Shown here piece by piece: positions 1 to 64,000 of a stretch of DNA of 64,000 nucleotides. Position 1 is the first letter of the stretch. The number at the start of each line of letters is the position of its first letter. The notes beneath the pieces were generated by a model. It saw nothing but the letters and a program-made list of their open reading frames with translations. It was not told the DNA's origin and made no database searches. Source of the DNA: Podarcis vaucheri. Lineage: Eukaryota. The position numbers and the translations under genes were made by a program. Location of the stretch: NCBI GenBank assembly GCA_965113315.1, contig OZ220364.1. One strand, written 5' to 3'.

Positions 1-2557
1 TGCATAGCAGTGAGGCTGTGTGCAGGCCAAGTTAACAGCACAGGATTAGGAAAATAGGAAGCTGCCTTATACTCAGTCAGACCATTGGTCCATCTCAGCT
101 CAGTACTGTCTACTGTGTACTACTCAGTACTGTACCTGCGGCCTTCTCCTTGAAAGGTAGACGTTTTTCCCCTGAGCTATGGCCCTTCACCTGCTAAGGA
201 AACAGGCGGCAAACAACCATGCTTCATTGTCAGGTGCATTGCATCATATTGGCACAACCAGAGAGAGGACCCACTGATTTTTGCTTACCACATCCCTTAC
301 ACTGTTCTCAGCCTCCTGTCAGATTGTGAGGGGGACTTCTCTGTGCTAATTAACCTCTGAGATTCTTTGTGGCAGTTGACTTGTTCACAATTGCCACCTT
401 CCATGGGAGGAACAGGACTGTTACACAGTTCAAGGACATTTCTGGGTGTGTGGGTGTGTGTGACTGGAGATACTGTATAGCCAGTCTGTCAGAAAAGCAG
501 CCTTTTTGTTGCTAGGTTTCACACCACTGCAGGAAAATCCAGCTTTTTATTTGGAGCAGCCAGATAACGCCAGGGAACGTCTGTTTCCTTCCTGCACAGG
601 AAGTTCCTCCACCCAGGCATCATGTTAGAGGAAACCCCTGAGGGGGTTTGTCTCTGACAGGCTCAATTTTGTACGTCAAAGCTACACTTTCACCACACAT
701 GAAAAAAACAAACTGCATCACCAGGTGTGGCCAAGAAAACAGTGTGATGTCCAGAACTATGACAATGCTAATAAGGTTTCCAGGTTCCTAGATCCCAACA
801 GGATACAGAGACATTTCTGCAAAGATAAAAAAATTCCTTCTAGTAGCACATTTCTGCAAAGAGGCACTGGAAATTTCTACCACCTGTCCCTCTGGCAGTG
901 CTTCTGCACCTGTAACAGTGCGCTGGTACTTAGCGATAATGCCTTTAATTTTGAGGTTCCCCAATGTGGTGCTCATGGCATCCATGGTCCCTGAGCATCA
1001 TTCCTTTGATGCCCACGAAACCTCTGAGACTCCCCACCCACACTCCTGTTGGTCAAGAGGCAGTGAGAGTGGTTAACTTTTTTTTTCCTTTGAAAAGTAG
1101 ATACATCTGAAGGAGGAGGTTTGGACAAGTGACTTTCTTTCCCACTGCTGCATTAAACCTTATGCTTTTCGAAATTCTGCTGAATTAATTTGACTTTTTC
1201 AGAGATTCATTGGAAAAGCAGAGCGGGCATGTGCACAACTTCATTCTCCCTGTTTGTGTTGTGACTGATCCAGGGGACAGAAGTGATCAGAGGGGTGGCA
1301 TCCACAGCACACACTCAAAAATTCTAATGTGCCCATGGGCTTTTAAAAAAAGTTGGCAACGCGTGCCTTAAAATTCAGTAGTAGAAATTCTGTTTTTTAA
1401 AAAGCATACTGGGAAATGTGTGTGTTGCAGGTACACACTCATGGTTGTAAGTGGGACGGTAAACCAAACACAAACAGGAAGAACTGCTGATCAGTAAAAA
1501 TAAAGGAAAACTCAGACCTGGAACCTCACATAAACTAGTGTTTGAATTCTTCTGTGTTTCCTTTCCTTCTGACTTCTCTGTTTATAATCATCCCCGCCAC
1601 CTCATTGTGTGTGTGTGTGTGTGTGTGTGTGTCTGATGGTGAATTCTTATGCCATAATAAATATGTTGGACCCACAAGACCCATTGCTGTTTTTGCTGTT
1701 AACAGGGTAATATGGTGACCCCTCTAGAAATCTTTGTAAGAATCCCTAAGCTGAGAGATCTTGCAAAGTGTGCTTGCTGCTTCAGAGGCCTCAGTTGGAC
1801 ACCACAGGCTGCCTAACCAGTGTTGCTGTCCCAGCCACCCCCCAGCCACCTGTTCAGTCCGACCCCCAGTTCCTCTGCCTTTTTCCAAAGCAGATTCGGG
1901 ATGGGGGAGGGGAAACCAAAGGGCAGCCCATCTGCAATCTGATCACAGCTCCCCCTTCCCCCTCTCCCCTCTAGGAGTGGGGGCCCTGGCTAGATGGCTC
2001 CTCAAAGGACTGAGTCCTTTCCACTTCTTCAGAGGATAAAATTCCCAGTGGGAGGGGGAGGCTGGATGAATGCACTTGGGCAAGGCTGCAAATCTCTCCA
2101 GATAAAGGAGTTGCCACAGCCTGCCCTCACAATGGGGCTCTCAAAGGGGCTAGACTGGGAAGGAGCACAGAAGTTCGTCCCCACACAAAAGAGCTGGACG
2201 GCTCAAAATCCTGGCTGATTAGCACTGAGGAAAGAGGTGGAAGAGGAGATTTTTGTTATCGGACTGGACCTCTGCAGATCTGGGATTTAGAAATGCCACA
2301 TCATCTTGGAAAGGCTGTTTTCACATGTAACACTTACCAATCTTTCTTTTCTTTCTGCATTTTCCATGCCTAAAATTTGAATGTAAAAACTGGCTGTCTT
2401 CTGTTTTCATCAACATGCAAGGCAACACATTACTATCTCTGAATGTGCCCTCAGTTTAAGTGATATTTGGATACTCTCTCTTACACACACTACCCAAGGA
2501 AGCTGTTCTTCTCCACCTCTTAAGGTCTCTGGGGAAGAAAATCTAGTGTTATGTTTA

Positions 2558-3460
2558 CAGTGGTACCTCAGGAGCAAACTGCAGAAGATCCAAGTTTATT
2601 GCGCAACAGGTTCAAGGCGAGATTGAACCCCGAAGAAGGGGTGACAAGAACTTTTAAAGTTCCCTCCGTGTCCCAGAGTACAGTGCATGAAACGTCATGA
2701 ATACATTATGGGAAGGTTGGGTTTCACCAGTTACATCATGAATATAATTTACACGTCATGAATACATTATGAAAAGGTGGAGTTACATTAATTAACATTT
2801 CGGATGAGGGAGGGGGAACATGCGGAGTGAGAAATATACATAGATACACATGTATTGAGTACCGGTGGTGGCAAGACAATGGGTCAGAAATATGCATCGT
2901 CTGCCACCTAATATTGCCTAGAGGAAGGCTTGGCAAAACGATCTGGGTGGATTAAGAAGTTCCTGCGTACGTGACCTGCCGCTTTGGGGATTATGGAAGT
3001 AGGGACAGCATCATGGAGTCCAAGGGGAACTGAGTTGAATGGCACCAAGAACGAGCAGATCAGAACCACGGTTGATTTTATATCAATTTTTGAAGATTTC
3101 AGTGATTTCTAAGCCACTCTGTACTATAGAGCAAAAGCAGAAACAGAGTGGATACATTGTAACAGGATTTTGACAGTATTACTTGAGAGATTATGGAGGA
3201 CAGGGGAGGGGTGATGGAGTCCTAGAGAAATTGAGCAAATATATTGTAGTGAAGAAGACATTGCCCCCCCCCCGTTCCGTATCAACCTGAAACTGTTCTT
3301 AACCTGAAGCACCACTTTAGCTAATGGGGCCTCCTGCTGCCGCCGCGCCGCCGGAGCATGATTTCTGTTCTCATCCTGAAGCAAAGTTCTTAACCTGAAG
3401 CACTATTTCTGGATTATCGGAGTCTGTAACCTGAAGCGTATGTAACCTGAGGTACCACTG
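2558..3460. mobile_element. Tc1/mariner MITE (cagtggtacctc family) with an internal insert of about 700 bp
   Basis: TIR cagtggtacctcagg / cctgaggtaccactg with TA flanks. Family body resumes near 3275; 2573-3270 is foreign. Confidence 0.85.
2573..3260 (-). mobile_element. LTR-like segment (possible truncated solo LTR)
   Basis: Minus-strand order: TG at 3260, 19-bp direct repeats containing TGACGT (2753-2771 and 2692-2710), TATA-like TTTAAAA (2652-2658), AATAAA (2595-2600). CpG-richer than its flanks. Confidence 0.45.
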
Positions 3461-3794
3461 TAATTAGTTTTATTTAAACATATACCTAGAAAAAGGGCTG
3501 ACCATGTATTACTCTTCAGTGACACCCAAAGCTAGTTATATCATTTAATATAACATTTGCATTTACTACACATGTTTGTTTTTAAATACAAGTAGCTGGG
3601 GAGAACTGATAAATATCAGAATCACAGTGACAAGGGAGGGGAGGAGCTTAACCCTTTCTTCCCTTATTGTGGTCCTGAAGTGAACCCCTCTGGCTTCTCT
3701 GAGGCTGCAAGCCTATCTGCACATGCCAGGGAATAAACCCTATTGAACTTTTTGATGCATAGGATTGCATTGTGAAAATGTTATTTGTATGGAG

Positions 3795-4005
3795 AGACAG
3801 TGTGCTGTCATAGAGTGTTGAACTATTACATGGGCGACCAGAGTTCAAATCCCCACTAAGCCATGAGGCTTACCAAGTGATCTTGGGTCAGTCACTATCT
3901 AACCCACCTCACAAGGTTGTTGTGTGGATAAAATGGGGAGTGGAGAACCATGTACACCACCTTGAGGAAAAGGTGGTATATAAATGTAATAAAATAAATA
4001 ATAAA
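3795..4005 (+). mobile_element. MIR-like / L2-tailed SINE relic; second copy near 25615-25835
   Basis: B-box-like gagttcaaatcccc, core gtgatcttgggtcagtcact...acctcacaaggttgttgtg, and an (aata)n tail. Confidence 0.6.
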
Positions 4006-6603
4006 TTTGTATGGAGAGGACCCCCCTCCCCATTAGCATCAGATGGAAAGTTCTTCCCAACGCAAATAGCACTTTCAGAGGAAGGTTTTCCTCCACAACC
4101 ACATCAGAGAGTGGAAGTATGTAAGTTCTCCCTCTATATCTGCTGCAACACCAACAATTATCATCTTCCCACAAGCTGATATTTGCATTAAAAACAACAA
4201 CCACCTGCATCTTAAAGGCAAATAAAATTTTAACTTGATATCTAGTTTTTTCCTCCCTTTGTCTCATAGTAGGGCTGGCCATGCCTTTAAGAGAGAGCCT
4301 TTCTGTACAAATAAAAGGTCTCATTGAGGGTATGCACCATTCCTGGCTGTAGGCAGAGGCTTACATGGCTGGATTTCTCAACATACACCTTACATGTAGA
4401 AGACTGGGCAAGACCACACCAGCCTGATATCTCATTATCTATAGCTAGGTTTGTTGTAGTTTTTAAATTGTTTGGACTGAGCCGTAGCTAGTGGGGGTGT
4501 GAAATGTAGCCAGGTTTTTTGCCCTGGGTGAAGCCTCTAGAGGGGTGCTATTGATGCTCCTAGCCTGTGTGAATGTGTATGCAAATGTGCATGTGAGGGG
4601 GGCCAAACTGTTTTTTTGACCCGGGTGAAATAAAGCCTGGTTTGGAGGAGCAATTAATCATCTGAGCAAGCACATACAGATGGAAGAGTTTCATCCCACA
4701 TGTTTAATACCTCAGGGAGAACTAAACCCAAGTATGCCCTAGGCCCAGCTTTTGCTTCGGACACCTAAAACTTATTTTTTTAAAGTCTCTGTTGTGATAT
4801 CTTCTAGCAAAATGTGGAAGGAGGGTACATACTCAGGCTGCAAAATGCTGACAATGCTTCTGTTCATTCTTCCCTTTCTTAACAAATAATGATAATCTGG
4901 GCAGAGAAACATTCCTGCTCAGGAAAATTAGGAAGCTTACACAGCCTCCAAAGCATTAAAACAAAATGAAGTCTCAACAAAAGGGTCACAGAATAGCAAG
5001 ACACTGCTGTGTTTGTGTGTGTGTGGCATAGAATAGTCTTACTGACCACATGAGCTCTCTGTTCCCACAGAGCAATTGTTGAACAGGGACACCAAAGAAT
5101 TGAAAATAGAAAATGGGATGCCCCAAATGGTGTGTTCATTGAAGCATGGTGGGGCCTAGAATTTGTCTCTGTCATGAGTGCCATGGGGGTGTCATGGAGG
5201 CATCTGCAGAGGAATGGGAGTTGGAGCTGGAGGACCCTGGCGAGGGTCCTAGCAAGATGTGGGTGGTGGAATCAGGACCTACCCGAGCCCAGGGAGGGGT
5301 CTGAAATCTGGATCCAGGGAAGAGGCTGTGAGCTCATCCACACATCTGCTTGGCCTGTATTTTGCCCTGTGAAAATCCTGCTGAGCCTTTTAACCTGTAC
5401 CAATGTACCAATCTGAGTTGAGCATGATAGTCTTTGGCAGAACTGGGAGTTTGAGTTCTTCATCTGGCAGTGAGGGCCAGGACAGTCTCATATACATCAA
5501 ACATTTAAAGCACATTTCCCCTCTCAACTGTAGTTTGTTAAAGGTGCTGGGAATTGTAACTCTGTGTGTGTGTGTGGGTAAACTACAGTTCCCATGATTC
5601 TTTTATTTTTTTGGGGGGGGAGAGCATTATTTAAATGTGTGGTGTGCATGCAGCCACAGCCCACAGGGAAACCTGAATGGAGATAATAAATACATTATCT
5701 GAGGGAAGTACTACATTTCCTCTTGAGAAAACATTGTGGCCTGTATGATAAAGCAGTATCTCTGAAACAGAAAAACAGCCTTCGGAGTGTGTATGAACTA
5801 TGTGAAACCAAAGAGAAATGTGCAATGATTGGACAGGGAAGTGGAAGGACCCTTAATCGCATCCTTTTGGCCCAATCTTTTGAGATCACTGATTCCAGGA
5901 GGTCAGCCCAAGACATTTTTTGCTGCCTGAGGTGAAGGACAAGTTCTCCATCTCCCCCATTCCAGAAGCTGATCATATGACCAGTTGAATCTTCCTTCAG
6001 CACTCGCAACTGGGCAACATTATTCACAGCATCCAGTGACAGCAGGATAGCTCTGGGGTATGCGTGTGCAGAGCAGGTTCTGTCCTCCAACACCTCACCA
6101 CCTTTCCCTGACCACGGATATCTGCTCCCTAAGGTGGCTGTGTCTCCCTCACTTTCCCTTAGTCACTTGAGCCGTTATAAAACCCCAACAACCTCAGTTT
6201 TCCTCCCATCCATACAGCCTGAGTAACTTGCACTAGGTACACCAGGATTAATCACCAGAACTTGTTTTCAGTACTACATCTGAATCCTGGAACATGTAAC
6301 ATAAGAAAGAGCTTTTGGGTTTCTGCAGGGCTCACTCTCCTAATCCTTGAGTGGCTACAGCTGTGCCCCTTCTGGCATTTGGGAGAAGCTGTGTGTGTCT
6401 CCTGATCATGGGTCAGGGAGAAGGCTTGGCTTACCTTCTCATTCAAATCTTTTTTTCCCTACAACTCCAGGCAGGCCTCAGCCCAGGATCTCTCATTTCT
6501 GAGATCAACTGCTGCAGGCAGCACATATCATGCTGTCAGTTTTCCTCTCATCTCAATGTAAATGGTCAGTTCTCTACTGTGCCCTCACCCGACTGTAGGA
6601 AGA

Positions 6604-6775
6604 CAGGAAGCTGCCTTATACTGAATCAGGCTATTGGTCCATCTAGGTCAATATTGTCTACACTGACTGGCAGCAGCTCTCCAGGGTTTCATGTAGGGGG
6701 TCTCTCCCTGCCATATCTGGAGATGCCGGGAATGGAGTCTGGGATGTTTCATATGCCAAGCAGATGACCTAAGGC
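6604..6775 (-). mobile_element. tRNA-derived SINE relic (Squam3-like); further copies near 54-185 and 37250-37395
   Basis: aggaagctgccttatactga...ccatctag.tca.tattgtctacactgactggcagc...ctggagatgcc is shared among three loci; a tRNA-like head lies on the minus strand. Confidence 0.6.
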
Positions 6776-9596
6776 TAGTTCCCCAAAGGGAAGGAGGCTT
6801 GTAGGGACATTGTAACTTCCCCCGACCTCTCAGATGTGTGGTCTTTGCTGCCTGTGACTGGTGGCAGCCCCTGAGGCTGCGCTACACAATAAAACTGCCC
6901 TTCGCCTCTCTCTGCTTCGAACAAACAAGCCTCAGCATGTTGAGGAGATAACACACAGTTCCATCTGACTTCTTGACAGCACAGGAAACCCACATGCGCC
7001 CGAGCCGAAGGAAAATCCCAAAGAAACGCAGGAAGCCAGGCTCATAACAGGCAGGAAATACGAGAACACTTGCTGACATTCCAGAACAGGGAGTGAAACA
7101 GTGCCTGTTAATCCCCGAAGCCAGCACTCTGGGCCCCCTGAGCTGTTCCTTAATGTCCATTCACACACAACATTGACTCCTGCTGGAAATGTAATTCTGT
7201 TTAGCACGTTTTGTACATTCCTCTGATTGCTTTCAGGCATTTCATGGTGGGTGTAAATGAGGCTGATAATAGTCTCTGGGCCAACAGGTATCTCAGATAG
7301 GAGAAACCATGTTTTTTAAGCGATAACCATCTCATCACCTGTGTGTCTGTTGTATTCTTTATATCACCTTCTACTATGGGTTATACTGATGGTCTCTAAA
7401 CCACTATTCTTCAACCATGGGCCCCCAGATGCAGCTGGAATACAACTTCCATAATTCTTGACTATTGTCTAAGATGGCAGGGGATGATGGGGGCTGTAGT
7501 CCAACAGCATCTGGGAACCCACAGTTGAAGAACATAGCTCTGCACCTTATGTTTGCACCAGACCCTTGACATGTTGGAGACTCAGTTCTCACTGAGGTGG
7601 TAAATCTCTTACTGGACCTTACCACTTCAGACAAGAGGCAATAACTGGCATTATTTAATGCTATCTGAGGCAAGCCCCCATTTTAAGGCCCACCCCCCAC
7701 TAGCTGTCAGACATAAGGGTTTAAAACTAGCGTTCTGACAGCCATGGAGAACTATGACTCTTCAGATGTTGTTGGACTCCAACTTCCAACCAACCTAGCC
7801 AAAAGTCAGGGATGGTGTGTGTTGTTGTCCAACTTCTGGAGGGCCATCCCTGGTTTAAATGGTAAGAGATACGATTTACATTAGAGGCTAGAACAATGGC
7901 CCAGATAAGGCACTGAAATGTTTTCACTGGCCATTAGAAATAATCTAGACAAGTATACAGTCATCTGGCAGACATGTTTTAGGTCTGCTTCATATACTAA
8001 TGTGATGAGTGGGATTCAAGTATTCTTAACAAATAACTAAATTAAAAGTAAATGTAGATTCTAGATGTGTGTCAAACATATATGCAATGTAAGGGAACCA
8101 AAATTGGCTGTGGTAGGAATATTTCACAGCAAAATGTTTCTGTAATCATCCAGTGTATGTAATATGTGGGGTGTACCTTATCTGTATGGAAGAGCTGGAG
8201 AATCCCAGGCCTGGGAAGCTATCTTTTTCATTTTCTTCAGATCAATTTTGTTTATAGGCTGTCACAATGAAGGGGGAGAAAGGCAGGAAAGCTGCTCACT
8301 AGTTGGAGTTTATAGGCCACTTGGACTAGAAGCTACCTGGATTAGTAATCCGGCCATTTCAGACCAGCTAAAGTCTCCTAGTTGTCTTTGACAGCTGACG
8401 CACATTGAACACTTTGCAATAATCATAGTGCACTAGTTATATTTTCTTCACTACAGTCTTCCCCAATTATTTTCTGAATATTCAAGGTATTCTGTTGTCC
8501 TTGACAAAGTCCCAAAGCAATGTTTAAATGTCATTTGTTTTTAATTAGGCAGCTGTCCGCAGATGCTCCCTATTGGTTCTCAAAGGCTACCATGACCAGA
8601 TCAAGGAACAATTAAAGAAGCTTTCAGAAAGAGTTGGATCTATGTAAGCCCAGGATCCAGACTTTAACAATGGAATGCTGTAAATGCTTGAGACAACATA
8701 CAGTAGCTATTTGTTTTTGTTTGCTTATTAAAAAAGATATTCCCACCAAATTAAAAATGGGCTGTTTTACAATCATCGAATCAGAGAATCATAGAGTTGG
8801 AAAGGACCCTTAGGGTCATCTGGACAAATTAAAACAGTAATTCAGTTACAGTTTTAAAACATACATTTCAATGTACATCTAAATAATAATGTTCTATGGT
8901 ATTTATGAGGTGAATCTCAAAGGAGAATTGATTCCAGCATTAAGACTTTCTCAAAAAAGACTCTACCTGGAGCCACAAATTATGGACTAAAGAAAACAGA
9001 AGCAAGGCTTCTTTGTGTGACCTCAAAAACTGAAAGAACTGAATCTTTCCCTAAATAATGTAATGTTGGGTCATCTTAACTCTCCTTTTAATATCCATTA
9101 AATGGAGATTGACTTTATCAATGCAGAAAGCTCTCTCCTTTTTTCATTGTAATAGTCTATGAGAATCCTTTTCATTCAGACAGATGCTCTTCTGCTCTCT
9201 ATAATTTCTCACTAATGTACACTGTACTTTTATCTCAAGCGGTAATATTTACCCACTAGCTAAAAGTAGCCCAGTCAAGCACACTTGCTTACTTTTAAAA
9301 GAGCTGCAGCAACTGGTTAAACTCTTTGAGCAGAGCACAGGCGCCATTGTGGGGCTTTTGTCTGAAAGTATATGCTATTAAGTCTCAGCTGTAAATATTC
9401 TGAGGCAGGTACCTTTGATAACTATTTGCTGCTTTTCCACGACACTCAAAGTCAGCTGCCTGGGGCCTAACAAACAGGTGAAGACTTTGTGCAAGAACAG
9501 GAAATTCAGAGAAGCAAGAGTGCCAGATAAGACATAGCAGACATAAAAGACCGTGATATAAGAACCAAGGCCATGCAGAAGAACACTTTGGAAATA

Positions 9597-9795
9597 AAAA
9601 AAGTCCTTCCAGTAGCACCTTAGAGACCAACTAAGTTTGTTATTGGTATGAGCTTTCGTGTGCATGCACACTTCTTCAGATACGAAAGCTCATAACAATA
9701 ACAAACTTAGTTGGTCTCTAAGGTGCTACTGGAAGGACTTTTTTTATTTTGTTTCGACTACGGCAGACCAACACGGCTACCTACCTGCAACTAGA
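9597..9795. mobile_element. Penelope-like element pLTR fragment with 5' inversion
   Basis: 68-bp inverted repeat (9592-9659 / 9682-9749, 1 mismatch) of the motif gtagcaccttagagaccaactaagtttg...agctttcg. 12-bp TSD actttggaaata at 9585-9596 and 9796-9807. Family assignment is from recalled reptile Penelope pLTR sequence. Confidence 0.8.
9646..9683 (-). ncRNA. Minimal type I hammerhead ribozyme motif (Penelope-associated)
   Basis: Minus strand: GUAU-CUGAAGA-A-GUGUGCAUGCACAC-GAA-AGCU-C/AUAC. Contains the CUGANGA and GAAA cores, a palindromic stem II, a palindromic AGCU stem III, a UC cleavage site and stem I GUAU:AUAC. Confidence 0.72.
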
Positions 9796-11405
9796 ACTTT
9801 GGAAATAGGCCTAGAACACTTTTTTTTTTAGATGGCAGGAAGTTGAGATGGTGGGCCCTTTTAGCTCATGTCTTCATCCAGCTGTGAAGCAAGCATTGCT
9901 CCTGCTTATACTGAGTAGAAGAAAAAACAACTCAGGACAGAAGTTCCTTAAGCCAACTCAGGACACCACACTGCAGTTTCTCCATATCCTGAATATGCAT
10001 TTAACGGCCTCTTAATAATAATAAATTGCCTTGTAGACATTTTTCTCTTTGCTTCAGTGTTGCATCATCAAGAACTTGTTTCCATGCAAAGGGCGGAAAA
10101 ATATATTTATATAATTAGCTTTCTTTATTAGGTTTAGCCACTGGAAAAAGAACCCAAGCCAGAGTAATAGGGACGTTCTTGCCAGGTCTCCACAGAACAC
10201 CAAAACTGCTCCAAGAACAAGTCTGAGAGCCTCTGTTTGAGCTGCTCAGCCTCAACCTCAAAGGGACAATGGATTTCTCAGCAGATACCCTAGACATTCT
10301 CTTGCAAACCTCTAACTTAGCCATTTCTTGCAGCTCATTATTGCAAGCCACTTGTGCATCACTCTACACCAATGATGACAGACCCCTGCTACTGTTTAAA
10401 TAAGCATTTTTCTGTCATTAAAGAGAGATGAGTCAAAGGCCTGGAATATGCTTTTGCCAGAGGTTAGTGATTCTCCTTCAACTTCCTTCTGCCTCTCATT
10501 CACCCATGGGAGTGCAAACAAGTCAGAAGCTGAAGTGAATCAAGGTACTGTTGTTTTAAAATAACTCCTGGCATAAAATGGATCCTATTGGCGCATCTAT
10601 ATCCCCACCATCACTGCCAATCTCCCACGTCCTGTTCACCACATCAGCAAGCCAGTGCCGTTGCAATACTTCTGCAGCGCTTGGAAATATCTGGTCAGTA
10701 CTTACAATTGACCTTGCAATTCCAGCGATCTCAGTTTGAAGGTAAGGACACATCTCAGTATCCTGAGAGCAGGATTTCCTCTGCTTGTCAAAATGCTGAT
10801 GGCGATGCCAGAAGAACTGAGTCAGCATTTGAGCCTCGGTTCCTTCCTGCCCCAAAGATGCAACTCTGCAGTGTTTTTCAGGATCACGAGATTAAAAGGA
10901 AATGAAGTCTTCCAGAGTGTTCCTGACTATAGTTACCTACTTGGCTATAGATTCACACAAGGAATCACAGCAGTACAGGGGCAGTGAATCCTCACTGCAG
11001 CTGGAAGGGGGGAATGGGGAATAGTCCAGGAGAAGAAAATCACAGAATCACTCATGCAGAAAAGTTGGAGAGTGGATTTATTTATTTTTTAAAGAGAGTG
11101 GGAAGGGCAGGTTCAGTATTCTTCAAGATATGGCACCACCCTCCCTACCCACAACACCACTTGCAGCAGGTTACACCGCTCTGTTGTAAGGTGACCTGCA
11201 ATCCTGTAAACCCCTATTCTTAATCTTGAAGGGAAATATTCCATCTCAAGGCTGAGTGTATGAATTTGCCTATGTGGACATTCAGGCATCAAGAGCCTAT
11301 TCTCTTCACTCTTGGAAATCAAAGAGTAATGTGGGAGAGACTGGGTCTTTCATTTTTAATCCAGGAAGGTGGGTTTGGGATTTGGAGCCTAGTCCTAGAT
11401 ATCTA

Positions 11406-11750
11406 GGGACGCGGGTGGTGCTGTGGGTTAAACCACAGAGCCTAGGACTTGCCGATCAGAAGGTCGGCGGTTCGAATCCCTGTGATGGGGTGAGCTCCCG
11501 TTGCTCGGTCCCTGCTCCTGCCAACCTAGCAGTTCGAAAGCACGTCAAAGTGCAAGTAGATAAATAGGTACCACTCCGGCGGGAAGGTAAACGGCATTTC
11601 TGTGAGTTGCTCTGGTTTGCCAGAAGCGGCTTAGTCATGCTGGTCACATGTACGCCGGCTCCCTTGACCAATAAAGCGAGATGAGCGCCGCAACCCCAGA
11701 TTTGGTCGCGACTGGACCTAATGGTCGGGGGTCCCTTTACCTTTACCTTA
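11406..11750 (+). mobile_element. Full-length Sauria SINE
   Basis: Starts gggacgcgggtggtgctgtgg with B-box ggttcgaatccc and ends in an (ACCTTT)n tail. TSD cctagatatc at 11394-11403 and 11751-11760. Confidence 0.92.
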
Positions 11751-12320
11751 CCTAGATATCCAACAAGGAATGAGGCATGGAATATGGCTTACATCTCTCG
11801 TTAAATTGGGATCCTACAGAGGATGTCACGCTGGGTTGCACTGAGTACAGGAAACATTGGGTTAAGGCCAACTAAAGTTTTACTACCTGAGGTGGTCCTG
11901 TCCATTAATTTTGATGGCTCTGCTCTATGACTAACACTGGATACGACTCATGATTTACAGCAGCACATCCCAGTCTCTGGAGGGCTCAGAAAAAACAAAC
12001 ACAGATGAGAACATTCGAGAATTTGTGCTGACATAAAGATCCTTCTGACGCAGAACAGGATGCCCAACTAGTACACTGCTGAGCACCAGCAGGTTGTGCT
12101 GCTTTATACTGAGAGGACTAAAGGCTCTAAGGCCGGTGTGGAGAACCTTTGGCCCTCCAGATATTGCTGAACTACAACTCCCTGGCTGAGGCTGATGGAA
12201 ACTGCAGTTCGGCAACATACAGAGGGCCAGAGATTTCCCATTACACTTAAAAGAAACTTAAAATACAACCCTATGCCTGTTTACTCTGAAGTAAGTCACA
12301 CTGGGGTCCCCTTGTGAATA

Positions 12321-12555
12321 CAGTGGTACCTTGGGTTACATATGCTTCAGGTTACATACGCTTCAGGTTACAGACTCCGCTAACCCAGAAATATTACCTT
12401 GGGTTAAGAACTTTGCTTCAGGATGAGAACAGAAATCGTGCAGCGGTGGCAGCAGGAGGCCCCCATTAGCTAAAGTGGTGCTTCAGGTTAAGAACAGTTT
12501 CAGGTTAAGAATGGACCTCCGGAACAAATTAAGTACTTAACCCGAGGTACCACTG
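12321..12555. mobile_element. Tc1/mariner MITE (cagtggtacctc family), opposite orientation to the 25290 copy
   Basis: TIR cagtggtacct / aggtaccactg with TA flanks; internal sequence is the reverse complement of the 25290 copy. Confidence 0.92.
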
Positions 12556-15500
12556 TATCTTGTTCCATGCGACCCCCAATCTCCAAGAGCGGTGGAAGAG
12601 GCTCCAGAGATTCCAGGCACTTAGCCAGGGATCACGTTTCCTTTTGGAAACGAGGCAAAGCAGAGACTGTGGTGTCTTTATGGTATATGGTTCATTTACA
12701 CACATATATAACCTGAGCCTGTGGTGGAAGGGCTCACAGCATTAACACTCCTCTAGGGTTTTGCTTCTCCTATGGCTGTGGCCTTGGATCCAAACAGAAA
12801 TCTGCCATGGCTCTCTGAGGCTTTGCTCCAGTTTGATGCGTTTTATAGACTGGCACTATCTTCTGCCACATCCCAGCCAACTGCAATCCTAAACTCAACC
12901 CTGCTTCGCGTATCTTTCTGTGAAAGGAGGGGCTCACACCCACCTGGCACAGATTGTTTGCTTTGTTAATCGCCCGTTACCTTCCTTTTGTTATCCATAA
13001 TGGCTCTTCTCCCATGCAATTTCCTGAATGGGAAACTGGTTTGGCCTGCATTTTAACACTTTGCTAAATCCAGCATCTGGACGTTAAGCCTCAATTAAAC
13101 TCCAGTACCCACTAGAACAAGGAATTTAGGGGGGTCGAGGCACCCACAAACACACGACAATATTTAGGGATGCAGCATCAACATATCATTTTTGGATCCA
13201 AAATATTAGAATTTTGTGTAGACATGGTGACATGGTGTCTCTACAGGGAAAGGAAAGAAAAAGCCTCACGTATGGTACTGGGCATACCTTACACTGAAGA
13301 TCTTGACCCCATTGGCTTGTATAGGAAGTGCTGCTGTGAAGAGCAAGACCCGGGCTGGCATCTCAAGAACCTGGATCAGCAGAGGAGGGAACTAGCAACA
13401 GAGCACAGCTATCTGGAGCAGTACTGGGGTTTTGCTGCATGGTTCAAAGGCAGGTTTGTCTTCTGGCTTTGGCAGGGCAGGGGAAGGGACTGTTCCAGGA
13501 AGGGCTGAGTTAGGGATTTTCCACTAGGAGCTGGAGAAAAGATTTCCTTCATATATCTCTTTTGTACATGATTTACCGGGATCCAAAGAACCACACAACT
13601 CGTCCTGCACACTTGTGAGAGGCTTTCTCAAACTGCAGTGGCCCCCCTCCCCATGCCCATGTCCCCTGGCAGGCAATGTTCAAGACTGACAAGACTCTAG
13701 AAAGCAGCCTGAGATATGGCAGGAGGGTCTGCAGTTCAAAGAAAGACAGGCAGAGGTCAAAAGAATTTGAGAGGAGGCCTGCTGCATCAGCCCAAAGTCT
13801 TTTATCTAGACCTTCTTCCTGTTTCTCACAGCAGACAATGGGGAGCCCGCGAGTAGATTGTGAGGGCAAGAAAACTCTTCCACAGCTATTTCCTTGCAAT
13901 TGGCGTTTAGAGGCATGCTGTCATTGATCCTGGAGGTATCATATAACCATCAAGACTATTAGCCATTGATCATCCATGTATTTATCTAATCCTGTGCTTG
14001 AATTACAGGGAGGGGGGGGATTCCAGCCCCCTTGCCCTTTTTTGACAGCTATTGTTTTTGGAACTTGACCTGTGGGGGAGGGAGCATAATGAGGCTAAAA
14101 AAAGAGGTGCGTGGCTAGGTAAAAACCTGTGGATTTCATTCAGAGCTCCATACATCCATACCCACTATATATCAACCATATGAGTGCCGATGGGAGCCAG
14201 TTATTCCTTTACACCTTTTAAGTTCCAAGGGTTTCCACTGGGTTTGAGACAGGCTCTTTGGCAGGCCAGGCCTTTGGATGGCACAGCAGGCGAAGGAAGA
14301 ACAGGGAGGCGGGAGGATGCAGCGCTGCAGAAAGAACATCTAAAGTGCAAGGGCAACTGCCCTACATTTGGACCGAGCTCGATGCCAGAGTCCCTGAATG
14401 GCAGGACGGTTCTGGGGACGGGAGTTGTATTCAGGAAAGGAAACAGCCAGTGAGTCACCCCTCCAGAAGGTTCAAGGAGGAATAGAAGGAACAGCTGTTC
14501 AAACTCCGCTCCATGCCAGCTCTGTGGGTAATGCGGAGAGACAGCACTGGACAACATATACTCAGACAAGGCATGGAGCCAAAGAGTCAAAGATCTGCTG
14601 GGACAGTATCGCAACACATTTATTAGGACCCACTAAATTTTAAAATGTGAAATGTAAGCTTTAGAGTTACACAAAACTTTTCCTCAAACTGAATTTTATT
14701 TTATTCTTTTTTTTAAAAAAACGCAAAACATTTTTTTACAGGAAGACAGAAAGCATGTTGTTAAGTCCTGGCTTTCGATTTGTTTTGGTTTGTCTTGTTT
14801 ATTTTGGAGTATTTAGACTGTACAAAAAAAAATAAATTATCGAGGCAGCTTCCAATACAGTAAAATAGACAATTCTATAGACAGCACTAGAGCGAGGCAA
14901 AGGTATATATAAATTTCTCCTCTTAGTTCTCTGATGTTCCAGCAAGTGCCAGTCTGCAGCAGTTGAATCCAGAGGCAGAACAAGCTGCTCTGGCACCCGG
15001 AGCGGTGCACATGCTGTGCACCTGGGGGGCAGGGCTAGTTGGGGGCGGTGCAACAATGTCACCCCCCCCCAGGGATGACACCTGGAGCAGACCGCACCCC
15101 CTTCCTCCACCAATGGTTGAATCTCCTGCCCAGAAACTGACTTGAAGCAGCCAGGTGTATGTTGGTCCCTTGCAGGTCAGGGCTTCCTCACTACTTTCTG
15201 TTGTCTCTTATAGACCAGCCCCTGGGCTCTGGAAGCAGGTGTTGGAGGAGCAAAGGTGTTAGATGCCTCCTCTCAGTCCTCAGAGGTTCCAGCTGCTGGG
15301 ACTGTTGAAGGTTATGGAGGAACTTATTGAACTGTGTTGTTCTCATATGACATTCTTCTTTTATCAGCAGAATCTCACCTGTGTGCATCATCCAAGGCAA
15401 GCAATCGTAGACAATGACTGTGAGGACATTGTAAGGGTTGATAATTCCCTGACGTTGTGGTTGGAGCAGGAAAGGCTCCCAAGAGATAATGCCCCTTTCT

Positions 15501-16149
15501 TTGGGAACCTATTATGCAGGTCTTCTAAGTTTCCTACTTTCCTCTGCTGCTGAAAGATTGATTCCGGCACGTAGTCAGGAAGTGACATTTTTGCCTTCCC
15601 ATCCACAAAGGACAGAACAGAACAGAACACAAAGAAGACAAGGAAACACTCCCAACTCACTGCGCCCCCAACATCCCACCCCTCAAAACGGGTCAGCAGG
15701 AAATTTTCCTGAAACACTGCCTGCAAAATGCTTCTCAGCTCAAAGCAAATCTCTCATCTGCCCCTAAAATGGTTTGATTTTTATTCCTTTCATCATGGTG
15801 TCCTCAACTTTGCTGAATGTCCCACTGCCACCCAAGAAACCCTACTTTATTTTCAAATAATTTCTTCATATAAGCAGGGATGTTTAAGTCATATGATGCT
15901 GCCTTTTAAGAGGTAAATGTGTCTTTTTATCTACCTCTTTGTAGATATCAGTCTGAATCTGAAATGCAATTGACATCTTCCAGATATTGTTTTCCTTGTT
16001 TGTTTAATTTGCAGATCGCTTCCTGCAAATTACACGTTTTTGAAGCTTGGCTCTTATAAGTAGGTTGTTTAGGAAACAGTTATTAAAGAAAGACAAACCA
16101 CTATATAGTACTTGGAATAGATAGATTGGGATAGAAGAAAACTGAGCAC

Positions 16150-16910
16150 TCACAGGTAATTTGCAGAAGCTATCAGTATATGCCAGAGCTTACTTGGTGG
16201 CAGTGAAGGCATGCTGTGCTGCCTCCATTGCATCCTCACGATGCCATTCAAGAGAGGTTTTCCAGGTAGTACTGAGCCAATTGCATTCTGGCCCAAAGGA
16301 GCTGGTAGAACCAACAGTAGCTCATTGTGACCTGTTTGCAAAACATTTTGAGGCTAAAATCACTTGTCTCTGCCGGGACCTTGATTCCGCTGTTACAGCA
16401 GATGAGTCTCAAGAGGTGTCCAGAACACTGGCTGGTGCTGTTGTGTTGGATGAATTCATGTTAGTAAGGCATGGACAAAGTGCTTGACTTGGTCCGAATA
16501 CCTGTGCTCTTGCCCCTCATGGCTGATAAAAATTTGCAAGGAAGATACTGATGGGCTGGGAGGTGGTTAATCCCTCCTTGTGATCCCTAGGGTGGTCCCT
16601 GCCTGCTTAAAGGAGGTAGTAGTTACAACCACTTCTTAAGAAACCCTCCCTGGACTCAGAAAATATAAATAACTACCAGCCAGTCAGTCACTAAACTTCC
16701 CTTCTTGGGCAAAGTCCTCAGGTGGGTGGTGACAGGCCAGACCCAGACATGCTTGGATGAAACCGATTCTCTAGCTCAATATTAATCTGAGTTAATGCCC
16801 TGTTTTGGCACAGAAACTGCCTGGATCACCCTGCATGGTTACCTCTTTCAGGAGAGAGACAAGGGAATGTACCTCGATTAATTCTCCTTGATTTCTCTGT
16901 TGCTTTCGAT
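16150..16910 (+). mobile_element. L2-clade LINE ORF2 (reverse transcriptase) fragment, decayed
   Basis: Frameshifted translation gives CDLFAKHFEAKI..., PACLKEVVV, PLLKKPSLDSENINNYQPV, LPFLGKVL, FGTETA and LLDFSVAF, which are typical pre-RT and RT domain motifs. Confidence 0.85.
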
Positions 16911-17759
16911 GCAGGTTTTTCAGTCCCTTTACAGTCTGCTTTGCAACTCGTATGGCAGCAGCTTTAAGCCTATCCACCTTATTTATGACCTTTGAATCCC
17001 CGTCCTTCCCCCCTCATTTTATTCTCTGAACAGCTCTATGAGGCAACATAGGTTGAGAGGTAGTGACAGGATTTGAACATAGGCCTCCCTGATCCAACTG
17101 AGCATCATTCTAGCCACTAAATACCAGCCGTGCCTTCAACAAGGGGCAGGGGTGGACATAGGTTGAGGCCTTGGATTTGCTAGTAGCTATTGACGTAGGT
17201 GTGATGTCATACTTATCCAATGAGCAAGTGCAACTTTTAGAAGTTTAAAAAACTTAGATGGTGAAGTAAAGATAGCCTGAAGAGAAGCATCAGGGAGAGT
17301 CAGGGAAGGAAGGAAATGAGCAGATGGGGAGCAGGACTGCTGCCAGGGGAACCCTGGCTTGACTTTTATTGTTCAGGGGTCATCACAGATGGAATAACCA
17401 GAAAGGGGAAAATAATGTAAGTTGAACAAATTGGAGATTGGTTGGGAAAACAGATCTTTGCCTGGCAAGTTCCAGCACTGCCCCTGCCCACCCTTCCCCT
17501 CCTGATCATGGATGTTCCACTTCTCATTTCTTCCACTACTCTTCCTTTACAGGGTCCTGGGTTAGCTTCCCAATGCTCAATCCACATTGAGAAGTGTAGG
17601 GGGGGGGTGAGCAAGAATTAATAACCTGAGCAAGGAACTCTAGCAAGTGTGCAAACTAGGAATAGGGGCAAACTAAGCTTTTATAGTCACATGTGTGACT
17701 ATACTTGGCAAGGTATAGTCACTTCAAAACAAGATATCTGCATTAGGCAGCACAAATTA

Positions 17760-18009
17760 CAGTTGTACCTTGGATTTCGAACAGCTTAGTTCTCAAATGT
17801 TTCGTCTCCCAAGCGTCACAAACCTGGAAGTGACTGTTCCGGTTTGCGAACTATTTTTGGAAGCCAAACGTCCGACAGGGCTTCTGTGGCTTCTGATTGG
17901 CTGCAGGAGCTTCCTGCAACCAATCAGAAACCGTGCTTTGGTTTCCAAACATTTTGGAAGTCGAGCAGACTTCTGGAACAGATTCCATTTAGCTTCCAAG
18001 GCGCGACTG
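17760..18009. mobile_element. Tc1/mariner MITE (related family)
   Basis: TIR cagttgtaccttgga / tccaaggcgcgactg with TA flanks; internal palindrome ttctgattggctgcagga...tcctgcaaccaatcagaa. Confidence 0.8.
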
Positions 18010-18781
18010 TACTGACTCAGGCTGCCAGGCTCCTCTTGGTATTCCTACAGCTTCAAACCCTCCTGCAGGAACAGGCTCCATGGTTTTTAAATAAACAGTG
18101 GGATCCTCAGAGTAAAAGCAAATCCCACTTTTGCAAACTGATCTTCCTATCAGTGTTTTCAGGGTGGACTTTGGTCTTTCAAATTTCAGTGGTGCCCCAT
18201 GCGAGGCCAGAACTCAGCGCCCCCTGCCCTTCACCTTCCGTTCTGCTCCATTCACTACATCATAGTTGTGACACCCTGCTGCTCTCCTTAGGCTCAGCAT
18301 CCAGAGTGGTGGAACCAGTTGCGCTGTCCTAAATCCACTCCCGGTGTCTTGTCAGTATGCATTAAAACATATTCCTGGATTCTTAGAATCATTGACTCAA
18401 AGAATTTTAGAGTTGGATGGGATCACGAGGGTAATCTAGTCCAACCCCCTGTGAAGCAGGAATATTTTTGCACAACATGGGTCTTGAACTCACAATCCTC
18501 ATGCTCTACCAACTGAGCGATCTGCGTGATGAAGAAACAGAACCTACGCAGTTCGGCTTTCAATCACTCCCACTGATTTTTATGGACAAAATTGGCTTGC
18601 CATTTCAGACAGTTAGAAGTGCAAATGCTGCACTGGAGTGTTGAGGGACACTCAACCAGTACAGCTCACACTTCATTTGTGTCCTAAAGCGCACTCTTCC
18701 TGCATGGGGTGTGTGTGTGTTTCAGTTAGGGGCTATCCAGTGATAGCCCCTTACCAACCATCCTTGACACAGGGACTCCAC

Positions 18782-18785
<4 letters not shown>

Positions 18786-18820
<35 letters not shown>
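18786..18820. repeat. (GT)n microsatellite; another at 1606-1632
   Basis: Direct reading. Confidence 0.95.
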
Positions 18821-18821
<1 letters not shown>

Positions 18822-19064
18822 TATGTGTCTATGCACACACTGTGACTTTGTGAGCAAGAGCATATGCTGCACTTCCCTATGGATCTTTCCCATACACAGG
18901 CTCTCCCTCTAAATACATGCCCAACACATTCATTGCTCCATTAATACCACTCAAACAGGCTAGTTCCTGTGTGAGAGAATGGCCCAAAATATTGGCTTAA
19001 TATATGCTCAGAAAAGTCATGGCCAACAGTCTCTCTGCAAAGATAATATCTCTATAACTAGCGA

Positions 19065-19219
19065 CAGTGGCGTAGCGTGGGGGTGCAGGGGGGGCCCGGC
19101 CGCACAGGGCGCAACATCTGGGGGGGCGCTCGCACTGGCAGCTCTCTGCCCCTACCGGGTTAGGGGGGCACAAATTACTTGCCTTGCCCCGGGTGCTGAC
19201 AACCCACGCTACACCACTG
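19065..19219. mobile_element. hAT-type MITE
   Basis: TIR cagtggcgtagcgtggg / cccacgctacaccactg; 8-bp TSD actagcga / actagcaa. Confidence 0.85.
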
Positions 19220-21165
19220 ACTAGCAATGAGACCATTTCCCTGAGCCATCCCTTTGAAAACCAGAATAGTATACACAAAGGGGGAGCAAAATCTCAGGAG
19301 AGTTTGTAAAGGAAACAGGTGTGTGGCCCTCAAAAGGAGTCTGGAAATGTATTTGAGAAAAGACAGGAGGAGGGGAGACTTCCTGGGTTATGAGAGGTTT
19401 TTACAGTTGCTACTGAGACAGAGCAGTGGCGAGAATAAGGGATTCAGCACTAGCCGCTGCAGTAGCCAGACATTTTGGATGGGTTCCAAGAAAAAAGGAT
19501 CAGAAGCACGCAGGGCCTTGGCGGGACTGACTTAAAAGGCAAGAATGGGAATGTGCACAATGCATCTGGAACAATGGCTGAAGGGCCGAAAGGTTGCGTG
19601 GGTTGGGGGAGGGTGGCTGGATGCAAGAGCCTTCTGGGTGTAAATGCCACAGAAGCAGGGGAAGTGCAGAAGGGAGAGGCTTGAGCTGGATGTGACATGG
19701 AGAGGAAAAATAGAAGCTCAGTCACAGGAAGACCTAGCTGAACAATGAAACCCAGGAGGCAGCGGAGGCAACGCCACCCCACAGGAAAGGCAGGGTGGGG
19801 TGGGGAGTGACAGCACCCCTCCAGCGCAAGGAATGTTAAACATGATTGTTGCAGAACACTGGCCCAAGACTGAAGCCTCATTATACCAAATTCGTAATAA
19901 ATAGAGCCTCTCTGTCCAAAGAACCAAGACAAAGGGTAACAAAGTACACTCTCCAATCAGCCCAAGGGACCAAGGGCCACTGGGAGTCTGCACCCCTTGC
20001 CTCCCACAAAGAACAGAACAGCAACGGGGTGTGTTAAAGAGCAATAAAGCTTGGGGTACCCCTGCAAAAGGCGCTTACATAAACCCCAAGTTTCCCAGAA
20101 TACATTCCCAAAGGCATCATAAAAACATAATAATTATGTCAGAGAAAGAAGTGTTGGTGGCAGGTAGAAATCTGAGCCTCAGACATACCGCTGTCACTCA
20201 AGGCAGTGATTAAGCATCTGTCTTTAATCCCGCAAAGAAAGCATTTACATTTCCCTTTGTTATTTTTAATCAGCACCCTATATTCAATATCTATGATTTT
20301 AGGTAGCAGGGCAGGAAAAGAGCATTCTCTGCCGAAAATAATGATGAGTCACGGCCAACCAAAGTAGACAAAATTGGCCAAGATGGAGCACCCAACAACA
20401 TAAGGCAGCTTCACTCACTCAGCACTGGGGACATCAGAAAATTGCAGCTCTCTGTGACTTCTCTAGCCACATTTTATTCCTCTCCAGCTCTGCCGCTATT
20501 CTATAAAACAGTTTAACTGTCCATAAGGACATGCTTTTTTGTGCTCGTTTCCTAATAAGCTTTGCATCAATAATATTATAACACTATAACAACCACCACC
20601 AAACCTAAAACAATATAACAGCCACCATCATAGTATTATTGTCCTTTCAATATAAACTCCTTTCTGGTAGCCACGCAAGATCTTGTGCTAGAATCTCTGG
20701 AGCAACTTGGCCTTGATTTACCATTATCCTGAGCTATTCTATTCTCTCTTGGGAGTAGACATCCTCTCTTTTGTGATTCCACATACATGCCACCCACTCT
20801 GAAGCCTGATAGAAATGATAAGGCTCTGAAGTTGACAAGTCTTTCTTTTATACCAAGCAGGGTCTACGCTAAGGGATGGCACACAGCCAGGTGAAATCCA
20901 TCATGCTACTTTCAGAGTTTATCTCTGAATAGCATATGCATACTTGATTGGAGCCAACTTGGTAGGAACAGTAATTAAGTAGCTTTTCACATTACCAGGG
21001 CAGTGGTGTGTTTTTTGGGTACAATCCATAGTTATTTGTTTTTTCATTTGCTGCACAGACTGTCTTCTCAAGGCTGTAAACTAGTTGTACAGTTACAGGC
21101 AACTCCCCATTTATGTGGTGGTAATATTCCAAAGGCACCGCAAGTTTAAGTGAAATTGTGTATAT

Positions 21166-21310
21166 TAGGGTTGCCATATTTTAAACAGTTGTCATGGGCT
21201 GCCATATGTCCGGATTTTCCTGGACATTTGGCTGATTTCCGCCTGGACACTGCTAGAGACAGTTGTATTCCAGATATGTCTGGGAAATCCTGTACGCATG
21301 GCAACCGTAA
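21166..21310. mobile_element. hAT (Blackjack-like) relic
   Basis: tagggttgccata...atggcaaccgta ends with tgtcccgg / ctggaca motifs, as in the 62080 element. Confidence 0.55.
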
Positions 21311-22244
21311 GGCCTGCAAACACCACAATCACTCTCCCAAACCTCCTTGCTCAAACCTCAACTCTCCACAGGCCTCAAAGGTCAGTGCAAGGGCTCCTGG
21401 GATTGTTAGAAGCAGTTTCTGCACCATTATTTCCCGCGTTCATGCTCTTTTAGGACCATTTTTGTCCCTTTTCATGTCAGTTCCAGGTTTGCGGTGATGC
21501 GTGTGTGCGCAGTCACACGTGCCTCAAACGCGTGTGAATGTGGAGTTGTTTGCACTGCATTTTCACTCAAACCGATACTTGGGAAAGCATCATACTTCTT
21601 CCAAAAGAAAATCTGGTCCTCTGGTTATGTAGCACGTGATTGCTTGACCCATCACAATTATGTAACATTTGCTGCTGAAAATTTTATAAAATTATGCTCA
21701 CAGAGATAGGCAAAGAATAGTTTAACAATAACAAGTCTATTTGTCTAGAGTTTTCCCCTGAACCACTCCCTCTGTACAACAACTCCGTTTACACTTAGGT
21801 TCCTGTCATATATCATAATTACAAAACCATGCCATCTATTGTTTGGTTTTTGGAAGGAACAACACTGCTCAAGCACATTATTGTACGATTTTGAGAGTGT
21901 GTTTTGGTGTCTTTTTATTTTAAGTGTTGCGACTCATTGAAGTCAGAAGGACCATTCTCCCTCCTCTCTTTCTGTGCCATCAGAGCCTGTTACAACCAGA
22001 AGCAGGATTAGAATTAGAAAGCTTTCTCTACTGGGGGTGGGGGTGGCTAGATGCCAAATGAAGACTGACATAATCCAGGTTCCAATTCCCACCCATTCCT
22101 CAAACTTAGTAGATGACATAGTGCCAGCTGCTTTTTCCCAGCCTAACCAACGACACAGTGTTGTTGCCATGCCCTCAAACACATTGGGGCAAAAAACCGA
22201 GATACTGTCCTCCAAGACCATGCTCCCGTGTGAGATCCTTCCCC

Positions 22245-22280
<36 letters not shown>
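22245..22280. repeat. (AAT)12 microsatellite, tail of a short L2-type fragment (22281-22320)
   Basis: Direct reading; followed by ataccccgcccatctggctggg. Confidence 0.9.
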
Positions 22281-22282
<2 letters not shown>

Positions 22283-23731
22283 TTTAATTATACCCCGCCC
22301 ATCTGGCTGGGTTTCCCCAGTGGCAAGATTGCAGTACTCCAAATGGCTGCTGTGCTCTTGCACGAAAAGAAAACAGGATGTCCTGGTTTTCCCGGGACAG
22401 TAGTGTGGTATGTTGTTGGAAGGATAAAATAGGTAGAGGGTGAAACCAGACACGAAGGGGGAAATTTGCAAGCCACCTTCAGCCCCTAATGGAAGAGTGG
22501 GATTAAAAATGTAATAAAATAAATACATGGACGGCATGGAGCTCTACCCCGATATGTTTCTGTTGATGGGATTTACTTTATTCAGGATTACTGCATATTT
22601 TGTGTCAAAAAAGATTTTTCCTTTAATTCAAATTGGATAGCAGAGTATGTGTACATGCAAACACTGTGCTCAGTTGCTGGAGTAATCTGGAGTTACTGCT
22701 TTGCAAGTATATTAATGCAGTGCAGTCCTAATCCTGTGGCCTACGGAGGCCAGAAGATGGAGCTATGAAGCATGTGGGTGGATAGGTCAGCTTAACTTCA
22801 AGGAAGCAGAGTAAATGGACTTCTGCTCACTTTTAACCCTGTCCTAACTACTATCCCTTTAGCTATGATTCCCAAATTATATCTAATGCTGCTACATAAT
22901 ATCTCAGCAGTAAGCGCCCCATACATTATGACAAAACACAGGGCAGTCAAATTCTAGGGAACATTGAGAGTGGCAAGGGCTGAGAGATGTCATTGGGGCA
23001 ATAGGTTTCACAGCAATGAATTATTTTTCTGACACGCCCCCCCCCCCCAAGCAGCTTCAGATTTGTCTCCAAGTGACCCTTTCATCAGTGCCATTTATCT
23101 GATCCAGTGATGACTCTACACCAGCTGGTCTCAGTTCAGGGCAAACCATCTGCCCGTCTTTGTTACTCTCCAGGCTCAAAATATGACCTTGCACTGCAGA
23201 GGCAACATATTTCAGAGCCCAATTAGCCACTTCCTCTGATCTCACAGCATAGCATGTGCCCTTTGGGACTGAATAACCTTTTGTCACCGGGGAAGACCAA
23301 AAGTGCATCATTGCTGAAGTGAGGGTTGGGGGATAGGCAGGAAGGGAGAGAAGGGAGGTTTTCACTCTTCAAAGCAGGAGACCTGCCAAATCTTTCCCAT
23401 CTCTCTAGACCCCAGCTAAGGGGGAGAGATTTTGAAATTTATTTAATGGTTCCTGGAATGCCTTGCCCTTTCACCTTGGCAAGCCCTGCAGTGGCCTTTT
23501 AAGTGTTTAAAAGGCCTTGGGGGTAAAGACAGCTACAAACTTCAGGAGTCTAATGCCAATAAGCCTTTGTTTAATTACTGAAGTAAAGAAAGCATTTTGG
23601 AATGAGTGTGAAGAATTCCTTCCATATCCAAACTGATATATGTCACATTATTTATGCTGGGCTAATGCTATAACTGTCACAACTAAAAATAAAATCTATT
23701 TGACTTTGCATTGTGTCATTATGTCTTAAGG

Positions 23732-23966
23732 CAACGGTTCCCAATTAGGGGAACCACTAATAGGCGGGTCCTTGGCCCCATTCCGTGCCTCCCTCCCAAC
23801 TAAATTTTTGCCGTTTTTGCATATTAGGGGCTACCCCACATTTTGTTCTAAAAACTGCTTTGCAGAGGTTTAACCAAAGAGTTATCAACATTTTCAAAAG
23901 TAGGGGGCCGGGGCTTAGGTTTTGAAAACAGGGGGTCCTCAGTAATTAGCTAACTGGGAACCACTG
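23732..23966. mobile_element. hAT-type (Charlie-like) MITE
   Basis: TIR caacggttcccaatt / aactgggaaccactg; perfect 8-bp TSD tcttaagg at 23724-23731 and 23967-23974. Confidence 0.85.
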
Positions 23967-25194
23967 TCTTAAGGGAAATGAGCCAAGCAAGTTGCAAGTC
24001 AGTTACCTGAGCTTCTGCCTCTGAAAACCTAAGATGGATAGGACCTATCTAGCCAACCTGTATACAGTATAGGAAAATAATCATATCCCTAGGGCACATA
24101 AGAATGAAAGCACCTTCACTGCCAGGCAGTGCATTGTGGAGAGCTACTTACTGAGGAGATGAACACAAGGAATCTGAAATTTTACACACTAAAGGTATCT
24201 GTTTGATTCTATAGTTGTAACTGAAATGTACTGGTGCTGACCTGGCTTGGGAAATAGGTTGGTTCGGGCTAAATAGCAACAGGCTTCTACTTACACAGCT
24301 ACGTGAACATCAAGTATACATAATCTGAAGGAGAGATGAGCATCTTCAAACACTCTGGGGCACATTGGTAGGCACAGATTGAGGAGCACTGGTAGGTGAG
24401 GCTCCTTGGTGTGTTTCCTCTGTGTCTGATGGATGCACATCTCCTATTTCTACACCCAAGAGTCCAATCGCCCCACTGTACGTATGAGCTCACACAGCCA
24501 TGGGCTGAGTTCATTGGAGTCTTCTCTTTCTTGCTCCAAAGACAGAACTTGCTGTGGGTCTAGATCATGATTCCTGCATGCTCAAGAAAAGCACCCAGGC
24601 CTCAGAATCTATCTCAGATCTTGCTGTCATGAAGTCCATTTTCTAAAAGCTTCAGACAGAAAAGGTTTGGCAAAGTGGTATGTTTGGGGCCAATATATGT
24701 AAGAAAATGCATATAATTTAAACATTATCAGCTACAAGAACACAAAAGGAAGTGTGAATAGAGCTGTCACTTGATTAAAGAAATCTTATTCAAGCAGGAG
24801 TTTTAACCCCTCAATTAAATCTGCATATATTTACATGTAAATAGTTCTGAAGAAGACCCTTTGTTTTTAGATAATGCATTTATATGTCCCAGCAGGCATG
24901 TGAAAGGAATTCCTCTTAAAAGTGTTTTGTCACCCATGGACTTGTAAATGGTGCATTAAGTTATATACTTTTAAATAACAACCAGGGTCACCTTTTCAAC
25001 TGATCAAAATAAATTAAAATAAGAAATTAAGATAAACATTACATCTCTATAGAGCAGGGATGTCCAACCAGCGATCTACAGGTTGATCGAGGAATGTCCC
25101 TGGTTGATCCTGGAACCCTGATAGCCCCCTCCCCCCAAAAGCTCAACAACTCTGGTCAAGCCAATGGGTACATCATGGCCAGTTTTTTTTATAT

Positions 25195-25550
25195 AATCAG
25201 GTAGGTAGCTGTGTTGGTCTGACGCAGTCAAAATATATACAAAAATTGTCCAGTAGCACCTTAGAGATCAACTAAGTTTATTCTTGGTACAGTGGTACCT
25301 CATGTTAAGTACTTAATTCGTTCTGGAGGTCTGTTCTTAACCTGAAACTGTTCTTAACCTGAAGCACCACTTTAGCCAATGGGGCCTCCAGCTGCCACTG
25401 CGCCGCCGGAGCACGATTTCTGTTCTCATCCTGAAGAAAAGTTCTTAACCCGAGGTACTATTTCTGGGTTAGCGGAGTCTGTAACCTGAAGCGTATGTAA
25501 CCCGAGGTACCACTGTATAAGTTTTTATGTGCATGCACACTTCTTCAGAT
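25195..25550 (-). mobile_element. Penelope-like pLTR fragment (same family as 9597-9795), interrupted by a MITE
   Basis: caggtaggtagctgtgttggtctg...tccagtagcaccttagagatcaactaag...[MITE]...tgtgcatgcacacttcttcagata, flanked by an ag(t)n-ata duplication near 25181 and 25551. Confidence 0.8.
25290..25515. mobile_element. Tc1/mariner MITE (cagtggtacctc family)
   Basis: TIR cagtggtacctc / gaggtaccactg, TA TSD, internal taacctgaa repeats. Confidence 0.92.
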
Positions 25551-28159
25551 AGTTTTTTTTATAGTGGGAGTAGATTGCAGTCTCTTGGAAATTGGATGTG
25601 CCTGCTATAGAGGAAACCTGTGTGGTGCAGTGGCTATTGTGGTGGACTGGGACAGGAGAGACCAGGGTTCAAATCCCCTCTCAGCCATGAAGCTCCCTGG
25701 TTTACTTTGGACCAGTCACTGTCTTTCAGCCTCTACCTTACAGGGTCATTGTGAGGATATAATAGGAAGGGGACGGATGGATAATAAATGCCACTTTGAA
25801 CAGCTTGGAGGAAAGATGAGTCACTAATGTATTAGTAATGGTGCTGATAGAGGAGTGCTGTTAAGCTTACTCATAGTAAATCATAGCAAATGTTTTGAAG
25901 TTAGACTGTCCTCTTAAACTGACTTTGCACAAACATTGCTTTCTATATTGTCAAGAAACAAGTGCTGTCTGCTTGAAGAAGAATCCTCTTTAAATGTAAA
26001 TGCTTGCGCAAAAATATTCAAGTAATGATAATAAGAAGGAGTTCTGACTTTTGTCTCTTTGGCTCACACCAAAATAAGGAACATTTTGCTGGGCTACTGA
26101 AACCTAAATAGGCCTCTGGCTAATGATTAATGACCCAGCAGAATGGAAGCAACCTCAACAAACCAAGACGAGGTGCCGGGCAAAAAGCTTTCCATCACCA
26201 CTGCAGTAACTTAGAAGGCACTTCAGTTTTTTTACAAGAGCTCTCTCCTGATCATCACCGCGTTTTGCTCTTGAGAGCCCACAACTTGATTATAGAGCTG
26301 CCATGGCCACAGCAGCCAGAAACTGATGGGTTTGGTTAGCAGAAGCTGGTCATATTACACAATTCCAAGGAAACCTCTCAGCAGAGGGTGAAATACCACA
26401 GGACACAGCAAAGTTGGAACAAATCGCTCATTGTCTAGGCTAAATGGGGGCCAAGCCACAATCCTCACTCCTTCCCATAACCCAGAAATTAAACTAAAAA
26501 TCCTAACAGCGGCCAGGGCTGTTTGAAGTGGGAAGGGGACACTCAAAGCAGCTGAAGACTGCCCCCTTATGGGCAGCAGCAGCATTTGAGCATAACACGC
26601 TGCCATTTCAAATGTTTTAATTTTTCATGCTTGCAGACGCTTTCACAAATCATCTCCCCGAAGGGATTTATTAAAAGCACAGACATCCCATAAGCATGGA
26701 AACTGCACACATCCTTGTGCAGTTGATGGGTGACAAATGAATACACAGCTGCTTTTCTGTATGTACTTGGAATAGGCAAGTGCATTTGCCACACATGATG
26801 AACTATATGGAAGATTCGGTTTCCTATACGGAGTTCACATTCCCAGAGGAAGTGTCTCATAAAACTGATTGGCATACTAGCTTGTAAGTGTATCCATCTG
26901 TCAGACTGACATGACGAAGATGAACCATAGGAAACAACACATAATACTGGAAGCAGTTCTAAGTTAGCATGCTGCTTACTGTCATAATGTGATACCAAGT
27001 CTAAGGAACCCTTACTGGAATAGGTCAGATGCTGCTCTAGGAACCCTAATGATTAAGGTGTGAGATACAATAGAAAGAGAGTTTGGAATTAAATTCCTAT
27101 TTGTCAAGATCCAGGAATATGTGTGGTTTCATTGTGTGAAAGCAACTAGTGGCGGGAATTTACCAAATGAATGGCCAAAGGGCACTCTGGTCCACAGGCT
27201 TGCATTGAATGTAGCTTTCAAGTCACAATTTATTACTTCCGGCCTTTCAGAATTTTAGTTAATCATTAGCACTGGCTTGGTTAGTTTCAAGATATCGAAC
27301 TGCTACCCTCTGGTTCATTTATAGGAGCAGCTTTGACAGACAGATGCTCTATAGGTGTCTCCAGATTTAGCATCTTCTGTGATGTAATCAGTCATAGGAA
27401 TTAAATAATCCAGCATAAATACTTATCAGCGCAAAAACAAAAGAAGTGGTAGAGTCTACACTGCTGCAGCTTATCTGATACATTACACTTCCTGGCCTGA
27501 GAACACAGCAGTTCCAATTACCCACTACCCTCACAGCTAAAAACATGAACATCTGATGAATTGCAGGTCTTAACTTTCATTGTCAATGTTAACTTCTACC
27601 CCTCTCTCTTAGGCTCTTAGTAGGCACCTAAAATATTTGTGTGTGTATCAAACATCCATTCCTCATAGTTTTAACATGACTCATTATTTTTCTCTTCCCA
27701 TTTCAAAATCACAATTTCAGAGTACATAGTTGAAACCCTTATTTAAAATTGTTAAGGCCTTTTGTTTAAGTACTGACGAATTTCTATCTAGCTGTATTTC
27801 AGCATTTCATGGTTTTCAATTTCAGTATGTCTACAGAGATATTTACTGCCATTTTATGGATGTAATGGGCCCATCATTGATATAATAGTATTTATTGATT
27901 TTCACCATACCTACTCTTATTCGGATTCTAATGGTACAAACTATTGTACACTACCATGAATAAAGTGTTGAATTTGTCCACATATTACAATTCCAAGCAA
28001 TTACCTTCTACAGCAGTAGATTGAAAGACCTTGGAACCAGATAATCTCTTTGAATTCCATCAATAATAAGATTGCCTCCATATTTCAACAGATCATATTG
28101 ATTATATTGCATATAATATGTGCCTAAGAACTTCCAGAAGGGTATCTGCCTGTTGCAAC

Positions 28160-28230
28160 AGACACAAAGAATCCTGTGGCATCTTAAAGACTAACAAATT
28201 TATTGTGACATAAGCTTTTGTAGACTACTA
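28160..28230 (-). mobile_element. Older Penelope-like pLTR relic; further relics near 1640-1730 and 14600-14690
   Basis: tgtggcatcttaaagactaacaaatttattgtgacataagctttt resembles the 9597 family; the ribozyme core is degraded. Confidence 0.55.
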
Positions 28231-29378
28231 GACTCTAATCTACATACTTGTCACATAACTCTTTTTACCGTATACCTACCATTACATCCTACAGACAAGT
28301 TTGGATCAAACAGACATATATCTATGAACTGTTTAGGTTGACAAGTTACTTTATTTTGGGTGGTGGGACTCAGTTTTCTGCAAACCACTGAGAGCAACTG
28401 CAGACTGCAGCAATCAACAAGTGATAGCCAAGGTTTGTAAATGGACTTCAATTAATCAATGTTTTGGTACAATCAATTGACAATAATTACTTTCTATAGA
28501 AAATCATTCCAACTGAGATCAGTAATTAGTTACTCCAAGTCAGGGAAGGAAAATTGTTTGGCCCTCATTTTTAAGCAAACTGACCTAATTTGCACCTCAC
28601 AAACAAATACACTTATTGGAACATAATAATCCCTTCAAATTTCCCATTTCTCTGGGATACAGTTCTCAACTCAAGAAATGTACTAAAATGTGTAAAAAAA
28701 AAATATTTAAGAGTAAATACATTCAGAAATGTGTACATTGAGATAAAAACATTTTTAAATGAATTTTTGGAGTTAAAGTCACAGATGTGCAGATTTAGAA
28801 TGGGTTTATGGGTGAAAAATTGAGACACCAGAAATAAGATTGATTTGTCCATCAGTACTCCAAATGGAATGACTGTAGGTGGACATTTGTATTTGGAATG
28901 AGAGTAGCAGCAGCTGCACTTGGCTTTGCAGCCTTATGCAAGGGCAGCACAGTTGTGTAAAGCTTGATAAGGAGATAAGCTTAAATTTGCAGAGATGCTG
29001 TAGGAGGACTAAGCTACCGCTGGCTGCTCTATTTACAAACTGAGTTCTAAGCATAACTCAATGGCTTGAACTTAAGCTCCAAAACAGTCAAGAGACAATG
29101 TTAGAAAAATCAGTTCATAGTCTGAAATGCATTTAGGCCACAAGCCACAAAACTAACCATTTAAGAATGCTGGTTTTCAGAAAAATAAGGTCAAGCATTA
29201 GGCAAGATTAGCAGGGTGCCTTAAGGTAGCTTGCTTAGCAGAGCAGCACAAAGAGAGAAGAGATTTACTTTCATTTAGAATCAAAAGGGCCTACCAGTTC
29301 CTTCATTTTAACGGGTGATGATCCACTACCAATTGACAATCAGAAACAGAAAGTAAAGTTCTGGGACTTACAAATAAT

Positions 29379-29384
29379 TTTATT
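29379..29384 (-). terminator. Candidate TUSC2 distal polyadenylation signal (3' UTR about 3.3 kb)
   Basis: AATAAA on the minus strand followed by U/GU-rich actttactttctgtttctg. The stretch 29.4-32.6 kb is nearly free of young transposable elements, as expected for a UTR. Confidence 0.6.
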
Positions 29385-31524
29385 GAAATTTAACAAAATT
29401 CAACAAATGCACTTCAAGGCAGAGAAACAAACCATAAATATTTTACACATTTGCCTTCAGGGTTCCTATCCGTATGCTATAGGAGCAGGAAGTGTAGTGC
29501 TAGTGGGTTCGGGTCTTCTACACAACCACATATGCACAGAAGAGTAATAAAAAAGGAAATAGAACTTTTTGCTTGTTCCAACAATAGTGATAATATATAT
29601 ATATTTTATTTACACCAACTTTCACATTATCAGCATCCTGTATAAAGCCGTCTTCCCCGAGCCTGACAACAGCTGCCACTCTCAAGAGAAATGGGGCTGC
29701 CAGAAAGCACAATGAGAGGGACAGGATCGGTAGGATTATAAAATCCAGGAAGTCTTAACAGCACAGCTACAGTCTCAGTGGGCAATCCAGCCTTTTAGAG
29801 AAATGGATTGAAAGCAGCTGCCGGTAGCTCCAGGGAGTCTGCTACATCTTAGGAGAAATTTCAAGCTAGGCAGAAATGAAGCTTTCTCTGGGTACAGGCT
29901 CCATTTAGGTTCCAGTAGGAGGGAGGTCCCCAGCAGGATGGATATAAGCACTAGAAGTGGCGGGGGAAATGAAAGCCAACATTGCACAGTTCTTTTCTGA
30001 CCACAGGGTATTTGCTTGCTCAAAACCAAGACAGCTAGTGAAATAACATAAATTGGGTATTTTAGGAAATTGCAAAGGGTGTCACCACTGAGCCTTTCAC
30101 TCCCAGTATCTCATGACTATCAAGTCCCATGTAACAGAGAAAAATCTCTATATAACAGAGAAAACTCTCTAGTATGAAGATGCAACAAACAACCCTCACA
30201 TACAGCAAAGTGCTTCTTCTGAACTAGCTGTGGGGCAAAACTTCTAAACAGCAGGCTTGATATCTGTTGTCAACTATACTGTTCAAGAATAAGGAAGTCT
30301 CCTCCCACTGATTTCAGCCTGCAACTCATAAAGCACAATAATGCAGAGGCAGAGCTTTGCTTTCCAATGAGTGTTGCAAACACACCTCCACCCCCGGGAT
30401 GCTCTTGTTTTGGTAGTGGACACTCCCTTCCCCAATGAAGGATAAAGATGCCAGCTTCCCATCATTACCCAAATGAGATTCAACCAAAAGGTAAGTGACA
30501 CGTGAAGATGGAGGATGGAAATATGACACGGGGCCAATGCCAACAGCTTATGCTCTTACCCTTTTATGGTTAACGGTATAGTTCTACACCTGTATAGTAA
30601 TACACAAGTTCTGCATGGAAGAGCAGCTGCAACTCAGGAAGCCACCGTGCACTAAGGAACAATCCTAACATACAACCTTCGACATACAGTTGAAAGGGCG
30701 ACAGCGAGGCAAATGTGACAGTCGCTGAATAGAGAGCTCAGTCAACATTGCCACTTAAACTCCACCCTGTTTCTAACCTGGTTTGTAGTGCTTAAAAAGG
30801 ATTCCCATGTAGGTGCAGAGATGACACAAACTTATTGATGCTGCTGGCAGGCACAGCTTTGCACCAGCAAATTTAAACTAAACATTGAGGTAGCAAATGC
30901 CTGAAGTGCTCAGAAAGGCAATGACATGCTCCGGGAAGGAAAATATGCTGTGCAATGAACCAACTCTTGCAGCTAACTCGCCCACAATTCGGTTTTAAAG
31001 CTTTATATAAATTCTGAGAGTTGGCAGAAAAGGCAGGCATTGCATATGAAACCGTCTTCAAAAGATAAAGAGTGCCTCTGACAGGGTTTTGCCTGTTCAG
31101 TTTTCAGCAGCAGGTAGCTCTAAATCTTAGAAGCAAAAACTTGGGAAGGAGAGGCAGGTGTACCACTTCAGCACATATAGCAGCTACCAGTGGTACTCAA
31201 GTCAAGTTTGGGAAGTGGCCCTACAAACCAAACATTTCACATTCATACATTGGAGGAAAGGGTAGAGCCCTCCCAACACACATAGCCTTCCTTTAAAGTG
31301 TGCTGCATTCTCCCATATCAGGCAATACCTGGCCCAATCCAAAGAGTCAAGGAGACTGTCAAAGGAAGATCACAGTACATTATTGTTTTGTTTTTTTTCC
31401 TTTGGAGGAAAGGAGGAGGGGAAGCATACAATCAGGTTGGTAAACATTTTGATCAAAGCAAATATAAGTAGCCTTAGTGCCAACAGCAAAACCTAAGGAT
31501 TAAAAGGACAGTGTTACCTATTTC

Positions 31525-31531
<7 letters not shown>

Positions 31532-31561
<30 letters not shown>
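31532..31561. repeat. (AG)n microsatellite in the TUSC2 3' UTR
   Basis: Direct reading. Confidence 0.95.
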
Positions 31562-31564
<3 letters not shown>

Positions 31565-32667
31565 GAAAGAGAAAAAGAAATGTCAGCAGTAAGAATGGAG
31601 TGGGGAGGGAAATGGCAATCTGCCTTGAACTCTCCACGTTTTACTCAGAGTAGACCCACTGAAATTAATTACCATGACCAATTCACCATGGTCTATTAAT
31701 TTTAATGGGAATACTCCCATGTAAAAGCCAGTTGAATACAACCCACTCACAAGATGCAGATTCACAAGAAGGAAGTCTACTTTGGAACGAAACCAGAACC
31801 TGTCGACAAACGCCTTCTAAGAGGTGGCCTGTTTGGTAAGGCTCCACAGGAAAACTGCAAGCTCAGATGCTGCTGCTGCCAACAGCCTCTACTGATGTGC
31901 CACAGCATAGGAAGAAGTCAGTGGAATTTTCCAAGCAGTGAAGTTGAAAAAGACACTGCCTGCAAAGGAAATAGTGCAACTCACTAGGAAGATATTAGAG
32001 AGAGGGGGAGCAAGGCTTGCACATCAGTCTGTTTCAATAGGGAACCCTGCCTTGGACAACTCTGTTAGGTACAGCTCTGTTATCATCCTCCACCCCTCCA
32101 AGTACAGTACAGCATTAGATTATTCAGTTATGTTACGTTGAGGAAAGGGGTGGAGAAGCACAAGCTGCTTACTGCTCACCTTTACTCTCATATACAGCAT
32201 ATAAACAGAAACTTCGTTGTCAGCATTTAAAGAATACTGATGGGGAACTCAGAAAGCAGGCCACCTGGTCAGAAAAAGGTGCAGGTCGGTTCTCCATGGT
32301 CTCAAGACACTTGGAATCTGTTGCCACCTAAGGCTGATAAAGGGATTTTACTCAATTCAGCAAGGGGGATTTTTTGGAGCAGGTCACTAAACAAGGCCAA
32401 ACATCTCACGTGACACAGGTCCTACCAACACACATTCCTAGCCAATGCTATTCCTGATTATACGATCCCATGATGCCGTCAGTGCCGTTGCCGTTGCCGC
32501 CTCATCCTAGCAGACAAGCTTCAAAGCTAACCATGCGTCTGTGCTCTTGATCCATCACTCTGAAGGGAGACGTGGCTGCCTAGCTTGGTTTACGTGAGGT
32601 ACAGTAAAACTGGGCAAGTAAGGTGCCTTGATAGCACACACTGACAGTTCACACTGCCCTCCATGGC

Positions 32668-32733
32668 TCAGACCTCACAGATGATAACAGGGAAGTCCAC
32701 ATGTATCCGAGGGTGCTCCAGTTTCACTATGCC
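32668..32733 (-). CDS. TUSC2: TUSC2 coding exon 3 (stop)
   Basis: GIVKLEHPRIHVDFPVIICEV*; acceptor ctttacag|GGC. Total length of 110 aa equals human TUSC2. Confidence 0.96.
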   Translation of the reverse strand, partial: GIVKLEHPRIHVDFPVIICEV

Positions 32734-32989
32734 CTGTAAAGAGAAAGATGCAACAAGGATGAGATAATGCCACTTGGAAATCAGGCCAAAAATGATGTGG
32801 AATAAAGGGACATGGTGCCAGTCGAGTTAATACAGTTCCTTGCTTAATGACTTCTGGCCCAAAAGCCATACCAAAGCAACTGGGCTATTTGTGTTAGGTC
32901 ATGGGTATGAACTCTACCTAGAAACTAGACAGGAACAAATTGAGATAAAGGATCAGAAAACTGCATGAGCTGGAAATGTACGGCCAGTT

Positions 32990-33235
32990 ATTTCAATACC
33001 TCAAGGACCGTCTCCCTCCATATGAACTGACCTGGACCCTGCAATCATCACCTGAGGTTTTCTTTGTGTGCTCCCTTCACAAGGGGTTCAGAGGGCAGCA
33101 ACATGAGAATGCAGCCTTTTCTGCAGTGGCTCCCCATTTTTGGAATGCTCTCCCTGGGAAGGTTCGCCTGGCACCTTCAATACATATCTTCAGTCGCCAG
33201 GCAAAAACATTTCTCTTTAAGCAGGCCTTTGGCCA
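32990..33235 (+). mobile_element. L2 LINE ORF2 C-terminal fragment in TUSC2 intron 2
   Basis: YLKDRLPPYE...AFSAVAPHFWNALPGKVRLAPS...FSRQAKTFLFKQAF, the characteristic L2 ORF2 end. Confidence 0.85.
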
Positions 33236-34687
33236 ATCAAACATTCTATGGCCTTTTAAATGTGTTTGTGAGAAGGAAGTTAATGTTTTTTGCTTTATTA
33301 GGTATTTATGTTCAACTCTTGCCCACCATGCCATTTTCCAATGGAACCTCCTTTCCACTGCAAAGTTATTAGGTCCCTATATAGGATTTGTCCTGTAGGT
33401 TAAATAGCAGCTGGGGAGGGGGGAAGAGGAGAGATTTGAACAGAAAAGCATTCAGGGGAGTTTTTTTTTTAATATCCCCCCTTCTCAGAATCATGGCATT
33501 TACTCAATTTAACCTGCCACCAATCATCTTTCATGCTGCCATCTACTTTGGCCTTAAGTAATTCAGATGTTTTCCATTCTTGCTGAATGCTAATGGAATG
33601 GAATGGAGAAAGTCGCCAAGCTTCCAATGGACTAGAAATTAAACTCATCTGATTAAAGCAAGGCTAATAAGTGAGTTTATATGAATTTGGCCAAGTGAAA
33701 AAACTTGGATAATCATCTTGGATTAACAAATGGAGATGCTAACAAGCTTCATATATCTGCCTTGTCCCTCTATATGCACAAGCAGACAAACAAGCCAAGA
33801 AGCTGCAGTAAACCATAGCTTACAGATAGGTCAGGAGATGAAGGTTTAAAGTTGGCTTCACTGGAAACCATTAATCAACACTTCCCAGTTTGGACATTTA
33901 ACAGGAAGCTATGTTTAACAATGGCCTGCTGGCTTGTTTGCCTCCTTGCATGAAGGAGGAACAAAGCAGATTTGTGCAAACATGCAAACGCTTGTTCATA
34001 TCTCAGTTTATTAAGTCAAGATGTGGTAATCTAGGACACGCTGGCTGCATTCAGATTCTTCCAACAATAAATTGATTGGAAGGTATGCTACCTCCAAGTA
34101 CTGCCTCATAAAACTAACTGGTCATGCATTAGTGGTATTTGACAAACTTGGTCCAGTACTTCTCAAGAGAATTATACGCCACAAGCAATATTGAGAGCCA
34201 CAGCGCAGAAGTGAAAATATTTCATCACTACTTTTACTTGAAAAATGGCAAATGCAAGATGTTATGGAAGCCTCTAGAAGTCCATAATATAAAGGCATTA
34301 GCAAAGAACACCCCCCCCCCCAAGATGCTTATAGAAACAGTAGCCACAGGAAGGTTTTTATAGTTAATGGCTATAAATAGCACCAGATAACCAGACTTGT
34401 ATTTTCAACTGAACTATATGCATACCCAACAACGTTCCCTGGTGTGCTAGCTACAAGACAGAATCAAGCTGCTCAATGGGTCCACAATCAGGATGGATAG
34501 AAGAGTAACCTTTTGTCAAGGCAAAATCAAACCCAGGTTATGACAGCCATAACTGACCCTCCACACTTCCCATACTTGGGTACATCTACAGTGAAGGTTT
34601 TACACTTACTGCTTTACAGTTACCTTTTTCCTTATCTTCGGGATTGTAGTGCTCAACAAAAGGTGTCAGAAGTTCTTGAGATAGGCA

Positions 34688-34822
34688 CAGAATCATAGAA
34701 CTGAAGAGTTGGAAGGGACCCCGAGGGTCATCTAGTCCAACCCCCTGCAATGCAGGAATCTCAACTAAAGCATCCAAGACAGATGACCATCCAATTTCTG
34801 CTTAAAAGCCTCCAAGGAAGCA
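34688..34822 (-). mobile_element. CR1 LINE 3' end
   Basis: agaatcatagaa...gagttggaagggacc...ggtcatctagtccaacccc is the reverse complement of the CR1 tail. Confidence 0.85.
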
Positions 34823-36246
34823 GTGTCCACATACAGGACAGACAACAGAAGAACAAGCCTTCTTTATCCTTCTCTTCTCAAGTGCTGGATCATCATTAAG
34901 AGTTCCATTCAAGTGAGCCCAGAACCAACAGAACTTTACACATCATGTTTCCAGCATGAAATTCTACCATATACCAACCAGTGGCATCTACAATTTTACC
35001 AAGTCATCACAAGCCATATTACTTTCTGACTAAAATTTGAGGCAGCACTGCCTTGCCTTCTCTGTAATGATAGGGAACCTTGTGACTCCCAAGAATCTGA
35101 ATTTTTGTTGTTGATGCAAAACACTGTCCATTACAACTGCAGCTTTCTTATCCACTAGTAGCTGTTATTTTCTCCTCTGCTCATTTACACAGCTATAGTC
35201 ACCAGTATTTTGCACTGGTTTTAACCAGAAGCAGTTCCACAAGCCTCCCAACACATCAGTTCATATTCAGTAAGGCTTGCCTTTTTAGCCTCCTCTCATT
35301 CTCACGGTAAACTTTACCCATGATTTCAGCAAGGGCTGAGACTCAATGAGCTACTTTAGACATACCCAATGAAATGTTTGATTTTTCCTCTTCCAACACC
35401 AGATACTCCCTCAAGCCATTTGAAACACAAATTCAAACTCTTGGGACCACAGTGCACAGTTCCATGGATCTAGGCCATGTGTGTTTACTACTATGAAGGG
35501 ATCTTACAAGAACAACATTCGTACCTAACAGCAGTATTAATATTTATTTGGGCCACCTACACAGGTGTGGATGTACAGTAATTCATCCTAAGAATTAGTG
35601 CCCCAAGGTTGTGGAACCGCTTCCCTAAGGAAGAATGGCGCTGCTCTCTCTTCTCCTAAATCCAGACAGGGTACAAATTTCACCTATGTTGCAAATCATA
35701 TGCCTGCTAATTTATGCTATGATATATAATATTATTAAAAACCCGGATTGCTTTGTCTTAAATTATTTTGGTTCAATATGATTAATGTATTTGATCTAAG
35801 CTGCCATGAGGTTGCAAAAAAGCAGGATAAAATCATTTCAAACAATAATGAAATATTTATTATGTTCCCATCATTCATTACGAAATCCTCAATAACCCAA
35901 TATAGAATGTTATGAAAGTGCTCATATTTACTACAATCCAGTTCCAGAAATGAGGCATCTGGGTCTTTTATCACTAGCTCAAAAGAGAGAAATTCAAAGT
36001 GGCTGATGTTCTTTCAAGAATGTGACAGTTGCTGAATACAAGAACTTGAACAAGCGTTTTAAAATTAGGTTGTTTTGTCACCATTAAAAAAAATAATCCC
36101 AGGGAAGGTTGACAAAGACTCCTAGAACTGCATCTGTAGTGATTTCAAGATGGTCAATACAGAAGCAACCATTGTTGCTGGACAAGATGAAGGCTGGTAC
36201 TTAGTGTCCCCACAAACAATCAAATCCAGTATTCCAGAAGACAATA

Positions 36247-36461
36247 CAGTGGTACCTCGGGTTAAAAACTTAATTCATTCTGGAGGTCCGTTCTCAACCT
36301 GAAACTGTTCTTAACCTGAGGTACCACTTTAGCTAATGGGGCCTCCTGCTGCCACTGTGCAATTTCTGTTCTCATCCTGAAGCAAAGTTCTTAACCCGAG
36401 GTACTATTTCTGGGTTAGTGGAGTCTGTAAGCTGAAGCGTCTGTAACCCGAGGTACTACTG
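36247..36461. mobile_element. Tc1/mariner MITE (cagtggtacctc family) in TUSC2 intron 2
   Basis: TIR cagtggtacctcgggtta / taacccgaggtactactg with TA flanks. Confidence 0.92.
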
Positions 36462-36721
36462 TACTATAAAGTTGGCAAGGTAGAAAACCACTTCTATGAA
36501 AATTCAAAGGAATCACATGGGAATGACCAACGTGTGGGCCTCCAGATCTCTACCATCATGCCTGACCACTGGCTGGGGTTGATGGGAATCCAGAAATAGC
36601 TGGAAGGCAGCAGGTTAGCTACCCTTGGTATAAACTCAGAGACTCTCTTGTTGCTCAGTATCCTCAAGTGTTAGCTTGAAACCACTTTGCAACAGCTCCC
36701 TTTTACTTCTGATTGTGTTAC

Positions 36722-36842
36722 CTGAGGTATCAGGTTCTTGTGGATTCTTTTCAGCTTGGCACGCTTTCTCCCATTTTTGGTGACTATTGTCTCCTCATAA
36801 AACTCATGGGCAAGGTCACCATCCTCATCGTAATACATAGAG
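36722..36842 (-). CDS. TUSC2: TUSC2 coding exon 2
   Basis: SMYYDEDGDLAHEFYEETIVTKNGRKRAKLKRIHKNLIPQ. Acceptor ttcgcag|C, donor CAG|gtaac; 121 nt (1 + 40 codons). Confidence 0.97.
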
Positions 36843-39141
36843 CTGCGAAGAAATGAAAGACATTTAGAAAAAGCTTCAGACAGAAGAAGCAAAAGCAGCT
36901 GCTTTTCAAATCTGCGGCTGAGAGCTAGTAGCAAGCCAGCTAGCTGGCAGCTGTTGCTGCCACCCATTTGCTTAGCTCCTCATCCCTTGCACTACAGTAA
37001 GGAGAAGGTTAATTGTGAGGGGAAATTCTGCACGACGGTTGTCTAAAAGGAGCAGAAACCATACTACTACTAATCAACCTACTCTCCCAACCAGTATTAC
37101 CACAGGTTGCCCACCCTTGCACTAATAGTTTACACAGAACAAATGAACTTTTTCACAAAACTCACAGTGAACGCAGTCCCATCAAACAGATGGCAATTCT
37201 TGAGATCATATTCCATCCCAGTAATAACATAAAAAGCTGTGTTCTATCAAGTAAGACCATCTAGCTCAATATTATCTACAATGACGGGCATCAACTTTCC
37301 AAGGCTTCTGGTAGAGATCTTCCCCAGCCCTACCTGGAGATCTTAGGAATTGACTCTGGGTCCTTCTGTATGCAAAACAGATGCTCTAACACAGTAACAT
37401 TTTAAGGCATGTGCAGACACATATTGAAGACTACCTTACAAACCTGATTAATTTTTGCCAAGAGTAAAAAGAGAAACACTTGGTGGAACAATTGAAGTGA
37501 CAAGATGTCAGATTCTCCTCAGGGAGACAGCATTTGATTTAAAACAAGTTTATATCATGGCAAAACCAAAGCGTAGAAAAGTGTCATGGTTGCATTTAAG
37601 CAGAATGGGCATTTAACTAGAATTAATCATAATTAACCATGATGATTGATTTCTTAACATATTTATTGGAGGTAAGATGCTGACAGAATTGGATAACCAC
37701 TTCTGCCACATAAATGCCAACAGCTCCTGACCAGCAACAGAATGGTTAAAACGGTATTTCTGCCACTTTTAAACAACTGCCCAAAGCTTACGAAACTGGA
37801 ATTCTGTCAAGTCTAAATTTGAACATTCCTCACTAACATACTCAACTGCTTCAGCAAAGCAGTGTTCAGAATTCAGTAACTTTTTCATTTCTTTGCTGTA
37901 TTGCCACATTCATAGCAGACTGTATGAAAATCCACAGGAATTCTCAGGATACTTTTTTTGGGGGGGAGGGAGGAATGAGAAAATAGAAAATAGCAAAAAT
38001 GTGCAACTCAAAATGAAAATGACACCTTTGTTTCCGTGATATAGAAATTTTGCAGCCAGTCTGCCAACAAAGGCATTTGATTCAACATCTGGCCAGTTGC
38101 CTAGCTAGAATGGAAATACAGATGCCAGTCATTACTTTGGAAGAAGGCAGGCATTCTGGCACAGCTGAAAATTTACTAATTTAAGAGCTGGCAAGGGAAC
38201 AAGAGTGCAAAAGGACCTAATGGAGGCACTATTTCCCAGCCACTAGAATGCGCTTGTCACATTTCTTGCTATGCTAGTGACTTTACAAGCTCGGAATAAA
38301 TCTAGGCTTATCCCCACAAACTGGTCCAAAAAACTTTTTAAATTTCTCAAAAAACACCTAGGTGGTTTTACAGAATGGTTTGTTGTTGCCAAATACTTCA
38401 GGCTGCAATTCAACATCTACATAAAAACAGTATGAGGTGAGCTTTGGAGCAAAGAGGTGCTATAAAGCAAATGTCAGGCAACAAGGAAAACAGCGTTAGA
38501 CAGTCTTATCTAAATCCAGGAGGCATGCACAAGGAGATACTATTACCTGGAAGCCAATATTCAGTAGCTGAACATTGCCCCTACCTCCATGAAACCTCTT
38601 TGCACCATGATGGCGCGCAGAAAACAAAATCTCGCCCTTTGCCTGGCAAACTCTTCGGTCACCACAACCTTAGAGAGACCAGCTGAAGGCCGGCAGAGCC
38701 CTTTAACTACCGAACTTGCAACATGCGCCCACGAGGCTTTCTGCAACGGGGAGGGAGAGATCGAGGAGGAAGACTCCGGACACCACTGCGGGTGGGGGGA
38801 GCTGCAAGCGGCACATGTTAGGGACCCAGGGGCGCAAGGGAGGCTTCAGAAAGCGGCCCCAGAAGCGCCAGGCGGAGCCTCTCCCGCGGGAAAGAAAAAC
38901 CCGCTTTCCCTGGCATAAGGTCAGCGCCGCATCTCCGTCCACTGGATGAGGCGGACGCAAGGGGAAGGAAGCAGCCTGGCCAGTCCCTGCATCGCACCGG
39001 GGTCAGGGGTTAGGAAAGTGGACGAGCACCGGGGAGGGTTGAGATGGAGCCCCGCCGCCGCCGCCTCTGCAAGGTCTACGACCAGGTCAGGGCGGCCTCC
39101 CTCCCTCGCTTTCCCGCGGCAGCAGCCGGCTTTGCTCTTAC

Positions 39142-39287
39142 CCGCGGCGGGTGAAGACGAAGGGGGTGGCCGAGCAGAGTCCCCGCGCCCGGGCCAGAGC
39201 CTGGTCCCCGCCCGGCCCCTCGGAGCCGCCCGGCCCGCCCGAGCCGAAGGGCCAGAGGCCCCGGGACTTGGAGCCGCTGGCGCCCAT
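39142..39287 (-). CDS. TUSC2: TUSC2 (FUS1) coding exon 1 (join 39287-39142, 36842-36722, 32733-32668 = 110 aa)
   Basis: MGASGSKSRGLWPFGSGGPGGSEGPGGDQALARARGLCSATPFVFTRR(G), read by hand. N-myristoylation motif MGxxxS, Kozak gccATGG, donor GG|gtaag; 146 nt. Confidence 0.96.
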
Positions 39288-39290
39288 GGC

Positions 39291-39305
39291 TCAGAGCGGC
39301 CGCAT
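39291..39305 (-). promoter_or_regulatory. Upstream ORF (MRPL*) in the TUSC2 5' UTR
   Basis: Minus strand reads gccATG CGG CCG CTC TGA gcc ATG GGC; the stop lies 3 nt before the main ATG. Confidence 0.75.
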
Positions 39306-41438
39306 GGCCGGGAAAGGGGAGCGGAGGGAGGGAGAGGAGCCTGCCGGTGCCTCCGGGGAGGCTGCTGGCAACGGCACCTTCCCCACACCGGAAAGCTCCG
39401 CCCCTCTCCCGGCGACGCAACTTCCAGTTCCGCCGCCTCCGGAAGTCCGCTTCCAAAAGAAGGTCGAAAGCGCCGCTCTGTAGCGGGGCCGCGGCGTGAC
39501 GCAACTTCCGCTCCCCTGTGGAGGTGACAGCGTGCTGCCTGTGCAGGGCGAGAGTGGGTGGGGGAAGCAGGATCCAAATTCTCAATAGGACGATTGAGAC
39601 AGACAGCTATAATACTTCCATCAGAGTCCAGCGCTCAAAACTACACTTCCAACACACCTCTAAGCAAGTGGCAATAGGATTGCTGGCCTCCATTAATGCA
39701 AATGCTGCTACAAGCAGACTGATGCAAGTAGCGAGATCAGTATGTGAGTTGGTTTCCAAACAAATTACCTTTCTGGTAAAAAGAAACTGTCATTCAAGAA
39801 ATTCAGATTACCTATATTATTTTAACAAAGAAATACCCAAATCTGCAGTCCTACTTATTTGTAGCTTCAATGGGCTCACTGGTACACTTCCAATTTCTGT
39901 TATGTATGATTTTATGCTGCAATGCTGAAAAAACTTAAGTCAACGGGACTTATTCCTAACTAACATGTTTATGAACAGGTGCAGTGTGATGCAATGTTTG
40001 GGGAAAGGTGAAGCCAAAAATGACTTAAAAGTCCATAGCATTTGCATATCCAAGCCAATTTCTATTCCCATAACAATACAAACTGCATCCATGAAAATAT
40101 ATTTAAGGCTGAGATGTAAACAAAATTGTCTTCCACACTCTCTCTCCTCAGTTACTAGGGCTGCACTGAAAATTCACCTCTTTTAATCTTCAGGCCGAAA
40201 GTGTATTTCAGAGGCAGAATGTATCTCTCATACCCTAAGTTATGCAAAAATTCCTATTCACTGGCATTTTCCCCCCTTGATCTTTTACATCTCCCTCTCT
40301 TACACTGGGTTGTCAGCTTGATAATATAACCACACAAGGAAACCAACCTGAAATGGGAACCACATAATGAACTGGATGTCATTTTGGAAGCAGTAATGCT
40401 TTTGAATACCAACTAGTTGCTGGAAACCACAAGAGGGGAGAGTACTCTTGAGCACAAATCCTGCTTGTGGGTTTCTCAGTGATCTGGTTGGCCACTGTCA
40501 GAAGATGCTGGGCTAGATGGGCCATTGGCCTCATCCAGCAGACTCCTATGATGTTCATACACTATATAGCCTGATTTGGCTATGCCATCACTAGTAAGGA
40601 CAAACAAATCCAGTTCAGAATTGTCCTTGAATTGGGTAACTCTTTTAAGTCCTTTCACAGAATACATTTTCCTGTTGTTGAAAACGGAGGTGTATTGAAG
40701 TGCTCTGTGAGAATCACATGCACAATGACCCATGCTTTGGCTATAAAAATCTAGTTCACAAGTTATTGGGACTGAAAAATAATTTTGCCAGCAGGATGGT
40801 GCCCAACACACAAGCTTGACAAAGAGCAACCCATTAAGTACAGAGGAACTGCATGGCCACAATCTGACAAGGGGAAAAAACGTGTCTTTGCAGCACTGAG
40901 GTATGGATGACACTGTCTCTGGTCCTTAGAGAGTCTTTGATATTCTAGGGTTTATGTGCAGTCTGCTGTGACTTCAGCAGACCACTTTGGTAGCCAGCAG
41001 CCACACAAGATTTTTGTTTTGCAGATGATATTTGTTAAGTACAGTACACTATCTTGCCTAGGCCTGGACTACAAGGTATGAAAAAGAAATAGTTTTATTG
41101 TTTTTCGAATGTGTCTTTTTATATTTTATCTTATTGTACCTTTGGCTATGAAGTGTTTATAAATCTGCAAAATGAAATAAATAATATGAAATGGCTTGTG
41201 GATCCCAATGTACCTGATAACATTATTGGAAGTAGGCACCAAGGTAGTTGTGGGAGATATAATAGGCTTATTAACCAATAAATACATGGATTTACAGAAC
41301 TGCATCAATATCTTCTGCATGTGATGTCCTGTGGGGTCTTGAGGGCTCAACAACTCTCTGTTCTAAGGAAGGCATTCTGTTTAGGGGTCACCTATTCTGC
41401 TTCAATTCCAGAGTTAATAGTCACCTTAATACAAACTA

Positions 41439-41805
41439 GGGACGCGGGTGGTGCTGTGGTCTAAACCACCGAGCCTAGGGCTTGCCGATCAGAAGGTCAG
41501 CGGTTCGAATCCCCGCAGTGGGGTGAGCTCCCGTTGCTCAGTCCTAGCTCCTGCCAACCTAGCAGTTCGAAAGCATGTCAAAGTGCAAGTAGATAAAAAA
41601 GGTACTGTTCTGGCAGGAAGGTAAACAGCATTTCTGTGCGCTGCGCTGGTTTCGCCAGAAGCAGCTTAGTCATGCTGGCCACATGACTTGGAAAAACTGT
41701 CTGCAGACAAAACATCGGCTCCCTCGGCCAGTAAAGCGAGATGAGCACTACAACCCCAAGAGTCGTTCGTTACTGGACTTAACTGTCAGGGGTCCTTTAC
41801 CTTTA
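41439..41805 (+). mobile_element. Full-length Sauria SINE
   Basis: Same head, B-box and tail as the 11406 copy. TSD aatacaaact at 41428-41437 and 41806-41815. Confidence 0.92.
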
Positions 41806-42226
41806 AATACAAACTGCTTCTTGCTTTGAAATATAGTTTGGGTATCAGAAGGGGCAATCAGCAACAGAAAATGTTTTGAAAAGTAAGGATTGCATTTTAG
41901 AGATTCTCTCATTGGCATCTACACCAAACTGAAACCATCCTAGGATGCTGTAATTGAAAGCTGTGGTGGACCCTGACTTGACCCTAATCTATCATATATC
42001 TACATTTTGATTTCATACCAACTGTTGGATGTCCTTTTTGAAATCTGAGAGATGGGTGGCAAAGGGCCAGAGTTAGGAGCACAGAACAGGAGTACAGTCT
42101 TGGTGGGAGAACTGCATTTTCCACTTATACTTCTCTAGTTTATCGACTGTGGAATGACCTTATTGTCCCAACATAATAGTAGTTCTCAAACACATAGTAC
42201 ACCACGCATTTCTCACCCCTGAATCT

Positions 42227-42232
42227 TTTATT
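42227..42232 (-). terminator. Candidate RASSF1 polyadenylation signal (3' UTR about 1.5 kb)
   Basis: AATAAA on the minus strand followed by GU-rich sequence (gcgtggtgtactatgtgtttg). Other AATAAA hexamers occur nearby, so usage is not proven. Confidence 0.55.
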
Positions 42233-43706
42233 GAATTGTATACAAGCAGCACCATTCATAACTTGAGCCCCCAAGGTTTTTAATCCATTGGATTCTCAAG
42301 ACAGATAACAAGACAGTCCTGATTTGAAAAACTACTCTTCAGAAGGGTTGGCCAAGACTGGGAGGTCCATTTTCCTTTGGATACCTGGTCTGGAGAGTGT
42401 TTCAGAGTTTAAAAAGAACAAAACACTTATTGCAGTACAAATACCCCCTCCACCAATGTTCAACTACTACACACAGACAGTTTTATTTCCTGCCAGGTCG
42501 TGCCCAAGTCAAGGTTGCCTTTCAAGACATACACCAATGCCTCTCATGCATGTCTATGAGAGATTGCAACTTATAAAGGAGGGTGGCCAAAGCTATGGTT
42601 GCCTTCAGCAGAAGAGAAATCTGAATCCTGATGATGTTACATCCCTGGTTTTCAGATTTTTTATAACTAGAGACAAATTCTGTCTGGGCAATAAAAAGTG
42701 TCTCTCTGTTCCTTCTTCCATGGGTTATTTGGGGGTCCTTGATCACTGCTCTTACCAAACTATTCTATATTTATATTGTTTTTTATAGTCATTTTTTTCT
42801 GAGGAATCAACCATAGTCCAAATATCATTTCTAGATACTATTTTTATTGCAATTATGGTGCATTTTGGTCTGCATGTCCTTTCCTATGTATCAGAAAAAT
42901 AATCAGGAACTCTGCCTTTTCTTTGGGTTCTGCTAATCAGACTTTCCTTTGGCATTTGTTGATTCTGGTTCAATTACTCTTGACTCCCATTCAGATCCAT
43001 CTGAGATGGGAGTCAACAGACTTTTTCTTCATTGTTTTTTATGACCACAGTCTGAGCAAAGTCCATATAGGCAGGTAGTTCTATTCTGCTAGCAGTCTTA
43101 CTGTTATATGAATCAGTATCAATCTCAACAAATAAAGACATGATTGAACATATAGATCAATCCATGGGCCTTCAAAGTTTGATTCCGATAGAAATACAAA
43201 AATTGTATTTTGAAGCAAGGTGCTTGCTAAGGCCACCTCCCTTCTTGGAAATACATCAGAGTTTGAGGCCACTTTGATTTATTTTGCTTATGTTAAATCT
43301 CAAGTGATCTTTGCACCAAGTCCACATAACCCTCATTTGGACACACTGTAGGTATAAAAGTGGCATTAGCATCCTGGCACTTTGAAAGTAGCTGCTGTAG
43401 CAAGGCTACTCAAATTCTCATCTTCAAACACATCCCACAGGCACTTCCTTACTTCCCCAACTGATCCCATTGCATCATGCATGCAACATCTGTATTAACC
43501 ACTCACTCCATGGAGAGCACACACACATGCACCAGTCACGGGCTCACAAACCCCTGTTGTCCCTTCCCACCCTACGCCCCTCCAGAGATACATTCAACCC
43601 ACACAATCGCAGGATCGCTTCACTCGTAGTCTTCTTGGCTTCACCACTTCTCTGCATCTGGCATCTTATATTTACTGGAGTGCTGGGTCTGGGATGGAGC
43701 ACCTCG

Positions 43707-43853
43707 TCAACCTGGTGTGCGGGCGGCCAGAGCCTCTTGCATCTTTTGGCGGCAATGGGAATATTTCTGCAGGATTTGTCGAATATGCTCTTCCTCTTCA
43801 CGCTGCAAGATACGCAGGAAGTTCTGTAGCTCAGGCATACTAAAGGCATCCCA
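43707..43853 (-). CDS. RASSF1: RASSF1 exon 6 coding part (SARAH domain, stop)
   Basis: WDAFSMPELQNFLRILQREEEEHIRQILQKYSHCRQKMQEALAARTPG*; acceptor ctgcag|TGG. Confidence 0.97.
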   Translation of the reverse strand, partial: WDAFSMPELQNFLRILQREEEEHIRQILQKYSHCRQKMQEALAARTPG

Positions 43854-45226
43854 CTGCAGAAAAATGTGAAAAGGAAGTAGTGACCACAGTGCTGATGGCA
43901 CCTGTATTAGTATTACAGTCATGAGCTCAGTGGTACTCCAGGTAGAAGCACAGCTTTACTGGTAAGGAGGGAACCTAGACTTGTGGCAAGAGGTCAATGA
44001 TGAATGCATGTAGAACAAGGCAGAAAAATAGCCAGAGTGTGTATAAGGGTGGTATATCTGGATTTCACAATGCTCCAAGATTCAGGAACAATACTGAAAC
44101 AGGACTGCACAGATAACTAGCATTTTCAAGATTTCAGGAAAGATTTTAACCTAAAGTAAGCATTTGTTATTGCAAATGCTAAGATGCTATGAACAGTGTA
44201 GAACAGATCCATTTGTAATTCATTTTCCCATGTTATACACTCTTGACCGTGGGAATTAATTAATCAACAGTGTCTATGAGTAGTTCAGGAACTATGTTCT
44301 ACCACATTATTCCATTATGTTAGATTTTTTCTACCATGAACATCACCTTTAACAGCTCTGCTCTACAATCAATCTTGTTCTACAATTAACTCCCTGGGTC
44401 ATTTTCAATGGGGCAATAAAGTGTCATCAAGCCACGATGTTTGAATTTTTAAATCATGCTCTAGAGAATATTCTTTTTTTTTACCGAAGGTTCAGCCCTT
44501 AACTTAAAAACCCCTCAAGCTCCCATCTATTAGAATGTATCATGTGTCAACATGAAACAAGAACAGATAGCATGTATGCTGCTGCTTTTGTTCATACTTA
44601 TAAATTAGCCATAGTTTTTTTCCTGAAATACATTAAATCAAAAGGTGTTATGATCCCCAGCATTAATTGGCATCCAGTTCAGCATGTTTGACTTCAAGTT
44701 TTTCCAACCATAAAACTCAACTATTTGATTGGGGGAAAGGCTGGAATAATTTAATTCAGTTTAAATGCTTTGTTTGAACCAAAGCTTTACTCAAAAGGGC
44801 CTTTTTTTACTGGAACAAATGTAAATATTTTAAGGGATGACAAATAGCACATATTGCATCCCTACATACCCCAATTTTTAAAAAAAGAAAAATAATGTAG
44901 CACTGGCAGCTGTTACTAATTTTTGCAAACCCACAGAGCTGTGCACCATGTATGTTCAAGGTACAACTTCCTGACAGAGTACAAATTTGTATCCACTGAT
45001 TATGTTAAAGAATACATTTTTAGAAATGTAATGTTTTCTGCAAGAAAAATAATTGTGGTGAAAAAGTTTCTACTCTGTATCACTAGTTAAAGCCAACCAC
45101 ACAACTGGAACTAGGAGCATGAGTGCCCTTCTTTTATCTACTGAGATAAAGATAAGTTAACTTGATAGCAAATATTATAGGCTTTGTCAGTTCTGCATAA
45201 CTTGACATGGAAACTCAGACAAACCA

Positions 45227-45294
45227 TAATAATAATAATAAATTTTATTTATATCCCGCCCTCCCCAGCCGAAGCCGGGCTCAGGGCGGCTAAC
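45227..45294 (-). mobile_element. Short L2-type 3' tail in RASSF1 intron 5
   Basis: Minus strand gttagccgccctgagccc...gggagggcgggatataaataaaat(tta)n. CpGs are intact and it is flanked by an acaaac duplication. Confidence 0.7.
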
Positions 45295-45310
45295 AAACAC
45301 AAATACTCAC

Positions 45311-45426
45311 ATTGACTTCTCCAGTTTCATTTTCCTTCAGGACAAAGCTCAGTGCTTTTTCACTAGGACCAGCTAGTAGCCGGAGACGCAGGGGCTGCTC
45401 CTCATCAGAAAGCTTGCGGAGATATA
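45311..45426 (-). CDS. RASSF1: RASSF1 exon 5 (end of RA domain)
   Basis: (V)YLRKLSDEEQPLRLRLLAGPSEKALSFVLKENETGEVN, read by hand because it is absent from the ORF track. Acceptor tgtcag|TA, donor AAT|gtgagt; 116 nt (2 + 38 codons), completing the phase of exon 4. Confidence 0.96.
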
Positions 45427-46201
45427 CTGACACACAAGAACATTAGAAGTGGAATTAAATGAAGAACTCAATCACCCTGACTCTGTATAACAGTCACCTG
45501 GACAAATCAGATTGGCCCTTGTTTACTTTAAGCAGTCTATTTTTTGCCAGCAGAGGGTGCTGTTAATCTACTAGTTTTCCATTTCCATTTCTTTTAGTAA
45601 GCAGTGCTGCAGGGAACAGGTCAGGAAAAGCCGATGTAAGGAAGATTCAGCTTTTCTTCCTTCCAGCCTGCCTCAGTCAGCAGCAACATAAAATGATGAG
45701 ACACAGTCTAATACAGACCTATAATTAACAATAATGAGAATACAGTCTTATATAAAGCTTCTCTGCTACATCAGCAGAAACTTCAAAAATGAAGTCAGAA
45801 CTATATTTAGAATCGTCAGTAGAAAGTGAACAAACTTGCTCTGTATGATTTACGGACTGCTTTCTCTCAACCTCTTCTTATTCTAGGACTAATTGCTAAG
45901 ATTACATCACTTGGCTTCAGACAATGTATTAATAAATCAGCTTCACAAGTAAGTGCAAAAATTAAGGGCCCACAAAATTTTACTAGCCTCTTTGCTCATT
46001 AACACTTATGTTAGTTGTTCACTGCACTCTAACAACCTAAGCAAAGAAATGAACTTCTTCCCATCTGATAAAACCTTCCTTTCCTGGCCAACTGGAACCA
46101 ATTTTTATTTGCTGCAGGTTACTAGGCAAGCTGCTGTTTAGAAGTCTGCAATATGTTACATGTTGGCTTCTCAAAAAACTGGGAAGGGGGAGATCAGGTA
46201 C

Positions 46202-46499
46202 CTTGGTCATCCTTTTCTGTTCTCTCAAAGAGGGCAAACTTGCGGGGATTGTCAACTACCATGAATTTCTTCAGCAGAGCTTCAATGACCTCACTGGCAC
46301 GTGTACAAGAAATTAAATGCAGGTGCTTGATTGTGTCCTTGGGTAGGTAGAATGAGGTGCGCCGCTTTACTGCCTGGCTGCGTGAGGAGCACTTCCTGGT
46401 GTCCTGGATAGAGGGCGCCTTCTTATTGGCAGGTACTGAGACAGGCCGTATCAGCTTTAATTGCACCTTGATGAAACCAGTGTAGGAACCATCTTTGTT
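46202..46499 (-). CDS. RASSF1: RASSF1 exon 4 (Ras-association domain)
   Basis: NKDGSYTGFIKVQLKLIRPVSVP...KRRTSFYLPKDTIKHLHL...EVIEALLKKFMVVDNPRKFALFERTEKDDQ. Acceptor ctacag|AAC, donor G|gtacc; 298 nt (99 codons + 1). Confidence 0.97.
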
Positions 46500-46794
46500 C
46501 TGTAGGAGCAGAAGTACAGTAAGCATTGCATGAGGGTCACATGGTTGTAAAAGTAAGAATAAAAACAGGCTACAAGTCAGTGTCTCTGAGAGGCACAGAA
46601 GCCAAAGTTAATTCTCACAAACCTTGGAATGAACAGGGTTTTTCTACAAATACAGGATGCTATCAAAACAGGGATGGAATATGCTTGCGATGATTGCTAT
46701 ACAGTAGTTTTCATTTTAAGGATTACAATGATGGGACAGCAAATGCAGACATAGGCCTCCGAAGCTCAGCTACCAAGTTATACAGGTAAAACTC

Positions 46795-47057
46795 CCAACC
46801 TAGCAGTTCAAACGTATACCAGCGCAAGTAAAAAAATAGGTACCGCTGCGGCTGGAAGGTAAATGATGTTTCCATGCACTCTGGTTTCCATCACTGTGTC
46901 CCGTTGTGGCAGAAGTGGTTTAGTCATGCTGGCCACATGACTTGAAAAAACTGTCTGCAGACAAATGCCAGCTCCCTCAGTCTGAAAGTGGAGATGAGCA
47001 CTGCACCCCATAGTCAAATTCGACTGGACTTAACCATCCAACGGTCCTTTACCTTTT
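46795..47057 (+). mobile_element. 5'-truncated Sauria SINE in RASSF1 intron 3
   Basis: Begins ccaacctagcagttc, is colinear with the 3' part of the full copies, and ends ggtcctttacctttt. Confidence 0.85.
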
Positions 47058-47102
47058 AACCTTACTACAAGGGCTAAGAATTATATGTCTCCTGAAACTT
47101 AC

Positions 47103-47207
47103 CAAGCTCATGAAGAGGTTGCTGTTGATCTGACTGTTGTATTCTTTTATCCTTTGCTCAATCTCAGTTTGGGACAGAACTGGCTTGTCCCAGTCGATCT
47201 GTTCATC
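47103..47207 (-). CDS. RASSF1: RASSF1 exon 3 (ATM-site region)
   Basis: DEQIDWDKPVLSQTEIEQRIKEYNSQINSNLFMSL. Acceptor ctgcag|GAT, donor TTG|gtaag; 105 nt, phase 0-0. Confidence 0.97.
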
Positions 47208-50200
47208 CTGCAGAAGAGTAGGTAATCTGGAATTAGTTTTCAATGCAATCCCACAAATATAGTTCATTTCCCTTCATGGGAAGTTAAACCAACATTTGTT
47301 TAGCTACAAGTGATCAAGTAGTGCAGTGGATCAGACCTTGTATAAATTATGGAGGTGGTGTCAAGAGAAACTACAAGTTTCAGGTGAAGCTTTCTACATG
47401 CCAGTCCTCACCACTCCTTAGCTTGCTTTGGGGTTGAATGAACTCATTATACCAAGAAACAAAAACTTCCTGATTTCCATTCTCAGCTTCGAATGGTAGA
47501 TTACAAAATCCTTGTGTGCAAACAAATCATATGTGGGTGTGAGAAGAGGCTGATAATCACATCATGCCTGCTTGGTGTTACACCACCCCAGAAACATGAC
47601 TGTACATTGGCCCCATGATTAATATGCAACACCCAAGGATCAGAATTCTCTTACCATTAAAAAGGCTACAAAGTAGACTTATGCTGTACCTGCAAACTGC
47701 AGCATCTAACCACACCCTGAATTCCCAGAAGCTGCAAGAATAGGTATTCAGAACAATAGGGGTTACCAGTGTGGCACACATGTGCCTGCAAGGGCCTTTC
47801 TTGTACCCACTGGGTCCCCTCCTGCACTGAAATGAAGGCATGAAAGAAGTATTCTTACAGACAGTGAAACCCCCCCTCCTTTGAATAATAGAATGCCGTA
47901 TCTGCTGGCTTTCACAGTGTTGCAAAAATAATTTTTGATTTTTGGTAGGACACATACAGGGTGGTCTGTCATGAAGAGAAGCCACCATACAAAAAGTCTG
48001 CTTCAGTACACCAAAAAAGGCAACCACCCTTCTTGTGAAGCACTTGCTTTACTAATGCAGAGACCAGGGTTCTCTATTTAGAGCCAAACATCTACTCTCA
48101 AACATGCAGAAACGGAAGCAACACTTTTCAAAACATTTACTTCAAACTGAATTATGGAGAATTACATTGAGATACAGTTTCACCTCAAGGATCTAGCTCT
48201 ACCTCAAATAGGTACTTTGGCATTATGCACCATGGTGGTAATTCCAAATGGTTTCCACGTAAAGTAAACCCACTATGGTTTACGTTGCTAATACATGGAA
48301 CAGGCATCCGACTGAGATTAAAAGGTAATGGGGCTCTCAGAACAAAAAGGATCAACAGAGCCAGCTTCTTAAAAGACATTAACTTCTGACATTAGTAACT
48401 TAATACAGTATAGCCCTCAACCCACTGAAAGTCATGAATCTGTGTAATAAAAAGTTTGCTTTAATATGTACATTGTAGCACCTCTACAGAAGAGAAACTT
48501 CCTTCTACAGTACCTCTAGAATTACATGCTCAAAATGAGCACCCTTCTACATACACACCCACAACCAGTTTCTCTTTCAAATTTTCAGAAGCGAATTGCT
48601 CATGGTTGCATCAGCCTCTTTTCCTGTTGACATCACTCTTTTTGGTGGGGGGAGGGAGATTGTAGGGAATTCCAGATGAGCTCACCAAAAACCAATCAGA
48701 AATCTCCAGGGATTACTGGGAGCCACTTCCTTTCCCACTGCATGAGTAACCACATGAGCAAAAGGAAATGGGAGAGATCAGCTCCTATTCTCCCAGGGTC
48801 TCCTTCACAGAGGAGACCTATGAATAAAGCAATATGCAATCCTCTACACAGTATACATATAATACAAATCATTTTAGCTGGAGACATGGGAGCCAAGCAA
48901 TAATAATGCATTTGTGAGGCACTGACAATGTTTGTTATATGACCTTATATACTACTTCTAAAAAAATAACCCAGGACATCTTTTATTGATAAAGATGTAT
49001 ATTCATAAAAATACTGTTAATTAGAAAATGAACACAAACATCAATCACAATAGCAAGAAAAGGAAGCATGAAGATAAAATTATCAAAAGCAGTTCTAAGA
49101 TTTCATCATATCTTAACAGCCTGAGAAAAGCCTGGTGCTTCAAAAACAAGTTAAGGCACCAGGTAAGAAGCTCTCATTACTACTAGTCTTACCTCATTTG
49201 GTGGTGTGACCCTAAGGAAGGTGTCCAAGGTAGATCACAGCACACAGGCACGTTGGTGGGGTCATATATTGTTGGCAACCTGGGCCCATGTTGTGTGGAG
49301 TTTTGGAAGTAAAGCACCATCTCTTTGAATCATGTACAGAAATTAACCATGAGCCAGTGCTGGTCTTTAAGCAATAGCATGCCCTTCACATGGCCCGTTA
49401 GCAATCTTGTGGCTCTATTTTGAAATAGCTTGATAATACTTAAGCCACAGGAACAACTCCCAGGAATTAGTTCTCCCTTTGAAATTTAAGTAGTTTGAGA
49501 GACTGTTTGCAAAGGAAAATAGACTGGCATTTTTTGGGCACACCTCATGTAAATATGTGCTAAATTCAGCATTACAATTTAAGAGTTGTACGGCTAATAC
49601 TTGCAGAAGAATGGTACTTGGCCTAGAAAACCTGGCTGTGCGATAGCTCAAGACATTACAACTTGCCTGCCTACTGGCAGGTCAATCTAGAGACAACTTA
49701 TTTTACCATTTAGCTGAAATGGAAAAATCCTTCTGATTTCCAATGTTTAAAACAGAAGTGGGGAACCTCTAGCCCATGAGCCAAATTTGGCCTGGCAGAG
49801 GTCCCAATTTCATTTTCCCAAACCATGGCCACTTGCCCCACATCTGACATCATATGTGATGTCAAGTGTGGGGCAGGTACAGATGCAGCTGATCCTTGCA
49901 GAACAGCTGCATTGATTGAGTGACTAAGTTCCCATGGGAAACTTGACAGCACAGCAAATTCCTGCAGAAAGCAGCTTTACCAGCTATATGTTTGGCGCTG
50001 GCAAGCGCAGGGCTGGCAAAACCCCTTGCACTGCAGTTCCCAAATGCCTGACATCCTGCTAACATTTTAAAAACGTGTGATGGACTTTGACAGGTGGATG
50101 GGACACCCGGCATACCAATCATCTGGTGTTATAATGACTTCAAGTGATTTACAGATGGCTTGTTCTGCCCAGGGGGTAGGGAGTGATAGGAATCTGGGCC

Positions 50201-51552
50201 AAAAAGGTTTCCCACCCCTGGATTTAAACCATGAACTTTCAGCTCCAAGCATCCCATTCTCTGTTGGCAGGTAGTTGTTGCCCAGGCACTTTTAGCTGGC
50301 TCTTTCCATTAATTTTCTTACTCCTAAAGCAATGTCACATACCACTAAGCCATATTCACAGGTGTGGTGAAACAAAGTCCATTTCTGTGCCATATAAAAC
50401 TAGTGAGCACTGTGAATTACAGAATAATGTATTGCCACTTGGTTCACACAATGCATGGCTTGCAAAACAACAATGTACCCTCTAAATCTAGATGAGTTCA
50501 AAGTACAGGGCAGATATTCCATGTGCTAGAATCATCGGCACTATAAATTTTTTCTGTCAATTTAATTTTGCTTTGTTTCTATCCATGCTTTTTATATGGC
50601 TTCTATAGCTATTATAGGTAGTATATTACAGAGTAGTAGAGGAGGTGCTTGCAGTCTTCTCTGTTTCAACTGCCCTTCTTTGCCTGCCAAGGCAAACTAC
50701 CAACTGCCTTTGGAAAGGATACCAGGAAAGTGAGTAAGAAAGGTGAAATGAAGTATGCCCCTGCTTCAGCTGGAGTCATCCACTACTAGGTGCCCTGTGG
50801 GAAGGATCCTTATGGCTTGGTATTTGTTAATTTTGATTACTGTGTGTGCGTGTTAATATGCATTGATGGTACTTGTAAATAATTTTGGAAGGATTTGTAT
50901 CCTGAAAAGTGTAATATAAATAAGTGTAACAATAACAGAGATGGGGCGCCTCCTTTCCCAAGCAGAATCAGGAACAGAATCAGTGCCATGCTACAAGTGT
51001 GCCTCACAACACAATCTGTATGACTTACTTCTTCAAGAGAGTCCTGGGGAGATACTCTACTTACCTGGTTGAAATCATCTGCCTAGTCAGCATACTCATT
51101 TATGTAGTATTCATATTTTACAAGCATTTTAAAAGCTTCCAACCCATCCCCCACAACCCATTTTATGGCTGAAGAACCAAGGTCAAGAGTTACTTTTCCA
51201 AGATCAGAGCTTTCCAAACTATGTGTCACAGTGTGTAGGTGTGTCACGCAAATGCTCCCCATGCTCCTCCCAGGGCTGGTACCCTTTATCTTTACATTGC
51301 TAGTAAAACTGAATTACTGTGTCACGAAATTATGCATGTCTAAAAAGTGTGTTACCAACATGAAAGGTTTGAAAAGCTCTCATATAGATGAATCCTTCAG
51401 AGCTAAATTGTTTATCATATCCCTTCAACAACAACAGGATTTGCCATACTAGCTATATAGCAATATTTGCAGCACATTCAGCTTAAGGGCAACATGTTAT
51501 TCTACTTAACAGACTCTAGAAAACTGCCACATTAGCTCTTTTTCTGACATAA

Positions 51553-51809
51553 AAAAGGTAAAGATAAAGGACCCCTGACAGTTAAGTCCAGTCGCAGACA
51601 ACTCTGGGGTTGGGGCGCTCATCTTGCTTTGCAGGTCAAGGGAGCAGGTGTTTGTCTGCAGACAGTTTTTCCGGGTCATGTGGACAGCATGACTAAGGTG
51701 CAACGGAACACTGAAACCAGAGCAGCGCACGAAAACGCCGTTTACCTTCCCACCGGAGCGGTACCTATTTATCTACTTGTACTTTTAGTGTGCTTTCGAA
51801 CTGCTAGGT
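51553..51809 (-). mobile_element. 5'-truncated Sauria SINE
   Basis: Reverse complement of the SINE 3' part (aaaggtaaag...gaactgctaggt). TSD tgacataa at 51545-51552 and 51810-51817. Confidence 0.88.
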
Positions 51810-53138
51810 TGACATAAGGCGGCATCAAAAGGATAGAACAGATTAAATAGAACTACAGTACTAATTATCCTAAGCCCTCTACATGTTCTTGCATTCTCCC
51901 AATCAACTCTTCCGCTGTCTTATACCAATTGTTACATCCCACAGCAGCAGGAAAAACATTTACGTTCATACTAAGTCCCAAGGAACAATTTTGGGATTTT
52001 AATTATTTTATTTTATATTTACCAGGGAATGGGAAATAGCCAGCAAATTATTTGATCTAGCTTCCTCTTCAACAAGGAGATGTTTCCTAGGAAGTAAACA
52101 ATGCCACCCTCTTCTTGCTGCTCATCAGTTAACTAGGCACAAGATTAGAGTAGCAGTGAGTTCTACAGAAAAAAAATCTCTGTTTAAACCTGCCATGCAC
52201 CACTCTACAGGAGCTTACATGCAAACTGACAAATCCAGCAAAGCCTGGATTGTGGGAAGCTGGGTGTATTGGGGTGGAGAGCATTTCCTACGAATAAAGT
52301 TTTGACCCAAGGAACAAAATGGGAAGTTGCTGTATCCTGTGGAAAAGAGCAAGAGGAAATCTGCAAGGGTGGAACCAACAAAGGGGAAGATGGCTCTAGA
52401 TAGGATGGGAAGGGCAGCTCCTGCTCCCCCAACACACACAAGGTAAACAAGTCAAATTTGGGACACAGGCATCCTGTTTACAACACAAAGAGCCATCTCT
52501 AGGACTCAATCCTATTATACAATTTAGAGTATACAATTTTTTAAGTGAAGGTACTAATGATGTGCAAATGCCATAAATCACAGCTGGGATACTGTAACTG
52601 AAGCAATCCAGAATTAACTACCTCAGAGTTGCTTAACAATCATTATATTATATATAAACATGAGCCAACACTGTCTAATGGGCAGTGTTACCTCAGACCT
52701 AGCGTGCTCAGGCACAGATACCAAGAACAGACCATGTCCTGTGAGACAACTTCCAAATCAGATTCCTTCCATTTTGACTATTTGACACTTCAGTTAGTCT
52801 AAAATGCAGCTGCCAGACTTCTAAGTGGGACTGACTCAGAGGAACCCAGCTTGAAACTGCTATACTAAAGGCAGATTCATTTCCAAGCACAATTCAAAAT
52901 GCAAGTTCTGCTTACTTTTAAAGCACTATGGTTTGTGACCTGTGGGCACCTTAAGTACCACTTTATATTAAAATGTGCCCATGCACTGAAGTCTTTGCCA
53001 CAGAATATTATAAGGTTGATGATAACCAAAGAGAAGGTATTCTCAGCTATTGCACCATTATCTTTGGAAGCTGTCCCACATGTTCTTGTGGGAATAAATT
53101 AAGTAAGGATTATAAAATTTAAAAGCACCAAAGATATA

Positions 53139-54089
53139 CCGTATTTTGCGCCCCATAAGACGCTCCGGCCTATAAGACGCACCTAGTTTTTTTGGGGGGA
53201 AATAAAGAAAATTTTTTTTATTCCCCCCCCAGGTGCGGGGCTGGAAGAAAAAGGTCGGGGAACAGTGGGAAGGCACGCTCTGCCTCCCCGCTGTCCCCCG
53301 AGCTTGTGGGGCTGGCGATGGAGAGAAGTGCACCAGTCCCGGGACGGCAGGCAGCTCTGTGCCGCCATCCCGAGCGGGGCGGGACTTAGCGCCCCGCTCG
53401 GGATGGGGCGTAGACCTGCCTGCCGTCCCGGGACGGCAGGCAGCTCTGTGCCGCCATCCCGAGCGGGGCGGGACCTAGCGCCCCGCTCGGGATGGGGCGT
53501 AGACCTGCCTGCAGTCCCGGGACGGCAGGCAGCTCTGTGCCGCCATCCCGAGCGGGGCGGGACTTAGCGCCCAGCTCGGGATGGCGGTGCAGAGCTGCGC
53601 TGGTCCCAGGACCGCAGGCAGCTCTGCGCGGCCACCGGGAGCAGGGCGGAGCTTCGCCCCCGGCTCCCGGTGGCCGGGCAGAGCTGCGCTGGTCGCAGGA
53701 CCGCAGGCAGCTCTGCGCGGCCACCGGGAGCGGGGCGGAGCTTCGCCCCCGGCTCCCGGTGGCCGGGCAGAGCTGCGCTGGTCCCAGGACCGCAGGCAGC
53801 TCTGCGCGGCCACCGGGAGTGGGGCGGAGCTTTGCCCCCGGCTCCCGGTGGCCGCGCAGAGCTGCGCTGGTCCCGGGATTGCAGGCAGCTCTGCGCAACC
53901 CTTGGAGCCGGTCTCCCGAGGGTTGCGCAGAGCTTCCTGAAGCCTGGAGAGCGAGAGGGGTCGGTACGCACCGACCCCCCTCGCTCTCCAGACTTCAGCG
54001 AAAGCCTGCATTCGCCCCATAAGACGCAGGCACATTTCCCCTTCATTTTTGGAGGGGAAAAAGTGCGTCTTATGGGGCGAAAAATACGG
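53139..54089. mobile_element. Non-autonomous Tc1/mariner (pogo/Tigger-like) DNA transposon with an internal GC-rich hairpin array
   Basis: 25-bp TIRs ccgtatttt(g/t)cgccccataagacgc with 1 mismatch and TA on both flanks. Extra internal copies of ataagacgca near 53172 and 54019. Confidence 0.9.
53336..53940. repeat. 89-bp tandem repeat, 6 full units plus 1 shortened unit, each an internal inverted repeat
   Basis: Unit starts (gtcccggga / gtcccagga / gtcgcagga) at 53336, 53425, 53514, 53603, 53692, 53781 and 53870, an exact 89-bp period. Confidence 0.95.
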
Positions 54090-57000
54090 TAATAGGATGA
54101 TCCTATCACAAGGAAATTGGGCCCTTTGTATAGCCTAACTGCAATTGTATTTTCAAAAACATATGCTCTTGCTGCAGTAAGTCTCTCTGACAACCGAGTG
54201 GTGAGCAATGCTGAAATTAAAGTCATAATTTAAAATTAATTTCAAGTCTGTAGCCGTCAACGGTACTTGTGAGCCTACTGACAATGCAATTTTTTTAATC
54301 CTAGAAGCCCCAGAAGTCAATTGTCTAGAATTTTTCTGGAACTAATTATTAACTTTTATGAATATAAAAGATATATAAGTATTGAGAGTTCTCCTGCTGC
54401 ACTCTGCTTGGTATTATGACTCATTAGATAAGATTTGCTACCACCTGCATACTTCCGCTTAAGATTAGACCCTTTCCAAAACACATGATTTAGAAAGACA
54501 CTAATTCATGGACTTGATTGTGCCATATGTTAAAGCAGCTGAATAGCTTACTTTATGCTATCATCATTATCAGTTCTGACCTCAGGAGTGCTCTCATATG
54601 AGTAAAGAAGAAACCACAACCTCAGAAGTACTTAACAGAACATAAACCCCCAGTGTGAGTGATGCAGGACTGCTAGGTTGTGGCATTCTTTGCTGAAACG
54701 GGGCACAGTATGAAGACGAAATGCGCCCTGCAAAGACTGAACCCCCCCCCCCCAGTACCTACTCACTAACACTAGAAACGTTCGCTCAGGATAGCTGCTG
54801 TATTCCAGTCCAATATGGACTCTTAGCTGCATTGCTGTGGCCAGGGTTGTTTTGTTTTTGCTGTGCTTTTCTTAGAGCAGTTTTGTGGCATATGTGGCTT
54901 TTATGTAAAGAAAAACCAACAACGAAGATGGCCTGTGCACTCAGTGACTCAGTCCACATGTGAACAGGAAAGGAAGGGAGCTGGAGAGAGGAAGAGACAA
55001 AACCTCAAGTAAAAGAAAAAAAAAGGGGGGGGGACTTGCATTGGTCAAAGGATTTAAGGTTTAGAACTAAAGGATGACTGCTATTCTCAACACTTCTCTA
55101 GTGTCCTCAGGGTTCAACAGATTTTCATAAAAAGTGCCAGCAACATAAAATCCATGCCAATTCCAGGGTTCTGCCCCTGTTGATACCACAGTGTTGAGCA
55201 AAGAATCATGGGGCTTAATTACTACTAAAATAAGCAGCATAAGAAGACGCCTGTTGGGTCATACCAAATGTCTATCTAGAAGACTAAAGAACATTTCCAG
55301 TTGTGCATTCATCCCCTGTCAAGCTGCACTTTTGGGGCTCACTGCAGGGTTTCTAAACTCATCTTGTCTATCCTGTGGAGGTCAGAAAGATACATATATT
55401 CCCCCTGGACCTGAGTGGAAACTCACCAGTGGAACTTTACAATACTGTACCAAACTTCACACCAAGGCTATGGAAGGGTAAAGGGCCTTCAGTCCCCATT
55501 AGACCTTGCAAACCACATCATGCTTAACACATATTAATGGGTTTGTAGTTGCTAATTTCACATCACAGGTCTGAGGGGTTGTTAGATCAGTATCTTGGAT
55601 CATCTGCCAACTCCCACATGCCTTTCCATTCCTCCCTCCTACCATTCCCTTCACATGATGCAGACTAACTGTATTTCAACCCTGCTTTATCATACTTAAT
55701 CAGAGGTGACTAACATTTCCTAATCAACAATGTACCCCAAGATGCCTACAGCTTCTACTTTGTCTTCATCATCTGTTGGTCATGCTCATGAAAACCTCAA
55801 GAAGAGCTTATTTAACTGTTGATCTCACTGACTCATTTCTCACCATCCAAGTAACTCAAGAAAACGCCACTCAGACCTAAGACAGAATGAAAACAGCACC
55901 TCATCTACAAAAGAACACTTTATATTTGGGCTCTACACCCCTCTATGTAAGGCTCTGAGTAGTTGTCACCCTGCAGACAACAGGCCCAGACTCTTTGGAT
56001 GCAACTTGCACCTAGGTGTCCACCCCCACACCTGCTTTGAATCCTCAGGCAGGCTCAGCTGCTCCTGGTTACACAATAATAACTAGGCTGCCTTTTTTCT
56101 TGGCATACTGGAAACGAGCATCTGGTAGCATGAAGGCAAGGCTAGAAAGAGAAAATGCTTTGAAGGAACTGATTTTTCTGCAGCACCCCTCCTCCATAGT
56201 AATAAAAGAGATCCACTCTTAATATGGTGCCAGTCTGCATCTTCATAGTGCTAATGTCTTTAAGGGAAATTTAACAAGAACACTCACTTCTTTGTTAGGC
56301 AGTCATATGTATACTTCATCCTATCAGAGACTTGTCTAAAGGCTAAGTGCATTTCAACATCACAAAATTGCTTTTATCTTTTTATAAAAAGCAAGATATC
56401 AGGCTACTAAAATTAGCTTTAAGGAATTAAGAACTGGTTTTTCTGGTTCTGGGATCTCTCTTATTTAGATCTCTGGACAATGCTCTTTGCCAGATGAAAC
56501 AAGCAGGTTCCCATTTCAGATATTGTCCCAAACAACTTATTGGCATGGATTTGATAAATAAGCTACATTTCAGTTCCCCAGCATGCACTGCCAGTAACAA
56601 GGTCAAGGTTTTTTTGACTGATTCCTTGCTTAAGCTGGGATGCTCAGTCTAAAATGTGTGAGACACCACATATTTTGATCCAAACACTCAAGAGAATAAG
56701 AAAGCAGCTCTAAAAGCAGTTCCCTGATAACTAGACCAAAGCTAGAGGAATCATTTTTGTTACTCTCATTTGGTGGCAGCACATAAAGGATATTGTCATC
56801 ACAAGCAAAACTCATCATACTTTAACCCACATGAGTGAAAAGTTTATAACCAGTTGGCTATGTTGGTCTTTGCACCGATACACACACTAGGGCTTGGCCC
56901 ATGTAAAATTAAAATGGATGATAGTTATTTCCGCTGTCTTGTCATCGCATTGTAGCACCATGTGGTAATCTCATCTTGTCCCCAAGTGACCATTCATTCA

Positions 57001-57949
57001 TTATTCTCAAATGAAGCTTGTTAAACTGCCATGACGCCGGATGTAGACCCCTTTTAAGACATAATCCCACACCTGTCATTACTATTAGTCCTCCTCCCAA
57101 AAGGACTCTTTTCCCATGATATCTGGGGCAACCACATGAAAGAGAAGAACAATTTTGCTAGCATGGAATGGCAAAAAACCCAAGCTCACCCCTTTTCAAT
57201 TTGTTGTCATACACATGCTAATATGGTGGAAAATACAAGTAGTCAGAAAAAGAGAGAAACAATACACTCATCCAGGAAGGACAAACTGCATAGTACCATC
57301 AAAGGCAGTGCCAACCTACACCTCTGTGTATTCATGTTGCTCTCATCTCATACTGTACTAAAGAGATCCAGTGCCCTCTCAATGAAGCTCTGCCTACATC
57401 AACACTCTACATAAGCACTTTCTCCTTTCCTTGCTCAAAAGTAAGTTTGTGCTCAGGTTTGGAGCCCCACCCTACAAATAACACAATTGTGCTCCCTGCT
57501 GTTCACCGCAATCCCTGGACCCATAAACCAGCTACCTACCCAAATGCTACTGCATGCAACCTAAATGTCCCCCTCTCCCCCAACTGTCCTGTACTCTCGA
57601 CTATGTCTTTGGCTCCTAAACAGTGAACAGACATAACTGGTTCCGTTTTCGAGCTAACTTCAGGGAGACAGAAAAATGAAGGGATTTCTCCTGCTCGGTT
57701 CCTCCCAACCCTCCAGCCTGCTCTCCAGGGAAGTTCCAAACAGGAACTCATTCTCACTGTTATTAACCGCTGCTGGTTTCGCGTTTGACCAAAGGTACCT
57801 TTCACCCGCTTTCGGTTTATGGAAAACCTTATGCTTTTGGGGGGGGGGGGGCGAGACAGAGACAGAAGTGGGCTGGTCGGAAATGCTATGCCTTTCTTCC
57901 TTCCTCTCCCCCCGCCAACCCCTATGGATTTGGGAGCTTGGGAAGGAGA

Positions 57950-58920
57950 TCCTAACACCGCGTGGGATTCCATCCCGTCCACACAGCGAGATGTAAGCTG
58001 GGATATAGCGCGGCGCATTTTTGCATTAGAGCCGCCTGGAGACTGACGGGGGGGGGGGGCTTGCCTCACCTTCTTCTCCTTGTGGGGCTTTCGGATGAAG
58101 GAGGTTCGGGCTGTGAAGTACTGCTCTAGCTCGGAGTCCGAGTCCTCTTGGCTGCAGTAGCCGCTGCTGGTGGTGCTGCTCCAGGTCATCTCGAAGGACG
58201 GGGTGGTGGCCGCCGCGTCACCCTCGCCCATGCCCAGCTTAGGCTTCTCCTCCACTTCCTCTCGCTCCCTTTGCTTCTTCACGAGAAGACCCGAAGATCC
58301 CCGCCCCGCCGCCGCCACACACCAGCGGACCAAACAAACCCAAGCCGTCTGCGTGCCCAGAAACCCGGCAGAGCTGGGGAGGAGCAGCGCGGCTTCTCTC
58401 CGTAGAAACTGCCTCCCGACGGGAGGAGGGAACGATAATAAACGCCTCAACAGCGCCTAGAAGGGGCAGCCCGCGTCCGTTGGTCGCCTGCGAACCCCTC
58501 TTTCAAGCACTGAAGCCACGCCGGCCGAGAGCCGCCTTATGGAAGTTCCCCGCCTTCTGCCGGGCGAGGGCTGCTCGAGTGGCAACAGACTCCCGAGCTC
58601 CCTTTGGAGGCGGAGACGCCTCCTCTCCCTCCCTCTCCTGGCAGCCGTTGGGATTGAAACGTATACAGCCCCCGCACGCGCGCGCCTCATTGGACGGAGG
58701 GAGGGGACGCTGACGTGGGAGAAGCCCCCCTTCCCATCGCGGGCGAAAAGCTCGGCCCCGCCCTTTCCCTCTTCTGCGGGAGCGGCCCGTGCAGTGATTT
58801 CATCCCCAAGCCAGCCACGCGGGAAGTGGAGTCACGCTTACTGGCTTTCCTCTCCCCGCTCGGCGCGCCTTTCAAGTCCTCCCGGAATAGCAACACCCTA
58901 GAGCCGCCCTCAACTTAACC
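57950..58920 (-). promoter_or_regulatory. CpG island / RASSF1C promoter
   Basis: Dense CpG and high GC around exon 2-gamma. CCAAT on the minus strand (attgg 58689-58693), CRE half-site TGACGT near 58711, GC box ccccgccc near 58756, and a CG-repeat tract near 58675-58685. Confidence 0.85.
58070..58231 (-). CDS. RASSF1: RASSF1 exon 2-gamma, first coding exon of RASSF1C (join 58231-58070, 47207-47103, 46499-46202, 45426-45311, 43853-43707 = 275 aa)
   Basis: MGEGDAAATTPSFEMTWSSTTSSGYCSQEDSDSELEQYFTARTSFIRKPHKEKK matches the RASSF1C N-terminus, including the SSGYCS motif. Kozak ggcATGG, donor AAG|gtgag, 162 nt, inside a CpG island. Confidence 0.96.
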
Positions 58921-59404
58921 TTCGGCAGCCCCCCCCCAATAAAAAACCCCAAAAAAGAAAAGTTTCAAGGGTTGCGGTATGCATTCCCGGCAATTCCTTC
59001 CAAGTATACTGTATATATTGTTTAGGATAGGCAGGTTTGGTCGGCTGTATTTGTAAACCTACTCGGACGTAGGTCCCGCAGAAACATTTTAAGAACTGGG
59101 TTGTTCATTTAAAAGGCAAAAACGCAGTTTCCTGTTTGGTTGGGCTGCTCCACTTTTTTTGGGGGGGGGGGGCGCAGGGACAGGGATGTGCAGCTGCCAG
59201 AGATTCTGCATGTAAGCCTCACGCAAATCTCTAGACTTGGAAGAATAAAACTTCTTGGATTTCTGCCTTGTGGGCAGCTATTAGGGCACAGAAATTTGCC
59301 ATAGTAAGAGATGGCTGTCACAAAGACTTTGGAGTGAAGTGTTCCTATTAGTTCTAGACAGGACTAGAACTAAAACGACAATTATAAAGACTACAGTGAC
59401 TACC

Positions 59405-59645
59405 TATCTTCTTTCAAAGGCATGGGCAAATAAAAAGGTCTTCAAATTCCACAGGAACATGGCCAGGGAAGAAGACTGTCTGATCTCCAGCAGGGAGTCC
59501 CAGAGACAGGTTGCTTTACAGAGAAAGTCCTCTCTGACATTGGACTTCCATGCTACCTTCATAGTATATGAGAATGACCTCTCCTCTGATTGTAAACTGC
59601 ACATTGGATTATCTAAAGTAAGGTATTCCTTCAAGGATTTGTGAC
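59405..59645 (-). mobile_element. L2 LINE ORF2 C-terminal fragment
   Basis: LKEYL...ATCLWDSLLEIRQSSSLAMFLWNLKTFLFAHAF. Confidence 0.75.
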
Positions 59646-60157
59646 AGGTACAACAATATCTGGAGGGCCACAGATTCTCCACTTTAAGACACAGAGAAAG
59701 GCAGAAATTCAATCACATGTTCCTTATACTAGCCAGATTAGAAATATTCTAAATTTCCCAGAGTCACGTGTGCAGACATCACTACAGTCACACGTAGAGA
59801 ACATATCTGTTATGTATTGAGTTTAGCAGAATTCTAAAAAACAAAGTACAAGCCTATGGCCTCCACCTAGGAACTTTCTCAGATCATTTTCACTACGGAA
59901 GAGCTCTCAGGTTGATGGGGCACTGCCTCATAACATATTTAGTACATGAGTTAATCTAGTCTTGTTTAACTTTATTTTTGATCCTTTAATCTTTGTTGCT
60001 TAGAGTATTTAGTTCTGTAAGTCTGGTAATCTCTCGCCACCCCTTTGCTGTTCTAGACCTAAACAGATAGCATGAATAGCACACCTCCAGGCATTTCTGG
60101 TCATAACATATAAATGAGGGAGGGAAATCCCTTAACAATATATGTTAAGACACCTTT

Positions 60158-60386
60158 GCCAAATTACAAGAAAGAAGATTCTGACTAAACATCAGGGAGA
60201 ACTTTCTGATGGTAAGAGCTGCTCAACAGTGGAACGGATTCCCTTGGAAGATGGTGGATTCTCCTTCATTGGAGGTTATTAAGCAGAGGCTGGATTGCCA
60301 TCTGTCATGGATGCTTTAGTTGAGATTCATGCATTGCAAGGAGTTGGACTAGATGAATCTCAAGGTCCTTTCCAACTCTATGATTG
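60158..60386 (+). mobile_element. CR1 LINE 3' end
   Basis: Contains ORF2-end-like sequence (cagtggaacggattccc...tggattctccttcattggagg) and the tail ttggactagatga...ccttt ccaactctatgatt. Confidence 0.85.
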
Positions 60387-61846
60387 TATTAAGAGGTCAA
60401 CGAGATGGAAGAACATTGAAGAGATGCCACTTTGAGCCAAAAATCAGGGATTCCTCCCCCACCCAATTCCCTTGTACATGCACGCCTGTCTGTTTCTGTC
60501 TGTCCTGGGAATAGCTTGCAAAAGCTGTTGCTAAGCAATGTGGTTCCATGGCAGAAGTGTTTAGTCCAGCACGTGGCAAAATGTTAATTGGCAACGAGCA
60601 ATGCCAGCTGGGCTGATGGCCTTGCATCTCTAAGTACCTGCCCTTTCAGCCCTCCCTGCCCCTGGGACATGTTAGCAGCATCTAGCCCCAGCTGCAGCAA
60701 GCAGCTCTGCCAATAACAGGATGGAATTGGATCTGTCAGAACCATGATGAAATCTGTGGACCCCTCCCTTCTTCTGCTAAATCTTGTCTTGTTTTGAAAA
60801 TGCAAGCTGATGGCTGCATTTATCGAGAGGTACCAGAGGCTTCCCACATATGGCAGCAGCAAAATTCTCTTAAGCAGGTAAGACAGCCAGGGATAAACCT
60901 TCCATAATTTATAATATGCCTAGTGCTATGCTAAATATGAGTGAAGATAAGAGAAAACCTAGCCATGTGAAGGAACAGAAGTGAGTGTAGGGAGCTCCTG
61001 AACATCTTAGGATTTTCACACTTGTATACTGCATCAAAAATCCACTCTCTGTGTGTGTCTCTTCCTGCCTCATTACAAGCAGCTGCAATCTGAAGGGTAA
61101 TCTGCAACATGTTTAGTTATCAGTTGAAAACCATCAAAAAGGACCCCTGATTTTAATAAGCTTGTCTGCAAACACTATCCTTTCAGACATATTCCTATAT
61201 ACATTTTGGGGAGCACCAGACAAATATCGCACCAAGTCTGGCAAATCTATGAGTCCCAAGAACAAAAGGTATTAATGGAACACAGGTGGGGAACTTCAGG
61301 CCCAGGGGCCAAATACAGGACCCCTGGAAATCTCACTTGGCCACATACCCTCCACACACCACGCCCTTCACTGGCACTAATCTGCATCCTCCTTGCGTGC
61401 TTTTGCTAGGCTAGAATGTGTCCTTGCAGTGTAATAATGCACCTTGCTTGTCTGGATGGAGAGGGGTGTGCCCATGCCTGAATTTTGCATGGCTGGAATG
61501 GAGCCTACTGTACAATGGAGAAGTCACATTTATTGCCCCACTGACTTCTTGCTGCTAAGCCCTGTCTACCAGCGGTGCACAGCCCCTGGGATGCTGCACA
61601 AGGAGGGAATGCAGCCCTTGAGCCAAAAGAAGTTCCTCACCCACTATAAAAACAAAGGAAGTATAGTTTGTAGTTCTGGCTATTCCAGCCTCAAAATGAC
61701 ATCTAGTGTGTTAATTTGGTACAAAAGTTACAAATGAACATAAAAACCGCCTTGCCAAGTCAGCAAATAGTGTCTCCCCTACCCCAAAACCACGGTTCCT
61801 AGTACCAAGGCCAGCCAAGTTATTCTTGAACTTCTCCATCTCTCCA

Positions 61847-61894
61847 ACATACATACATACATACATACATACATACATACATACATACATACAT
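61847..61894. repeat. (ACAT)12 microsatellite
   Basis: Direct reading. Confidence 0.95.
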
Positions 61895-62079
61895 GTTTGC
61901 TGCTCTTTCATGACACCCCATATCAGCTGCCTATGACAGTCACCTCATAATGCCTAATGGTTGGGCTGGCACAATTTGCGTGAGCATTCAAGTTATTGTA
62001 AAGGAGTGTTTCCGGCTATTCCAGATGTATTTTCTTCAGTGCAAAGAAGCTCTTTGCATTATTACAGCCCCATGTATGA

Positions 62080-62673
62080 TAGGGTTGCCATATTCCAAAG
62101 ACCAAAAATCCGGATGCCCCACCACATTCGGAGGACCCCACCACCACCCCGCATCTCCATCGCTCAACCCCCTCCCCGCCGCTGACCCCTTCTTTGCTCC
62201 CCTGCTCGCCCCCTCATTCCATCCCCTCTTGTACCTTCGCTGTCTTTGGCCTCCTGCTCTCTTTTCACCTGGGCACTCCTCCTGGAAAGCCAGGCCAGCC
62301 TTCCCCAGGCTGCAGTTGGCCTTTGCCACCTCTGGAAAAGCAGTACAGGCCGGCCTTCCACAGGCTGTGGCTGGCCTCCACTGCCTCTGGAGAAGTGGTG
62401 CAGGCCAGGTGCTTCAGTGGCCGCGGGGCCTGCAGGGGCTCCAGCCTGGAGGCCACTAAGGAGAGTCGTAAACATGGCCGCCAGAAGTAACAGCGCCATG
62501 GCTACCCCTTCCTTTCGTGACAGCACAGCTGCTCAGCCAGTGCCCTCAGCGCACCAAAAACAAAAAACACAACTCCAGACTTTTTTTAAAAAATTAAAAA
62601 ATCATCCTGGACAGTGATCTCACCCTTGAAATTCCAGGCATGTCTTGGAAATTCCGGACGTATGGCAACCCTA
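62080..62673. mobile_element. hAT (Blackjack-like) non-autonomous element
   Basis: TIR tagggttgccata / tatggcaacccta; degenerate 8-bp TSD atgtatga / gtatatga; subterminal tccgga motifs; internal duplication of about 55 bp near 62291-62400. Confidence 0.75.
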
Positions 62674-62700
62674 GTATATGACTCACAGCTATTTTCTTAC

Positions 62701-62825
62701 CACATTGGTGTCTTTTTCTACTGTCTGCTCGTTGCCTTCATTCTGTTCACTGTCTTCATATCTGGGGCCACTGCAGTCTAGCCGGATAAGGGTGCGGCAT
62801 CGGTAATGACAGATGAACTTACAGT
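62701..62825 (-). CDS. RASSF1: RASSF1 exon 2-alpha/beta (RASSF1A-specific; C-terminal half of C1/DAG-binding zinc finger). Exon 1-alpha is outside the window
   Basis: Translates xCKFICHYRCRTLIRLDCSGPRYEDSEQNEGNEQTVEKDTNV, matching human HCKFTCHYRCRALVCLDC...VERDTNV. Acceptor ttccttag|AC, donor GTG|gtaag; 125 nt ending in phase 0, compatible with exon 3. Confidence 0.95.
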
Positions 62826-63146
62826 CTAAGGAAAATAAAAAGAAGACAATCCATAAGGCAAGGGGGGACAAAGCTCAGGAAATAAAGGAACCCACAAGTT
62901 TAGTCTGCACAAAGAAACGCACGACATGTCAGATCTCCAGTGTGTGTGGGAGAGCAAATAGGCTATTGCTGCACATCACACAACTTTTGCAGGTATGATT
63001 AAGCAGGAAGGGGTGGGAGGAGATGGTACTCAAATCTCAGTAGCAATATGTCAATTAGGTCTCAAACTGCTCAGGATCTCCTTTTTCCTAATTCTCAGGA
63101 AAAGGCTTACTCTAAGGACTGAAATACATTGTGAGATAGGCTAGTA

Positions 63147-63338
63147 CAGTGGTACTTTGAATGCCAAACATAATCCGTTCCGGAAGACTGTTCGATTTCC
63201 GAAACCTTCGACAACCGAAGTGCAAAGTTAATGGAGAAAATTGAAAAAAAACCTCAGCAGAAGCCGTTTGACTTCTGAGGCGCGTTCAAAAACTGAAATG
63301 TTTGACTTCTAATACGCTCGAAAACTGAGGTACCACTG
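63147..63338. mobile_element. Tc1/mariner MITE in RASSF1A intron 1
   Basis: TIR cagtggtac / gtaccactg with TA flanks; internal ttcga-type repeats. Confidence 0.8.
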
Positions 63339-64000
63339 TATTCAAGGCAGGCTTCTATCTTGCCTTTCTTCTCCCCTCACCCCACAAAAGGAAAGCTTAT
63401 CTAACCTTTGCCTAATCACACCAGAATCACAGTCAACACTCAATTTTTACTATCTCTAGAATCTTCATTTTAAACTTCTCTGTCTTTTGCGCTTAATATG
63501 CAGTGCTGGCCTCTTATCTCCAGGGCATTGCTTTAATGCATAGCCATTGTAGCCTCTTGGCAGAAAGACAGACCAGAAAATTACCCCTCCCCTCCCCACT
63601 CTCTTCAAAGGAAGAGGCATGAAAGAGCCTCTGTCCCAAGGCATCACCTTTCCCTGGCAGCCACTCTGCCGCCTGCCAGGATAAAGGCCTCATTTTAAGA
63701 GGCAGCCTGCACTGATTATTTTCTGCTTGGATGGACTGAATCTGCTGCATAGGATATGTGCTCACGTGAGAGGAATGCTTAATGCCACTCACATAGTGTC
63801 AAGGCACAATGTCGCCCTCAGCATAGGGAATGCCCTGCTCCCCTAGGCCTCAGACAATCTGGATGGCCTTGTACTGGGCAAAACAGAAAGATAACAGAAC
63901 AGCCACACAAATGGCCTTCTCCAAGTCCCCCTTTTTTCTTGTGGCCTCATCAGGCAACACAAGCAAAAAATGGTAGAAGGATTAGGGGTTTTAAATATGC

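Follow-up and report, generated by a model that had tools for sequence, protein, structure and literature searches.

A minimal type I hammerhead in a head-to-head insertion of a Neptune-type Penelope-like element: a probably inert copy with a proposed origin by two-ended priming

The hammerhead motif at 9646–9683 of the window (the whole 64,000-nt stretch of Podarcis vaucheri DNA that was analysed) very probably belongs to the end repeat of a Penelope-like element (PLE) of the Neptune type. It is part of a 199-bp head-to-head insertion, is predicted to be masked and is likely to be inert, and the insertion is proposed to have formed by two-ended priming of reverse transcription. The motif is real and was correctly named when it was first noticed by a sequence-only reading; the copy is an ordinary one, one of more than 9000, and likely does nothing.

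Results

The hammerhead motif

Reading the minus strand from 9683 to 9646 gave an exact match to the noted motif, GUAU CUGAAGA A GUGUGCAUGCACAC GAA AGCU C^AUAC. The stems claimed for it (stem I of 4 bp, stem II a 14-nt palindrome and stem III the loopless AGCU) were confirmed, as was the full catalytic core, the CUGAAGA and GAAA cores and the NUH cleavage triplet all being there. The features of the motif are as follows.

9646–9683, minus strand: minimal type I hammerhead motif, fitting the min-HHR consensus in the accessible part of PMC4209133
9680–9683 with 9646–9649, minus strand: stem I
9673–9679, minus strand: CUGAAGA
9672, minus strand: extra A
9658–9671, minus strand: stem II
9655–9657, minus strand: GAA
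9651–9654, minus strand: AGCU (stem III)
9650, minus strand: C17

Cleavage is predicted between 9650 and 9649 on the minus strand. The extra nucleotide between 9 and 10.1, the G10.1–C11.1 pair and the palindrome at 15.2–16.2 without loop III, which characterise min-HHRs in the accessible text of PMC4209133, were all found. The entire stem II arm is palindromic because a 5-bp stem carries a self-complementary 4-nt loop.

From C3 to where stem I ends the motif measures 34 nt; this core has 9164 exact copies in the 1.61-Gb genome (4592 forward and 4572 reverse) and its reversed control has none, so the motif is not a chance occurrence. A 29-nt piece just downstream gave 15 291 genomic matches. 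Computation folds the isolated 38-mer into stems I and II, the z-score of −0.44 being unremarkable on its own. A within-genome pattern search for covariation returned only two decayed stem II variants, with pairing restored in neither. An Rfam search of window positions 7000–13000 at E up to 10 returned 12 matches, all of them sub-threshold hairpin matches and none a hammerhead family; the Rfam hammerhead models likely do not cover a loopless helix III. A microRNA reading was rejected as the mir-559 match (61 bits against a gathering score of 95) mirrors the long hairpin only.

The head-to-head insertion

The first reading overlooked the head-to-head inverted context around the motif. The motif sits at the pivot of a 199-bp insertion, in which two pLTR ends meet head to head between the copies of a 12-bp target duplication; a 68-bp inverted repeat is centred on the motif (9592–9659 against 9682–9749, 99% complementary with one mismatch).

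9585–9596, no strand: target-site duplication copy 1, 12 bp, its first bases overlapping the U-rich end of the short arm
9597–9683, minus strand: short pLTR arm (sense), beginning at the 5' edge of stem I and ending in the U-rich tract
9682–9683, no strand: inversion junction, a 2-nt microhomology common to both arms; junctions vary among sister loci
9682–9795, plus strand: long pLTR arm in the opposite orientation, starting inside stem II and bearing a 35–45 nt tail
9796–9807, no strand: target-site duplication copy 2, 12 bp, identical to copy 1

The long arm lacks CUGAAGA because it starts inside stem II. It is antisense to the 3' half of the hammerhead with a single mismatch, 9695 against 9646, and the junction is asymmetric with a 22-nt unpaired centre. 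The short arm has a 3' end of the first class, which lies some 55 nt beyond the cleavage site. No ORF sequence is present in this stub, nor is the TATA region or promoter of the element. It is an inverted pair with one complete hammerhead and not the array of at least two tandem complete units that marks a non-LTR retrozyme.

The short arm matches the pLTRs of two ORF-bearing copies, L136 and L138, at 81 and 83 of 88 positions respectively, and the window arms as a whole are 88–94% identical to these pLTRs. They fall in a subfamily that is in the minority, with about 13 of 99 sampled as compared with 80 of 99.

The parent element

Tracing longer copies upstream led to an intact ORF, encoding reverse transcriptase (RT) and a GIY-YIG domain, flanked by pLTRs of the identical type. 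This bears out the proposal that the motif, a minimal type I hammerhead, comes from a Penelope-like element. The copy L136 (G000:C25:3430800-3435400) is an intact partial tandem in which an uninterrupted 910-aa ORF (Pfam RVT_1, E 3e-12; GIY-YIG, E 3e-05) lies between two near-identical pLTRs. Its landmarks, in L136 coordinates, are:

4752: TATA-like box
4780–4784: TCAGT, followed by the hammerhead and tail
4882: first ATG of the 910-aa ORF, which is followed by the second pLTR, ending in a U-rich tract

The hallmarks of an EN+ PLE were found: a single ORF with RT plus a GIY-YIG endonuclease at the C terminus, hammerhead-bearing pLTRs arising from partial tandems, and an inverted 5'-truncated copy with a one-sided tail and a short target duplication. 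Ahead of its GIY-YIG domain the L136 protein has a C-x4-C-x2-C linker. A CX2-5CxxC linker between RT and EN is described in the accessible part of PMC8557442 as a mark of Neptune and Nematis elements, and the element is assigned to the Neptune type from this linker, which Nematis shares. A further copy, L137, has another open frame of 880 aa. Identity to the query is 97% for many RT copies, which makes it likely that the family was active recently.

Copy structures across the family

The exact-core sample consists of the first 100 matches on contig C1, and the 100-copy samples come from the first 5–6.5 Mb of one contig. The 100 exact-core copies comprised 40 with the promoter region, 36 short copies with an inverted arm, 20 short solos and 4 short tandems. 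The 3' ends of sampled copies form two groups about 35 nt apart. Among 30 short head-to-head units, two of which sit in one segmental duplicate, 27 consist of one short and one long arm; 23 have a target duplication of at least 7 bp, which is 12 bp in 10 of them. An antisense arm was found upstream in 54 of the 100 exact-core copies, and within 60 nt in 34 of 100 sampled copies (window 9592–9749 and sister units). With about one third of copies having a close antisense arm, read-through of the family's members may yield thousands of RNA hairpins that are nearly perfect.

A second solo pLTR copy of the same family lies in the window:

25198–25551, minus strand: solo pLTR, decayed, G12 lost, apparent 13-bp duplication

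It is split at 25290–25515 by a 226-bp DNA-transposon-like element with terminal inverted repeats and a duplicated TA, relatives of which were seen at window 3284–3473, 12318–12565 and 36237–36474. A fragment of an older related pLTR, without the CUGA half, was seen at window 28172–28225 (63% identical to the window arm over 41 nt). Elsewhere in the genome the locus L098 (G000:C1:5631954-5632397, minus strand) holds five tandem units of 101–104 nt, each with an exact hammerhead core; a unit begins just before stem I and extends to the U-rich class of 3' end. The locus is a retrozyme-like array of tandem complete units and offers a natural substrate for a dimer assay.

Copy ends and the state of the template

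The 5' ends were sampled from 99 of the first 100 matches to a pattern placed downstream of the cleavage site. Of these matches 29 continue upstream and 70 stop within 49 nt. At the stem I edge six positions, with peaks 4 and 6 nt ahead of C3, account for 30 of the 70 short 5' ends, and the cleavage site accounts for two; the binomial value of 1.6e-10 is a rough one, both arms of a unit being counted and 7 of the 70 ends lying outside the range used. Genome-wide, 1444 copies have four non-element bases directly before stem I and, with a looser pattern, at most 94 copies start at the cleavage site, an upper bound because the pattern admits the element's own base at one of three positions.

The short copies begin 30–33 nt below a TATA-like box. 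Because the favoured 5' ends are 31 and 33 nt from its first T, transcription would appear to start just before stem I, this putative start site being placed by the spacing. A cap-derived G was present before the commonest 5' end in 10 of 22 cases, which is no clear enrichment.

In all four RNA runs from a related organism the depth was flat over the cleavage site (in run X15, 609, 567 and 549 reads at 4811, 4818 and 4824) and no pile of read ends was found there. These are fragmented libraries and would miss degraded cleavage products, and they weigh little as evidence because 88–94% of their reads continue into unlike sequence, so that mostly embedded copies were sampled. Among the near-symmetric head-to-head joins found genome-wide (n = 37), 8 are centred on AT at the cleavage site, 6 on the neighbouring TA and 13 on AGCT; two more are blunt at the cleavage site, one has two extra bases and seven are asymmetric. 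Joins at the cleavage site are thus in no clear excess over neighbouring control palindromes. Since the copies begin at the edge of stem I rather than at the cleavage site, over which RNA reads pass without a step, the templates were likely uncleaved. For the PAc element of the green anole, unprocessed RNA was used as template, with internal initiation at two sites and extension of both strands (PMC11167929).

Predicted folding of the window copy and of dimers

The upstream arm, when transcribed as part of a minus-strand RNA, is antisense to GAAA, AGCU and the cleavage site and also to stem I's 3' strand, and one long hairpin is predicted as the fold (−128.8 kcal/mol, z −18). The computed cost of forcing the hammerhead open was 1.3 kcal/mol for the bare 38-mer (open-fold probability 0.12), 4.3 kcal/mol for the short arm alone, 14.0 kcal/mol with 17 nt of natural upstream sequence (1e-10) and 17.4 kcal/mol for the whole insertion (6e-13). 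These energies were computed for RNA free of proteins and take no account of protein assistance, though the anole ribozyme needs it (PMC11167929). The computed folds do not leave the core free in its natural transcript context. The expectation of a potentially active ribozyme was consequently not upheld for the window copy, whose core is predicted to be buried in minus-strand transcripts from upstream and whose TATA region is missing. With the catalytic core predicted to be covered by pairing with the other half of the insertion, the copy is probably an inert passenger.

For two 38-mers, a dimer cross-paired through stem II is predicted at −30.6 kcal/mol, two monomers at −13.6 kcal/mol and the double hammerhead at −11.1 kcal/mol, so that, by prediction, the palindrome of stem II steers the dimer towards an inactive form. 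For two natural tandems, L098 with a spacing of 101 nt and L059 with one of 48 nt, the predictions place the double hammerhead 27 and 20 kcal/mol above the ensemble. Against such cross-pairing, co-transcriptional folding could still trap local hairpins. A simple tandem-dimer assay of the motif may fail because, in the energy calculations, the two stem II palindromes pair together. The sole dimer test of a min-HHR in the accessible part of PMC4209133 gave low activity in vitro.

Age and genomic setting

The insertion was found at the same place in three of three DNA runs of related organisms, with contigs from the unique flanks extending 21–31 nt into it on both sides in each run. The flanks differ from the related organisms at 29 of 2355, 33 of 2357 and 34 of 2359 positions (1.2–1.4%). 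Presence in all three runs means that the insertion predates those splits. For this insertion the description of the motif as a young lizard variant therefore holds only with that qualification; the family looks recently active, with RT copies at 97% identity. It was also said to lie on the same strand as the neighbouring genes, which is true but uninformative, the nearest genes being distant (the end of TUSC2 at about 32.7 kb; others about 13 kb beyond the motif).

Window, near 32.7 kb, minus strand: last coding exon of TUSC2
Window, minus strand: a gene that we take to be RASSF1 from its RA domain and sequence
3.5–9 kb before the window start, minus strand: ORF with a SIX1_SD domain and a hyaluronidase exon, the neighbours on the other side

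No Pfam domain indicating a host gene around the motif was found above the cut-off in 11 ORFs of window 5–23 kb, nor at E 0.001 in 89 more ORFs from 0.6–36 kb. Between TUSC2 and the genes on the other side the scan, which covered ORFs of at least 72 aa, showed no coding domain; short exons may be present there. No RNA reads were found on the unique flanks of the insertion in one related-organism RNA run (12% read).

Other observations were made in this region. The SIX1_SD ORF (L139:5555-6511, minus strand, about 4 kb before the window start; E 2e-13) is GC-rich and lies directly upstream of the hyaluronidase exon; the human RASSF1-TUSC2-HYAL cluster is not known to have a SIX-type gene at the corresponding place. 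A GC-rich tandem repeat of 89-bp units with internal palindromes lies between RASSF1 exons at window 53336–53958. One dispersed repeat of ~350 bp, presumably similar to the Sauria SINE, occurs at window 11403–11744, 41436–41805, 46792–47056 and 51559–51785.

Discussion

Proposed origin of the insertion

The proposed explanation starts from what was observed, namely the anatomy, copy numbers, ORF link and end distributions, and includes a masking fold that is predicted; we infer the promoter with its start site, the priming at two ends and the uncleaved state of the template. In a tandem element, a putative TATA/initiator promoter would drive transcription of the upstream pLTR from a start 4–7 nt ahead of the catalytic core. 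Nicks about 12 bp apart would be made in the two target strands by the element's protein, and reverse transcription would be primed at two internal sites, 35–40 nt apart, on the uncleaved leader RNA. Of the resulting cDNAs, one would extend as far as the 5' end of the RNA and one would end in stem II; microhomology would then join them. The one-sided tail with an inverted pLTR fits, by analogy, the two internal priming sites and two-strand extension of anole PAc (PMC11167929).

The closest competitor, which we regard as somewhat improbable, has a single cDNA folding back at a palindrome (stem II or AGCU) and being copied, instead of two primed cDNAs. Perfectly symmetric joins at stem II (two loci in the 5'-end sample) and the symmetric joins at AGCT, AT and TA centres (13, 8 and 6 of 37 loci) speak for it, self-priming at junction palindromes is proposed in the accessible part of PMC3846280, and such copy-back suits some junctions as well as two-ended priming does. 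The window junction, however, is asymmetric like that of most sampled units, and fold-back alone leaves the tail on one arm only (27 of 30 units) unexplained. Less probable again is that a 3' splice site accounts for the fixed 5' end, the templates having been spliced, as with the 5' intron of Drosophila Penelope. A pyrimidine tract and CAG immediately before the stem I region make a good splice acceptor, and the D. virilis Penelope intron ends at the helix I edge (accessible parts of PMC4209133 and PMC2377424). Against this, the ends are divided between two positions 2 nt apart, no skipping joint at the stem I edge was found in the four RNA runs, and the published turtle homologue has CAC, not CAG, upstream (accessible part of PMC4209133). 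A spliced first exon was rejected since the upstream element segment was joined there in none of 19 testable short copies.

That the ~200-bp hairpin is a non-autonomous element replicating as a unit, MITE- or retrozyme-like, appears highly unlikely. The best-scoring 40 loci all match nearly the whole of a 213-nt query at 89–100%, but a search with that query itself favours the head-to-head layout. Independent formation accounts for the units better because their junctions vary among loci and the whole hammerhead may be on either arm (17 short, 10 long of 27). We give still less credence to activity of the window copy as a dimeric ribozyme cutting a host or read-through transcript, as first suggested. 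Its core positions are all intact, the bare 38-mer opens with appreciable computed probability (0.12) and the anole PAc hammerhead does cleave in the presence of its protein (PMC11167929). Set against these points are the open-fold probabilities of 1e-10 with 17 nt of upstream sequence and 6e-13 in the whole insertion, the missing promoter, the zero depth on all unique flank bins in the RNA run mentioned above and the 89 further ORFs, all without a Pfam domain at E 0.001; moreover intact cores are common by descent, occurring in 59 of 72 sampled copies of the family.

Beyond the two-ended priming of an uncleaved leader preferred here, a more speculative and on balance doubtful extension can be drawn. 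The hammerhead would be the very start of an RNA polymerase II transcript and the thousands of short insertions would be full copies of the uncleaved leader which map its start site. The ribozyme would then not serve to make templates; cleavage would inactivate the RNA by removing its capped first 34–37 nt, and the palindrome of stem II would both hold back the active dimer and act as the pivot of inversion.

Comparison with known systems

Min-HHRs of metazoan PLE pLTRs, reptile ones included, have been in print since 2014 (Cervera and De la Pena, PMC4209133). As far as the accessible part of that paper goes, the window motif shares with them CUGANGA plus one extra nucleotide, G10.1–C11.1, GAAA, a palindromic loopless helix III, a 4-bp helix I and a U-rich flank upstream, and differs in its stem II of 5 bp with a self-complementary 4-nt loop. 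The painted-turtle motif given there has the same CUGAAGAA core and AGCU; compared by eye, this single sequence shows two compensatory exchanges, C-G for a U-A pair in helix I and G-C for a U-A pair in helix II. No lizard or Anolis row was found in the searchable part of the supplement.

The insertion units of EN+ PLEs in the accessible parts of Craig et al. 2021 (PMC8557442) and Arkhipova et al. 2013 (PMC3846280) likewise have a head-to-head inverted and 5'-truncated pLTR, a short target duplication, junction overlap and a 30–40 bp tail on one end only; the window unit differs in being two leader ends from which ORF sequence is absent. Non-LTR retrozymes, as described in the accessible part of bioRxiv 10.64898/2026.07.22.740005, are similar in having a type I hammerhead in PLE-derived non-coding units, and L098 with its five-unit tandem resembles them, whereas the window copy is an inverted pair with one complete hammerhead. 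The purpose of PLE hammerheads is called still unclear in the accessible text of PMC8557442. Our search of the openly available literature found no paper on this lizard family and none that describes an accumulation of copy ends at the edge of stem I.

A further close system is the green anole's Poseidon element PAc (Frangieh et al. 2024, PMC11167929), also a lizard PLE with a pLTR hammerhead, in which two internal RT start sites define the tail, unprocessed RNA is used and the cleavage site is free of RNA-seq ends. The window family differs in its Neptune-type zinc-finger-like linker and in its first ATG, which lies 63 nt after the cleavage site, the PAc ORF beginning in stem II. The present family is a natural record whose copy ends argue for an uncleaved RNA template in vivo, and it extends the in vitro result from PAc, a different PLE clade. 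What it adds is modest, namely family-level evidence for an uncleaved template that begins at the ribozyme.

Follow-up and report, generated by a model that had tools for sequence, protein, structure and literature searches.

Background

Vertebrate MITEs of the Tc1/mariner type, such as zebrafish Angel and human MADE1, feature a TA target duplication, short terminal inverted repeats (TIRs) and a hairpin-prone interior, and are present at very high copy number. The lizard element described here shares all these properties; an interior tandem array, such as the one it carries, is unusual for these MITEs, and its TIR matched no named family.

Tandem arrays are found in another group of elements, the tandem-repeat MITEs, which include DTC84 from Donax trunculus, pearl/CvA from oysters and DINE-1, SGM, mini-me and PERI from Drosophila (PMC3879986). 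The lizard element is like them in being small, non-coding and present in many copies, with terminal or subterminal inverted repeats and a central array of up to about six repeats, variable in number; both also have unit variants in a definite order and a palindrome where the units join. In the described elements, such junction palindromes have been proposed as hotspots for changes in array length (PMC3879986). The two differ at their ends: the described elements generate an AA target duplication, contain a microsatellite module and are now in many cases considered Helitron-like, while the lizard element features a TA duplication and 25-nt TIRs. They also differ in the unit: the full 89 bp are palindromic in the lizard array, and not only a 12-nt motif, with two dyad centres and with unit types which differ on both arms. 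The host, finally, is an amniote.

Foldback (FB-type) transposons are likewise extremely palindromic and built of repeats. In FB elements, however, tandem repeats make up long terminal inverted repeats and have opposite orientations at the two ends. The lizard element is not of this type, since its units (7 out of 7) all point in one direction, with unique sequence on either side, and its TIRs measure 25 nt.

A second line of work concerns the way in which palindromes are perfected. Template switching is documented to yield perfect stems and multi-base compensatory changes in a single event (PMC8794818), and in yeast it has been reported to make the two arms of short inverted repeats alike (PMC8604942). 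The lizard array resembles what is described for template switching and quasi-palindrome correction (Ripley model; Monttinen & Loytynoja 2022, PMC8794818; PMC8604942): stems are swapped by clustered, multi-base Watson-Crick changes, imperfect palindromes are perfected and arms are homogenised. In those papers the events were inferred on phylogenies of RNA or coding genes, while here paralogous units of one transposon array are compared.

An earlier note on this DNA, made from the sequence alone, had regarded an array of this kind within a mariner-type MITE as undescribed. The claim is overstated, since both tandem-array MITEs with junction palindromes (PMC3879986) and one-step compensation by template switching (PMC8794818) are known. 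What is new here is a young insertion, the abundance of its family, a variable interior, a unit with dyad symmetry and at least three two-arm events; no new kind of system is revealed.

Structure of the element

The window (the whole stretch of DNA analysed, 64,000 nucleotides long and without any N) contains, at 53139-54089, a non-coding element of 951 bp, with a G+C content of 69%, within surroundings at 41-42%. Its TIRs match at 24 of 25 positions and, when the flanking TA is included, form 27-nt arms, 96% complementary, as the earlier note had recognized in describing 25-bp TIRs with TA flanks. Four occurrences of CGCCCCATAAGACGC, the inner TIR 15-mer, were counted in the 64-kb window, against a chance expectation of 0.02. 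All four are inside the element: one in each TIR, one as a 13/15 direct repeat at 53166-53180, and one at 54013-54027. The features of the element are listed below, with the strand where one applies and the evidence in brackets; P1 and P2 are the dyad centres described with the array.

53137-53138: left copy of the TA target-site duplication (empty-site contigs, where 53136 is joined to 54090 and 953 nt are absent)
53139-53163, plus strand: left TIR, 25 nt (24/25 complementary to 54065-54089)
53166-53180, plus strand: subterminal direct repeat of the TIR 15-mer, 13/15; candidate second transposase-binding site, a putative role (repeat search)
53194-53230: left subterminal hairpin, G6...C8, with an AT loop (sequence and MFE fold)
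53251-53305: left flanking hairpin (MFE fold)
53336-53602: units 1-3, type A, with P2 stem CCATCCCGAGCGGGGCG / CGCCCCGCTCGGGATGG; unit 3 passes into a type-B tail from about 53585 (TRF, unit alignment, symmetry scan)
53603-53869: units 4-6, type B, with 29-nt arms (93%), for example 53618-53646 with 53659-53687 (inverted-repeat list, alignment)
53870-53937: unit 7 (type C), which is shortened and pairs 53887-53902 with 53919-53934 in its stem (sequence, alignment, pair counts)
53937-53998: right flanking hairpin, with 29-nt arms, 93% complementary, and a 4-nt loop (inverted-repeat list, fold)
54013-54079: right-end hairpin, where the TIR 15-mer copy at 54013-54027 pairs with the inner part of the TIR at 54065-54079 (repeats, fold)
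54065-54089, minus strand: right TIR, 25 nt, the deepest family region in reads (complement of the left TIR)
54090-54091: right copy of the TA target-site duplication (empty-site contigs)

The hairpins reported in the earlier note on both sides of the array were located at about 53251-53305 (53256-53298 in the note) and at 53937-53998. Its description of the whole interior as a hairpin array is too strong: family sequence outside the array accounts for about 200 bp to its left and about 190 bp to its right. The left flanking hairpin, together with positions 53306-53335, looks like a degenerate "unit 0": the 53306-53335 tail is homologous to the tails of the units, as shown by the joints found in other copies of the family, which run from 53317-53334 into later units.

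Within the 64-kb window no further copy of the element was detected, either by the TIR 15-mer, allowing up to 2 mismatches, or by blastn with a word size of 9. Two other features of the window may be mentioned. A 55-bp tandem duplication (2.1 copies, 76% matches) is located at 62291-62408, in a region of 51% G+C. A CpG-island-like region, with 63% G+C, is found at 57830-58900 and contains, on the minus strand, an ORF piece (58070-58231) ending at a site similar to a GT splice donor. No Pfam family was found for the corresponding 54-aa piece. The ORF piece may be a first exon, in which case the MITE would lie about 4 kb downstream in the sense of the gene, probably in intron 1.

Insertion site and age

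The site was found empty in two related lizards. Contigs from organism A (1,615 nt) and organism H (4,899 nt) extend over the two flanks, with 53136 immediately followed by 54090; what they lack is exactly 953 nt (53137-54089), corresponding to the 951-bp element plus 2, and a single TA is kept. These joints establish both the exact TA target duplication and the absence of the insertion in the two relatives, and bear out the earlier description of the element as a TA-flanked transposon. The same count rules out a 3-bp duplication, as expected for PIF/Harbinger-like elements. Flanks diverge by about 1-2% in organism A and by about 3.5% in organism H. The filled site is represented in organism B, whose contigs show both junctions, with 0-1 differences; it presumably represents the source species, or else one very close to it.

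The insertion is young and lineage-specific. Observed CpG is 0.81 of the expected value within the element and 0.14-0.21 of it in the flanking DNA, which fits with a young copy.

The left flank shows two further peculiarities. In organisms A and H 16 extra bases (GAATGTTATCCCCAGA) follow position 53066, about 70 bp to the left of the insertion site; the difference is a small deletion in the lineage of the window. In each of the three DNA runs the segment 52772-52969 has a depth of 2-6 times the single-copy value, and small indels occur at 52902-52908; this suggests a low-copy repeat or a microsatellite adjoining the element.

Classification

The element is a non-autonomous, TA-targeting, cut-and-paste MITE which contains tandem repeats and belongs to a very abundant wall-lizard family. 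It has TIRs and a target duplication with a corresponding empty site, is 951 bp long and non-coding, and occurs at high copy number; its central array is head-to-tail, with a unit number which varies among copies. Its placement in the Tc1/mariner (ITm) superfamily is a tentative one, based solely on the TA duplication and TIRs.

Long ORFs are found in all frames on both strands, and result from the high G+C content. When the translated ORFs of the array were compared by words with 5.8 billion proteins, 6,165 word candidates were obtained, none of them significant, and Pfam had no family for the long ORFs. No Rfam family reached its gathering score: the best match scored 45 bits, against thresholds of 74-142, and matches were to unrelated miRNA models, on both strands. 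The TIR pattern was found in 0 bacterial or archaeal genomes and in 0 viral contigs. In the literature searched, no specific description of a Podarcis MITE or DNA transposon was found, and the TIR strings matched only unrelated primers.

A similar terminus was observed, among metagenomes, in one contig only, Ga0209629_10056137 (L001, JGI), where positions 2950-3111 match the right end of the element at 32 of 33 terminal positions and continue into a similar T/C-rich subterminal sequence. Only one terminus is present, with no second end within 3.8 kb, and the contig is AT-rich, unlike lizard DNA. The same termini may thus occur in a distant animal, either by horizontal transfer or as parts of a widespread family. 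The same contig contains, at 1645-2575, an internally deleted mariner with a weak HTH_48 match, a C-terminal ...YSPDLAPDDFHLF... motif and its own ends of GGTGTGTCCGGAAAGT type. This remnant, 600 bp away from the MITE terminus and unrelated to it, was rejected as a partner of the MITE, since its TIRs are different.

The array of palindromic units

Tandem repeat analysis by TRF delimits the array at 53336-53896, with a period of 89, 6.3 copies, 91% matches and 0% indels; accordingly, the sequence GCAGGCAGCTCTG occurs 7 times (0.12 expected) at a spacing of exactly 89 nt. The six units and shortened seventh of the earlier note are therefore confirmed, and so are the stems that it had assigned to them. 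In units 1-2 (type A) a perfect 17-nt stem pairs 53365-53381 with 53390-53406, around an 8-nt loop. The different stem of units 4-6 (type B) is contained within the 29-nt arms, 93% complementary, listed above. Unit 3 is the chimera that had been reported: in the unit alignment it follows type A as far as unit position 71 or so, and type B from there on. Unit 7 (type C) forms a third stem, perfect over 16 nt (53887-53902 / 53919-53934), before continuing into unrelated sequence. Units 1/2 and units 4/5/6 make up two near-identical blocks.

The hairpin stems of types A, B and C lie in one pairing register. They have in common an apical GGGGCG/CGCCCC stem and a basal scaffold, and their differences are confined to the tract in the middle. 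Pairing is not limited to single units: the 3' arm of a unit is complementary both to its own 5' arm, around a centre in the middle of the unit (P2), and to the one in the following unit, around a centre (P1) which coincides with the unit junction, CCCGGG or CCCAGG. In each register 28-32 of 40 positions are complementary, type B showing about 30/40 in both; at junctions between type A units, P1 becomes a perfect 28-nt palindrome centred on CCCGGG. The array can be described as effectively X X' X X', that is, as alternating half-units of about 44.5 nt with two dyad centres.

The earlier note had proposed that a scaffold remains fixed while both arms change together. The second part holds, as the arms do differ in a coordinated way between types. 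The "constant scaffold" (GCAGCTCTGCGC...) is not separate from them: since the 3' arm pairs in both P1 and P2, it is the basal, outer part of the same palindromes.

The predicted fold of the whole element as single-stranded DNA has an energy of -451.6 kcal/mol, where dinucleotide shuffles give -234 +/- 4.9 (z = -44).

Coordinated changes of the two arms

Pairs were counted over the 7 aligned units, in the pairing register i + j = 101. Standard pairs are found in 92.8% of the cells, a share which falls to 38-50% if the partner is shifted by 1-3 columns. For 6 of the 31 pairs both sides are altered (15 cells, a value reached by 0 of 500 shuffles), where the 7 units, being of 3 types, are non-independent.

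At least three compensated two-arm events separate the types, each of them a short, clustered tract. Columns unique to type A are 35-36 / 65-66; columns unique to type B are 33 / 68; type C is distinguished by columns 28, 29 and 32, with their partners, and columns 28 / 73 exist in three states. Characters are distributed as a mosaic, column 33/68 uniting A with C and columns 35-36 uniting B with C. All these changes cluster in columns 28-36, paired with 65-73, and lead from one Watson-Crick pairing to a different one. Because only three unit types are present among the seven units, the number of independent events is small, three or four at most. The difference between types A and B was also considered as an in-place inversion of the 6-mer TCCCGA; this was dropped, being indistinguishable from a double change of CC to GG.

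An alignment of half-units, with the 3' arms reverse-complemented, shows that inner stems are alike in the two arms of a type and unlike between types. In type A, moreover, the B-type 3' tail is replaced by the complement of the 5' scaffold, with the perfect 28-nt P1 palindrome as a result. Judging from these alignments, the arms of each type evolve in concert. Recent differences within types, either among units 1/2/3 or among units 4/5/6, behave otherwise: all are limited to a single arm and none is compensated. Mismatches within stems comprise 9 G:T cells (about 6 events) and 1 A:C cell, a slight, non-significant lean towards the plus strand; several of the G:T mismatches are explained by CpG deamination, that is, by C-to-T changes at CpG sites.

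Abundance and variability of the family

In public read contigs, every run contributes over 20,000 pieces which match the element with a likeness of at least 80%. Depth, summed over contigs, amounts to 10^5-10^6 at the termini and to 48-92 in the flanks; termini reach 10^3-10^5 times the single-copy depth, a value which is not to be read as a copy number. Depth is lower in the array (10^2-10^5) than at the termini; the value at 53879/53903, within the type-C hairpin, exceeds that of unit 6 roughly tenfold. All unit types are present in independent runs of several species.

The unit number is not constant. Joints from other copies connect 53317-53334 to 53596, 53765 or 53863, skipping 267 (3x89), 445 (5x89) or 534 (6x89) nt; other joints lead to 53935, 53983 or 54002 and skip the whole array (617, 661 or 680 nt), all of these being observed on contigs and not on full copies. 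The interior is therefore variable, and not a fixed family sequence: a single interior shared by all copies, which the earlier note had named as a finding that would speak against its reading, is not what is observed. Copies reduced to a core of about 330 bp, in which the array is missing, appear on semi-quantitative grounds to be the commonest form of the family.

At 53870, 53879 and 53903, among the variants listed, about 88-97% of the family depth carries A, C and C instead of the bases of this copy. At 53903 the C of the majority lengthens the type-C stem, which is shortened by the T of this copy; this T looks like a product of CpG-to-TpG decay. In one run, guessed to be RNA, short contigs match the termini and parts of the array, with no strand information.

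Alternative origins of the array

Each stem type may have arisen as an independent fold-back of a different arm, possibly in different subfamilies, the array being a recombinant of subfamily modules assembled by unequal exchange, with no correction from arm to arm. This mosaic origin is unlikely, though it has several observations on its side: unit 3 is a clean A/B chimera, two homogeneous blocks are followed by a type-C end, the read depths of the unit types are very different, which suggests separate subfamilies, and an inverted duplication provides complementarity for free. Three separate fold-backs are disfavoured by the register, apical stem and scaffold common to all types, which point to one ancestral hairpin, later modified, and by the characters shared crosswise among A, B and C (columns 33/68 and 35-36). 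Mechanistically, moreover, the proposal is near to the main explanation, a fold-back being itself a template switch.

The hairpins could alternatively be kept by selection on a folded strand. This might be an RNA, such as a polycistronic hairpin RNA or a miRNA- or siRNA-like precursor, or a single-stranded DNA that would aid replication, excision or amplification. MITE-derived miRNA hairpins are an established phenomenon, which counts in favour of the RNA version. The three stems in one register, with 92.8% pairing and six doubly changed pairs, speak in favour of such selection; the folds of single units are very stable (-47 to -76 kcal/mol); the excess of G:T over A:C mismatches on the plus strand would be a weak, non-significant sign of tolerance at the RNA level; and the run guessed to be RNA does contain contigs on parts of the array. 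The two strands, however, fold about equally, the array as RNA reaching -575 kcal/mol on the plus strand and -549 on the minus strand, and Rfam matches are sub-threshold on both. P1 and P2, although mutually exclusive, are both near-perfect: a symmetry of the DNA predicts this, while a RNA hairpin does not need it. Recent changes are uncompensated. The RNA nature of the run is a guess, its contigs carry no strand, and the family sits in many introns. Most copies, finally, appear to lack the array, which is then not needed for mobility. Selection on the fold is thus rated as improbable. The view of the earlier note, that structure rather than sequence is maintained, is not supported in the sense of selection, given the equal strands, the sub-threshold Rfam scores, the clustering of changes in tracts and the single-arm nature of the recent ones.

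A more specific proposal, slightly less probable still, is that the array is a selected module: either a cluster of hairpins yielding small RNAs, or a set of DNA hairpins which stall replication and so promote duplication of the element and growth of the array. If this were true, stem sequences would be free to change while the fold and the 89-nt phasing are kept.

A mis-assembly of the array, of its length or of its unit order, from palindromic, GC-rich reads is very improbable: although no independent contig spans the array, short-read contigs breaking in the TIRs and having a length of only about 100-160 nt inside the array, and although some contigs contain strand-switch joints at palindromes, both junctions with the unique flanks are confirmed in organism B, all unit types recur in independent runs of several species, and the exact 89-nt period, the blocks and the A-B-C order are typical of real arrays. 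The number of units at this locus is that of the assembly, no contig from an independent run extending through the array.

Proposed mechanism

The preferred explanation, to which a probability of about 0.6 is assigned, is that of a MITE whose array was amplified by slippage or exchange, and whose palindrome arms were homogenised at the DNA level. Most members of the family would be without an array, and one subfamily would contain a single GC-rich hairpin module, similar to type C. In a smaller subfamily this module would have been amplified head-to-tail into the 89-bp array, whole units being gained or lost by replication slippage or unequal exchange. Growth and contraction by whole units are shown by the exact period, by the homogeneous blocks and by the differences of 3x, 5x and 6x 89 nt among copies.

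A change arising in one arm would then be copied into its inverted partner by intra-strand template switching (quasi-palindrome correction) or, as an alternative route, by gene conversion within a hairpin or a cruciform; unit duplication would subsequently multiply the corrected unit. Since in a X X' X X' array inverted partners are found on both sides of every arm, such copying from arm to arm should be frequent. The order of the types would be from C to B and A. Selection on a RNA fold would not be required for the arms to change in concert.

Intra-strand template switching, which the earlier note had offered as an alternative to selection, is the reading that best fits the clustered Watson-Crick tracts and the lack of strand preference. 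Such an origin is deduced from the pattern of changes in the one full copy read, rather than from a tree reconstruction, and selection acting on source copies could also have contributed to the near-perfect palindromes of the three types.

Significance

The absence of the insertion in two related lizards documents recent cut-and-paste activity of a very abundant amniote MITE family. The array provides a natural record of palindrome perfection, in which several unit types, differing by two-arm changes, adjoin one another within one young copy. Thousands of copies in the genome could make the family a useful vertebrate system for telling "compensation" produced by template switching from true structural selection. 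The case is also a caveat for claims of functional RNA structure which are based on covariation within repeats. Finally, the element represents a seed from which a satellite DNA with dyad symmetry could arise.
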